Below, piece by piece: positions 1-64,000 of a stretch of DNA of 64,000 nt. The DNA lies in NCBI RefSeq assembly GCF_006345805.1, contig NC_043008.1, positions 63,736,001 through 63,800,000 on the forward strand. Reading direction: 5' to 3'. How positions within the stretch are numbered: the stretch's first letter is position 1; the number at the start of each line of letters is the position of its first letter. The position numbers and the translations under genes are program-made. This stretch comes from Octopus sinensis (Eukaryota). The notes under the pieces were generated by a model. It had not been told where the DNA came from and did not search any database. It saw only the letters and a program-made list of their open reading frames with translations.

Positions 1-274
1 TTATTATATTTTACTCAAAAATTACATCGTTAGAAACTCATAAGAAAGCTTGTCACGTGACCTCTAACATTAACAGCTTAATGCTTCTGTTTCCCTCCTA
101 ACATCTTAGCTTCAATGGAATTCTTTTGAAGTTTACCTCATTTCTATGCATTTCCATGGAAATGTAAAAAAAAAAAAATACAAAAGAAGCATAGTAAAAC
201 ATACAAATAAAAAAAGGAGGGAAAATACAATGATAATGGTTAAGTCAACAATAAATTCAACAACAACCGAAGCA

Positions 275-474
275 ATAATAATGAATATGATGATGATAAT
301 GATGATGATGATGATGAGGAGGAGGAGGACGATTGTAAGCTGATAATAATAATAATAATAATGATAATAATAATAATAATAGTAATAATAATAATAGTGA
401 TAATAACAACAATTATAATACTAATAATAATGATGATGATTGTGATTGTGCAGTAGTAGTAGTAGCAGTAGTAA

Positions 475-509
<35 letters not shown>

Positions 510-539
510 GTAATGGTGGTGGTAGTAGTAGTAGTAGTG

Positions 540-572
<33 letters not shown>

Positions 573-593
573 ATAGTAGTAGTAGTGGTGGTG

Positions 594-629
<36 letters not shown>

Positions 630-669
630 GTAAGTAGTAGTAGTAGTAGTAGTAGTAATAGTAGTGGTG

Positions 670-703
<34 letters not shown>

Positions 704-1073
704 CAGCAGCAGCAGTGATTTTCTTGTGGAATAAATAGGAGCTATTTTGATCGTAAATCCTGAAATAATTTTATGCAGTAAATAATAAGATGATAATGAT
801 GGTGACGACAAAAACAACAACAACAACAACAACAGCAATAATAATAATAACAATAACAATAAAAACATTAAAACTGATACTACTACTACTACTGCCACCA
901 CCACTACCACCAATAATAATAATAATAATAATATAGTGATAATATCATTGATGATGATGATTGTCATTACTATGATTACTATTATTATTATTTTTATTAT
1001 TATTATTATTTTTATTTATTATTATTATCATTATTATTTTTATTATTATTATTATTTTTATTTATTATTATTA

Positions 1074-1103
<30 letters not shown>
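275..1103. repeat. Compound trinucleotide microsatellite field (GAT, GAG, AAT, TAG/GTG, AAC, ACT/ACC, ATT)
   Basis: Direct reading of consecutive triplet runs; they generate the homopolymeric ORFs at 146-967. Confidence 0.97.
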
Positions 1104-1104
<1 letters not shown>

Positions 1105-2076
1105 AGATTTGCGAGCTTAATGCTGCCCAATCATATTCTATCTGTATCTTCGTTTACATGCGAAAATTGAATATTTTTTTGCCTTTCCTCATTTATATTT
1201 TTGATTCTATTTTGTTTTGTGTGTGTATTGTTTTTTGTTTTTGTTTTTTCTTTGTTTTTGTTATTTTTTTGTACAATTTATTTATTTATTTATTTTTTAT
1301 TTGAATGTCCTGAAATTGTCAAGATTTAAATCCAGTACCTCTATTTGAACATTATTCATGGCTGTGTATGATCACGTGGCCAAGAGGAAATAGAATGATG
1401 TAGTAAGAATTGTTTTTCTTCCAAATATCGATCTAGAGACTGGTGAAGCATATAATAGCATTATTGGAAAATTAAAGAAGACCATATGCTATCTCAACTG
1501 AATTGGAATAACTCAGTGGTACAATGTCATTGTTAGGTGAATGCGAAAGAGAGGAAGGCAGAGAATGGCTGCAAATGAGAGAGAGGGAAAGCAAGAGAGA
1601 ATTTGAGAGTTTATATGTGTTTGTGTGTAATATTGCATAAGGAGGAGGAGGAAGAGAAGGGGAGAGGGAGGAGGAGGAGAAATAAGACAATGAAAGGCAG
1701 TGGGAGTAGGAGTGCATGAGGAAAGATAACTAAGAGAGAGTGATAAGAGGGGAGGTGAGGAAGAGAGGACTATTCCAAAACGTTGAGATTCATAATGATG
1801 GTGATTAAAAGATGGTGTGCCACCAGGTGGGAAGATAAAGGAAGAGGAAGAATGAAAAGAAAGGACACACTGACACACACATTAATAATATATATGTGTA
1901 TATATTATTATTGTTGTTGTTGCCATTTAAAATAGTTTGATTTATCCTCATGTGACTTAAAATATTCTAGGCTTCTTACAGACACCTAGTTCCTTGGGCC
2001 CAGGTATAAATATGTATATATGTGAATATATATAGAGAAGGATGGATAGATAAATAATACATTAACAGACAAACAG

Positions 2077-2077
<1 letters not shown>

Positions 2078-2165
<88 letters not shown>
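2078..2165. repeat. (AT)n-(AG)n-(AGAT)n compound microsatellite
   Basis: Direct reading. Confidence 0.97.
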
Positions 2166-2955
2166 CAAGTAGAGTAAGAGACAAAAATTGTGTATGAGAA
2201 AGATTTTTGCAGATGTATTGTGACAGAGATCAAAAGTGTAGGAAGAGTGGCGACAAGTAGATGAGGCGAGTAAAAAAAGAAAAACAGATGGAGAGAGAGA
2301 GAGTGAGAGAGAGAGACGAAGAGAACAGACTGAATCAACAGACAAACAGACGGAGACAAAGCAACAGATTAATTTTAAAGAGAATGAAATGCAGTGTCAT
2401 AGAAAGAAAAACCAGATAGAAATTTTGCTAGAAAGACTTAATAAATGAAAAAAAAAAACAAAAAAAATAAAGAAAAAGAAAGAAAACGGAGGAAGGTAGA
2501 TAAAAGAAGTGAGAAATTCACTTTTGTTTTATTGTCAAATTCTTTATTTTATTCTTTGTTGTTTCCTCTTTTAACTTTAGCTATTTCATTTTGTATAACT
2601 CACTTCCTTAAATACTTTGTATTATACTTTTGTCTTTAAATTTCATATTCCTCTCCCAGTAGTTTCAAGAATACCACATGACAATATTCCTAAGATTAGC
2701 GAGATATTTCAATCCAAAAATAATGACAGGCTACAAAGAATCGTTTTCTTTTAGTGCAGCACTGAGTGTTGTTCACAAACAGCCACACAGAATACCAATT
2801 CTAGTCACAGACTTAATTCCAGGTTTTGCTTTTTTCAAGAATTTATTTATTTCATGTCTTTAAACTGAAAGACACAATGTACTCAATACGTACATATTTC
2901 TTTGTTATTCAGCTGGGCATAAACACACTCAGACATGTATGAATGGGGTACATAC

Positions 2956-3120
2956 ATAAATGGCTGTATACGTAAAAAGTTCATTTCACAACCATGTGGT
3001 TTCAGATTCCGTCACTCTCTATGCAACACCTATGGTATTCTTCTATAGCTCCAAGCTAACCAATGCCATGTGAGGGAATTTGAAAAACAAAAGCTGTAGA
3101 AAAACCATCGCGTGTACACA
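2956..3120 (+). mobile_element. Degenerate 5' half of SINE-like family C
   Basis: Gapped similarity to 26480-26640 (caaccatgtggtttcagattcc...ttctatagc...accaatgccatgtgag). Confidence 0.5.
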
Positions 3121-3179
3121 CTCACTCACACATACGCACACATACATGCTCATATATACATATATATATATAAAATGTA

Positions 3180-3750
3180 GTTGTTGGTATTCGCCAGTTA
3201 GGGAGTTACCATTCATTTTGTACCTCTGATACCCTTAACATTATAGGCAACTTCTTGTATCTGCTAATCTCTCTACTACTGGAGGTAAGAATATATTCCG
3301 GTCAGTCACGTTTGTGAAAAAATCCTCTAAAACGAAATTCGTCTAAGCAACATCTTTTCTAGGCATGATGAAGTTATCTTGCTTTGACCAATTCCAATCA
3401 CATCTTAAACAGGTGCCCAATTTCTGCTCGCCAGTCAGCCAGTGGGGAATTTTATGTCCCTAATGTGAATTTTTACTCATGGGGGTAGCGACTTAACACC
3501 TCACTTCTGGAGTTTAAGAAAGACCCCCTTCCCAGATCAAGAAAATCCTTTCCCTCTCAGCCAAGCAAAATTTGCATTGGCTGCCCCTGTTGAGGTATGG
3601 TTCAGGTTGTTCCAGGAGCTTTCATTTATGCGTATGGCATATCCCCTTTTTAAAATGTGATGTGTAGTTATCCAAAGATGTAAAGTTGAACTTCTCTGAG
3701 ATTCTCAAAGAGAGCTTATGGTTGTTTAGCTGCTGCATAAAGGGCCTCTC
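3180..3750 (-). pseudogene. Penelope-like element remnant: C-terminal part of a GIY-YIG endonuclease region plus 3' flank
   Basis: Manual minus-strand translation of 3750->3461 with stops and frameshifts: ERPFMQQLNNHKLSLRISEKFNFTSLDNY...K*KLLEQPEPYLNRGSQCKFCLAE...LNSRSEVLSRYPHE*KFTL. It has the F-x-x-x-x-N-N-H, CxxC and LNSRSE motifs and is colinear with the ORF at 57249-57506. Confidence 0.7.
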
Positions 3751-3751
3751 T

Positions 3752-4065
3752 ATCATCATCATCATCGTTTAACGGGCGTTTTCCATACGGGTTGGACGGT
3801 TCGACCGGGGTCTGGGAAGCCAGGAGGCTGCACCAGGTTCCAGTCTGATCTGGCAGTGTTTCTACAGCTGGATGCCATTCCTAATGCCAACCACTCCGTG
3901 AGTGTAGTGGGTGCTTTTTACGTGCCACCACCACAGGGGCCAGAGGAGGCTGGCAAATGGCCACAATCAGTTGGTTTTTGTTACGTGTCACCAACACAGA
4001 CGACAGTCAGGCAGTGCTGGCATCAGCCACGTTTGGACAGTGCTTTTTACATGTCACCGGCATGA
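3752..4065 (-). mobile_element. Retroposon family A (3' tail GTTAAACGATGATGAT, RTE-type tail)
   Basis: Reverse complement of the 3' part of the copies at 8626-9112 and 28575-29052. Confidence 0.85.
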
Positions 4066-4443
4066 GTATCTTAACTACAATTTCCATTTGTGTATATATA
4101 AATGTCTAACAATGGCTATTTGAGCAATGAGTCAGTGGTTGCTTTGCAGTTTGGATATGACACTGATGAAGGAGCAAGAACTCCTGAAGTATGGCATATA
4201 CGCCCATTAACCATTTTGAATCTTCAATCTCATTGATGTTTAGATTAGGCATACTCAGATATGAAACATTGTAGCAAATCAGTGCTGGCTGTAATTTCTG
4301 TGGAAAATCTGTAGACATAATCTTAACAAAAGAAATATATACATTGTTTTTCACCCACATTATCAACAAAAAAAATTTCTCAGTGTTGATTTATATACAC
4401 ATTTACAAATATAAATGCATGTTATTAATCAACACTTGAATAT

Positions 4444-4483
<40 letters not shown>

Positions 4484-4763
4484 ATTTGGCTCAAAAGCAA
4501 ATAGCAAGGCCATGTAGGGGGACATGGAGTTAAGTACAGGGTGGTGTTCATGTAAAGAGTTCAGGCCACTTGAGGTCAAGGGAGGCTTTGAACAAAGGGG
4601 TCGTCGGCATCTTCACCATCTTGTCTGGCAGCTTGTTCCATGGATCTGCAACCCAGACGGAGAAAGCTCCTCTCCTTTGATTGAGATGAAATCGTCGCAG
4701 GTAGAGCTTTTCAGAATGACCCCGCAGCCGACATATAGGTGGCAGGACTGGCAGAACTGTTAA
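4444..4763 (-). mobile_element. CR1-type LINE 3' end (ORF2 C-terminus plus (TAAC)n tail)
   Basis: ORF 4548-4766 LRGHSEKLYLRRFHLNQRRGAFSVWVADPWNKLPDKMV...FKASLD matches the CR1 C-terminal RGH...FS.RV...WN.LP...FK..LD pattern; a tetranucleotide tail lies at 4444-4482. Confidence 0.85.
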
Positions 4764-5401
4764 CATCTTTGTGATATTTCTTCCAGTTCATTATATTCTG
4801 AATATAAATTCAGCTGAAACCAACTTTGTTATTTCATCCTTTTTGGGGTCAAAAACTAAATCCTCTAAAAATTTCTGGCCTTGTTCAAAAATTTGGTTAC
4901 TGAAGATGATTGTACTGGATCTTTGTGAATTAATTATGAAAGTTAGAAAATATGAATATATGTGTGTAATTATACATAGAAAGCTCTTTTGTCTTAGAAA
5001 TATTGTAGATTTCTTCCTTATTGTATTTAGTTTTATGTGCATCTAAATAGGAAATGTATGCTTATTTATGGTAATGTAAGGTATGACAATCTTTTTTATA
5101 TAAAACTGTTTCCCTTAATGCGTTTCAATGCTTGATTTCTTCTAAAATTCTGTAGCCATTACTAATGTCAATGTCTGCTCATAAAATAATTTGTTCCATC
5201 CTTTAGTGATGACATTTATGTCAATGAGGATAAAATTGAGACAGACAACAGCAGAAGATAACAGAACTGGTGCATGCTGCTGATGATGATGAATTTGAGG
5301 TTGACACTGATGAGATTGTGGTTGATAATGACAAATTTGACAGGGTATCCTGTAAATATGATTATACACACACCTCTTAAAATTATTGTTATTCAGCATG
5401 T

Positions 5402-5571
5402 AAAAGCACCCACTACACACTTGGAGTGGTCAGTATTAGGAAGGGCATCCAGCTGTAGAAACTCTGCCAGATCAGATTGGAGCGTGGTGCAGCCATCTGG
5501 TTCACCAATTCTCTGTCAAATCATCCAACCCATGCTAGCATGGAAAGCAGATGTTAAACAATGATGATGAT
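5402..5571 (+). mobile_element. Family A retroposon, 5'-truncated copy
   Basis: aaagcacccactacac...aggaagggcatccagctgtagaaac...gttaaacaatgatgatga matches 8940-9112. Confidence 0.85.
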
Positions 5572-5639
5572 TCTGTGAGGATTTCAGCCTATCTATCTGA
5601 TATACATGACTTGGATTGGTGAAATGCTTCTTTAGTAAT

Positions 5640-6807
5640 CTACCAACTAACTATATTTTGGCCAAGAAAAACATGTAACCTTTACACCACTATTAGAATA
5701 CTATGAAAGCTATTCTTTGTTAGCCAGGATTGGGCAGTCAGAGACAATATGATTTATTGTTTCCTGTCCATCTCCACAGTTACTTATGTTTCCTTTGATT
5801 GTATGTTTTTGGTAATTTATGGTGGGGAGGCTTTGGTTTTGTTCTGCAATTAAAAATCCCTGCTTTGAGTCCTGAGCTTTCCAGCCATTGCTGAGATTTT
5901 GCTTTGTCTATTACTTTTGCATTTAGTTTAGCCCAGTATTTGCCATGAAGGGGCTTTTCTTGCCATCATTTTATCATGGTCCATTGCTGTTCCAGTTTTA
6001 GTTTGGATTTAATTTGTTTTACAACTTTTGTTGTTTCTTCTTCTTCTTCATAGTTGTTAGGTAGCATGATTTCTTGTTTGTATTTGTCAGCTTCCTTAAA
6101 GACTGAGTTTTTTGTTTTGTGGTTATTTGTATTAGTTTTCCTTACTTCTGAAGTACGTATTTTTGCAGTCCTATGGTGGTTATTTTGTAGTAGTTTTCTA
6201 GCTGCGTGAGGCCTCTACCACCTTCTATATGTTATATATATAACCTTTCTCTGTCAGATTTTGGGTGGTGCATCCTAGATCCTTTCATTATTTTTCTTCT
6301 TTTCTTGTCTATTTTGATAAGTTCATTTAGTGTCCAGTTAAGGATATTGTAGCTATAATTATAATTGGGACAGCTAGAGTGTTGATACCTATTATCTTGT
6401 TTTTAGCATTGAGCTCTGTTTTAAGTATTAATCTAACTCATCTAAAGTATCCTTTTTTTTATTTTATCTTTCATTTGTGTGTGTTGTATCATATCTAGTT
6501 CATGGATTCCTAAATATTTGTAATGTCTGGCTTTGGTCTAATTCTCTTATTTCATTGGCTTTATCTAGTGTGATGTTGCTACTCTTAACTAGTTTTCCTC
6601 GTTTCAAGGTTGCTTTGGCACATTTTTTCTAAGCCAAATTTCATCTTTATTTCTTTGGTAAATCCATGTACTGGCTGTAGTAATGTTTCCAGCTGTTTAT
6701 CCTTTGTAGTACACAGTTTAGGTCATCCGCATCCAGTTCTGTTTAGCATGTCAGATAATGGTGTCAGTGCCAAGCAGAAAAAGTAGAGAGAGCATGTCTC
6801 CCTGGAA
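5640..6807 (-). pseudogene. Dong/R4-clade (RLE-type) non-LTR retrotransposon fragment, RT domain to Zn-knuckle, 5'-truncated
   Basis: Manual translation with frameshifts: IFQGDMLSL...ALTPLSDMLNRTG; MKFGLEK/CAKATLKRGKL; YKYLGIHE; KTELNAKNKIIGINTLAVP; MHHPKSDRERLY; GGRGLTQLE; GFLIAEQNQSLPTINYQK; ETINHIVSDCPILANKE. Confidence 0.85.
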
Positions 6808-6822
6808 TATTATTATTATTAA

Positions 6823-6868
<46 letters not shown>

Positions 6869-6887
6869 GTTGTTGTTGTTATTATTA
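6808..6887. repeat. (ATT)n/(GTT)n microsatellite abutting the truncation point of the Dong/R4 fragment
   Basis: Direct reading. Confidence 0.95.
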
Positions 6888-7119
6888 TGATATGGTATGG
6901 AAGAGTTGTATGTTGCTGTATATCTTCACAGTCACATGTATTTATATTTCCTTTCATACTGGGCTTATGTGAGCATCCATGTATAAAACTGTATTATCAT
7001 GGCTATTTGCTCAACGTGGTAACTCACAGTAACTTAGTCCTGTTACATCTTGGGTATCTTTAAATATATTCTCGGGCACAAACTTTGCTAGAGAGAAAAT
7101 ATGCAGAAAACTGTTATAT

Positions 7120-7296
7120 ATATGTATGTATGTATGTGTTTATGTATGTATGGATCTATGTATACATGTATGCATGCGTGCATACATGAATGCATGCAAG
7201 TATGTATATATGTAGATAGGTAGGTATTTATGTATGTCTGCATACATCTATATATGTGTAAGTGTGGGTGCATGCATACATACATGAATATGTGCC

Positions 7297-7358
<62 letters not shown>

Positions 7359-7474
7359 TATACATATATGTACATGTACATGCATATATATATATGCACG
7401 CAAACATATATATATATTTGTATATTCATGTATAAGTGTATATATATATATACACACACACATGCACACATATG

Positions 7475-7509
<35 letters not shown>
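7120..7509. repeat. AT/ATGT/AGAT microsatellite mosaic
   Basis: Direct reading. Confidence 0.95.
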
Positions 7510-7511
<2 letters not shown>

Positions 7512-7586
7512 GGTCCCGGGTTGAGTCGGGGTTCACCACAGTAAATAAGGTACTCAATACATAGCAGAGTAAATTAATTTAATTTA

Positions 7587-7631
7587 TTTTATAGAAGGAG
7601 CTTCTATAGCTTTTATAGAAGCTCCTTCTAT

Positions 7632-7635
<4 letters not shown>
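7587..7635. repeat. Perfect 22-bp inverted repeat with 5-nt spacer
   Basis: TTTTATAGAAGGAGCTTCTATA-gcttt-TATAGAAGCTCCTTCTATAAAA. Confidence 0.95.
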
Positions 7636-7684
<49 letters not shown>

Positions 7685-8339
7685 TATATATGTGTTCATG
7701 CATGCGTGTGTATATGTGTGTGTAAAAGATTGGAGAATTTATTGTAACAGATGGAGTGGAATTATTTACAAAAACTAATAAGGAAGAGTAAATAGAATTA
7801 CCGAAAATGAGGATTGTGTTCGATATGCTGTTAGTTGTAGGAGATATCCGTTATGGTCTTTTAATGGTTGAATATCTGTGAGAGTATTCATGCATATATA
7901 TGTGGAAGCTAAATATACATGTAATTATATGCATAATTCCAATAGTCTCTAATATTATGGATCACCACCCTCTAAATTTGAAAATGAAGGTTTCAGTGTG
8001 TAATGGATATTATTAGGAAGCACTGCTAAAAAATGGTATTGGAGAATTTAATGTTCAACTATTTTAACATAACATTTAAATTTTCATTTTCATTTTTATT
8101 TTTAACGAGAATTTTTATTGTAGTTTTAAAGTAGCTAAAGCACAAAATATTATTATGGTGAAAAATTTTGCTTGTATTTATATTGGTATCTACTGAGTTT
8201 GATTAGTATTTTGATTAATTTAAATAAAAAGAAGAAAATAACTATACGTTCCTTCCTTAATTGACTGCAACTCAAGTGAGTGTTGGTGTGAGAAAATAAC
8301 GTATTTATGCAAGGAGATGCAGTAAATAAATAACGACAT

Positions 8340-8520
8340 AGGCACAGTTGCAGCTGTGTGGTAAGAAGTTTGGTTCTCAACCTCATGGTTCCAGGTTCAG
8401 TTCAACTTCATGGCATAGTGTTCTTCTACTAGAGCCATGGGTATTATACTACAACCTTGTAAGTGGATTTGTTAGACAGAAACTGAATGAAGATATATGT
8501 ATACATGCTTGTGTGTAAGT
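8340..8520 (+). mobile_element. Family C SINE-like element, 5' half
   Basis: gctgtgtggtaagaagtttggttctcaacc...ggttccaggttcagtt...ttctactagagcc...aagtggattt...gaaactgaa matches 26480-26640. Confidence 0.75.
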
Positions 8521-8525
8521 GTGTG

Positions 8526-8577
<52 letters not shown>

Positions 8578-8625
8578 TATATTCCTACCAACTATCTATC
8601 TATCTATATATATATATATATATAT

Positions 8626-9112
8626 GAAATCAAAATCGAAGTCAAATTTGATGACTGGCATCCATGCTAGTGGAGCGCTAAGAGTACCATACGAGCGTGA
8701 TTGCTGCCAGAGCAACAAACTAGCCTGCATGCTAGTGGCATGTAAAAAACACCATTCGAGTATGATCATTAGCTGCGTCACCTTACTGGTACTTGTGCTG
8801 GTGGCACATGATAAAACATTGGAGCGAGGTCGTTGCCAGTGCCACTGGATGGGCTCAAGTGCAGATAGCACATAAAAAGCACCATTTGAGCATGGCCGTT
8901 GCCAGTACTGCCTGACTAGCCCTCGTGCCGGTGGCACATAAAAGCACCCACTACACTCTTGGAGTGGTTGGCGTTAGGTAGGGCATCCAGCTATAGAAAC
9001 TCTGCCAGATCAGATTGGAGTCTGGTGCAGCCATCTGGTTCGCCAGACCTCAGTCAAATTGTCCAACCCATGCTAGCATGGAAAGTGGACGTAAAACTAT
9101 GATGATGATGAT
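8626..9112 (+). mobile_element. Family A retroposon, long copy
   Basis: Colinear with 28575-29052; internal GTGGCAC(G/A)TAAAA sub-repeats; ends CCATGCTAGCATGGAAAGTGGACGTAAAACT(ATG)n. Confidence 0.9.
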
Positions 9113-9144
9113 ATCTATATATCTATCTATCTATCTATCTATCC

Positions 9145-9213
<69 letters not shown>

Positions 9214-9224
9214 ATAGGTGCCTG

Positions 9225-9368
9225 TCAGTTTCCATATCAAACTATTCCCAAGGCTTTAGCCAGCCAAAGGGTATAGTTGAAAACACTGGCCCAAGTTGCT
9301 AGGTGGTTAGACTGAACCCAATGCCATATGGTTAGGAAACAAACTTCTAACTCACACAGCCACACCTA
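9225..9368 (-). mobile_element. Family C 5' half, degenerate
   Basis: Reverse-complement match to the family C head (cagtttcc...caaggcttt...cacacagccacacct). Confidence 0.65.
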
Positions 9369-11757
9369 AAAACGAAAGAAGGGTTTTTGATATTGTGAAA
9401 CAAATTATCATTGGAATCAAACTATATTACACAATGATATTTATTTATAAACAAAATGCAAATGTTGTGGAATTGCAACTGGATAGAGTTAAACGGATTT
9501 TACATTGCAGCTATTAGGATCATGGTAAAATAATTGGTAGTTAATGTTATACAATGTCTATTGATAAATAGAAAAGATCTATACAAGAAAAGTCCAGTAT
9601 AATCAAATCATAATCTATATTTTTAAATGCAGCAGAGACATAAAGAATGGTATGATTCCCAGCTTAACTTATCAGTATCAACACCTGTATCTAAACAATT
9701 TTTGATCTCCTTACTGAAACATTTATTATTTACAAAACAAACATTAATATTCATAGATATTCCAACACCCTTTGTTTTGTACAAATATTAATGAACCATA
9801 TTTCATATAGATTAGAAACATAGTCTGCTAAATAAAATAATCTAATTGAATTTGTTTCAATGCATATAATTGTCCACTTGCAATGATAAGCTATAAGTTT
9901 ATTGTGCCACAGATCCAATTTTTATTTACAAATATTTTTTCCTGGCAGTTTATTGAAACAGATTTAATCAGCACTTCTGATCAGCGTCATTTTGCAGACA
10001 TCAAAGTTTTAGAACATTAAAATTTTTCAAAACTTTTCTCTTTCAAAATTAGTAATACTTTATTGAAGCTACTTCCACACATTTCTATAGTACATTTCTT
10101 CAACAACTTCTATCATATAATTTATATTTTTACTTAGTAAAACTTCATGCTAACAACTACACTACTGATGTCCATTGACATTAATTGTTTTCCTTATCAT
10201 TGCAGCTTTCCTACTTTGCAGTAATATAATTGGTCAGCTTATACAGTAACAACTGCTAAACCAAGATTTCCAATTATTGTAAAATTCCATAATTTAATAT
10301 ATTAATTGTTTAAGATTAAATTAATGTTCCTCTTTGTTATATTTATTTCCATATCGAAATTAGAACCTACAAATTCCTAATAAACCCTCACTTTATTAAA
10401 GTTCATTAAATTTAAATTACTGTACTCAACTTTATTACACTCTTTTACTACCTCTAACCAAACTAATTACAGGTTCCCTTAATCATTTCAGATTGGAACA
10501 TTTGAACAGCTATTTATTTAAACTCAAATCCTCTCCCTTTTCCTTTTCCTGCTTACCCTTTAAAAAAATTTTAATTTAATTTAATCTGCTTAGAATATTA
10601 CAGTATAATAATTCCTAAATTTTTTTATTTAATTTAATCCACTTAAAATATTACAGTATAAATAATTTACATCCTAAGTTATATCCCAGCATATCCACAT
10701 TCACATCCTTATTTATAATTTGATAGCATATTTGTTTCTGTGTTTATTCATGAAATAATATCATATTCTAGACTTATAGCAAAATGATCTAAATAACAAG
10801 TACTTTGTATACTTCTGTGTTAGTGATATAACTTAAAGTTATAAAGCATATTGCTACTTTAAGATATATAAGTCAGTCTGTGTTTAATTTGATAGCACAA
10901 CTCTTTTAACTTGTATCAAATTTTTCTAACTTGTATTTTACATACATTTATATTAATGATATAACTTAAAGCTATAAAAGACGTTGTTACTCCGAGATAT
11001 GTAAAGATCTTTCGTTTGATAACGCATTATTTTAACATGCAACAAACTATTCTCACATGAAGCTTGCACTCATGCATATTACTGATAAGTAAAAGTTAAT
11101 GTTAATTTAAGATATATATATGTTTTATATTCATCTCTTTGTAACACATTAAGAACTACAAGATATTTTGCACATTTATTCATCCGAATTTGTTACTATT
11201 TTCACTATCTCTTATTTTCTTATTCTGTTCACATTAATATTACTTTATAATAATTCATAATCTCACTGATATTACAACATATACGTTTTCTCACATTTCC
11301 ATTTAATTTGATAACATTTGCTTTCTTTATTTAGCCTTTTGAATAAGTAGCACCTTTCTTTCAGTCGACACTAAATGGAACTTAATAAACATGACGTGTA
11401 CACACTAACTGTGAAAGAATCCTAAAAAAGCCAATGTTATAAGTTTTCCTGTGTTCAACAAGGCAAACTTGCTAGTAATAAATACGCATCTGGTTCACTC
11501 TGTAAAATGGTTTGTGTTAGGAAGGAAATTCAGACACAGAAATCATGTTAAAACTGAAATGTGTGAATAAGATGTGACAGCAGTCACTCTATATAAGAAC
11601 TGATATGGACAACAACAACATGTCCAACCCATAACAGCAGGGAAAATGGACTTGATAATGATGATAACACCAATAATAATGATGATGATAATATATACGT
11701 ATATGTGTGTGTGTTTGTGTGTGTGTGTTTGTGTGTGTGTATACAATTACATATATG

Positions 11758-12186
11758 TATTTGTATACGTCTGGCAAACACCCATAAAATTATTAACCAC
11801 CTTACTAACAATAACTCTGAGCAACTTTTCAAACTCCACCTGTCTAACACCCGTGGACATGTTTACAAAGTCAGAAAACAGCACAGCTCCCATGACTTTC
11901 AGAAACATTTTTTCACGCTGAGAGTTGCTGAAGTATGGAACAAACTGCCGGTATCAGTTGTTAGTTGTCGGAGCACTGCATCCTTCAAAACTTCCATGCT
12001 TCCTGAGATATGTCAACACTACACCTGATTTTCTCCCCTCCATACACACGCAAGCATGTATCTGACTCATACACTGTTCACTTACCAGACATTTGTACAT
12101 TACTGCATATGCTTTATATGCACTTTTAACAAGTTGTGGTGCACCTGAGCACTGTATACAATTATTTCATTATATTATTATTATTA

Positions 12187-12218
<32 letters not shown>

Positions 12219-12220
12219 GT
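11758..12220 (+). mobile_element. CR1-type LINE 3' end (second subfamily) with 3' UTR and (ATT)n tail
   Basis: ORF 11705-12028 SNTRGHVYKVRKQHSSHDFQKHFFTLRVAEVWNKLPVSVVSCRSTASFK matches the CR1 C-terminal motif. Confidence 0.85.
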
Positions 12221-12310
12221 GTGTGTGCATGTGTCAATCATCATCATCATCGTTTAACGTCCGTTTTCCGCGCTAGCACAGGTTGGACGGTGTGTGTGTG
12301 TGTATATAAA

Positions 12311-12502
12311 TACGACTGGCTGCTGAAAAGTTCATGGCTGTAAGAGTATCATGAAGGGCCTGGTTGGAGCTTAGAAAACCTGAAGGACCACTGCAATAAG
12401 TGTGTGAATCCGAGAGGGGAATATGCTGAATAAAATCATAATTAACTGATCTTCCTGTATTTTCTTTCACTCGAGGCCAGGAACTTTTCAGGATCCCTCA
12501 TA
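12311..12502 (+). mobile_element. Mariner-derived MITE
   Basis: Imperfect TIRs (tacgactggctgctgaaaagttcatggct / gccaggaacttttcaggatccctcata), TA ends, internal K-C-V-x-x-R-G-E-Y-x-E-stop remnant; sister copy at 40458-40684. Confidence 0.75.
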
Positions 12503-12527
12503 TATTTGTATGTGTGTGTGACTCATA

Positions 12528-12761
12528 CTCTCTCTTTTACTCTTTAACTTGTTTCAGTCATTTGACTGTGGCCATGCTGAACCACTGCCTGTAGTCGAGC
12601 ATATCGACCCCAGGACTTATTCTTTGTAAGCCAAGTATTTATTCTATTGGTCTCTTTTGCCGAACTGCTAAGTTACGGGAACGTAAACACACCAGCATCG
12701 GTTGTCAAGCGATGTTGGTAGAGGGACAAACACAGACACACAAACATACACATACACATTG

Positions 12762-12814
<53 letters not shown>

Positions 12815-12982
12815 TGCAACGGGCTTCTTTCAGTTTCCGTCTACCAAATCCACTCACAAGGCTTTGGTCAGCCCAAGGCTATAGTAGAAGACACTTGCCC
12901 AAGGTGCCACGCAGTGGGACTGAACCCGGAACAATGTCGTTCATAAGCAAGCTACTTACCACACAGCCACTCCTATGCCTAT
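12528..12982 (-). mobile_element. Family C composite SINE-like element, full length
   Basis: Reverse complement of 26480-26880: tRNA-like head, internal (CA)/(TA) microsatellite, second module ending CAGTCAAATGACTGAAACAAGT. Confidence 0.9.
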
Positions 12983-13724
12983 GAGTCAATCACACATTTT
13001 TTGAAAGTCAAGCTACCATGACATAATAATAATAATAATATAATAATAATTAACTCATCATATGTCTAGTGACTTCTATGATTACTGAAAGTTGCCACAT
13101 TTCAATTCATGCTCTTTCTCCTTACTTATTGCATAGAGAGATAGATACATGTCAATTGCTAGAATTTTGCACAGAGCAATGTGGTAAAGAAATATATGAT
13201 CGTGATGTAATTGTAAAAGATTGTTAAATAAAAAGCAAGAGTTAGTTTAAAAATGTAAGCCTAAACTAAACATCACCTGTAGAAAGCTGATATGCCCTAC
13301 AGCAAAGCTCACAAACTTCTAACAACTCTTTCATGAAAGTAAATAACCTTCCTGAAATAAGAACCAATTAGATGAGTGCTGCACAAAGGATATCAATATT
13401 AGGACATAAATAGAGTATTGATTTTTTTCGATGAGGAAGAAATTATTGTTTTCTGTTGTTATTGTTGTTGTTTTCCATTTTATTTATTTATCTATTTATT
13501 TATTTATTTATCTATTTTTTTTTGCGAGAGGAATATTGTACTATCAAATTAACTGCTTAGATTTTACAGTAAACGATATGACATAATAAGCATCAACTGG
13601 ATGTAGGAAAGAGACTCATACTACATAATTCTTGTCAATTTTTTCCCCAAATTTACAAAGTAGTCCTACTGTAAATTGGCCACATATAGGTATGATCAAG
13701 TAGTTTAGAAGTGTGCTTCACAAT

Positions 13725-13960
13725 TAAGGTGGCGAGCTGGCAGAAACGTTAGCACACCGGGTGAAATGCTCAGCGGTATTTCGTCTCCCGTTACGTTCTG
13801 AGTTCAAATTCCACCAAGGTCGACTTTGCCTTTCATCCTTTCAGGGTCGATAAACTAAGTACCAGTTATGCACTGGGGTCGATGAAATCGGTTTAATCCC
13901 TCTGTCTGTCCTTGTTTGTCCCCTCTATGTTTAGCCCCTTGTGGGCAATAAAGAAATAAA
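13725..13960 (+). mobile_element. tRNA-derived SINE family B with 13-bp TSD
   Basis: A-box-like AGCTGGCAGAAACGTTAG, B-box-like GAGTTCAAATTCC, core GTCGACTTTGCCTTTCATCCTTTC; TSD TGTGCTTCACAAT at 13712-13724 and 13961-13973. Confidence 0.9.
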
Positions 13961-14119
13961 TGTGCTTCACAATCATAAGTTTCCATGCTTTAATTGGGAT
14001 TTTGAGCAAGTGTTATTTACCTCGTATGAATTGGAGCTTTATGAGTGAATTATTCATCCAATCCTGTCATTCTCCTCTCTCTCTCTCTTACCTATATTTC
14101 TACATCTTTGTTTATGCAC

Positions 14120-14345
14120 TGGTATAGCTGTGGCATCACGGCTAAGTTTGCTCCCCAACCATGTCAGTTCTAGTTCAGTCCCACTGTGTGGCATTTTGGG
14201 CATTTCATACTACAGCCATAGTGTGGTAAATTCATTGAGATTGAATTTGGTGGATAGAAACTGAAAGAAGCCTGTTGTTTTGTATATACATGCATACTTA
14301 TATACATGCATGCATACATATGGAAATAGAAACATACTACATATG
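14120..14345 (+). mobile_element. Degenerate family C head fragments
   Basis: ccaaccatgtcagttctagttcagtcccactgtgtggcattttgggc...gaaactgaaagaagcc. Confidence 0.65.
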
Positions 14346-14419
14346 CATACATACATCTCATGATATGTTGCAGTAGAGTTGTGTGACTCCTTTGGACATG
14401 TATTTAAGGTTATCAGACA

Positions 14420-14960
14420 AGGAATGCTGCTCAAGGAACTGCCTTCCAAGCCTTATGATGTTATCAGCCTCATGTATGCAAACTTAGTCAAGGCATGCAC
14501 TTTGGTACTTGGTGTTAAAAGACGTTGCCAAAGAGGTATGATACAACATTCAAAGGCATTTTTGATTGACGTTAAGCCTCTGCTGCCGTGTTTATGTTTT
14601 AGATAGAGGTGGTCTACATCACAGTTTAAGTGGAACTCATGTGTGCTTGTTAGTAATTTTCAGGTTTTAACATGAATGGCTTGGATCTCATCAAGCATCT
14701 AATCAAGCAACCCAAATGTTGGTATGATTACTGGCACTGTAGACACATTATGGGCTTCTGGTTTATTGAATGCAGAAAATTCTGAGGTCCAAATTTTCTT
14801 TATTCAGCTGTAATATTCTTTAGTGACATGCATTTTTATACAGAAGCCATTGTAAGATATGTTTTCATCCACTCCTAGATATCTGTAACATTCCTCATCA
14901 GATATAGAGGAAATAGTCAAATTATTGATGGATATGTTGCTAGTCTAGTTTACAGTTTTC
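14420..14960 (-). pseudogene. Dong/R4-type RT C-terminal fragment (older, distinct copy)
   Basis: Manual translation: EECYRYLGVDENISY...IKKIWTSEFSAFNK...VPVIIPTFG...KLLTSTHEFHLNCDVDHLYLKHKHGSRGLTSIK, parallel to the 5640-6807 fragment. Confidence 0.75.
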
Positions 14961-14999
14961 CCCCTTTTCACACCCATATATGTATGTATGTATATATTT

Positions 15000-15130
15000 T
15001 ATCAACCCGCCAAAGAATAAAAGACAAAGCTAACCACAGCAGAATTTGAACTCAGAATGTGGAGAGAGATGAAATGCTGCTAAGCATTTTGCTAGTGTGC
15101 CAACAATTTTGCCAGCTTGCTGCGTTTATG
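15000..15130 (-). mobile_element. Family B SINE 5' fragment
   Basis: gaatttgaactcagaatgt...ctaagcattt...ttttgccagctt is the reverse complement of the family B head. Confidence 0.65.
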
Positions 15131-16019
15131 ACTACAAATATTGATATAACCATCTGTGACTGGACTGCAACCTATGAAATTCATTGACAATTCCGTTCAA
15201 CAAATTATCCAACATCTCTTTGCTTTTGAATTCTTTTGAGATAAAAGAAAATTCTTAACTTGAAAACTTATAAGGGTTTGTGACAGGAAATGTAAACCAA
15301 TTGTAAAAATATTGCTTCAAGAAGCTCCCTCATATATTCAATAATTACAAACAGAATTTGTAAGTGGAATATAGAAATATGAAAGACTTCTCTGAAGTTC
15401 AGCATATAACTCTTCACCATTCTGGAAATCTAAATTCCAACAAAGAAATGCAGTTTCTTTGTTAAAATCACCTCAATTCTTAAGAGAAATAATTTATATT
15501 AAAAATGAAGATAGCATACAAAAGCATAGAGACACATATACACATGATTGCACACATACACATGTACAAAAGTATTTAACAGAGAAAGGAAATACTTACA
15601 TAAGTATATGATTAATCACACGAATTATGGTAATATGCATTCATTTATATGAACACACACAAATACACACACATACAAAAGCTCAAAACACATTCAGATA
15701 AACATATACACACGCACTTAAAACACATACATACATATGGAACATATATATACATGCAAAAATGAATGAAAAACACATTTGAAGTATATTTATGTAGATG
15801 AAATAACACATGGTTAATAAAACTGTCAGTGTAGTGAACCTAGTGTTTGGAAGTTATTAATATTTTGAAAATTTCAAATGTTTTCTGTTATTGCTGGGCT
15901 GGTTGTTCTGGATCATAATAAAATTTTATGCTTTTACTGGCACCTCACAGAACTAACCATTCCTGAAAATACCAACAATTCTCTATAGAATTTTATATCA
16001 ATTTTCTCTCTTTCCACAT

Positions 16020-16135
16020 CTCTCTCATTCACTTTTTCTCTTGCTCTCTCTCTTTCTCTGTGTCTCTCTCGCTCTCTTTCTATCTATCTATCTCAATCTG
16101 TCTTTCAATATCTATATATAACAATGTTTTTACTC

Positions 16136-16199
<64 letters not shown>

Positions 16200-16218
16200 C
16201 TATCTATCTATCTATATG

Positions 16219-16270
<52 letters not shown>

Positions 16271-16364
16271 CCTATCTATCTACTTATCTATCTACTTATC
16301 TATCTATATATCTACTTTATCTATCTATCTATCTATATATCTATCTATCTACTTATCTATCTAC

Positions 16365-16434
<70 letters not shown>

Positions 16435-16700
16435 ATCTATCTATCTAAATATCCTTTTCACTTCCCAGTGCTTTGCTAGCTCACACTCTCTATTTCTGTC
16501 TCTCACTTTCTCTTTCACACTCCACACTATCTCTCATATGCTCTACCTGTCTACTTCTCTTTCAAGCTCTTATCTTATCTATTTCCTTCCCTCGTTCCCT
16601 TTCTCTTTCCATCTACCCATTTCTCTCACTCACTATCACACGTACTCCCTTCTCCAAACCCCTCTCTCTCTCACTTTCTCTCTATCAATCTATATAAATG
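16020..16700. repeat. (TCTA)n / CT-rich microsatellite
   Basis: Direct reading. Confidence 0.95.
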
Positions 16701-17159
16701 TGTGATATATGTGCAGCAACCAACAAAATCATAAAATAGCAATTTAATAAATTGTTTCTTGTCGTTATTATCCTTTTACTGTAAATAAATTTCCTATTTG
16801 AAATTTATTAAAATTCAATATAAATTTCTCATAACATTTCACACATACATTAAAACGTTGAGTGTTAACATTAGTTTATGTTTAATAATTATGGGAATTC
16901 TGTTATTTCACTGCCCTCTCTTTAGAAATGTCAGTTAAAGATTAGCATGCTAGGTTTCCTACACACTTTGATGTGGGCACCGATATAACTTCATTGCCTT
17001 TTTATGCAGAATATCTGTGCTTACACAGTTTTTCAAAAACAGGTTCGTGTGTATTTGTTTAGTTAAAGAGAGACAGAGAGAGAGAAAGAGAGAGAGATTA
17101 TATTAATTTATGCTTGTTTATCTTTAAATAAATCATATTTTATTATTTTTTTGAAAGGA

Positions 17160-17288
17160 AGCATCAATATCATCAACATCGTCATCATCATCATCATCAT
17201 TGCCATCATCATTGTCATCATCATCATCATCATCGTCATCATCATCATTTTTATCATTATTTTTATCACCATCAACATCACCATAACG

Positions 17289-17319
<31 letters not shown>

Positions 17320-17480
17320 CCATCACCACCATCCCCCACCTTCACTGACATCATCAGCTTCATCGTCACCGACACCATAATAATCAGCATCATCGTCATC
17401 TTTGTCATCACCACCACCATCATCATCATCGTCATCATCATCATTCCCACCATCATCATTGTCCTTGTCGTCTTTGACAT
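17160..17480. repeat. Degenerate (CAT)n microsatellite
   Basis: Direct reading. Confidence 0.95.
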
Positions 17481-17777
17481 AATTCTGTTTCATCATTGTC
17501 CTCATCTTTATAGTTATCGTTATGTTCATTTTCCATGCAGGTATGGGTTGGATGGGTTGCCACTTAGATGAGTTAGAGGGCCAAGTCTTCTTCATACATT
17601 CCATATTTTTGCCTGATTACTGTGGCTGGAGGCTCTTTATAATACAACCAGTTCACAGAATTTATTAGGTGTATTTTACTGTGACACAAACACCATTAAA
17701 GTTATCATGTCCCTAGCAAGAGTAAAGGTCCTTTAAATAATTAGGCATCTTTACACATTCATGAATCATTTACAGAG

Positions 17778-18028
17778 TGGAGGCACATGGTGTAGTGGTT
17801 AGGGTGTCAGCATCATGATCGTAAGATTGTGGTTTCAATTCCCGGACCGAGCAACACGTTGTATTCTTGAGCAAAACACTTCATTTCACATTGCTCCAGT
17901 AAACTCAGCTGACAAAAATGAGTAACACTGCGATGGACTGGCGTCCCATCTAGCTGGGGAACACATATGCCATTGAAACTGGGAAACCGGGCCAATGAGC
18001 CTGGCTAGGCTTTAAAAGGGCACAAGAA
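17778..18028 (+). mobile_element. tRNA-derived SINE family D with 15-bp TSD
   Basis: Head TGGTGTAGTGGTTAG...GGTTTCAATTCC; core TTCTTGAGCAAAACACTT and CTGCGATGGACTGGCGTCCC; TSD GAATCATTTACAGAG at 17763-17777 and 18029-18043. Confidence 0.9.
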
Positions 18029-18404
18029 GAATCATTTACAGAGAGTGTTGGGTGCATCTTATTATGGCATTAGTATCAAGGATGTTGCGTTGTAGTCCAC
18101 AAGAATGTAAAAAGTTCTTACTGCTTCATGGAATAATGTTTCTTTTAGATAATATCCCAAAGAAAGTAACTAGAAAAGAAAGTGGTTACTAAGAGAGAAA
18201 CAGGGAGAGGGAGCAATGGAAGACAGATACTAATGGAGAAATAGACTGATTTAAATGAGAGGGGAGGGGGATAAACATGGGAGAGATAGAAGAGACAATG
18301 TTAGAAAGAATTATTGGAAGAGAGAAAGAAAGAGTAATGACAGGAAGTAATGGAAGAGACACAATCATGGTAGCTACATATATATGGGTTTTAGATTTCA
18401 TCTC

Positions 18405-18658
18405 GTGGAGACGCGTGGCTTTGTGGTTAGGGTGTTGAACTCATGATCTTAAGGTTGTGGTTTCGATTCCTGGATCGGGCGATGCGTTGTGTTCTTGAGC
18501 AAAACACTTCATTTCCTGTTGCTCCAGTTCACTTAATTGGCAAAAATGAGTAACGCTGCGTAGGACCGGCGTTCCGTCCAGGTGGGGAACTTCTACACCA
18601 CTGAAACCAGGAAAATGGCCCTTATGAGCCTGGCATGGCTTGAGAAGGAACATTTTTT
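18405..18658 (+). mobile_element. Family D SINE with 16-bp TSD
   Basis: Colinear with 17778-18028; TSD TTTTAGATTTCATCTC at 18389-18404 and 18659-18674. Confidence 0.9.
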
Positions 18659-19039
18659 TTTTAGATTTCATCTCATCGATATGAGAGAAATTTCTCTCTT
18701 AGTTGAATTCTTCAGACCCTAATATCAAAAGCTCTTCCAGTAATTCACATAATTATGATTAAGTTCATGTATGTAACTCATATGACACCAATAAACTGAC
18801 ACTCTTCACTGTTGTAATTGTCCAGCTGTACTTGCTTGTTTTCATGACTTATTCTAAAGGGTTAGTTTTGCTCTCATTATCATGAGCTTTTCATTATTTC
18901 TAGAAGCCATTATCATTTCAGGTCTTTGTTTTATATAATCACTTTCTCTCTCTTATTAAGATGTGGAATGTTTCGTTGATTTAACATGTCTATTCCATGT
19001 GTATATGTATGTAATGCATCTGTTTTGAATACATGAATG

Positions 19040-19506
19040 CAAGTATGTATGTAGTTTATGAGTGTGCATGTGTGCGTGTATGTATGTATATGTGTGCATG
19101 TATGTGTGTATCTGTGTGTATATATATATATATTTGTGTGTGTGTGTGTGTCTGTGTGTCTGTGTATCTGTGTCTGTGTGTGTGTATGCATATATATATA
19201 TATATATATATATGTCACTGTATATCTCTTTCCCTATATATACATACATATATGAGTGTGTATATGTGTGTATATATGGTAAATATATATTATACATATA
19301 TATATCTGTATGTATATATATATTTGTGTATGTATATATATTATATACATATATATATATATATATCTATATATATATATATATATATATGTTGCATGTA
19401 TATGTATGTATATATGTATATATATATTTGTGTTGTATATATCTATATATATATATATAATATATCTATATATTATATACATATATATACATATATATGT
19501 ATATAT

Positions 19507-19538
<32 letters not shown>

Positions 19539-19600
19539 CATATATACTATGCATAGGTATTTATGTATCTGTGTGTATATTCCTTGTATGTAGGTGCATC
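19040..19600. repeat. (GT)/(AT) microsatellite mosaic
   Basis: Direct reading. Confidence 0.95.
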
Positions 19601-20176
19601 TCTGTCTAAGTACATACATTCCTTATATATATCAATTATCATTTTAATAGCTGCATTCCTGTCATGACAGGACGAATGTGCATGCTCCAACTATGCACAT
19701 ATACAGATACATGAACACATGCATGCTTACTCACATGGCATACATGTATGCATGCACCTTGTTTTTTTGAGAAATTCAATGAGTTTCAGTGTAACTTAGC
19801 AGGAGCATTGTGTCTGATAACATAAGGAAGCAACAAGCCCTGCTAAGCAATTACAAATCACTTATTCCTCTTGCACTCTCTCTCTCTCTCTATAATATAA
19901 TGTGTGTGTGTGTGTATATATATATATATTATATATATATATATAACATTATTGGTGAATTGAAGAAATGGAGCTGAACGCAGATGAACAGAAATCGTTT
20001 TATTTCATTCTACACGGTTTCGAAAGGCACAAATTACCAAAATCCGATTGAATAATGGGACCATATTATATGGGACCATATTAATCTACTACAAGATTAT
20101 TCATCTTTCTATTTCACATAATATAATATATATAGATGTATAATACATATAATATAATCATATTATATATATATAT

Positions 20177-20552
20177 ACTGCAGTATCGCCCGGCGTTGCT
20201 CAGGTTTTAAGGGAAATAACTATAAAGCATTTTTAGAGAGTTATAGCCAAAAAATAGCAAAAAAATGGAAAAAAATTATGGTAATTTTTTTTGAGAGTGA
20301 AAAAGGTGGAGTTGGTCCCCTAGACGGTCCGTGGTTTGGGTTTCTGATCTTGACCCCATGTCGAATTATCGATTTTTTTCAGAACTGGGGGAACTTTTCA
20401 AAATTTTCGCTGCGTTAGTTTTGAATTATGACATTGGGCTATGTGTGTGTCAAGTTTCATTAGAATCGGTTGAAAGCCGTGGTCAGAGTGAGGGTACGAG
20501 AAAACAGACACACAGAAAACGCACAGACAAACTGCCGTTTATATAGAGAGAT
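20177..20552 (+). mobile_element. Non-autonomous Helitron/Helentron-like (DINE-1/HINE-type) element
   Basis: 5' end ACTGCAGTATCGCCCGGCGTTGCTCAGG with a short hairpin; 3' part AAGTTTCATTAGAATCGGTTGAAA...ACAGACAAACTGCCGTTTATATAGAGAGAT; sits in AT repeats. This end architecture is typical of the class. Confidence 0.65.
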
Positions 20553-20654
20553 ATATATATATATGTATGTACATATACAAACATATATGTATGTATATAT
20601 ATGAATATATATATACATATACACATACATACATATATATATATACACACACAC

Positions 20655-21040
20655 ATATATATTCTATTACTTGTTTCAATCATTTGACTGTGGCCATGCT
20701 GGAGCACCGCCTTTAGTTGAGTAAATCGACTCCCCAGGACTTATTCTTTGTAAGCCTAGTATTTATTCTATCAGGCTCTTTTGGCGAACTGCTAAGTTAT
20801 GGGGATGTGACCACACCTGCATCGGTTGTCAAGCGATGCTGGGGGGGGGACAAACACAGACACACACACACACTCACATATACACATATATTTCAGTTTC
20901 CGTCTACCAAATCCACTCACAAGGCTTTGGTCAGCCCGAGACTACAATAGAAGACACTTGCCCAAGGTGTCACACTGTGGGATTGAACCCAGAACCATGT
21001 AGTTGGTAAGCAAGCTACTTAACACACAGCCACCCCTGCC
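20655..21040 (-). mobile_element. Family C composite SINE-like element
   Basis: Colinear with 12528-12982. Confidence 0.9.
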
Positions 21041-21260
21041 CCTATATATATATATATATATCCTATCTCTCTCTGTCTCTCTCTTTCCTGCCCTTACTTC
21101 CTGCTGTATATTTAAAGTAACTTCACATCATAAGGAGATAGATCTACCTTATCCTATCCTCTTTGCATTTCTACAATTTATTTCAACCATTTTCCAAACT
21201 AGCAGATTTCAGATAAATATAAAGAATTCAGCCATTTTACTAGAATAAGAATGCAAATTT

Positions 21261-21429
21261 ACATTATTTACATTTGACAGATATTTGCCCTCATCTTCTT
21301 CAGCCTTCATCAGGTATCTTGGGGTAAGTTGCCGGCACTCTTAACGGGCATATGGCACAGTGGTTTAGTGCACAGGCTACTACCCCAAGATTCCAAGTTT
21401 GATTCCAGGCAATGACCTGAATAATGATG

Positions 21430-21487
<58 letters not shown>

Positions 21488-21770
21488 TAATAATAGTAAT
21501 AGTAATAATAATAATAATAATAAAAAAATAATAATAATAATAATCATAACAATAATAATAATAATAATAATAATAATTATAATAATAATAACAACATCGA
21601 AAAATACCTTAGGAATGAGAACCCAGGTTTGAAATTTTCCCAAGATACCTGATGAAGGCCGAAGGGAATATCAGCCAAAACATTGTGTTAACAACAAACA
21701 TGAGGACAAATATCCGTCAAATGTAAATAATGTATATAATTCCTCATCTCTTAAATATAGAACTGAATAA
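21261..21770 (+). mobile_element. Composite element: tRNA-like head, (AAT)n, hammerhead-like core, and a partial inverted terminal duplication
   Basis: Head TGGCACAGTGGTTTAG/AGTTTGATTCC at 21352-21406; CTGATGA at 21649-21655; 21261-21324 is an internally deleted reverse complement of 21638-21733. Confidence 0.6.
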
Positions 21771-22692
21771 TGCAAATATTTTGCACATGACTACAAATAA
21801 TTACAGAATACACACTCACACTCTTCAATGTTAATTAACATTTGTTAATTTTGCAGTCATTTGCATATTGATTACTGCCAATCTTTGGCACTGTTGCCTA
21901 AGTCTTTAACAAATAATCACCCTTAATCCTAGCAGTAATCACCAAAATGGAATGGATTCAGTTATCTAAATTGATAGTCGAAATAGGTGTTGGTACAGCT
22001 GTGTAGTTAAGATGTTTGTTTCAGAACCAGGAGGTCAGGGGTTCACTTCCACTCTTTGGATGTTGTCAGCTAGCATTCTATACTGTAACTGCAGGTTAAC
22101 ACTCTTAGTTAAATTATTAAATGGAACTTGAAGAAGCTTGTTATATATAAGTGAACTTCAAAGGAATAAAAGGCAAAGGTGACCATGGAAGCAGTTGAAA
22201 TCATAGTGCTGTGAGTTGGAAGAAATATCATAAAGAATTCTATATGAGACTATACTGATAGATCAGCTCTGCCAGTTCAGTACATTAATTAATTTACTGA
22301 GAAAAAGAAGCTAGAGTAAAAATTCAGTATTTTAATAAATGGAAAAGATTTTGCCATGTTATAAGAATTAAGGGCCAAAATGTTTCATTTTATTACCAGT
22401 AATTATGGAACACACTCTCACAGGTTGTCAGCAACAGACTTTGATGGCTTTGGCATACTAGATGATGATGAGGAAGAGGAAGAGGAAGGAGAAAGAGGAG
22501 AATAACAAAGATGGCCACAACAGCTTTATCAATGATGATGTAGATTACACTAACAATGATGTTGTTGCTATTACTGCTGTTGCTGATGATGATGGCAGTG
22601 TAGTGATAGTGAAGAGAGTGATGATAATGAAGAGGTGATGAGAAAGAGAAGGCAGAAAACAACAATGATTACCACCACCACCAACAGTAAGT

Positions 22693-22875
22693 GGAGGTGC
22701 AATGGCCCAGTGGTTAGAGCAGCGAACTTGCAGTCATAAGAACGCGATTTCAATTCCCGGTCTGGGCATTGTGAGTGTTTATTGAGCAAAAACACTTAAG
22801 CTCCATGAGGCTCCAGTGGTGGGGGAGGGTGGTGAACCCCGCTGTACTCTTTCACCACGACTTTCTCTCACACTT
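22693..22875 (+). mobile_element. tRNA-derived SINE 5' part (related to 35965-36269)
   Basis: TGGCCCAGTGGTTAGAGCAGCG...GATTTCAATTCCCGG...GAGCAAAAACACTTAAGCTCC...CACGACTTTCTCTCACAC. Confidence 0.8.
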
Positions 22876-22899
22876 TCTTCCTACTTCTGCCACAAACCA

Positions 22900-23190
22900 G
22901 TGGGACCATGGTGTGGTAAACTTTCAGACCGTAGTCTAGATTGTGAATCTCCGTACCCCAGGATGGTCCAGCTCACCACCCGTTAAAAGCCACTGTTTAT
23001 GGAATGAAGATAACAACGTACCTTTCGCGCCCGTGCAACCGCCAGTCAATCGCGTGTGGTGGGTGGATCTTCAAGTTGCCGCACGCATTCTTAGTAGCTT
23101 AGAGTAGGCTTGAATTAGAGATTATTCTTTATGGCTAATGGCTTGAGTCCTGATTAGATGAAGAAGAAGAAGAAGAAGAAGAAGAAGACA
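22900..23190 (+). mobile_element. Unclassified CpG-rich retroposon-like segment ending in (GAA)n
   Basis: GC/CpG content well above background; ends GAGTCCTGATTAGAT(GAA)n. Confidence 0.4.
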
Positions 23191-24064
23191 ACAACACCAC
23201 AATCATAATGATGATGACAATAGTGACAATGATGAGGCTGGCGATGATATCATGGTCAATGATGCTGATGATGATGATGGTAATGGTGGTGGTTTGGGTG
23301 GTGATGATAGTGATGGTGGTGGTATTGGTAGTAATAAGAAGGATTGCAACAACCTTAATAACACAGTAGTGACAGCAAGAGCGACAATGATGGTGATGGT
23401 GGTGGTGGTTGTGGTGGGGGTGAGGGTGAGGGTAATGACCATGGTAATGCTGACAATGATGAATAGGATTTGAACTCTTTGCATGGAAATTTAAAACTCA
23501 GTCCCATAACGAACTACATCTGAACTGCCTTTTACTGAGTCACCTCCATAAAATAAACATGATTAAAGGCAATAATTCAAAATATAATGTCTTTAAAATT
23601 AAAGAGAAACACCTTTAATTAGAGTTGCATTTTATTCAAAGCCATTATTGATATTTTCCTCGTACATCAGAAAACCATAAATATAAAAAAAAAATAAGCA
23701 ATAGAAATTGAATATTTAGTTATTTTTATGGAATCTAATATTGATGTGTGTGTTTCTATGGTGATAAAATACTGGACTTCTAGTTAATAAATCATTTATT
23801 TAATTATTTATTTAATGTCCATTTTGCCTTGCTAACATGTGTTGTGCAGGGATGTATTTAAACCTAAATTTAATGGGTGAATGTGATTCATGCCATTGCT
23901 GATCTAAGGATTTGCTATTTCACTGATCTTCTAAAGCACAGAATGGCTAGTCATAATGACCTCAAGAAATATAAATATGCAACAGTTTTACTTAAGTAAA
24001 GACATGAGAGGTCAACATTCACACACGTACATATGCATGCATATGTCCTTTCTACTATAAGCAC

Positions 24065-24275
24065 AAGGCACATGGCTCAGTGGTTAGAGTGTTCAGTTCA
24101 CAATCATTAGGTATTTAGTTCAATTCCTGGACTGAACTGTACTTTTTCACCACAACTTCTCTCAATCTTTCTTCCTGTTTCTGTTGTACCTGAGTTTCAA
24201 AGGGCCAGCCTTGTCACACTGTGTCACGCTGAATCTCCCCGAGAACTACGTTAATGATTTCAATGAGTAAAAGAT
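24065..24275 (+). mobile_element. tRNA-derived SINE, internally deleted
   Basis: GGCACATGGCTCAGTGGTTAGAGTG...AGTTCAATTCCTGG head; CACAACTTCTCTC segment shared with 22860 and 36100. Confidence 0.7.
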
Positions 24276-24392
24276 TTCAAGATATTTATCTAGAACTATA
24301 CACACACACACACAAATATGTATGTATGTATGTATGTATGTATACGTTTGTGCATGTGTGTATAATTATACACACATGCACAAACATGTATG

Positions 24393-24426
<34 letters not shown>

Positions 24427-24433
24427 TACACAC

Positions 24434-24484
<51 letters not shown>

Positions 24485-24990
24485 CAGGGTCCATAAGTTA
24501 TTTGTGGACAGATTTATATTTATCAAAAAACAGATAATAACTTTATTTGTCAAAAATTGCTCTGAGGATAAAAACAAACTTTTTCTATAATGTTATTCAA
24601 TAAAGCCACCTTCACCTTCAACAACTGCTTCTATATGAGATCTAAATCCTCTTCACTTGAATCAAGTGGTCCTGATTCATTTCAGACATTACACTGACTA
24701 TGGTAGCTTTCAAAGAATCTTTGGTGTTATGGGCATGTTCATTGATCTCTCCCTCAACAACGTTCCAAATGTTATTGTCCAATGGATTGAGATCTGGGGA
24801 ATTAGGAGGCCAAATGTTAGGGGTTATATGATCATGAAAATTTTCAGTCACCCATTTCTGTGTTACTAGAGCCATGTGTGACAGTGCAGAGTCTTACTGA
24901 AACATATATGACATTCCATTGCATACACTGTCTATCCAAGACTTAACAATTATTTCTAGGACCTAAATGTAGGTGGCAGAGTTAACTCTA
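24485..24990 (-). pseudogene. Tc1/mariner transposase 3' remnant with right TIR
   Basis: WPPNSPDLNPLDNNIWNVVEGEINEHAHNTKDSLKATIVSVM...GFRSHIEAVVEGEGGFIE; terminus TA-CAGGGT at 24483-24490. Confidence 0.85.
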
Positions 24991-25059
24991 AGGCCTTGTG
25001 GGAAGAAGTAAGGAAGCATCACATATCCTTCATTGCTGTCGACCCCTAAAACCATGACA

Positions 25060-25290
25060 GTTTAACGTCTGTTTTCCATGCTGGCATGTGTTGGACGATT
25101 TGACTGGGGACTGGTGAGCCAGATGGCTGCACCAGGCTCAAATCTGATTGGCATAGTTTCTACAGCTGAATGCCCTTCCTAATGCCAACCACTCCGAGAG
25201 TGTAGTGAGTGCTTTTATGTGCCACCAGTACAAGGGCGGTACTGGTAATGGCCATGCTCAAATGGTGTTTTTACATGTCCCCTGCACGTA
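25060..25290 (-). mobile_element. Family A retroposon 3' part
   Basis: gtttaacgtctgttttccatgctggcatg...ctaatgccaaccactccgagagtgtagt. Confidence 0.85.
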
Positions 25291-25549
25291 AAAAAAAATA
25301 CTTAAGAAATTCTATCTAGAACTAGGTGTATACAAGAGCTAAGATTAGAATACTCCTGTTGTTTAATTTCATGTTATTTTTAGGGTATGTGTATCTCAGA
25401 TTATTTCCTCTATTACATCTTTCACATTTTTTAAGAATGTTGGGTATGGTTTAAGGATGATTTGGTTAACTTTTCTATCTGCTAAATCAACCCTCTAGAG
25501 CTGGTTTATCATAGCAGCTTTTCTGAGATTGCTACTAGCTATTTGATAT

Positions 25550-25789
25550 CTCTTGCACCCTTTTAAAGCCTAGCCAGGCTCATGGGCCCAGTTTCCCAGT
25601 TTCTACGGCATATGTGTTCCCCAGCTGGACAGGACACCAGTCCATTGCAGCGTTACTTATTTTTGCCAGCTGAGTTGACTGGAGCAATGTGAAATGAAGT
25701 GTTTTGCCCAAGATTCCGGTCCAGGAATCGAAACAACAATCTTACGATCATGATGCTGACACCCTAACCACTAAGCCATGCACCTCCAC
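25550..25789 (-). mobile_element. Family D SINE with 13-bp TSD
   Basis: Reverse complement of 17778-18028; TSD AGCTATTTGATAT at 25537-25549 and 25790-25802. Confidence 0.9.
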
Positions 25790-25802
25790 AGCTATTTGAT
25801 AT

Positions 25803-26240
25803 AATGATTTCAAATTTTGGCACAAGGCCAGGATTTTTGAGGAAGGGGTAAGTTGATTACATCAAACCTAGTGCTCAGCCAATACTTATTTTATTGACCC
25901 TGAGAGGATGAATGGCAAAGTCAACCTGGCAGAATTTGAACTCGGAATATAAGCACAGACAAAATGCTGCTGAGTATTTTGCATGTTGTGCTAACAATTC
26001 TGGCAGCACACTACCTTAAATATTGGTTTCAAATTTTGGCACAAGGCCAGCAATTTCAGGAAATGGAGTAAGTTGATTATATCAACCCCAGTGTTCAACT
26101 GGTACTTATTTTATCGATGCAGAAAGGATGAAAAGTAAAGTTGACCTTGGTGGAATTTGAACTGAGAACTTAAAGTAAGACAAAATACTGTTAAGCATTT
26201 TGCCTATCATACTAATGATCTTGCCAGCTCACTGCCTTGG
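25803..26240 (-). mobile_element. Two tandem degenerate family B-related SINEs
   Basis: Two repeats of tttcaaattttggcacaaggcca...acttattttat...aaggatgaa...gaatttgaact...gcattt; the same subfamily occurs on + at 30160-30345. Confidence 0.75.
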
Positions 26241-26354
26241 TTATTTGAAGTATTATTGCTTCAGCACCAGCTTGTCAAAAAAGTAAATAAAGATTAATTA
26301 TTTCCTGAAATTCCTAGAAATTCTCAATTACTTTCAAGATTAATAGAAATCTGC

Positions 26355-27210
26355 AGACATGGCTGTGTGGTTAAGAGGTTTATGTCACAACTACATGGTT
26401 TTTGGTTCAGTCCTTGGAATGTGTCTTCTATTATAGTCATGGACAAACCTATGCTTTGTGGACGAATTTGGTAAGCAGGTGTAGGAGTGACTGTGTGGTA
26501 AGTAGCTTGCTTACAAACCACATGGTTCCAGGTTCAGTCCCACTGCCTGGCACCTTGGGCAAGTGTCTTCTACTATAGCCTCGGGCCGACCAAAGCCTTG
26601 TGAGTGGATTTGGTAGATGGAAACTGAAAGAAACCTGTCGTATATATATGTGTGTGTGTGTGTGTGTTGTGTGTCTGTGTTTGTTCCCCAAACATCGCTT
26701 GACAACCGATGCTGGTGTGTTTACATCCCCATAACTTAGCGGTTCAGCAAAAGAGACCAATAGAATAAGTACTAAGCTTACAAAGAATAAGTCCTGGGGG
26801 CGATTTGCTCGACTAAAAGTGGTACTCCAGCATGGCTACAGTCAAATGACTGAAACAAGTAAAAGAGTAAAAGAGTAAGTATAATTTATGTAGAATTCTC
26901 TTGTATGCTAATGTGTGTGAGTGTGCAAGTGTGAGTGTATGTGTTTATATTTGTACGTATGTGTATGTGCATGTGTGAGTATTTGTGTTTGTGTTTATGC
27001 CCATCCTTACCCATTACTTGGCAACTGATGTCAATTTGTTTCTTGTAGCAAAGTGGAGTTCATCAAATAAAATAGTAAAACAAGTCCCAGGTTTAAAGAA
27101 TAAGTCCTGGGATGAATTTGATCATCTGACCCTACAAGGCAGTGCTCCAGCAAAGCCACAGTACAACGAGTAAAACAAGTTAAAGAGTAAAGAATAAAAA
27201 AGATAAAAAT
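26355..27210 (+). mobile_element. Family C cluster: partial head, full copy (26480-26880), degenerate 3' module (26990-27210)
   Basis: The central copy is the reverse complement of 12528-12982. Confidence 0.85.
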
Positions 27211-28574
27211 AAGGTCACAAGCAAAATGATTAATATTATTTTAAATCCTAGAATTACTGACCAAATGTCCAGCAGTTATCCCAATATTAAGAAATGTATT
27301 CTAACTAATAATGGCCATAAATGGTGAACTAACATGTCTAGAACTGTTATATTAATTCTCTTTTTCTGTCTGTCTCTTTGACAATTAATGACATTCCGAT
27401 ATGCTAATATTATGATTGTATACAAAACTACAAACTCAAGTGCAACTCCCAATTGTCAACATATAAACTGACCAGCCACCACTCATTGTGTACAACAGAA
27501 ATAATTGCCTACTCTGTGGTATATTCTCTGAACAATAATTACACCAAATGGTTGCCACCAATTACTTTAGTATGACTGAATTTTGAATTAACTCAGAAAT
27601 ACTCAATGGAAATAATTCTTTAATCTGATATGACAGATCAGTATAATAATATACCATTTGGAAGCTGTGATAAGCTTCTCTGAATAGAATTAATACAATA
27701 ATGAAGTTATCTACTGCATACATATATTGATCCTGTTAACCAAGTTGACAAACTGAATGCTATTTCCTTTCATTGTCACTGAGGAAATTAATGAGAAAAA
27801 TCCCAGAATATAACAAGCGAAATATGAAAGGGGAGGAAATATTTAAATGCTATCCTATAAATAGAATTATCAATAGCTTGTAAACATGTTTCTAAATCTC
27901 TAAATATAATTCATTGAAGCATAGAGAGGATTTGATTATTTGGACAAAAGATAAAAGAAATGCTAAGTTATTGAGTGGCCATGCCAAATAAAGAACCTTT
28001 ATCATATTACAAATCATCAATAAAAACATAAATTCTTTAGAGGAATGGTTCTTTGAATCTTGAAAACTACTATCATACAATTGTATGAGCTTCTGAGAGT
28101 GATTATAGTATTTTCTTTGGGGGACAAAAAATACATGGAAATTGCTTGATGGAAATGGCCATAAAAACTCTAAATAAGAACAACTTAAAATTACAAATGT
28201 GCTTAGCTCAACAATATTTTAAGCTATTTCAGTATTTCCTTTTAATTTACTTTATTTTCAGTTTTGTAATTAAAGAAAATGTAACAAGAGAACAATTTAA
28301 ATACAAAAATATGCGCTGCTATTAGATAGCTTATAACATACAACCCAATAATCTCTGATATTGTTGCCATTTTCTATCACAACAAGCGAGTTGGCTAGCT
28401 ACGAGCAAGCTATGAAAGAAGTCAATAATGCATCTCACATGCAATGTTCTTTATAAGTTATGTATACATGTGTTTACTGTGAGCACAGAAAGAAAAGTAA
28501 AAAGAAAGAAAATTTACACACATACATAAATTTTTTAGGACTCTGCTTGCAAAGACCAGTTGAGGCAAGTGAAA

Positions 28575-29052
28575 TCGAAATCGAAATCAAACTCGGTGAC
28601 TGGCATCCGTGCTAGTGGAGCGCTAAGAGTACCATACGAGTGAGATCGTTGCCAGAGAAACAAGCTGGCCTTCGTGCAGATGGCACATTAAAAACACCGT
28701 TCGAGCGTGATCGTTACCTGCATCGCCTTACTAGCACTTGTGCTGGTGGCATGTGGAAAAATATTCGAGCGAGGTCGTTGCCAATGCCACTGGACTGGCT
28801 CCTGTGCAGGTGGCACATAAAAAGCACCATTTGAGCATGGCCGTTGCCAGTACCACCTAACTGGCCCTCGTGCCGGTGGCAAGTAAAATCACCCATTACA
28901 CTCTCGGAGTGGTTGGCGTTAGGAAGGGCATGCAGTTGTAGAAACTCTGCCAGATCAGATTGGAGTCTGGTTCGCCTGACCTCAGTCAAATCGTCCAACC
29001 CATGCTAGCATGGAAAGCGGACGTTAAACGATGATGATGATGATGATGATGA
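28575..29052 (+). mobile_element. Family A retroposon, long copy
   Basis: Colinear with 8626-9112; ends GGACGTTAAAC(GAT)n. Confidence 0.9.
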
Positions 29053-29321
29053 TTACTCACATGGATGCTTTGCAAAGAAATACAAAATTCACACACAAGC
29101 AAATTTCTGTGTATACCCATAGCAAATAAATTAGAAGGAACATTGCTCCCTTTGGTAATCATGACAACAGACTTCCAGACTAACAATAACTTCCTCCTGT
29201 TTTCTCAAAGTTTCCTACAAAAGGAAAAGGTCATAGACACTGACCTTTCTATGTTACCTATTTCTTTTACATGTTTCAGGCAGATTTACATATATATATA
29301 TACATATACATATATATATAT

Positions 29322-29349
<28 letters not shown>

Positions 29350-29368
<19 letters not shown>

Positions 29369-29600
29369 GCATGTGTGTGTGTGTGTGTATTTATGTATGT
29401 GTGTTTTTGTCCTACCATCACCACTTGACAACTGGTTTTGATGGGTTTACAACCCTATAACTTAGTTGATAGAATATGTACTATGCTTTCAAAAAAAAAA
29501 AGTTCTGGGATTGATTTGTTTGACTAAAACCCTTCAAAGTGCTGCTCCTGCATGGGTGCAATCAAATGAATGAAAGAAGTAAAGGAATAATAGAATAAAC
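29350..29600 (+). mobile_element. Degenerate family C 3' module
   Basis: cacttgacaactgg...ctataacttag...gatttgtttgactaa...atcaaatgaatgaaagaagtaaaag. Confidence 0.6.
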
Positions 29601-29917
29601 ATATATATATATTTGTATATATGCATGTAAGAATATATGCATTTTCACATGTGTGCCTGAGATTCCTTGTCTGTAATCCCATGATGATTCTGAATGAGAA
29701 TTTCCATTATAAAAATAATGTCATTTGTTCTCACTCTTCAATAAGCGAAAAAGTTTAGCCATGAGGAAAAACAATCTTGCTTGGAAACATGTAGGCAATG
29801 AGAAGGGCATCTAGCCACAGAAAAATTTGCTACGATGCATTCAGTCTGACTGATCTAAGCATGAAAACGTTGGCATTAAAAACAAACTGATTGTCGTTTA
29901 TTGTCTAAACTCTGAAG

Positions 29918-30345
29918 TTGGTGAGCTGGCAGAATCGTTAGCACACCAGATGGAATGCTTACAGGTATTTCGTCTGCCGCTACATTCTGAGTTCAAATTC
30001 CACCAAGGTCGACTTTGCTTTTCATCCTTTTGGGGTCGACTAAATAAGTACCAGTTACGCACTGGGGTTGATGTAATTGACTTAATCCCTTTTTCTGTCC
30101 TTGTTTGTCCCCTCTATGTTTAGCCCCTTGTGGGTAATAAAGAAATAAGAATTGTTACTGTGCCCAAAATGCTTAATGGCATTCCATCTGACTTTACTTC
30201 CGAGTTCAAATTTTACCAAGGATAACCACCTTTTATCCTTTTAGGGTTGATAAAATAAGTACCAGTTGAGCACTAGGGTCGATGTAATTGACAAACCTCT
30301 TACCCAAAATTGCTGGCCTTGTGCCAAAATTTGAAACTATTATGT
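29918..30345 (+). mobile_element. Family B SINE followed by a degenerate B-related copy
   Basis: 29918-30150 is colinear with 13725-13960. Confidence 0.85.
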
Positions 30346-31149
30346 AAATGATATTGTTTTTTATTGCTTAATGTTTTTGATGTTCAGCTGTGGCCATATT
30401 TGTGCACTACCATTCAATCTGACATATATTTAACTCTTTAGCATTTAAACTGGTCATATCCAGGCAAAACATTCTACCTGCTTTATGTTCAACCTGGCCA
30501 CATCTTGCTCCACACACCTACTCTACAATATTCTTCTAAAAATATAGTACCACCTCATCAAACACTTAAAGCTAAATGATAATTCATGATAAATTAAAAC
30601 AAATGGGAACAAATAAGCTTTACATTTGACAAAATAATCTGAATGCTAAAAGGTCAATTTATTTGCATGCTATGACTGGTTAAATTGCCTTTTGTCACAA
30701 AGGGATTCATCTCAATACACTGTTTACCCACCCTTGAAAAATCATTATTCAGAAAACATGTTATGCTAATTTTCCTTGCAATAACATTTTACTAAATATT
30801 TTACTCTATTTCAAAATACTTTTTACTCAGTTCAATGTTATTTATTATTTTCATAAAACAGAAGAGAGCTTAAGGTAAGAACATTATCTTCTTTCTTATT
30901 TTCTAACTCAAAATGCTTCATTTTGTCTTTTTGTACTTTTCTTTCCCTGTACACATGTTTCTTTTTTTTTTTGAGTCATTGATCATTGTTGATTATCAAA
31001 TTACTATTATCTAATTGTGTATTATGTTGTTTTGTACTAACTTACTCTAGACTCTCAAATAAAATATATTCTATCTGGCTTGATAGATATTTTTTTAAGA
31101 ATTGTAATTGTCTGGCATGTAACTAGATCTGAGACGGTATATTGTAATT

Positions 31150-31299
31150 GAAGCAATTACACTGTGTAAGAGCCATTTTAGTCTTGTGTGTGTGAGTGTG
31201 TGTGTCTGTGTGAGTCTATGCGTACATATATGTGTGTGTGTGTGTATAAGTATGTGTATATATACATGAGCGTGTATATATATGTGTATCTATCTATCT

Positions 31300-31350
<51 letters not shown>

Positions 31351-31545
31351 TATAAAAATTATATATAAAAAAACAAGAACGTGAAATACACAAAGAGACG
31401 AAATGTATGAATATGTTTCTATATACATACATATATGTGTGTGTATGTATATATATATATATGTATATATATATAATATAAATGATGTATATGCATATAT
31501 ACATACATATATGTACATACATATATATGTACATATACATGCATA
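31150..31545. repeat. GT/AT microsatellite mosaic
   Basis: Direct reading. Confidence 0.9.
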
Positions 31546-32254
31546 TATGGGTACAAGACGTCATAAAATGTAAACAGCATCAAATGCGAAATACGAAAAC
31601 AGGAAATACAAAGACAAACTTTTGTATGGGAACAAAAAAAAGAAACAAATAGAAATCAAGACAAGTAACATAAAGAATGACCCTTCATCAGTTGTCAGCT
31701 GTTTATCTACACCACATTTCGAGCAATATGTGCCTTCAAGAAAACCGTTGCTCTCGTGAACCAAAATAAAATTTGGAATTTGCGGTGGGTCAAAGTTGAT
31801 AACAAAAACAGGACAGTGAAAACAAACAGTGAGGGCCACTAGGCCAAACGAGGTGAGGATGTGAATGCTGGAGGAACAATCTTTGACAGGATAAAAGATA
31901 GGAAAGGAGACAAATAAAAATTCCTCCACCTCACTCACTATTTTGTATCCTATCCAAACTAACTATTATTTAACCATCCTCTCACACCGTCTCCAATGAA
32001 GGGATTACTTAATAAATATCCTGGAAACAGCTGTAAGACCTTCTATTTATAAATGTTCTAATATCTACACAGCCTTCATTTTTTATCTCATTATGTAAAA
32101 AAATCTTATATACACAGGCTGACATATGACCAACGTTGAACCCCTTATTCACAAAATTACCAAACCTGGAACTTAACTATGGTCTGTCTATAGCACTTAT
32201 TCAGCATTACCTGACACTTTGGGTCTCAATGACACCATTACCTCTTATATGTAT

Positions 32255-32520
32255 GTATATATATATGAGTGTATCTGTTTGTGTATGTGTGTGTATATGT
32301 TTGTGTGCCCGTGATTGTCCCTCCCCCAACATCACTTGACAACCAATGTTGTTACATTTATATCCCTGTAACTTAGTGGTTCTGCAAAAGAGACTGATAA
32401 AATAAGTACTAGGCTTACAAAGAATAAGTCCTGGGGTCGATTTGTTCAACTAAAGGTGGTGCTCCAGCATGGCCACAGTCAAGTGACTGAAACAAATAAA
32501 AGAAAATAAAAAGAAACATA
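32255..32520 (+). mobile_element. Family C 3' module
   Basis: cacttgacaaccaatgttg...gaataagtactaggcttacaaagaataagtcctggggtcgatttg...cagtcaagtgactgaaacaa. Confidence 0.85.
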
Positions 32521-34374
32521 TATATATATATACACACACACACAAAGAGAGAGAGAGGGGGAGAGAAACATAGGTATATACATGCAAATATGTCAGTGTG
32601 TGTGAATGTTTATTTTGTGTAGTGACAACAGTAGATTGAATATAAACCAATGTGTTAAAGAAAAATAGCTTTTACTATATATTCCGTGAAGTTACAGAAC
32701 TTAGCCATTCTTTTTACTGGAGGCTGGAGATCAATAAATAAAAAGTGCAAGCCAAAATACTATAGAAGCTAGTACTTTGACTAAAATTGCTTAAGTTGTT
32801 GCTCCCTCGCTACTAACATCAGAATTCAGTTTGAAACCAGAGAAAGAAATGCCAACTTTTTTGGTTATTTTTTTGCCTCTTTTTGCATTAATGTCTTTTT
32901 TATATGAAATACAAAAGGAAAGTAGTATTTTCGATTAGATCCAGTATAACTATTAACCGGGACAGAACTCTAACGACTAAACGTCATTCAGAATGGTAAT
33001 AATTATAATAGATGTCCATAAACTATTTCGAATGTGACATCTTCAATACAGAGTCAGACTTAAAATGAAACCAAGTTTACAATGTAAATGATAAATACTG
33101 CCAATATGTCCTTTTTACCAAACATCTGCTAACTGATAGAAATTGGTATTCAAAGTTTTGTCGATTCCGCTATTTGTCTTTGTCTGAATGATATCTAGTG
33201 CTAAAATCCTTCACATAGTTTTTATGGTTAGATTTTGTTTTATTTGTCAAGCTGAGGTCTTGTTCAGATCAATAGTTCATAAATGTTTTCCACTCTCTTC
33301 AAAACTACTGAGGCATAACCATTGTCTGGGGAGAGTCAGATAATTTCCTTATCATTGTCCAGAATATTGATCATTTGTCTCACACTTGATATGAATGATT
33401 CTCGATATTTAGCCTTTTCTAGCATTTGTCTAATTCTCCTTCTCTCACTACTGACTCGCTTCCACTTCAGCAAAGCAGAACACTATCTCCCTTACGAAAA
33501 TCTACAATAACACAGTAGGCAATATGCTTGATTGTGGATGCAAAATTCAAAATTCTTTTTATCGCAAATACTTTAGAACAACTCAAGCATTAATAGCACA
33601 GATTAACAACCATTTTGATGGATTGGTGTGTTTCTATTCTTGTGAGCTTAACAGCTTTAACGTATTTGAAGTTCCCGCACCTTTCATTGTTCTTGAGTGT
33701 GTAATCAGTTAGCTGCAAGGAAAAATCTACTTTTATTCAACAGTGAAAATATTGATTATAAAGACTTCTCTGATCAACCACCACTGCCTTAAATGCATTC
33801 CTTGTAACAATAAAACTACACAAAACTTCTTAACTTCTTTATGAATCTTATAAGTGTTCTCTGAATAATCACATGAAAAAGAATTTTTTTTTCATTTTTT
33901 TTATTTCAGCAAAAATTTCAAACTATTCCAACCCTGTAATAATACAGCAACGTAAAAGTAAATTTTTTGCTTCCAAAATAATTAGATACATGTGATTCAA
34001 TATTTTTTCTTGGCTTCAGGCTATTTTGTAAACAACTCTGTTTGTCTTAATTAAATCTAATTAAAATATTGCTAATAATATTAATATTTCAGTGTTGGCT
34101 CCTGAATTATCTCTGAGAGCAAATAAAACAGTTTGATAAATGCAATGAGAGATTGTTTAGATTCAGAGAATATAAACAAACCTGTAGTTTCTCAGGCTTA
34201 AAATACAGAGTGGCTTTATATAGCAAAGATACTTTTAGAACCATGTTACATTCACGGCTCTATTTTGCCATTTACTTCTCTCATTACTTCACCTTGTCTC
34301 TCTCTGCACCTCTGCTCCTGCAGCCCAATGCTGCTTTGTCATCTCTCTCACATATCCTCTATGTACTAAATGTA

Positions 34375-35649
34375 TCAGGTTGGTGTGAAAGTAATGTCTG
34401 ATCTAAAGATCTAAGGTAAAAATGATTAAGCTAATGACTATGGAAATATTTATTCATTAACATTCTCTCCATTGCTTTCAATGACCTCCTTCCATCTTTC
34501 AACAACCTTATAAATGCCTCGCTTGTAAAATTCTGTAGGTTTAGAACCAAAATATTAATCCATCTCATTTTAAATATCTTCTCTTGTTGTTAACCTAAGT
34601 CCATCAAAATGGTTCTGTAGTCCTCGGAGCAAATGGTAATCAGAAGGAGCAAGGTCAGGAGAATATAGAGGATGAGGCAGTATTTCCTAACCAAGTTCAT
34701 CCAAGAGAGTTTTGGTCAGTCGAGCTGTGTGAGGATTGACATTATTGTGGTAGAAGATGATGCCCTTTCTGTTAACGAAGGATGCTCACTTTTGGTTCAG
34801 AGCTGTTTCAAATGACGATGTTGCTCATAGTAAAGATTAGCATTAATTGTTTGGTTGTTGTCTAACAATTCATAATGGATTACTTCTTTAATATCCCACC
34901 ATACACTCAACATGATCTTCTTTGGATGAAGTCCTGCTCTCGGTTGTTGAACTGGCCATTCTCCTCGACTGATCCAAGAATGGCGGCGTTTAACATTATG
35001 GTAAAGAATCCACTTCTCATCACCTGTAACAAACCTGTCTAAAAATGGTGATTGGAAGTGTTGTGAAAGCAATGATTGACAATAAGCAGCATGCTGTTGT
35101 TGATTCTCTGGAGACAGCTCGTGAGGGACCCATTTGCCAGCCACTGAAACCTTTCCAATGTGTTTTAGCTGGTGTACCATGGTTGTATGGGCCACGTTTA
35201 ACTGTTCTGCAAATTCCCTAGTGGTAATAGTAGGGCTCTCTGAAACAAGAGCTTCCAACATTTTGGATTTAAGCTTTTTTGGATGACCCTCTTTTGGCTC
35301 TTCTTTCAAAGTGAAATCACCACTTCGGAAACAGAAAAACCACCTCCTGCAACTTCTTTCATCACTACATCATCCCCATAAGTGCTCTGAATAGATCTTG
35401 CTGCCGCACTTGCATCAACACCTTTATGAAACTCGTAGAGTAAAACATTTCTTATGCAATCTTTAGTTGGGACAAACATGGTGGTAAAATTTTCTGAGAA
35501 TTATGGGTGGGAGTTAGATAATTTGAAAGAAAATAGTACAAATTAGACACAGAGATATCTTAAAACTATAAGAAGGGTTAAAAAATATTGATAAATTCGC
35601 TCTGAAACATTTTTTCTAGAAATCAGACATTACTTTTGTACCAACCTGA
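34375..35649 (-). mobile_element. Full-length decayed mariner transposon (~1275 bp) with TIRs; pseudo-ORF about 35479->34450
   Basis: TIRs TCAGGTTGGTGTGAAAGTAATGTCTGAT (34375-34402) and ATCAGACATTACTTTTGTACCAACCTGA (35622-35649); motifs WVPHEL, TGDEKW, HPLYSPDLAPSDY; frameshifts and stops present. Confidence 0.92.
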
Positions 35650-35964
35650 CATCATAGCCATCATGCAACTTTCTGTATAGCTGCAGTTCAGCATTCATTA
35701 ACTTTCTCTTCTCCTCCCCTCTCTCACACTCTCCTTCCGCATCCATACAAACTCCCTGCTCATTCACCTTGTCTAGTACATTTCCATTACATTCCCCTCT
35801 TTGTAACTTGAGGGTACATCATGGCATGTTTTCACCAGTTTCCTTCTCTCTCTCTCCCTTTCTCCCACACTTTAATTAGGGTACCCATGTATCTCCTCTA
35901 CTGCAAGACACTTGTTTCTGTCTTATCATAGCTTAAACTGTCATCACTTGGCACAATCTCACCT

Positions 35965-36269
35965 TGTTGTTTGTTCCTTCTCGAGCCATGCCTGACTCAT
36001 AAGGGCCGGTTTTCCGGTTTCTTGGCATATAGGTTACCCACCTGGATGGGACGCTGGTCCATCGCAGGTGAGCTGCAAGATGCAGGAGAAAAGAGTGAGA
36101 GAAAGTTGTGGCGAAAGAGTCAGCAGAAGTTTCGCCATTAGCTTCTGCCGGAGCCACGTGGAACTTAGGTGTTTCCCTCATAAACACACACATCGTCCGG
36201 ACTGAGATTCGAACCCGCGATCCCTCGACCGCAAGTCTGCTGCTCTAGTCACTAGGCCATGTGCCTCCA
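35965..36269 (-). mobile_element. tRNA-derived SINE (D-related, longer core) with 13-bp TSD
   Basis: A box TGGCCTAGTGACTAG, B box GGTTCGAATC; TSD CACAATCTCACCT at 35952-35964 and 36270-36282. Confidence 0.92.
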
Positions 36270-37548
36270 CACAATCTCACCTCCCTCGATACCACTCCTC
36301 TTCTCAATTGAGAAGTCTTTGTCTGGCAAATTTAGTGATCTCATTGGTGCTGGTGCTTTGTAAAAAATAAACCAGTACGCTCTGTAACATGGTTGGTACT
36401 AGAAAGGACATCTGGCTACAGGAACCAAAGCTGAGATTGAAGCTTGGAAGAGCTTCTGTTGCTTCTGTTTTTATTGTCTATTTCTATTTACTAATTTCAT
36501 CTTCATCATTGACATCTGTTTTCTAATGTGTACATTTTTTTTGCTTGCATGGGCCAGATGAAACTATACTGGGATAGAATTTTCTATGATTGGATGCCCT
36601 TCCTGACGCCAACCCTCAGCAAACTAATAATTTCCCAGTTTTTCAAACTATGAACATCCTAGTTAACAAACAAACAAAAAAAAAAAAATGAAAATAATTG
36701 ACACCATGGAAATGGGCTTTTGTTTACGAAGACCTTGCCGTATATTAAGACCTGTCAAAAATCTTGGACATACTTTGACCGTGGACTGCAGGGAAATGGC
36801 ATTGCTTGTCTGAATAGTAGGCTTTTGTTTACAATCAGCAAATTTACATGACGATGAGGAAAAATATTTATTTTTCAATAGCTTAATCAGGTGAATGACA
36901 GAATCCATGATTATTTTTGAAGGTCCCCAGAAGCAACTAGGAGGAATTGAGGAGGTTATTTTCATGCCATAGATCCACCCAGATGTTTTCAAACAAGGGC
37001 ATTTAGCTAAAATTCCCCAAACCTAGTGTTTATATTAAACTGTGTAATGGCTAAATTCCACTACTCTAGAACAACAATAGTCACACTGATACACTTTCAC
37101 ACAGTATACATAAACTAAAGCACTGATTAAGCTAGTGTGGATTAAATCAAAATCTGCTTAGCAGTGAAGCAAACTTCTTAACTATCAACCAAGCCTGCCC
37201 CATAGAAATAATGACTCTAAAATATATGCACATATTTAGTTATTTAAAAAAATGATAAATCTGAATAATACATTTACTATTTAGCAAAGGCCATCTTTGA
37301 TAGGTGTCTTAAGTACTGTCATCTGGTAATTTCTTAATGTTGCCTTAACATATATTCAGGCACTAGAAATTGAACAAAATTCCTGCTCCAACTCAAAATG
37401 TCAACAGTGGCTTACATTATAAATATTTAATATTCACAACATACAAGTACAATGTACTTATTAAAAGAATTGGGATACACATGATAAAAATTTCTGAAAG
37501 AGAATTAGAAACATTATATGAAAACATAAACAATAATAAGAAACAATT

Positions 37549-37781
37549 AAAGGCGGCAAGCTGGCAGAATCGTTAGCACGCCAGCCAGAATGCTTAGCGG
37601 TATTTCGTCTGCCGCTACGTTCTGAGTTCAAATTCTACTGAGGTTGCCTTTGCCTTTCATCCTTTCGGGATCGATAAATTAAGTACTAGTTATGCACTGG
37701 GGTCGATATAATCAACTTAATCCGTTTATCTGTCCCTGTTTGTCCCCTCTGTTTGTAGCCCCTTGTGGGCAATAAAGAAAT
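37549..37781 (+). mobile_element. Family B SINE with 17-bp TSD
   Basis: TSD AATAATAAGAAACAATT at 37532-37548 and 37782-37798. Confidence 0.92.
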
Positions 37782-37879
37782 AATAATAAGAAACAATTGT
37801 ACACAGGAACTGGGGAGATGGAAGATGATCTGGAAAAATAGCTTAAGTTTCCAGCACACAGAGCCTTGACCTTGTTAAC

Positions 37880-38115
37880 CTTGATCTGGGAGGAGAGGAT
37901 GAAAGAGAATCAAGCACTAGGGGTGGGTGGAGAATAAGGTGTTTGCTTGTGGAGGTTAGCAGCTGAAGATTTGTTTGCTGTATTCTGAGTAAAACCAGTG
38001 GAACCTTGGACATTACAAGGTATGCAGAAGGAAAGCCATCAAAAACAGCGTAGAGGCTGTTGAGAGAGCATTTAGATGGCTCAGTCTGAAAAGAAGTGAA
38101 CAATGGAGTCAGTAG
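37880..38115 (+). pseudogene. HERO-like (RLE-type non-LTR retrotransposon) endonuclease C-terminal remnant
   Basis: Manual translation across frameshifts: LIWEERMKE...RGGWRIRCLLVEV...RRKAIKNSVEAVERAFRWLSLKRSEQWSQ*. This matches the PWEERM...GW..RC..VEVG...AI....EA.E.A.RWL..KR pattern. Confidence 0.65.
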
Positions 38116-39505
38116 TTTGTCGTTAGGACACACATACATATCTAGGCTTCATCGACTTAGACTGGGTTAATTGGATGAGTGTATGTTATAAGACCCAAAA
38201 CAACCAGTGACTCCAGGATGCATTAGTGACATTATGTACAAGCAATGAATATGTAGGTGTATTTTGAACTCGGAACATTATGTGAAAGAAATTAAAAACT
38301 GAAGAATAACAGCAAAATAATTTAATAAAGTAGTGTACCGAACATATATTCACAGTCCAATTTTCTTTACCAACCTTCTTAAATCTTCTTGCACCAGACC
38401 AAAAGATACAGAACTAAATTAAATCAAGAACACGAAATATCTGATATTCAATAAACAGCAAAAAAATTGTCAGACATCATAAGCAAATAATGAGAACTTT
38501 TTTTTGGCTTACATAGAATTATATTTCTTTATTAGAAACAGAAATTATTGTCATTGACAAATAAAAAAACATCCATTTGTATTTTGAACAACTTTGACAA
38601 AATTACTTGAGTTATTAAAATAATCAAGAAAAAAGACTTAAGCAGAAATTTAATACAAGAAATGCAAAACAAAATATGTTTATAGCATTGTTATGTTTCT
38701 GACAATAATCTGGAGACAGGATCAATATAACTTTTCTTGAACCATATTTCTGGCTGTAACATCTGTTAATCTCTTACAAGAAACTTTCCATTGCTTCAAC
38801 TATTTTTTCTGTATACAGAAATAGCACTGTAGCTGAAGTTGTCAAGATCAGCATTGTATTTATATTATTTTTAAACTCAAAGAATATAAAAGAACTGTAT
38901 AGCAATGCGAGTGAAAGGAGGCAAGCAATTTAACCACCAGAGGCCAAAATAAAATAACGAAATAAATTCTCTGTATTTCTGTAAGTAAACTAAATATTAA
39001 AAAAAAACGCCCAGAATTATCCATCAAGATAGCTGGAATTGATGGATGGCAGTGAAATGAGAATTGACCATAAAACAGTGACAGGGGAAATAAATAAAAA
39101 GGTAAATTTAATGTTGTCTGGTGCATTAGTACATCAATTTCTGACATTATGTGCAAGCAAAACTAAACTAAAATATAAAACAGGAGACCAACATCAATCT
39201 TCACTTTCATCTGTAAGAACATTTTCCTTGATCCACATCTGAAATTAAGTCTAATTTCTTCTACTTAAAGTTAAGTTGGTATCTCTCATATTGAACAGTC
39301 TTTTTTCAAAACAAGGCAAACTTAACCTGTCAAGTCTGCTATTTACTTTAGCCTAAGTTAAGTTAAACATTTCCTGGCAGCTGTCTAAAAAAAAAAAGAA
39401 AATTTTTAAATTACAAAAAAAAAAAGAAAAGGAAGAACCAATAGCACTGAGCATGTTGTGAAACATATTGGTTGTGCTTTGTGTGTCTATGCATAAATAA
39501 ACAAC

Positions 39506-39538
<33 letters not shown>

Positions 39539-39729
39539 GTATGTATAAGTAATAATTTTAAATTTGGGTAAATTTGGGTATATATGAACTACCAAAATAT
39601 ATACCTTGTGTATGTGTGTTCAATATTGTCTATATCTCACGGGTAGCTTCTAATACATATTTGAATTCTTTCCATGGTATTAAACATTGGGACATACCAG
39701 TAGATGGTTCTTACATCATTTTGTATATA

Positions 39730-40075
39730 GTCATAGACAGCAATTTAGCTAACAGCTACACTAGTTGTTTACTGAATGGCATGAGGAACATTCTAGTGAA
39801 GTTGAACATCTTATCTGGCCAGCACAGTCCCCAGATCTTGATATTATTGAGCATTTGTGGTGCAATTTAGAAATACAAGTAAGGAGTGGACATCTTCCTC
39901 CAACATCACTACAAGAACTGGAGACTGTTTTAGCTGAAGAATGGACAATTTCCTTTGGAAACAATTCAGACTTTGTACGAGTCCATACCTCATAGAATTC
40001 AAGCTGTAATTATTGCCAAAGGTAGTCCTACCCCATATTAAAAAAATTTGTTTGAAATTTTAAGGTATTTCCACT
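39730..40075 (+). pseudogene. Tc1-like transposase 3' remnant
   Basis: EVEHLIWPAQSPDLDIIEHLWCNLE...PTSLQELETVLAEEW; shifted frame LYESIPHRIQAVIIAKGSPTPY*. Confidence 0.85.
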
Positions 40076-40410
40076 AGGACAATTACTCCCTTAGGACAAT
40101 TACCCCACTAGGACAATTACCCAACTAGGACAAATATCCCACTAGGACAATTACACCACTAGGACAATTACCCCACTAGGACAATTACACCACTAGGACA
40201 ATTACTCTCCTAGGGCAATTACCCCACTAGGACAATTACCATACTAGGACAATTACCATACTAGGACAATTACCCCACTAGGACAATTACCCCTGACGAC
40301 AATAGATGATGATTTAAAACTTCTTAATATATCAGAGAGGGGGTAATTCCTAGGGATTAGTTGTTGTTGGGGGGGATGGTCCTTGGTGGGGTAAATGTTC
40401 TAGAGTCATA
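40072..40410. repeat. About 12 tandem copies of an 18-bp unit (CTAGGACAATTACCCCA[C]) with degenerate inverted copies downstream
   Basis: Direct reading of 40072-40295; inverted motifs GGGGGTAATTCCTAGG, GGGGGGATGGTCCTTGG and TGGGGTAAATGTTCTAG at 40338-40402. Confidence 0.9.
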
Positions 40411-40457
40411 TAGTATGCAGTTTTATGGTTCATTTTGAGTTCTAGATCCAACAGACA

Positions 40458-40684
40458 TATGCAAGGGGTTGCTGAAAAGTTCCTGGCTTTAAGGGTATCA
40501 TGAAAAGCTTGGTTGGAGGCCCAACTTTCTGACTTCTTTCACAGGGCCTAAAAAAGCTGAAGGATTGCTGCAATAGATGTGTGAATATGAGAGGGGAATA
40601 TGTTGAATATAATCATAATTAACTGTTGATCCTCCTGTATTTTCTTTTAACCCAAAAGCCAGGAACTTTCCGTATCCCTTCATA
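40458..40684 (+). mobile_element. Mariner-derived MITE (sister of 12311-12502)
   Basis: TIRs gggttgctgaaaagttcctggctt / aagccaggaactttccgtatccct, TA ends. Confidence 0.8.
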
Positions 40685-40859
40685 CGTATAAGTTATTCAA
40701 CTATAACCATCCAGGCACTTCTTTTAAGATATGCATTTGTGCATGCATGTAAGAGCTGTTTCCAAGACTTTTATATAAGTGTTGTTACGTTTTGCAAGTT
40801 ACTGCCAACACTTGTTGGGTGTCACAGAGGATTCTCCATCACAAGAATTTATTAAGATG

Positions 40860-41245
40860 AGTGGGAATCATGGTTCAATGGCCCAGCCAGTGACTGGTCA
40901 AAATTTTCGGGGCTCCAAAAGGGGTCTCAAGGAGTAGCATCCCTGCCTTCTTGAACTAGTTTTCCACCATATTTCTTAAAACTCGTGGTAGAGGCCTTGG
41001 TCTTAGGACCACTCATGTCTAGAAACTTAGGTTGGAGGTAAACAAAGGCATGCTCCTCATAGAAAATCCGGCTCCAAAAACGCTTCTTGATAGCAAGGGA
41101 GAATGGGCACTAGCCAGCCCAGGGTGGGGAGGGCTGCACCTGCTATGGCATTGAGGCAGATCCTGCCACCCTCATTAACGGGGACAAAACTTGGATTTAA
41201 AAAACACTGGATGATGATGATGATGATGACGACGATGATGATGAT
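40860..41245 (+). mobile_element. Unclassified retroposon 3' part with (GAT)n tail
   Basis: GGTTGGAGGTAAACAAAGGCATGCTCC resembles family A GGTTGGCGTTAGGAAGGGCATCC; ends AAACACTG(GAT)n. Confidence 0.5.
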
Positions 41246-41479
41246 TCCAAGCACACAATCATTCTCAATGTTGATGTAGACCATTGTTTATTTTAGGGTT
41301 TCTTTCTTAGTCCTCTGCTCAAATAAAAGGCTTTACCAAAGTAGAGGCATTTAATATGACCTTCTGTATCATCATACTCTGGAGAGATATGTGTAATAAA
41401 GACCACAGGTATCTGCTCAAATATTTGGTTTATTCAAAATAGATGCAGTGGTAGGGATTTTAATTAAAATATTCATGGG

Positions 41480-41690
41480 TAGAAGTGTGGCTGTGTGGTA
41501 AGAAGTTTGCTTCCCAGCCATATGGTTTTGGGTTCCGCCCCAATCCATGGCAGTTTGAGCAAATGTCTTCTACTATTGCACCAGGCTAACCAATTATTTG
41601 TGAATGAATTTCGTTGAAAAACATTCGTGTGTGTGTGTGAGAGAGAGAGTGTGTGTGTGTTTGTGTCTCCGTGTTTTGACATCATGTGAC
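41480..41690 (+). mobile_element. Degenerate family C head
   Basis: gtggctgtgtggtaagaagtttgcttcccagccatatggtttt...gcaaatgtcttctactat. Confidence 0.7.
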
Positions 41691-42284
41691 AGTTATAAAA
41701 TGGTTGTCACTGTCAAACAAGCAATGTCCTTCATTTCCAATATTTTATGAAAATATGTTTGGCCACTGGGAAATATTACCTTGCTTTGGAAAAAAAGGTG
41801 AGGATTGGCGAAAGGAAGGGCATCTGACCATAGAAAAGTTGCCTTAATTAAACTCTGTCTAACCACTACCAAGATGGAAAAACAGATGATAAAATGATGA
41901 CTATGGTGATGAGAATTGTCGTTGCCACTGCTGCCATGACAACCACGGCCGCTGCAGCTGCCATCATCATCACCATCATTATAATGATCAATCATCATCG
42001 TTGTTGTTGTTGTTGTTGTTGTCACCTTCATGAAAGGAAAGGATGTTAAAATATCTTGGAAGACAAATATTTTACTCAAATTTCCTTAAGAAATTCAAAT
42101 TTTTCCAAAGAATTTAATTTGATAAAACAAACCAAAACATTTGAAATATTAAATTACTGTAAATTCACTGTTGTAATTTCTTTTGGCCATGTTTAGTTAC
42201 ATTTTTTTATGTAGGGTTAGCAATAGTGTTATTCAATATTTATATATGAACAGCAGTTACATTGTAATTACATTAAGAAACACG

Positions 42285-43635
42285 TATGTATTAGTTTTGC
42301 CGAAAAGTCCATTTCATTTACAAACAAAAATAAAAGACAAATTTTAAACACAAAGTGATTTATTCAATCAATGATATAATTCCCATTTAGTTTCACTATC
42401 TTCAACCATCTTGTGAGTAGATCCATTCTGCCTTGCTCGAAGAATTTGTTTCTACAGGTGAAAAAATCTCTTCCAGGTGAATTTTTACATCCTTTTCTGA
42501 GTTGAAGGTCTGTCCATTTAATGAATTTTGAAGAGGCTGAAACAGGTAGAAATCTGAAGGTTCTAGAAAGGGCGAATATAGGTAGGGTGCAGCAAAACTT
42601 TCCAGTCAAACCCCAGAAACTTCTGCATCTGCAAAGAAGAATGTGGCTTGGCATGGTTGTGATGAAAGCCAATGATTTTACGATTAGCAAGTACTGGGTT
42701 CTTCTAGAAGATCACTGCATTTAATTTGTCTTGCTGGTTACAGTAGACAATCAAATTGATGGTTCTATCTGTGGAAAGCAGCCCATAAAATACAATGTCC
42801 TAACAATCCCACCAAACAGAAACCAAAAATTTCTTAAGGTGAAGTCCTGCTTTGGAGGTTGTTTGTAATGGTTCACTGCACTTCCTTCATTATTGTTTGC
42901 ACGTCGCATCGTTACAAACAGTTCATTTATCATCCCCTATCACCATTTTCTTTAAAAAAAGTATTGTCTTTTTCATAATTGTACAACAAATCACAGATGG
43001 ATGAGTGTTGGATGAGGTTAACTTCATTCAATTGATAGTGGACCTAAACATCAATCTTGCTGGTATGACCAATATGATGCAGATGACTCACAATGCTCAA
43101 TTTGGATATATTGGAAGAACATCTAACATCAACCTGATAAGAATAACAGGGTTGACAACTTCTTCATTTTGTTGCTGTTAATCTCAGTTGGTTGGAGAAC
43201 ATCTAACATCAACCTGATAAGAAAAACGAGTTGATGTTGATTAACTTCTCAATTTTGTTGCTTTTAATCTCAATTGGTTGGAGAGAATGAGGACAGAAAA
43301 ATTTCCTGACTGAAACATTCAAAACCACTCCAGGTATACATTCTAGAACAGAATCTTCTTCATACACAGAACTTATTTTCCCTATAAGTTTCCACTGCTT
43401 TCTCACAAGCTTTCAAATAAAAAAGCATGTGGTTTCAATAGTGTTCGTTTTGGTTCTTCATTTCCAAGCACACAAATTGCATGTCCTGTCACAAGTTCAT
43501 GCCAAACTTTATTGAAATATTATATATCTCATGAGTGCACATGTGCAAGGAACAAACTGAAGTTAGCTACTTCATAAAGCGTTTGATGTTTAGTATTGAC
43601 AAAAACCAAATGGACTTTTGAACAATTCACTATAA
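42285..43635 (-). mobile_element. Heavily decayed mariner element (~1.35 kb)
   Basis: Manual translation SLNGQTFNSEKDVKIHLEE.../NKFFEQGRMDLLTRWLKIVKLNGNYIID*, KKFLVSVWWDC, GFHHNHAKPH; TIR remnants AAAGTCCATTT (~42304) and AAATGGACTTTT (~43607). Confidence 0.75.
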
Positions 43636-44069
43636 CATACAAAATCGCAGAGATGGTTGTATAGTTAACCACGTGGTTTCGACCTTGTGACTCCATTGCA
43701 TGGCACCTTGGGTAAGTGTCTTCTACTATATACCTAAGCCAACTAATGCCTTGTGAAGAAATTTAGTAGATGAATATTGCAAATGAATGTTGATATTTTA
43801 CATTTGTCATCATTTAAGAGAGGTGATGGTGGTGTTAACATTACTTGATAGCATTTTAAATATTCACTCTGCATATTCAAAGACCTGTAGAATAAAACAA
43901 TACTCCCTTACTTGAAAACAGATAAGAGGTAGGGACAGGAATAAAATATTACTATAAAATCCTTATTGAAATAAAATCCCATTAAAAAATCCATGCTTGC
44001 ATGACATGGAAATGAGACATTGAATGACAAAGCAATATGTATAGATATAACATGTATGAATATATTACG

Positions 44070-44181
44070 AACAGAGATTCAGATATAACATATAACATAA
44101 AAATATATTACACATACAAATATGTACATATGTGTATATGTATATATATATATATATACATATATACATATATATATATAT

Positions 44182-44240
<59 letters not shown>

Positions 44241-44430
44241 TTTATTTAAAAGCAGCAGAAAATTCAACAAAACCTATAACTACATGCATAAAAATATATC
44301 ACACATACAAATATGTATATATGTGTATATGTATATATATATATATATACATATATAAATATATATATATATATATTATATATATATATATAATATATAT
44401 ATATATATTATATATATATATATATATATA
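44070..44430. repeat. (AT)n microsatellite
   Basis: Direct reading. Confidence 0.95.
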
Positions 44431-45191
44431 GGCCTTGGTGCCCAAATCCTGAACTGAAAGACTTCGCCAGGTGGTGCTATTAAGTTAGACATGGCCTGGG
44501 CCAATACTGGCCAAAAACCTTTCTAAGTTATGTATATATATATGTATATATATATATATATATATAATGGAACAAAAACACAATAGAGAGCAATAAAACA
44601 TTCCGACAGATAGACGATACAAAAGGGGACAGAAAGATAGGAAAAAAAAAAAAACAGGTCGTTCATGGCCTTCTTTCCTCAGTCAAATATACTAGAAGTC
44701 CTTACTGTTTCGGGCAGTTACACTTGAGACAGTTCGATCTGGTTGCCCCCAAAAAGTCTAATCTAAGAGCATAGGACTTTTTTGCAAGAAAGCTAGCGAA
44801 TGTGTATGGCAACAAAGACAAAAAATGGAGAACATGGTACATAATTACAAATACAAACAACAAGAATATAACAACAGGTGTCTTTTGACTGAGGATGAAT
44901 CAAATTCAGCTGGCATGTATAAAGTGAAAGCCTAAATGCAGGAACATACAAGATGGACATAAGAGGTATTGGTGGTCGGCAGTCAGGCCAAGAAAGAAAG
45001 AACATGGCTGGCCGGACACCAGTCATGTGGAAGAAGGAGAGAGGGGTAGGGAGCAAAGAGAATGAAGAATTAGGGAAAGAACTAGAGAGTGAGAGAGAGA
45101 GAAAAAAGTGAGGGACAGAGGGAAAGGTACAAGGGAGATAAGAGGAAAAGGAGGGGTTAAAGAAAGAGAATGCCAAGAAATATGTATATAC

Positions 45192-45287
<96 letters not shown>

Positions 45288-45292
45288 CAGAA

Positions 45293-45672
45293 TGTATCCT
45301 TGCCCCGTAAAATTCTGTTGACTGTACTTTGAGCCACTTCTTCACTACAATTTCACTTCCTTGTCACTGGATTAATGTTTGCCTCTCAAACCCTCTTTCA
45401 TGGAGCTGAAGAAATGATAGTCCAGTGATGTGGAAGTGAAAACTGTAGTGAAGAACTGGCTCAAAGAACAGTCAACAGAATTTGATGGGGCAGGGATACA
45501 TGCTCTCATTTGAAGGTGGGTCATTGCTATTGAGAGAAACAGGGACAATGTTGAGAAGTAGGGATGTGATCCACAGAGGACCAGCTTCATTTCGATGTAT
45601 GATACATGTTCCTGTGTTGGTAATTATACCTGTCCTAAGCAAAATGGCATTACTTTCTGACTCACCCTCGTA
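45293..45672. mobile_element. Mariner 3'-end fragments in back-to-back inverted arrangement, right TIR at ~45645-45672
   Basis: Plus strand VKTVVKNWLKEQSTEFDGAGIHALI...IAIERN; minus strand DYHFFSSMKEGLRGKH.../KKWLKVQSTEFYGARI; terminus ATTACTTTCTGACTCACCCTCGTA. Confidence 0.8.
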
Positions 45673-46257
45673 CATACGTACATAAACAGGCTTTTACCCA
45701 GTTTCCATCCATTAAGTTCCATTTACAGTGTAATTAGTTTAGCCAAGGTTTATAGGATACAAAGATCTTGCTCAAGCTACTGTTTGGTGATACTGAACCT
45801 GAAACCTCTAGTTGATATAACATACATAGATGTATAGAGATAGATATTCATATGATGATATAGCACACAAACATAACGACATACACATGTAATTATACTA
45901 TATAAAAATATATATTAGATGTATAAATGTAACTTATATACATATATATATATATATATGTATATATATATGACTATATATATATATATATATAGCAATT
46001 AAGGACAACTACTTAATAAGGAAAACTTAACAAGAAATTGTCAGGTAGATAGCGTAAAAACCTCATAAGAGAAAAAATTTCGAAAATAATTATTTCTTAT
46101 TGAACATATTAATTTATATATAGAGGGCATTATACATACATGCCAGGAGGCATTCTACATACACGCCATACGCTAAGAGGGACAATCAGTCATTTCTACC
46201 AGAAATATTACTAATCCCACCGAATGCAATTTTTCAAAGAAAGACATATAAAAATAT

Positions 46258-46305
46258 AGACCTGTATCACATTGATTTCATACTTACGTAATCATCAGCA
46301 GGCCT
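46258..46305 (-). ncRNA. Type I hammerhead ribozyme (left block; also 46739-46786, 47220-47267, truncated 47693-47731)
   Basis: Reverse complement = AGGCCTG CTGATGA TTACGTAAGTAT GAAA TCAATGTGA TA CAGGTCT. Confidence 0.88.
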
Positions 46306-47870
46306 GAATATACTATAAATAAACAACGACCCCGCTTCGCTTAAGCGATCAGCTACTGATCAACATCAACGAAGCACATGGGTGGGTTTATTTATACTAT
46401 ACTATATCCGGATGAATGGCAAACTTTTACGAATTGCATTTCGGGAGAGGAAAAGTTTTTTCGGAATAAAAATTTAGCAATTAAGGACAACTACTTAATA
46501 GGAAAACTAACAAGAAATTGTCAGGTAGATAGCGTAAAAACCTCATAAGAGAAAAAATTTCGAAAATAATATTTCTTATTGAACATATTAATTTATATAT
46601 AGAGGGCATTATACATACATGCCAGGAGGCATTCTACATACACGCCATACGCTAAGAGGGACAATCAGTCATTTCTACCAGAAATATTACTAATCCCACC
46701 GAATGCAATTTTTCAAAGAAAGACATATAAAAATATATAGACCTGTATCACATTGATTTCATACTTACGTAATCATCAGCAGGCCTGAATATACTATAAA
46801 TAAACAACGACCCCGCTTCGCTTAAGCCGATCAGCTAACTGATCAACATCAACGAAGCACATGGGTGGGTTTATATATACTATATCCGGATGAATGGCAA
46901 ACTTTTACGAATTGCATTTCGGGAGAGGAAAAGTTTTTTCGGAATAAAAATTTAGCAATTAAGGACAACTACTTAATAAGGAAAACTTAACAAGAAATTG
47001 TCAGGTAGATAGCGTAAAAACCTCATAAGAGAAAAAATTTCGAAAATAATTATTTCTTATTGAACATATTAATTTATATATAGAGGGCATTATACATACA
47101 TGCCAGGAGGCATTCTACATACACGCCATACGCTAAGAGGGACAATCAGTCATTTCTACCAGAAATATTACTAATCCCACCGAATGCAATTTTTCAAAGA
47201 AAGACATATAAAAATATATAGACCTGTATCACATTGATTTCATACTTACGTAATCATCAGCAGGCCTGAATATACTATAAATAAACAACGACCCCGCTTC
47301 GCTTAAGCCGATCAGCTAACTGATCAACATCAACGAAGCACATGGATGGGTTTATATACTATATCCGGATGAATGGCAAACTTTTACGAATTGCATTTCG
47401 GGAGAGGAAAAGTTTTTTCGGAATAAAAATTTAGCAATTAAGGACAACTACTTAATAAGGAAAACTTAACAAGAAATTGTCAGGTAGATAGCGTAAAAAC
47501 CTCATAGAGAAAAAATTTCGAAAATAATTATTCTTATTGAACATATTAATATATATAGAGGGCATATACATACATGCCAGGAGGCATTCTACATACACGC
47601 CATACGCTAAGAGGGACAATCAGTCATTTCTACCAGAAAATTACTAATCCCACCGAATGCAATTTTTCAAAGAAAGACATATAAAAATATATAGACCTGT
47701 ATCACATTGATTTCATACTTACGTAATCATCCTCTCCCGAAATGCAATTCGTAAAAGTTTGCCATTCATCCGGATATAGTATATATAAACCCACCATGTG
47801 CTTCGTTGATGTTGATCAGTTAGCTGATCGGCTAAGCGAAGCGGGGTCGTTGTTTATTTATAGTATATTC

Positions 47871-47918
47871 AGGCCTGCTGATGATTACGTAAGTATGAAA
47901 TCAATGTGATACAGGTCT
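47871..47918 (+). ncRNA. Type I hammerhead ribozyme (first of 16 in the right block)
   Basis: Stem I AGGCCUG/CAGGUCU; core CUGAUGA 47878-47884; stem II UAC-GUAA-GUA closed by U.U; GAAA 47897-47900; stem III AUCA/UGAU; AUA triplet with predicted cleavage after 47911. Confidence 0.88.
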
Positions 47919-50900
47919 ATATATTTTTATATGTGTCTTTCTTTGAAAAATTGCATTCGGTGGGATTAGTAATATTTCTGGTAGAAATGACTGATTGTCC
48001 CTCTTAGCGTATGGCGTGTATGTAGAATGCCTCCTGGCATGTATGTATAATGCCCTCTATATAGAAATTAATATGTTCAATAAGAAATAATTATTTTCGA
48101 AATTTTTTCTCTTATGAGGTTTTTACGCTATCTACCTGACAATTTCTTGTTAAGTTTTCCTTATTAAGTAGTTGTCCTTAATTGCTAAATTTTTATTCCG
48201 AAAAAACTTTTCCTCTCCCGAAATGCAATTCGTAAAAGTTTGCCATTCATCCGGATATAGTATATATAAACCCACCCATGTGCTTCGTTGATGTTGATCA
48301 GTTAGCTGATCGGCTTAAGCGAAGCGGGGTCGTTGTTTATTTAGTATATTCGGCCTGCTGATGATTACGTAAGTATGAAATCAATGTGATACAGGTCTAT
48401 ATATTTTTATATGTCTTTCTTTGAAAAATTGCATTCGGTGGGATTAGTAATATTTCTGGTAGAAATGACTGATTGTCCCTCTTAGCGTATGGCGTGTATG
48501 TAGAATGCCTCCTGGCATGTATGTATAATGCCCTCTATATATAAATTAATATGTTCAATAAGAAATAATTATTTTCGAAATTTTTTCTCTTATGAGGTTT
48601 TTACGCTATCTACCTGACAATTTCTTGTTAAGTTGTCCTTAATTGCTAAATTTTTATTCCGAAAAAACTTTTCCTCTCCCGAAATGCAATTCGTAAAAGT
48701 TTGCCATTCATCCGGATATAGTATATATAAACCCACCCATGTGCTTCGTTGATGTTGATCAGTTAGCTGATCGGCTTAAGCGAAGCGGGGTCGTTGTTTA
48801 TTTATAGTATATTCAGGCCTGCTGATGATTACGTAAGTATGAAATCAATGTGATACAGGTCTATATATTTTTATATGTCTTTCTTTGAAAAATTGCATTC
48901 GGTGGGATTAGTAATATTTCTGGTAGAAATGACTGATTGTCCTCTTAGCGTATGGCGTGTATGTAGAATGCCTCCTGGCATGTATGTATAATGCCCTCTA
49001 TATATAAATTAATATGTTCAATAAGAAATAATTATTTTCGAAATTTTTTTCTCTTATGAGGTTTTTACGCTATCTACCTGACAATTTCTTGTTAAGTTTT
49101 CCTTATTAAGTAGTTGTCCTTAATTGCTAAATTTTTATTCCGAAAAAACTTTTCCTCTCCCGAAATGCAATTCGTAAAAGTTTGCCATTCATCCGGATAT
49201 AGTATATATAAACCCACCCATGTGCTTCGTTGATGTTGATCAGTTAGCTGATCGGCTTAAGCGAAGCGGGGTCGTTGTTTATTTATAGTATATTCAGGCC
49301 TGCTGATGATTACGTAAGTATGAAATCAATGTGATACAGGTCTATATATTTTTATATGTCTTTCTTTGAAAAATTACATTCGGTGGGATTAGTAATATTT
49401 CTGGTAGAAGAAATGACTGATTGTCCCTCTTAGCGTATGGCGTGTATGTAGAATGCCTCCTGGCATGTATGTATAATGCCCTCTATATATAAATTAATAT
49501 GTTCAATAAGAAATAATTATTTTCGAAATTTTTTCTCTATGGGTTTTTACGCTATCTACCTGACAATTTCTTGTTAAGTTTTCCTATTAAGTAGTTGTCC
49601 TTAATTGCTAATTTTTATTCCGAAAAAACTTTTCCTCTCCCGAAATGCAATTCGTAAAAGTTTGCCATTCATCCGGATATAGTATATATAAACCCACCCA
49701 TGTCTTCGTTGATGTTGATCAGTTAGCTGATCGGCTTAGCGAAGCGGGGTCGTTGTTTATTTATAGTATATTCAGGCCTGCTGATGATTACGTAAGTATG
49801 AATCAATGTGATACAGGTCTATATATGTTTATATGTCTTTCTTTGAAAAATTGCATTCGGGGGGATTAGTACTATTTCTGGTAGAATGACTGATTGTCCC
49901 TCTTAGCGTATGGCGTGTATGTAGAATGCCTCCTGGCTGTATGTATAATGCCCTCTATATATAAATTAATATGTTCAATAAGAAATAATTATTTTCGAAA
50001 TTTTTTCTCTTATGAGGTTTTTACCGCTATCTACCTGACAATTTCTTGTTAAGTTTTCCTTATTAAGTAGTTGTCCTTAATTGCTAAATTTTTATTCCGA
50101 AAAAACTTTTCCTCTCCCGAAATGCAATTCGTAAAAGTTTGCCATTCATCCGGATATAGTATATATAAACCCACCCATGTGCTTCGTTGATGTTGATCAG
50201 TTAGCTGATCGGCTTAAGCGAAGCGGAGTCGTTGTTTATTTATAGTATATTCAGGCCTGCTGATGATTACGTAAGTATGAAATCAATGTGATACAGGTCT
50301 ATATATTTTTATATGTCTTTCTTTGAAAAATTGCATTCGGTGGGATTAGTAATATTTCTGGTAGAAATGACTGATTGTCCCTCTTAGCGTATGGCGTGTA
50401 TGTAGAATGCCTCCTGGCATGTATGTAAATGCCCTCTATATATAAATTAATATGTTCAATAAGAAATAATTATTTTCGAAATTTTTTCTCTTATGAGGTT
50501 TTTACGCTATCTACCTGACAATTTCTTGTTAAGTTTTCCTTATTAAGTAGTTGTCCTTAATTGCTAAATTTTTATTCCGAAAAAACTTTTCCTCTCCCGA
50601 AATGCAATTCGTAAAAGTTTGCCATTCATCCGGATATAGTATATATAACCCACCCATGTGCTTCGTTGATGTTGATCAGTTAGCTGATCGCTTAAGCGAA
50701 GCGGGGTCGTTGTTTATTTATAGTATATTCAGGCCTGCTGATGATTACGTAAGTATGAAATCACTGTGATACAGGTCTATATATTTTTATATGTCTTTCT
50801 TTGAAAAATTGCATTCGGTGGGATTAGTAATATTTCTGGTAGAAATGACTGATTGTCCCTCTTAGCGTATGGCGTGTATGTAGAATGCCTCCTGGCATGT

Positions 50901-53900
50901 ATGTATAATGCCCTCTATTATAAATTAATATGTTCAATAAGAAATATTATTTCGAAATTTTTTCTCTTATGAGGTTTTTACGCTATCTACCTGACAATTT
51001 CTTGTTAAGTTTTCCTTATTAAGTAGTTGTCCTTAATTGCTAAATTTTTATTCTTCCGAAAAAACTTTTCCTCTCCCGAAATGCAATTCGTAAAAGTTTG
51101 CCATTCATCCGGATATAGTATATATAAACCCACCCATGTGCTTCGTTGATGTTGATCAGTTAGCTGATCGGCTTAAGCGAAGCGGGTCGTTGTTTATTTA
51201 TAGTATATTCAGGCCTGCTGATGATTACGTAAGTATGAAATCAATGTGATACAGGTCTATATATTTTTATATGTCTTTCTTTGAAAAATTGCATTCGGTG
51301 GGATTAGTAATATTTTGGTAGAAATGACTGATTGTCCCTCTTAGCGTATGGCGTGTATGTAGAATGCCTCCTGGCATGTATGTATAATGCCCTCTTATAT
51401 AAAATTAATATGTTCAATAAGAAATAATTATTTTCGAAATTTTTTCTCTCTTATGAGGTTTTTACGCTATCTACCTGACAATTTCTTGTTAAGTTTTCCT
51501 TATTAAGTAGTTGTCCTTAATTGCTAAATTTTTATTCCGAAAAAACTTTTCCTCTCCCGAAATGCAATTCGTAAAAGTTTGCCATTCATCCGGATATAGT
51601 ATATATAAACCCACCCATGTGCTTCGTTGATGTTGATCAGTTAGCTGATCGGCTTAAGCGAAGCGGGGTCGTTGTTTATTATAGTATATTCAGGCCTGCT
51701 GATGATTACGTAAGTATGAATCAATGTGATACAGGTCTATATATTTTTATGTCTTTCTTTGAAAAATTGCATTCGGTGGGATTAGTAATATTTCTGGTAG
51801 AAATGACTGATTGTCCCTCTTAGCGTATGGCGTGTATGTAGAATGCCTCCTGGCATGTATGTATAATGCCCTCTATATATAATTAATATGTTCAATAAGA
51901 AATAATTATTTTCGAAATTTTTTCTCTTATGAGGTTTTTACGCTATCTACCTGACAATTTCTTGTTAAGTTTTCCTTATTAAGTAGTTGTCCTTAATTGC
52001 TAAATTTTTATTCCGAAAAAACTTTTCCTCTCCCGAAATGCAATTCGTAAAAGTTTGCCATTCATCCGGATATAGTATATATAAACCCACCCATGTGCTT
52101 CGTTGATGTTGATCAGTTAGCTGATCGGCTTAAGCGAAGCGGGGTCGTTGTTTATTTATAGTATATTCAGGCCTGCTGATGATTACGTAAGTATGAAATC
52201 ACTGTGATACAGGTCTATATATTTTTATATGTCTTTCTTTGAAAAATTGCATTCGGTGGGATTAGTAATATTCTGGTAGAAATGACTGATTGTCCCTCTT
52301 AGCGTATGGCGTGTATGTAGAATGCCTCCTGGCATGTATGTATAATGCCCTCTATATATAAATTAATATGTTCAATAAGAAATAATTATTTTCGAAATTT
52401 TTTCTCTATGAGGTTTTTACGCTATCTACCTGACAATTTCTTGTTAAGTTTTCCTTATTAAGTAGTTGTCCTTAATTGCTAAATTTTTATTCCGAAAAAA
52501 CTTTTCCTCTCCCGAAATGCAATTCGTAAAAGTTTGCCATTCATCCGGATATAGTATATATAAACCCACCCATGTGCTTCGTTGATGTTGATCAGTTAGC
52601 TGATCGGCTTAAGCGAAGCGGGGTCGTTGTTTATTTATAGTATATTCAGGCCTGCTGATGATTACGTAAGTATGAATCAATGTGATACAGGTCTATATAT
52701 TTTTATATGTCTTTCTTTGAAAAATTGCATTCGGTGGATTAGTAATATTTCTGGTAGAAATGACTGATTGTCCCTCTTAGCGTATGGCGTGTATGTAGAA
52801 TGCCTCCTGGCATGTATGTATAATGCCCTCTATATATAAATTAATATGTTCAATAAGAAAAATATTATTTTCGAAATTTTTTCTCTTATGAGGTTTTTAC
52901 GCTATCTACCTGACAATTTCTTGTTAAGTTTTCCTTATTAAGTAGTTGTCCTTAATTGCTAAATTTTTATTCCGAAAAAACTTTTCCTCTCCCGAAATGC
53001 AATTCGTAAAAGTTTGCCATTCATCCGGATATAGTATATATAAACCCACCATGTGCTTCGTTGATGTTGATCAGTTAGCTGATCGGCTTAAGCGAAGCGG
53101 GGTCGTTGTTTATTTATAGTATATTCAGGCCTGCTGATGATTACGTAAGTATGAAATCAATGTGATACAGGTCTATATATTTTTATGTCTTTCTTTGAAA
53201 AATTGCATTCGTGGGATTAGTAATATTTCTTGGTAGAAATGACTGATTGTCCCTCTTAGCGTATGGCGTGTATGTAGAATGCCTCCTGGCATGTATGTAT
53301 AATGCCCTCTATATATAAATTAATATGTTCAATAAGAAATAATTATTTTCGAATTTTTTTCTCTTATGAGGTTTTTACGCTATCTACCTGACAATTTCTT
53401 GTTAAGTTTTCCTTATTAAGTAGTTGTCCTTAATTGCTAAATTTTTATTCCGAAAAAACTTTTCCTCTCCCGAAATGCAATTCGTAAAAGTTTGCCATTC
53501 ATCCGGATATAGTATATATAAACCCACCCATGTGCTTCGTTGATGTTGATCAGTTAGCTGATCGGCTTAAGCGAAGCGGGGTCGTTGTTTATTTATAGTA
53601 TATTCAGGCCTGCTGATGATTACGTAAGTATGAAATCAATGTGATACAGGTCTATATATTTTTATATGTCTTTCTGGTAGAAATGACTGATTGTCCCTCT
53701 TAGCGTATGGCGTGTATGTAGAATGCCTCCTGGCATGTATGTATAATGCCCTCTATATATAATTAATATGTTCAATAAGAATAATTATTTTCGAAATTTT
53801 TTTCTCTATGAGGTTTTTACGCTATCTATACCTGACAATTTCTTGTAAGTTTTCCTTATTAAGTAGTTGTCCTTAATTGCTAAATTTTTATTCCGAAAAA

Positions 53901-55205
53901 ACTTTTTCTCTCCCGAAATGCAATTCGTAAAAGTTTGCCATTCATCCGGATATAGTATATATAAACCCACCCATGTGCTTCGTTGATGTTGATCAGTTAG
54001 CTGATCGGCTTAGCGAAGCGGGGTCGTTGTTTATTTATAGTATATTCAGGCTGCTGATGATTACGTAAGTATGAAATCAATGTGATACAGGTCTATATAT
54101 TTTTATATGTCTTTCTTTGAAAAATGCATTCGGTGGGATTAGTAATATTTCTGGTAGAAATGACTGATTGTCCCTCTAGCGTATGGCGTGTATGTAGAAT
54201 GCCTCCTGGCATGTATGTATAATGCCCTCTATATATAAATTAATATGTTCAATAAGAAATAATTATTTTCGAAATTTTTTCTCTTATGAGGTTTTTACGC
54301 TATCTACCTGACAATTTCTTGTTAAGTTTTCCTTATTAAGTAGTTGTCCTTAATTGCTAAATTTTTATTCCGAAAAAACTTTTCCTCTCCCGAATGCAAT
54401 TCGTAAAAGTTTGCCATTCATCCGGATATAGTATATAATAAACCCACCCATGTGCTTCGTTGATGTTGATCAGTTAGCTGATCGGCTTAAGCGAAGCGGG
54501 GTCGTTGTTTATTATAGTATATTCAGGCTCAGCCTGCTGATGATTACGTAAGTATGAAATCAATGTGATACAGGTCTATATATTTTTATATGTCTTTCTT
54601 TGAAAAATTGCATTCGGTGGGATTAGTAATATTTCTGGTAGAAATGACTGATTGTCCCTCTTAGCGTATGGCGTGTATGTAGAATGCCTCCTGGCATGTA
54701 TGTATAATGCCCTCTATATATAAATTAATATGTTCAATAAGAAATAATTATTTTCGAAATTTTTTCTCTTATGAGGTTTTTACGCTATCTACCTGACAAT
54801 TTCTTGTTAAGTTTTCCTTATTAAGTAGTTGTCCTTAATTGCTAAATTTTTATTCCGAAAAAACTTTTCCTCTCCCGAAATGCAATTCGTAAAAGTTTGC
54901 CATTCATCCGGATATAGTATATATAAACCCACCCATGTGCTTCGTTGATGTTGATCAGTTAGCTGATCGGCTTAAGCGAAGCGGGGTCGTTGTTTATTTA
55001 TAGTATATTCAGGCCTGCTGATGATTACGTAAGTATGAAATCAATGTGATACAGGTCTATATATTTTTATATGTCTTTCTTTGAAAAATTGCATTCGGTG
55101 GGATTAGTAATATTTCTGGTAGAAATGACTGATTGTCCCTCTTAGCGTATGGCGTGTATGTAGAATGCCTCCTGGCATGTATGTATAATGCCCTCTATAT
55201 ATAAA

Positions 55206-55238
<33 letters not shown>

Positions 55239-55275
55239 TAAATATATATATATATACACATATATATATATATAT

Positions 55276-55308
<33 letters not shown>

Positions 55309-55352
55309 TATATCATGAATAAGATATAAAGCTTTCCATTCAGATAACTGTG

Positions 55353-55388
<36 letters not shown>

Positions 55389-57239
55389 TGAGTAGGAATA
55401 TGTGTGCATATGTGTGTATTGAACTATGAATGTCTCTAAGTGCTGATGGTTAAGATTTTCTTTCTTCCCAAACCATTAAGCACATAAAAGTGTTTCTATT
55501 GATTGTTAGTAAGAATGTTTAAATGTCAGATATGACACTTTGGTCATAAAAGGGTGTCCAGACAGTTCAACACAGTTGCAGCCATTCATATTAAAATAGT
55601 AGTCACATCATCATCATTTGAAGGCAAGCGCTGTACCAGGCTGGTTACACAGCTGTAATAGAATTAAATAACAACACCAAAGAAAAACCAAGGAATTATA
55701 TCAGAGCAACAATTATGTTACCAAAACAAGTCTCGATAGTTGATGTCACTTCATTGTAGCCTTTTCAGACTGAGTGTATATAAATATGCTTGTTTGTTAT
55801 TTTGTGTGTGTGTGTGTATGTGTGTGAAGCTTACATATCTTGAAGTTGTATTCACGAGTGAATGGAGGTTGGTGGGTGAATTGGATGATCGAATTGCAGT
55901 AATGCGCCAATTCCAGTAGAGGTTTTCTAGTTCTTTTTGTCATGGGGGACCACCTTTACATCAGGATAAAAATAATAAACAAATGGTGCTGGTAAACATT
56001 TAGCCAAAATATGATATCAGAAAAACAAGTGACAATTTAAGGGAATCAGTCAAATGGAACACAGGATGACTGTCAGACAAAATCAAGTAACCAAGACATT
56101 TGTAAAACAAATGATGTATGCAGAAAATTAACCAGCCAGAGAACTGGAGAGAAACAAAGTATTCAGAAATAGTTAATAAACTAATGACGTCAACTGGCAG
56201 TCAACCAACCAGAATACAGAACTACTACCAAACCAAAATATATGCAATTTATCAAACAAATGACATACTTAGGTACTTGGCCAAACAAAAATGCTAGGCC
56301 ACAGCCACAGGAGGGCAAAAACAAGTGAATTCACTAAGTTAATAAGCAATCAGAGCTTGAACGTCTATCTTAAAATCTATATACACAAAGCAGCATTGGA
56401 TTTACGCAGTTCAACTTCACACCAGTAAAACGAATGATCAACAATTCTTCATAAACAGTGAGAGAACTTGTGAAAAAGCTTTTATTGCTATATTTTAAAT
56501 AAAATTTTTCACATCAAATTGTTAATATATCTTATTGCTTTGAAACCTACTGAACTCTCAATCATGTATTATTGTTCTGAAATGTATGAAACATTTGAAA
56601 TTTTATTATTATTTTCTATTACTTTGAAGTTTTTCAAAGCTTTGAATTTGGATGGAGATTTGATTTTTTGACAATGTTTTAGCAAATTTTCTGTTGTACA
56701 CTATCTTTTTTTTAAATTTTTACCTTACTTTTTATTTACCATTAAAACACACCCACTAAAATATTGTTGAAACCGGTATGGTATGTTAATACTTATTAAC
56801 ATGACATATTAGTATAAATGTATATATACCAATATATATATAGAGGGAGTTTACTGTTCTGTTTTTTAAGGAAGATAGCAAAAAGCAGTACTCCATCCAG
56901 TGAGTGATACACATCATTTAATGTACACTACATTAAAAAAGAAAGCAACTAATAGTTTTTTGCTATCAAGACTCACGGTTAGGCAGATTTTTATGACATG
57001 CTTTATGTCCCCAAGCAATCTCCAGGCTCTAAGAACAAGAGTTTTGTTTTCTATTTTAAAATAGGGACGCTGCTACATAAGAAACCATGAGGGAAAAAAA
57101 GAGTAAAAGGTTGATGCAGAAAGTGGATTTAGAAGATAAAGGTTGTAGGAAAGAAAGAAAGAAAATTAGGGTTATGTCTTCTTTGGACTTAGAAGCCATA
57201 ATTAAAGTAGTTGTTGGAGAATAATTCAAAAGTCCGTAA

Positions 57240-57600
57240 GACAGCTGCTCAATCTGAAGAGGATGGTGTCCTCCAGTTCACCAAAATAAATTTCTCTGTG
57301 TGGTTGCATATGTTGAAAATCTCTGATCTGGAATTAAGTAGTGTCATGGAATTTCTGGATCCAAAAAGAATGTGCAATATTTCTTCTATGCATAAGTTGC
57401 ATTTCTTGGATCCATTTACATATAGCATAGATTTCTCCACAATTCTCCACTTGATTGCATGCAGCACGGAATTGGTTTTCAACTCCCATATGTTGCTAGC
57501 GAACATACTTTACTTTTGTCCACGTGTCAGAAAGAAGACAGATGATGGTTAACATAGCATCTTTTGACTTCACCAGCCCTGGATTTGTCTTGAAGCATGG
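57240..57600 (-). pseudogene. Penelope-like element GIY-YIG C-terminal remnant
   Basis: ORF 57249-57506 ASNIWELKTNSVLHAIKWRIVEKSMLYVNGSKKCNLCIEE...LLNSRSEIFNICNHTEKF has the IW.LK...IKW.I...Y...K.CNLC..E...LN.RSE...C.H..K pattern. Confidence 0.75.
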
Positions 57601-58589
57601 TGGAAGTTGAGGGCTGCTACTTTGAGTAAAACAGTTATCTTCCAGTCATAATCTAATAGATATGCTTTTGATTTTTAAAAAGTAATTATATATTTGGATG
57701 GGATATTGTGCATTCTTTTCCTTTTATGCACACTTTCAAATGTAGCCTGAACACCCTGTCTAATGGCCCTGATATTTCTTTGATTTTGAAGTCTGAGATT
57801 CCATGTAAACACCATTACATCTTGTTTATATTTAGCTGTTTTGAAGTTGATTAACTCTTGACATGCAACAGCTATTCATCTACATTCATACATTTGTTAT
57901 GCCTAAACGTTTTAATAATTATATATGCATATAATTTTTCTATATCTTGTATTATTTTAAACAAGATATGTCAATAAACAATACTAGTTTTATACATTAG
58001 ATAAATCCTTTTACCAATAATTTTGGAAATGTAAACAGTATTCTGCAACAGTAACCTATTTCAAGACATTTACTTATCTATTTTGTTTATATGTTGTCAC
58101 AAAAGTACAAACATTTAAGTGAAAGTTGTTTAAAAATCCCTCTAACATTTCTGTTTTTATTTTTTTATTTTCTGTAAAGTATTCTTTGGATATTTTAAGC
58201 TTTGAACAATGGTATTTATAATATAGATTTTACCGTTTTGAGCTTCATTAACACTTATCAGGAAGTGAGTAAGGTCAAACAACTCCTTTTTTAATCTTCT
58301 AACAACTTTCAAAAGCTAACAATGCTTTTGTTCGGAATAGTAGTAATTTTTGACAATTATATATATCATTCATATTATGTAAATTTTTCTGTGCTTGCAA
58401 GTATTATATAGAATTTGTTAGATATTTTATAATCAAATGCCATTCCTATCAAACAATCCTCACCTATTTCCAAGCAAGAATATATTACCCTGTGGCCTAA
58501 CGCATTTTAAAAGGAAGATTCAAAAACTAACATCACATGTATGACAATAAAACTCATTTACAACCGCCACGTGATGTCAAAACAAAACT

Positions 58590-59085
<496 letters not shown>

Positions 59086-59654
59086 GGATTTTTGTACATA
59101 TATCCATACACATAGAGATGTGAAAAAACACACTTGCATAACTCTACACTATTTCTGATTTGCAACATAATTATTTCTTATTATCAAACATTAATGTTGA
59201 AAATTCTCTCAGCTGATGCAAACTGACAATTAATCTTCAAAATACAGTATAAGACTTTTTTTCTTTCTTTTGCCATGGATAAATTCCAAGATATCTGACA
59301 GAATGTTTCTTTAATTCAAAGACATTTATTTACAATTGTACTTCAAATAATTAAGGAAGAACTGCTTGCCTTGTAAAATGACCTTAAGGGAAAAGTTCCA
59401 TTAAAACTGGAAGACTTATGTATTTTATGGCATGATATATCTAATTACTGCAGTAGAACCCCGTCACCACCACCACCAGCTCTGCTACCACTTAAATCTA
59501 AAAGAAAGAAAAGATCTGACGTTTTCATGTGGTATTAAAATAAGAAGATATATTATTTGAAACATTATCTAATGCCAGTAGAGCTGAAAATGTTCTAATG
59601 CCCAATTAAAGTCAAGTTATATGTGAGTGTGTCTGAAAGAAAATATATACATAT

Positions 59655-59685
<31 letters not shown>

Positions 59686-59795
59686 CATATAGATAGATAG
59701 AGGAATAAATAGATAGAGAGAGATAGGTAGTTAGATAGCTATAGATATATACATATATTCATTTATACATATGTATGTGTACATATATATGTATA

Positions 59796-59833
<38 letters not shown>

Positions 59834-59934
59834 AATATATATGTATATAATATAATATATGTATATATAATATATATGTGTGTGTGTGTGTATGTGTGTG
59901 TGTATGTGTGTGTGTGTATGTGTGTGTGTGTGCT

Positions 59935-60325
59935 AGCATAGGTGTAAGAGGGGTTGTGTGTTAAGAAGCTTGCTTACTAGCCACATGGTACCAGTTTCAG
60001 TCCCACTGCATGGCACTTTGGGCCACTATCTTCTACTATATTCTTGGGCCAGCCAAAGCCTTGTGAGTGGATTTGGTAGACGGAAACTGAAAGAATCCCA
60101 TCGTATATATGCGTGTGTGTGTGTGTTTGTCCCCACCTCCCACTATTGCTTGACAAATGATTTTGGTGTATTTACATCCCTGTAACTTGGCGGTTCAGGA
60201 AAGGAGACTGATAGAATAAGTACTGTGCTTACAAAGAACAAGTCCTAGGTATGATTTGTTCAACTGAAGTTGGTACTCCAGCATAGCTGCAGTCAAATGA
60301 CTGAGACAAGTAAAAGAATAAAAGA

Positions 60326-60330
<5 letters not shown>
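59935..60330 (+). mobile_element. Family C composite SINE-like element
   Basis: Colinear with 26480-26880. Confidence 0.88.
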
Positions 60331-60360
<30 letters not shown>

Positions 60361-60739
60361 ATGTGTGTGTATAAAAATTAATCAAAGGACATGCTAAATA
60401 TGTCTACTTGCTGGAAGTAACAGTCAAAACTTTTACTTAAGTTGCCAAAATACACTGATAATAACTACAGAAATCAACAGTCCTAAGGCAAATGCACTAA
60501 GACAATCTCCCAGCATACATTCAACTATTTGGGCTCACATGGACTGGTTTCTACACTGGCAAACAGCTTCAGCTTCTTCAGCACGTGTTACCATGATAGA
60601 GACCCCCAACCTGACATGCTGAAGTCTGCAATACAACTGATTCGTTTACACCAAAATCATAGCAGCCACCAATATGAAAATAATTTCAATACAGAGCAAA
60701 TAATTTGCAAGAAAAAATAATTCACGAAAAAATCATTTT

Positions 60740-60752
60740 TGCCATCTCTATC

Positions 60753-60826
<74 letters not shown>
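60740..60826. repeat. (CT)n microsatellite
   Basis: Direct reading. Confidence 0.97.
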
Positions 60827-60829
<3 letters not shown>

Positions 60830-60911
60830 CACCATGTCTCACTCCCATACAACATTACAACTCTCACATGACTCCTATAGACCTTTCCTTTTGACTTTAA
60901 GGTATATACAC

Positions 60912-61090
60912 ATACAGCTGGATGCCCTTCCTAATGCCAAATACTCCAATAGTGTAGTGGGTGCTTTTACGTGCCACTGGCACAAGGGCCAGTCAGGTGG
61001 TACTTGCAACTGCCACACTCAAATGGTGTTGTTACATGTCACCTGCACAGGAGCTAGTCCAGCGGCACTGGCAACGACCTTGCTTGAATG
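60912..61090 (-). mobile_element. Family A internal fragment
   Basis: cagctggatgcccttcctaatgccaa...gtgggtgcttttacgtgcca...gcactggcaacgacc. Confidence 0.85.
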
Positions 61091-61498
61091 ATTTTTCCTG
61101 TACCATACATATATATATGTAATATAATATTATGTGACAATTATATTACAGATAAATTCCTTTATTTACATATCGAGATCTCATTCTTTTGTTGTCTTAC
61201 CATCAATATTAATATATATATATATGTATACATATATATTTTTAAAAAAGGGTTTGTATGATTGTGTATAGAGGGATATCTATTATTCAAAGAAATTCCA
61301 ACTCTGTTTTTTATGTTTTATTTATATTCTTTATAATATTAATGTAGAATATAGAATATATAGTATAAATAATATATATATAGTAAAATGAAATGAAGTA
61401 TTGATTGTCTTATTGTATAGATGAAATGTTGAATATAAAATATTAGGGGACTAATATACTTTCATGTGTTATAGCAGTCTCTCTCTCTCTCTTTCTCA

Positions 61499-61529
<31 letters not shown>

Positions 61530-61530
<1 letters not shown>

Positions 61531-61689
61531 GAGCATAGGTGTAGCTATGCAATACAAAACTTGCTTCCTAACCAAATGGTTCCAGGGTAAGTCACACTAC
61601 ATGGCACTTGGGTAAGTGCCTTTTGCCAACCAAAGCCTTGTTAGTGGAGTTGAAAGATGGAAACTGAAAGAACTCCATTGTATATACAT

Positions 61690-61733
<44 letters not shown>

Positions 61734-61995
61734 ATGCATATAAATGTATTATAATTATGGGGATATGTGTGTGTGTGTGTGTGTCTGTGTTTGTACCCCA
61801 TCACCACTAGACAATTAGTGATGGTGTGTTTATATCCCTGTACCTTAAAGGATCAGCCAAGAGGCCGGTAGAATAAGCACTGGGCTTCAAAAACAATAAG
61901 TACTGGGGTTGATTTATTCGACTAAAAATTTTTCATAGTGGTGCCCCAGCATGGCCACAGTCTAATGACTGAAACAGTTAAAAGAAAAATAAAAG
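61530..61995 (+). mobile_element. Family C composite SINE-like element (diverged)
   Basis: Colinear with 26480-26880. Confidence 0.85.
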
Positions 61996-62183
61996 AAAAA
62001 ATAAATATATTATGTACATGAGGTTAAACTGAAGGGCTGAATAATATTTAAAGAAGAGGTGCAGCCATAGCTGTGTGGTGAAGAAGGTTGCTTCCTAACC
62101 ATGTAGTTTCAAGTTCAAATGCACTATATTGCCCTATGGGAAGGCATCTTCTACTGTAGAACTTTGCAGGTAAGTTTGATATA

Positions 62184-62495
62184 TAAAGAATAAAATGTTT
62201 TGAATGGTACAACAGTGCACTATAATACAAACAATGGATTATATACTTGTTGTAATTTAGTCATCCACAGTCTGATTTTTTTGATATTTCAGAATAAAAT
62301 TTCTTCTTCAGATATTCTTAGATGGAGTCACTGCTATAATCAATTATAGGAGTGAATCCATCTAAGAATATCTGAAGAGGGAATTTTATTCTGAAATATG
62401 ATATCAGATTATGGATGACTAAATTACAACAGGTATATAGCCCATTGTCTGTATTATAGTGCACTGTTGTACCATTCAAAACATTTTATTCTTTA
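62184..62495. mobile_element. Fold-back (wholly palindromic) MITE-like element
   Basis: About 150-bp arms TAAAGAATAAAATGTTTTGAATGGTACAACAGTGCACTATAATAC... / ...GTATTATAGTGCACTGTTGTACCATTCAAAACATTTTATTCTTTA, centre near 62341. Confidence 0.85.
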
Positions 62496-62534
62496 CAAAC
62501 AATACACAATGCTTCAAGCGAACTACAATACTCT

Positions 62535-62574
<40 letters not shown>

Positions 62575-63005
62575 AGAGAAAACCTCTATTAAACAATTCA
62601 ATAGTGAAAGACGTTATTTATACCATATAGAAAAAGTTAAATATACTATCATCATCATCATCATCATCATTCTAAAAATCAATAGAGTACATAAACAATA
62701 AATAGTAAATAGACTATGCACTTTTCATGGCTATATTTTCAATTAGATAATAATAATAAAATCAATTTGATTAAAACTAAATTAGTCTAAAATTATTGTT
62801 ATATTTCGGAATGGTCATTTTGCCAGTTTAGCCAATAAAAACACACGCACTATATATTTGGTGTTACTTTGCTTCAGTGTTATTTATTTTTTACATTAAT
62901 CTTAATCTTATTTCGAGTTCTTTCATCACACTCCTGTCTAAAATTAATTCTATTTAAAATTATAGTCACTCATCAGGTCTATAACAATAATAATAATAAT
63001 AATAA

Positions 63006-63745
63006 TGCCGATTCTGTAACGATGAGGTTGAAACAATAGATCACCTAATCTCAGGGTGTAGAGTCTTAGCACCTGCAGAATTTAAAGCAAGACGTGACAG
63101 AGTCGACCAGTATTTACATTGGACAATATGTCGGCATTATAAAATCAAAACCACTGACAAATGGTATAAACATCATCCTGAAGCTGTGACTGAGGGAGAA
63201 AATGTGTCGATTCTATGGGACTTCCCCGTACAGACCGACAGGACTATAAAAGCTAATAAACTGGATATTATTATAAAAGATCAGACAAAAAGGACGTGTT
63301 TATTAATTGACATGAGTATTCCCTGTGATCACAATATGGCAGCAAAAGAATTTGACAAGATTAGTAAATATAAAGACCTGCTAATAGAAACTGAAAAAAT
63401 GTGGTATCTCAAGGTGACTACAGTACCAGTGATTGTAGGATCTCTAAGAATGATAAAAAAATGGTACTGAAACCTATTTGAAAATGATTTCAGGCTTACC
63501 ATCCCTACAGGAAATGCAAAAAGTCGTATTAACTGGAACGGCTCATGTACTGAGAAGAGCACTATGGCTGTGAAAATAACATCCATCCATGAATTTATTT
63601 AGTTATTAATTTTTAAATACATATTTCATCTTTGAATTTGCGCGTGTAATCTGGAAATGCATACAATGCCCTTCTCTGCCCTAGGTGTATGGAAAACACT
63701 CGGCGAGAAACGGAAGAAAATTTGAAGAAAGAAGGAAAAAACATG
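63006..63745 (+). pseudogene. Dong/R4-clade non-LTR retrotransposon 3' end: CCHC knuckle, restriction-like endonuclease and 3' UTR
   Basis: In frame from 63006: CRFCNDEVETIDHLISGCRVLAPAEFKARRDRV...ILWDFPVQTDRTIKANKLDIII.D...LLIDMSIP...KISKYKDL...VPVIVGSL; after a frameshift QKVVLTGTAHVLRRALWL*; flanked by (AAT)n on both sides. Confidence 0.9.
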
Positions 63746-63788
<43 letters not shown>

Positions 63789-63809
63789 TAATAATAATAG
63801 TAATAATAA

Positions 63810-63840
<31 letters not shown>

Positions 63841-63848
63841 AATAAAAA
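63746..63848. repeat. (AAT)n microsatellite (LINE tail/target)
   Basis: Direct reading. Confidence 0.95.
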
Positions 63849-64000
63849 CAATATATGTATAATATAATAAATGTACATATCTTAACTTATAAATTAACTA
63901 ATAAATATAGAAAAATACAGGTTTTAACAATAAATAAAAGAAAAAATTTAATAGTATTACTTAAAAAAACAGATCTTATCGAAGAAATTCTGTTTACTAA

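What the first reader, a model, noticed from the sequence alone, without database searches (positions are those of the whole stretch)
45995..55202. 9.2-kb tandem array in which every ~480-bp unit carries a type I hammerhead ribozyme (candidate retrozyme / ribozyme satellite)
Seen: each unit contains AGGCCTG-CTGATGA-TTACGTAAGTAT-GAAA-TCAATGTGA-TA-CAGGTCT. It folds into a 7-bp stem I (extendable via GTATAT/ATATAT past a UC bulge), the exact CUGAUGA and GAAA core, a 3-bp stem II with a GUAA (GNRA) loop, a short stem III and an AUA cleavage triplet. There are 16 copies on + and 3 complete plus 1 truncated on -. The unit has no credible ORF. Established: type I hammerheads in tandem non-coding repeats are known from newt satellite 2, Schistosoma Sm-alpha, Dolichopoda pDo500, metazoan non-LTR retrozymes and Penelope-like element pseudo-LTRs, where multimeric transcripts self-cleave to monomers that can circularise. 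Inference: this is such a family, transcribed and cut into ~480-nt monomer or circular RNAs. I do not recognise the family and it may be undescribed in this lineage.
Basis: partly seen in the sequence, partly recalled or inferred. Interest (0 to 1): 0.95.

Follow-up and report, generated by a model that had tools for sequence, protein, structure and literature searches.

The report
Hammerhead-ribozyme tandem repeat (animal retrozyme)
A 9.2-kb block of about 19 copies of a 480-bp non-coding repeat, each carrying a small self-cutting RNA motif (a type I hammerhead ribozyme), is a new example, probably from an octopus-like genome, of an already known class of animal mobile repeats called non-LTR retrozymes.

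Summary
A ~481-bp unit is repeated 15.7 times on + (47730-55213) and 3.6 times on - (45993-47731). The hammerhead string occurs 16 times on +, 3 times complete on - and once truncated on -, against 0 expected by chance.

The motif meets the field's own criteria (CUGANGA / GAAAY / RUH) and has three helices in type I order. Nothing as good appeared in 46 Mb of composition-matched random sequence.

Rfam's hammerhead models do not detect it. I attribute this to poor sensitivity. The unusual helix II (a U10.1·U11.1 mismatch, a UAC/GUA stem and a tetraloop) occurs at 40 sites in 38 viral contigs. All 40 are complete hammerheads with strong covariation, and Rfam failed on every one I tested.

The same mismatch is documented in active natural hammerheads, including an axolotl retrozyme.

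The array meets published operational definitions of a non-LTR retrozyme. Four of the 16 + copies are mutated.

New here: the two sub-arrays lie head to head, with their 3' ends outward against (TA)n tracts. This resembles Penelope-like-element insertion.

Verdict: a new member of a known kind. Cleavage and expression are untested.

The parts
47730..55213 (+). Main sub-array: 15.7 head-to-tail units of about 479-481 bp. It starts at unit position about 298-300 (numbered from the cleavage site) and ends at unit position about 157-161.
   Evidence: TRF; unit extraction and alignment; boundary mapping.
45993..47731 (-). Inverted sub-array: 3.6 units on the minus strand. It is 5'-truncated at the junction (unit position 450, inside the CUGAUGA box). 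Its 3' end lies at unit position about 283, at the left edge.
   Evidence: TRF.
48815..48862 (+). Representative intact type I hammerhead. Parts: helix I 5' strand AGGCCUG; core CUGAUGA; helix II U·U plus UAC/GUA with a GUAA loop; GAA; helix III AUCA/UGAU with an AUG loop; A17 at 48855; cleavage between 48855 and 48856; helix I 3' strand CAGGUCU. The other + copies have C3 at 47878, 48358, 49303, 50260, 50738, 51218, 52176, 53134, 53613, 54537 and 55018. The defective + copies are 49781, 51699 and 52655 (one A of GAAA lost) and 54054 (C lost in helix I).
   Evidence: HHR structure energy -8.3 and MFE -10.3 kcal/mol.
47220..47267 (-). Intact hammerhead on the minus strand (C3 at 47260, cleavage after 47227). 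Two more have C3 at 46779 and 46298.
47700..47731 (-). Truncated hammerhead of the fourth minus copy. It retains GAUGA...AUA but lacks C3, U4 and the helix I 5' strand.
47730..47731 (.). Head-to-head junction of the two sub-arrays, where the 5' ends meet. The dinucleotide TC is shared by both arms (2-nt microhomology). The junction is not a symmetric palindrome: unit position 450 meets unit position 298-300.
   Evidence: Direct reading.
45894..45994 (.). Imperfect (TA)n microsatellite abutting the 3' end of the minus sub-array.
   Evidence: TRF; flank sequence.
55196..55313 (.). Imperfect (TA)n microsatellite abutting the 3' end of the plus sub-array. It merges with the unit's own TATATATA tract.
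   Evidence: TRF.

Best explanation
The array is a metazoan non-LTR retrozyme, meaning a hammerhead-bearing satellite. It is probably in an octopod cephalopod genome.

Each ~481-bp non-coding unit encodes a type I hammerhead on one strand. A read-through transcript of two or more units would fold each hammerhead: helix I of 7 bp, helix II of U·U plus 3 bp with a GUAA loop, and helix III of 4 bp. It would cut after A17 of the AUA triplet. That releases ~464-481-nt monomers with 5'-OH and 2',3'-cyclic phosphate ends. The monomers are highly self-paired, helix I brings the two ends together, and a tRNA ligase of the RtcB type could then circularise them.

Helix III is weak, so cleavage may be more efficient as a double hammerhead formed between neighbouring units, as in newt and axolotl.

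I further infer, with less confidence, that this locus arose by reverse transcription of such RNA into a (TA)n microsatellite by Penelope-like-element machinery, primed from both sides of the break. That would explain two multimeric cDNAs lying head to head with their 3' ends outward.

Shown: the repeat, the motif, its statistical non-randomness, its match to published criteria, the natural recurrence of its helix II, the self-pairing, and the array architecture. Inferred: transcription, cleavage, circularisation and the insertion mechanism.
For: Array and copy number.

Complete core and three helices: 15 intact copies. In 46 Mb of matched background there were 0 equally good motifs and 11 lenient ones.

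Field criteria: CUGANGA/GAAAY/RUH are met as CUGAUGA/GAAAU/AUA.

Precedent for the mismatch: the validated axolotl Ax353 hammerhead also has the U·U mismatch, a 3-bp helix II and A17. It cleaved 22% in one hour as a monomer and efficiently as a dimer. Perreault et al. 2011 describe U10.1-U11.1 as a natural variant and the most active mispair.

Natural recurrence of helix II: all 40 sites in 38 viral contigs with CUGAUGA-UUAC-N4-GUAU-GAAA are complete hammerheads (38 by descriptor, 2 by eye). In 19 distinct type III sequences, helices I and III are 99-100% paired, 10 of the 12 pairs change on both sides, 0 of 500 shuffles reach the observed values, and slid controls pair at 31-46%.

Operational retrozyme definition: met.

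Composition and folding: GC is 33%. The circular monomer MFE is -123.3 kcal/mol (z = -5.5) with 64% of bases paired, similar to the mussel retrozyme. Helices I and II appear in the MFE of the whole monomer.

No ORF.

Architecture: 3' ends outward on (TA)n, 5' ends joined with 2-nt microhomology. This matches the PLE hallmarks of partial tandems, an inverted 5'-truncated copy at the 5' end, and (TA)n target bias.

Age: variants are mostly private, 114 of 139 variable columns.
Against: Rfam 15 hammerhead models give no hit at gathering thresholds, at E<=10 on the array, or on 101 nt alone.

A covariance model built from four validated retrozyme hammerheads scores the copies only 12.5-14.3 bits (E about 0.1-0.3). 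An unrelated look-alike at 4157-4197 scores 13.8 bits.

Helix III is not stable on its own (0 kcal/mol, pair probability 0.02 or less), and helix II has pair probability of only about 0.24 in the ensemble.

Four of the 16 + copies carry disabling indels, and the hammerhead is not visibly less variable than the rest of the unit.

The antisense strand is also more structured than its shuffles (z = -4.1), so the self-pairing is not strand-specific.

No second locus, other species or RNA evidence could be obtained. No PLE gene was found in the window, though only some ORFs were scanned.

(TA)n covers 3-5% of the rest of the window, so TA flanks alone are only about p = 0.05 evidence.
Confidence: 0.8

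Rival explanations
1. This is an ordinary satellite DNA amplified purely at the DNA level by unequal crossing-over or replication slippage. The hammerhead is an inherited relic that is no longer transcribed or active, and the inversion is a later rearrangement.
For: Four of the 16 + copies carry disabling indels, and the motif shows no excess conservation within the array. Helices II and III are weak. No dispersed copies exist elsewhere in the window. No expression data are available.
Against: Fifteen copies keep every invariant core base and all three helices. Copies are 94-98% identical with mostly private variants and no higher-order repeat pattern. Both outward ends sit on (TA)n, and the inner ends join 5' to 5', which DNA-level amplification does not predict. 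This rival also overlaps with the main explanation, because known retrozymes are themselves satellites.
Confidence: 0.13
2. The repeat is not a separate non-autonomous family. It is an amplified pseudo-LTR or terminal region of an autonomous Penelope-like element, whose pLTRs normally carry type I hammerheads.
For: PLE pLTRs carry hammerheads and form tandem and inverted structures at (TA)n sites. Li et al. 2026 find retrozymes to be sister to PLE pLTRs.
Against: There are about 19 units with no RT or GIY-YIG coding sequence inside or beside them. Published PLE hammerheads are mostly 'minimal' variants, whereas this one has full helices.
Confidence: 0.05
3. The hammerhead-like string is a chance match in an AT-rich satellite.
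For: Rfam models are silent. The small CM gives only a marginal E-value, and a chance look-alike exists at 4157-4197.
Against: 46 Mb of matched random sequence yielded 0 equally good motifs. The helix II string is 100% predictive of full hammerheads in an independent collection. The look-alike at 4157 lacks A15.1 and helix III.
Confidence: 0.02
4. The motif is a C/D-box snoRNA-like kink-turn (UGAUGA as C box, GUGA as D box, with a terminal stem) and not a ribozyme.
For: Weak Rfam hits to C/D snoRNA families on the 101-nt segment.
Against: Scores are 10-16 bits against family cut-offs of 40-70. The D box is GUGA, not CUGA. The boxes lie only about 30 nt apart, leaving no room for guide regions. 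The same noise hits appear on a phage hammerhead.
Confidence: 0.005

Closest known systems
Metazoan non-LTR retrozymes (Cervera & de la Pena 2020, PMC7229834; Li, Clavereau & Pollet 2026, bioRxiv 10.64898/2026.07.22.740005)
   Same: [quoted passage not shown] Each unit carries a type I hammerhead, lacks LTR, PBS and PPT elements, and gives a highly self-paired monomer. The unit length is within the published 51-972 bp range.
   Different: No sequence similarity to the coral, mussel or axolotl retrozymes. The 481-bp unit is longer than the 170-400 nt circRNAs shown experimentally. No RNA data exist. The likely host lineage (octopod) has no retrozyme description in the held literature.
Axolotl HHR_Amex2 / retrozyme Rtz_353
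   Same: Both have a U·U mismatch at the base of helix II, a 3-bp helix II, A17 at the cleavage site, and a weak helix III that favours action as a dimer.
   Different: Here loop 2 is a GUAA tetraloop where the axolotl has a 5-nt loop. Helix III is 4 bp with a 3-nt non-palindromic loop where the axolotl has 2 bp with a palindromic tetraloop. The helix sequences and the rest of the unit are unrelated.
Classical hammerhead satellites: newt satellite 2, Schistosoma Sm-alpha, Dolichopoda pDo500
   Same: All are tandem genomic repeats whose transcripts self-cleave to monomers through a type I hammerhead. pDo500 has a similar unit size of about 500 bp (from my own knowledge and the citation seen).
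   Different: Sequence relatedness could not be tested, because the pDo500 paper is not held. The mariner relic points to a different phylum.
Phage hammerheads with the helix II module U-UAC-N4-GUA-U (IMG/VR loci L003-L040)
   Same: The core plus helix II string, CUGAUGA-UUAC-tetraloop-GUAU-GAAA, is identical. An AUA or GUA cleavage triplet is common in both.
   Different: 38 of the 40 phage sites are type III (helix III open), single-copy, and sit just upstream of a ribosome-binding site and start codon in viral DNA. The resemblance is probably convergence on a short module and does not indicate common descent.
Penelope-like element insertions (Craig et al. 2021, PMC8557442)
   Same: Both show head-to-tail multimers, an inverted 5'-truncated copy at the 5' end, and insertion into (TA)n.
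   Different: There is no RT or GIY-YIG ORF here, and the unit is 481 bp where a PLE is 3-4 kb.

Membership tests
Hammerhead ribozyme, type I | Invariant catalytic core C3 U4 G5 A6 N7 G8 A9 / G12 A13 A14 / A15.1-U16.1 / H17 (the field rule CUGANGA / GAAAY / RUH) | tested here: met
   The sequence reads CUGAUGA / GAAAU / AUA in 15 complete copies. The rule is quoted.
Hammerhead ribozyme, type I | Three helices around the core, with helix I open and helices II and III closed by loops | tested here: met
   Helix I is 7 bp (plus 6 bp beyond a UC bulge). Helix II is U·U plus 3 bp with a GUAA loop. Helix III is 4 bp with an AUG loop. The U10.1·U11.1 mismatch is a documented active natural variant and recurs in 40 of 40 viral hammerheads.
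Hammerhead ribozyme, type I | Match to curated covariance models (Rfam Hammerhead_1 and its relatives) | tested here: not met
   No hit at gathering thresholds or at E<=10. The models also miss covariation-supported phage hammerheads with the same helix II, so this is a limit of the models' sensitivity. A CM built from 4 validated retrozyme hammerheads gives 12.5-14.3 bits, which is marginal.
Hammerhead ribozyme, type I | Loop 1 / loop 2 tertiary contacts | not testable with these tools
   A UC bulge 7 bp from the core and a GNRA loop 2 are present. The canonical contact nucleotides cannot be assessed, and the mussel retrozyme hammerheads also lack them.
Hammerhead ribozyme, type I | Site-specific self-cleavage | not testable with these tools
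   This needs an in vitro transcription assay.
Metazoan non-LTR retrozyme | Tandem repeat with a complete type I hammerhead in at least 2 consecutive units and an HHR MFE below -5 kcal/mol | tested here: met
   TRF arrays. Four consecutive intact units begin at 47878. The HHR MFE is -10.3 kcal/mol.
Metazoan non-LTR retrozyme | Non-coding, no LTR/PBS/PPT, GC below 50% | tested here: met
   No ORF homologue or Pfam family. Head-to-tail units without terminal repeats. GC is 0.33.
Metazoan non-LTR retrozyme | Highly self-paired monomer or circular RNA | tested here: met
   The linear monomer folds at -130.3 kcal/mol (z = -5.96). The circular form folds at -123.3 kcal/mol (z = -5.5) with 64% of bases paired. 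Validated retrozymes are comparable. The antisense strand is also structured (z = -4.1).
Metazoan non-LTR retrozyme | Expressed as unit-length linear and circular RNA | not testable with these tools
   No transcriptome data are available.
Metazoan non-LTR retrozyme | Multiple genomic loci, and co-occurrence with Penelope-like elements | not testable with these tools
   There is only one locus in the window, and no eukaryotic genome collection could be searched. The literature reports PLEs and Rfam Hammerhead_1 hits in cephalopods.
Penelope-like element (autonomous) | An ORF with RT and GIY-YIG endonuclease between pseudo-LTRs | tested here: not met
   No such ORF lies in or near the array. Only 18 ORFs were scanned with Pfam.
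C/D-box snoRNA | C box RUGAUGA and D box CUGA with a terminal stem, at snoRNA-like spacing and scoring above the family cut-off | tested here: not met
   10-16 bits against cut-offs of 40-70.

The most novel reading that the evidence does not exclude
This may be the first characterised retrozyme family of a cephalopod, built around a variant hammerhead (a U10.1·U11.1 mismatch and a GNRA-capped 3-bp helix II, a module otherwise seen in a phage hammerhead class). The locus may also preserve the footprint of its own birth: two multimeric cDNAs, copied by rolling-circle reverse transcription of a circular RNA, primed from both sides of one break in a (TA)n microsatellite and joined 5' to 5'. That would be direct structural evidence that retrozymes are integrated by Penelope-type target-primed reverse transcription. 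So far this is supported mainly by co-occurrence and phylogeny.
Probability: 0.3. Interest if true: 0.55.

Novelty: new member of a known kind. Interest (0 to 1): 0.4.

Why it matters
Hammerhead-bearing tandem repeats are an established and widespread class of animal mobile elements that produce abundant small circular RNAs. Another family adds taxonomic breadth but no new principle.

Two points have some value beyond cataloguing. First, curated covariance models (Rfam 15) miss this hammerhead and a whole covariation-supported class of phage hammerheads that share its helix II. Annotation pipelines that rely on Rfam therefore undercount such ribozymes. Second, the head-to-head, 3'-ends-outward, (TA)n-flanked architecture is a testable clue to how retrozymes integrate, which is still unresolved.

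Tried and rejected
(1) Rfam 15 at gathering thresholds on the whole window, at E<=10 on the array, and on 101 nt alone found no hammerhead. I do not take this as evidence of absence, because Rfam also fails on covariation-supported phage hammerheads.

(2) A covariance model from four validated retrozyme hammerheads (A1/R1) ranks the copies at the top of the window. The E-value is only 0.1-0.3 and a noise hit scores equally, so the model is too small to discriminate.

(3) A conservation test within the array has no power. Copies are 94-98% identical and differ mostly by indels.

(4) I searched for other copies through a spurious ORF in 5.8 billion proteins, two JGI metagenome scans, the rest of the window and sequence strings in the literature. 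All were negative. No eukaryotic genome collection was available.

(5) Strand-specific folding initially looked informative (-123 against -93 kcal/mol). Against its own shuffles the antisense is also structured (z = -4.1), so I dropped that argument.

(6) The C/D-box snoRNA reading was rejected on scores and geometry.

(7) A missed-adapter fold-back artefact was rejected for the inversion, because the junction is not symmetric: unit position 450 meets unit position 298-300. Other misassembly is not excluded.

(8) Identifying the organism from the RT tail was inconclusive: 67% best identity, with hits in Clytia and Octopus. The mariner relic gave a clearer signal towards Octopus.

(9) The pDo500 paper could not be read.

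Full report

Yes. Tandem Repeats Finder reports two abutting arrays. One spans 45993-47731 (period 481, 3.6 copies, 98% matches). The other spans 47730-55213 (period 479, 15.7 copies, 94% matches).

The hammerhead string occurs 16 times on +, 3 times complete on - and once truncated on -, with none expected from shuffles. I cut the array at the predicted cleavage site (...GUGAUA|CAGGUCU). This gives 18 full units of 441-483 bp, most of them 477-481 bp, and a 481-nt consensus.

Copies differ mainly by small indels: 137 indel cells against 31 substitutions. Three + copies have lost one A of GAAA, and one has lost a C in helix I. Twelve of the 16 + copies and all three complete - copies are therefore intact.

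The longest open frames are 72-85 aa. They have no homologue among 5.8 billion proteins and no Pfam family.

**2. Is the motif a hammerhead or a chance match?**

Read directly, the motif has every invariant base:
- C3 U4 G5 A6 U7 G8 A9.
- G12 A13 A14.
- The A15.1-U16.1 pair.
- A17 as the cleavage nucleotide.
- C1.1-G2.1 closing a 7-bp helix I, extendable by 6 bp beyond a UC bulge.

Helix II is a U10.1·U11.1 mismatch followed by UAC/GUA and a GUAA loop. Helix III is AUCA/UGAU with a 3-nt loop. The connectivity is type I.

A descriptor encoding these rules finds the 15 intact copies and nothing else in the window. In 46 Mb of order-1 Markov sequence with the window's composition, it finds no equally good motif and 11 lenient ones. 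That corresponds to fewer than about 2e-5 strict, or about 2e-4 lenient, per 481-bp unit on both strands.

The motif also meets the rule used by the laboratory that defined metazoan retrozymes: a perfect helix topology plus CUGANGA / GAAAY / RUH.

**3. The Rfam problem**

No Rfam 15 hammerhead family matches at gathering thresholds, at E<=10 on the array, or on 101 nt alone. The only hits are noise-level C/D-box snoRNA matches, caused by the UGAUGA string.

I built a covariance model from four experimentally validated retrozyme hammerheads (coral, mussel and two axolotl, taken from the supplement). It ranks the copies at the top of the window, but with only 12.5-14.3 bits (E about 0.1-0.3). 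A look-alike at 4157-4197 that lacks A15.1 and helix III scores 13.8 bits. Covariance models therefore neither confirm nor exclude this motif.

The explanation came from a scan of viral contigs with the helix II module left free in its loop (CTGATGATTACNNNNGTATGAAA). It found 40 sites in 38 contigs. Every one is a complete hammerhead. Thirty-eight are type III by descriptor. The other two (L003 and L019) are type I by eye.

In 19 distinct type III sequences:
- Helices I and III are 99-100% paired.
- Ten of the 12 pairs change on both sides.
- None of 500 shuffles reach the observed pairing or covariation score.
- Structures slid by 1-3 columns pair at only 31-46%.

Rfam misses these as well. 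The candidate's unusual helix II is thus an evolutionarily maintained ribozyme module, and the Rfam negative reflects a limit of sensitivity.

The literature agrees. Perreault et al. 2011 report natural hammerheads whose stem II begins with U10.1-U11.1, and note that this mispair supports more cleavage than any other. The axolotl retrozyme hammerhead HHR_Amex2 has the same U·U, a 3-bp helix II and A17. It cleaves 22% in one hour as a monomer and efficiently as a dimer.

**4. What is the repeat?**

It fits the published descriptions of metazoan non-LTR retrozymes. [quoted passage not shown] They have low GC, no LTR/PBS/PPT or ORF, and they produce highly self-paired circular RNAs.

It also meets the operational definition of Li et al. 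2026: a TRF array, a hammerhead in the unit, an HHR MFE below -5 kcal/mol, and at least 2 consecutive intact units. Their family consensus lengths run from 51 to 972 bp. Here the HHR MFE is -10.3 kcal/mol.

The monomer folds at -130.3 kcal/mol (z = -5.96), and helices I and II are present in the global minimum. As a circle it folds at -123.3 kcal/mol (z = -5.5) with 64% of bases paired. Energy per nucleotide and GC content are close to those of the validated mussel retrozyme.

The antisense strand is also more structured than its own shuffles (z = -4.1). The self-complementarity is therefore consistent with a retrozyme but is not strand-specific evidence.

There is no sequence similarity to the four published retrozymes. 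This is expected, because such families are species-specific.

**5. How it most likely works**

Inferred from the known class: a transcript spanning two or more units folds the hammerheads and cuts after A17. This releases ~464-481-nt monomers. Their ends are held together by helix I, and a tRNA ligase of the RtcB type can circularise them.

Helix III alone is not stable (0 kcal/mol), whereas two copies can form a -6.3 kcal/mol intermolecular helix III. A double-hammerhead mode between neighbouring units, as in newts and axolotl, is therefore plausible.

The unit contains several T5-T6 runs on the sense strand (direct reading). These argue against RNA polymerase III read-through. This last point is inference.

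**6. Architecture of the locus (new here)**

In unit coordinates counted from the cleavage site:
- The - sub-array runs from unit position 450 at the junction to about position 283 at the left edge (about 45994).
- The + sub-array runs from about position 298-300 at the junction to about position 157-161 at the right edge.

Both 3' ends thus face outward and abut imperfect (TA)n tracts (45894-45994 and 55196-55313). The two 5' ends meet at 47730/47731, sharing a TC dinucleotide. The junction cuts through the CUGAUGA box of the fourth - copy. It is not a symmetric palindrome, which argues against a simple fold-back sequencing artefact.

This geometry matches the hallmarks described for Penelope-like-element insertions. 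Those are partial tandems or multicopy head-to-tail arrays, an inverted 5'-truncated copy at the 5' end, and a preference for (TA)n targets. Retrozymes have been proposed to be non-autonomous PLE derivatives.

Variation among copies is mostly private (114 of 139 variable columns) and shows no higher-order pattern. That is compatible with near-simultaneous generation of the copies.

I regard a twin-primed, rolling-circle reverse-transcription origin as a reasonable inference, with probability about 0.3-0.4. (TA)n covers 3-5% of the rest of the window, so the flanks alone are weak evidence. No PLE gene was found in the window, and misassembly cannot be excluded.

**7. Host lineage**

The window is eukaryotic: 33.7% GC, rich in microsatellites, and without long ORFs.

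A mariner relic at 34800-35369 (-) is 76-87% identical to copies annotated in Octopus sinensis, O. bimaculoides and O. vulgaris. All other hits fall to about 60% or below. A non-LTR RT tail at 63006-63467 also hits O. sinensis, but at no higher identity than many unnamed marine contigs.

An octopod cephalopod is therefore likely but not proven.

The held literature has no description of cephalopod retrozymes. It does report 235 Rfam Hammerhead_1 hits and Penelope elements in the giant squid genome, and PLE remnants in Octopus.

**8. Verdict**

The thing is a new member of a well-known kind, so interest is moderate. Catalysis, expression and the insertion mechanism remain to be tested.

Noticed in passing
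IMG/VR loci L003-L040 (for example L007:2539-2600 minus strand; L005:380-440): A class of phage-borne hammerheads shares the string CUGAUGA-UUAC-N4-GUAU-GAAA. 38 are type III and 2 are type I (L003, L019). Loop 1 carries a conserved UGUGU, and most lie a few tens of nt upstream of a ribosome-binding site and ATG. Helices I and III covary strongly, yet Rfam 15 reports no hammerhead for them, either at gathering thresholds or at E<=10.
   Followed up: partly
window 4157-4197 (+): A hammerhead look-alike: ACA-CUGAUGA-AGGAG...CUCCU-GAAG. It scores 13.8 bits with the small CM but lacks A15.1 and any helix III. It is single-copy and judged to be chance.
   Followed up: yes
window 26452-26835, 12572-12975, 20694-21043, 59940-60284, 32282-32472, 61560-61927, 9203-9368, 8354-8526, 41487-41617, 43693-43772, 14173-14278: A dispersed interspersed repeat of about 350-400 bp with at least 11 copies at 72-83% identity. 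Copies often lie next to CA/TA microsatellites. It is probably a SINE-like element and was not classified.
   Followed up: partly
window 34800-35369 (-), 42367-42711 (-), 24645-24893 (-), 39765-39992 (+), 63006-63467 (+): Transposon relics. These are a mariner transposase fragment (Pfam Transposase_1, closest to Octopus copies), a probable mariner C-terminus, two Tc1-like DDE_3 fragments, and the C-terminal tail of a non-LTR reverse-transcriptase ORF.
   Followed up: partly
window 40071-40293 and 43111-43284: A 17-bp minisatellite (13 copies, consensus CCACTAGGACAATTACC) and an 86-bp repeat (2.1 copies) lie upstream of the array. Their nature is unknown.
   Followed up: no
window 49781, 51699, 52655 (+): The same one-base loss in the GAAA box occurs in three non-adjacent units. 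Together with the excess of homopolymer indels across the array, this could reflect long-read consensus errors and not real mutations.
   Followed up: no
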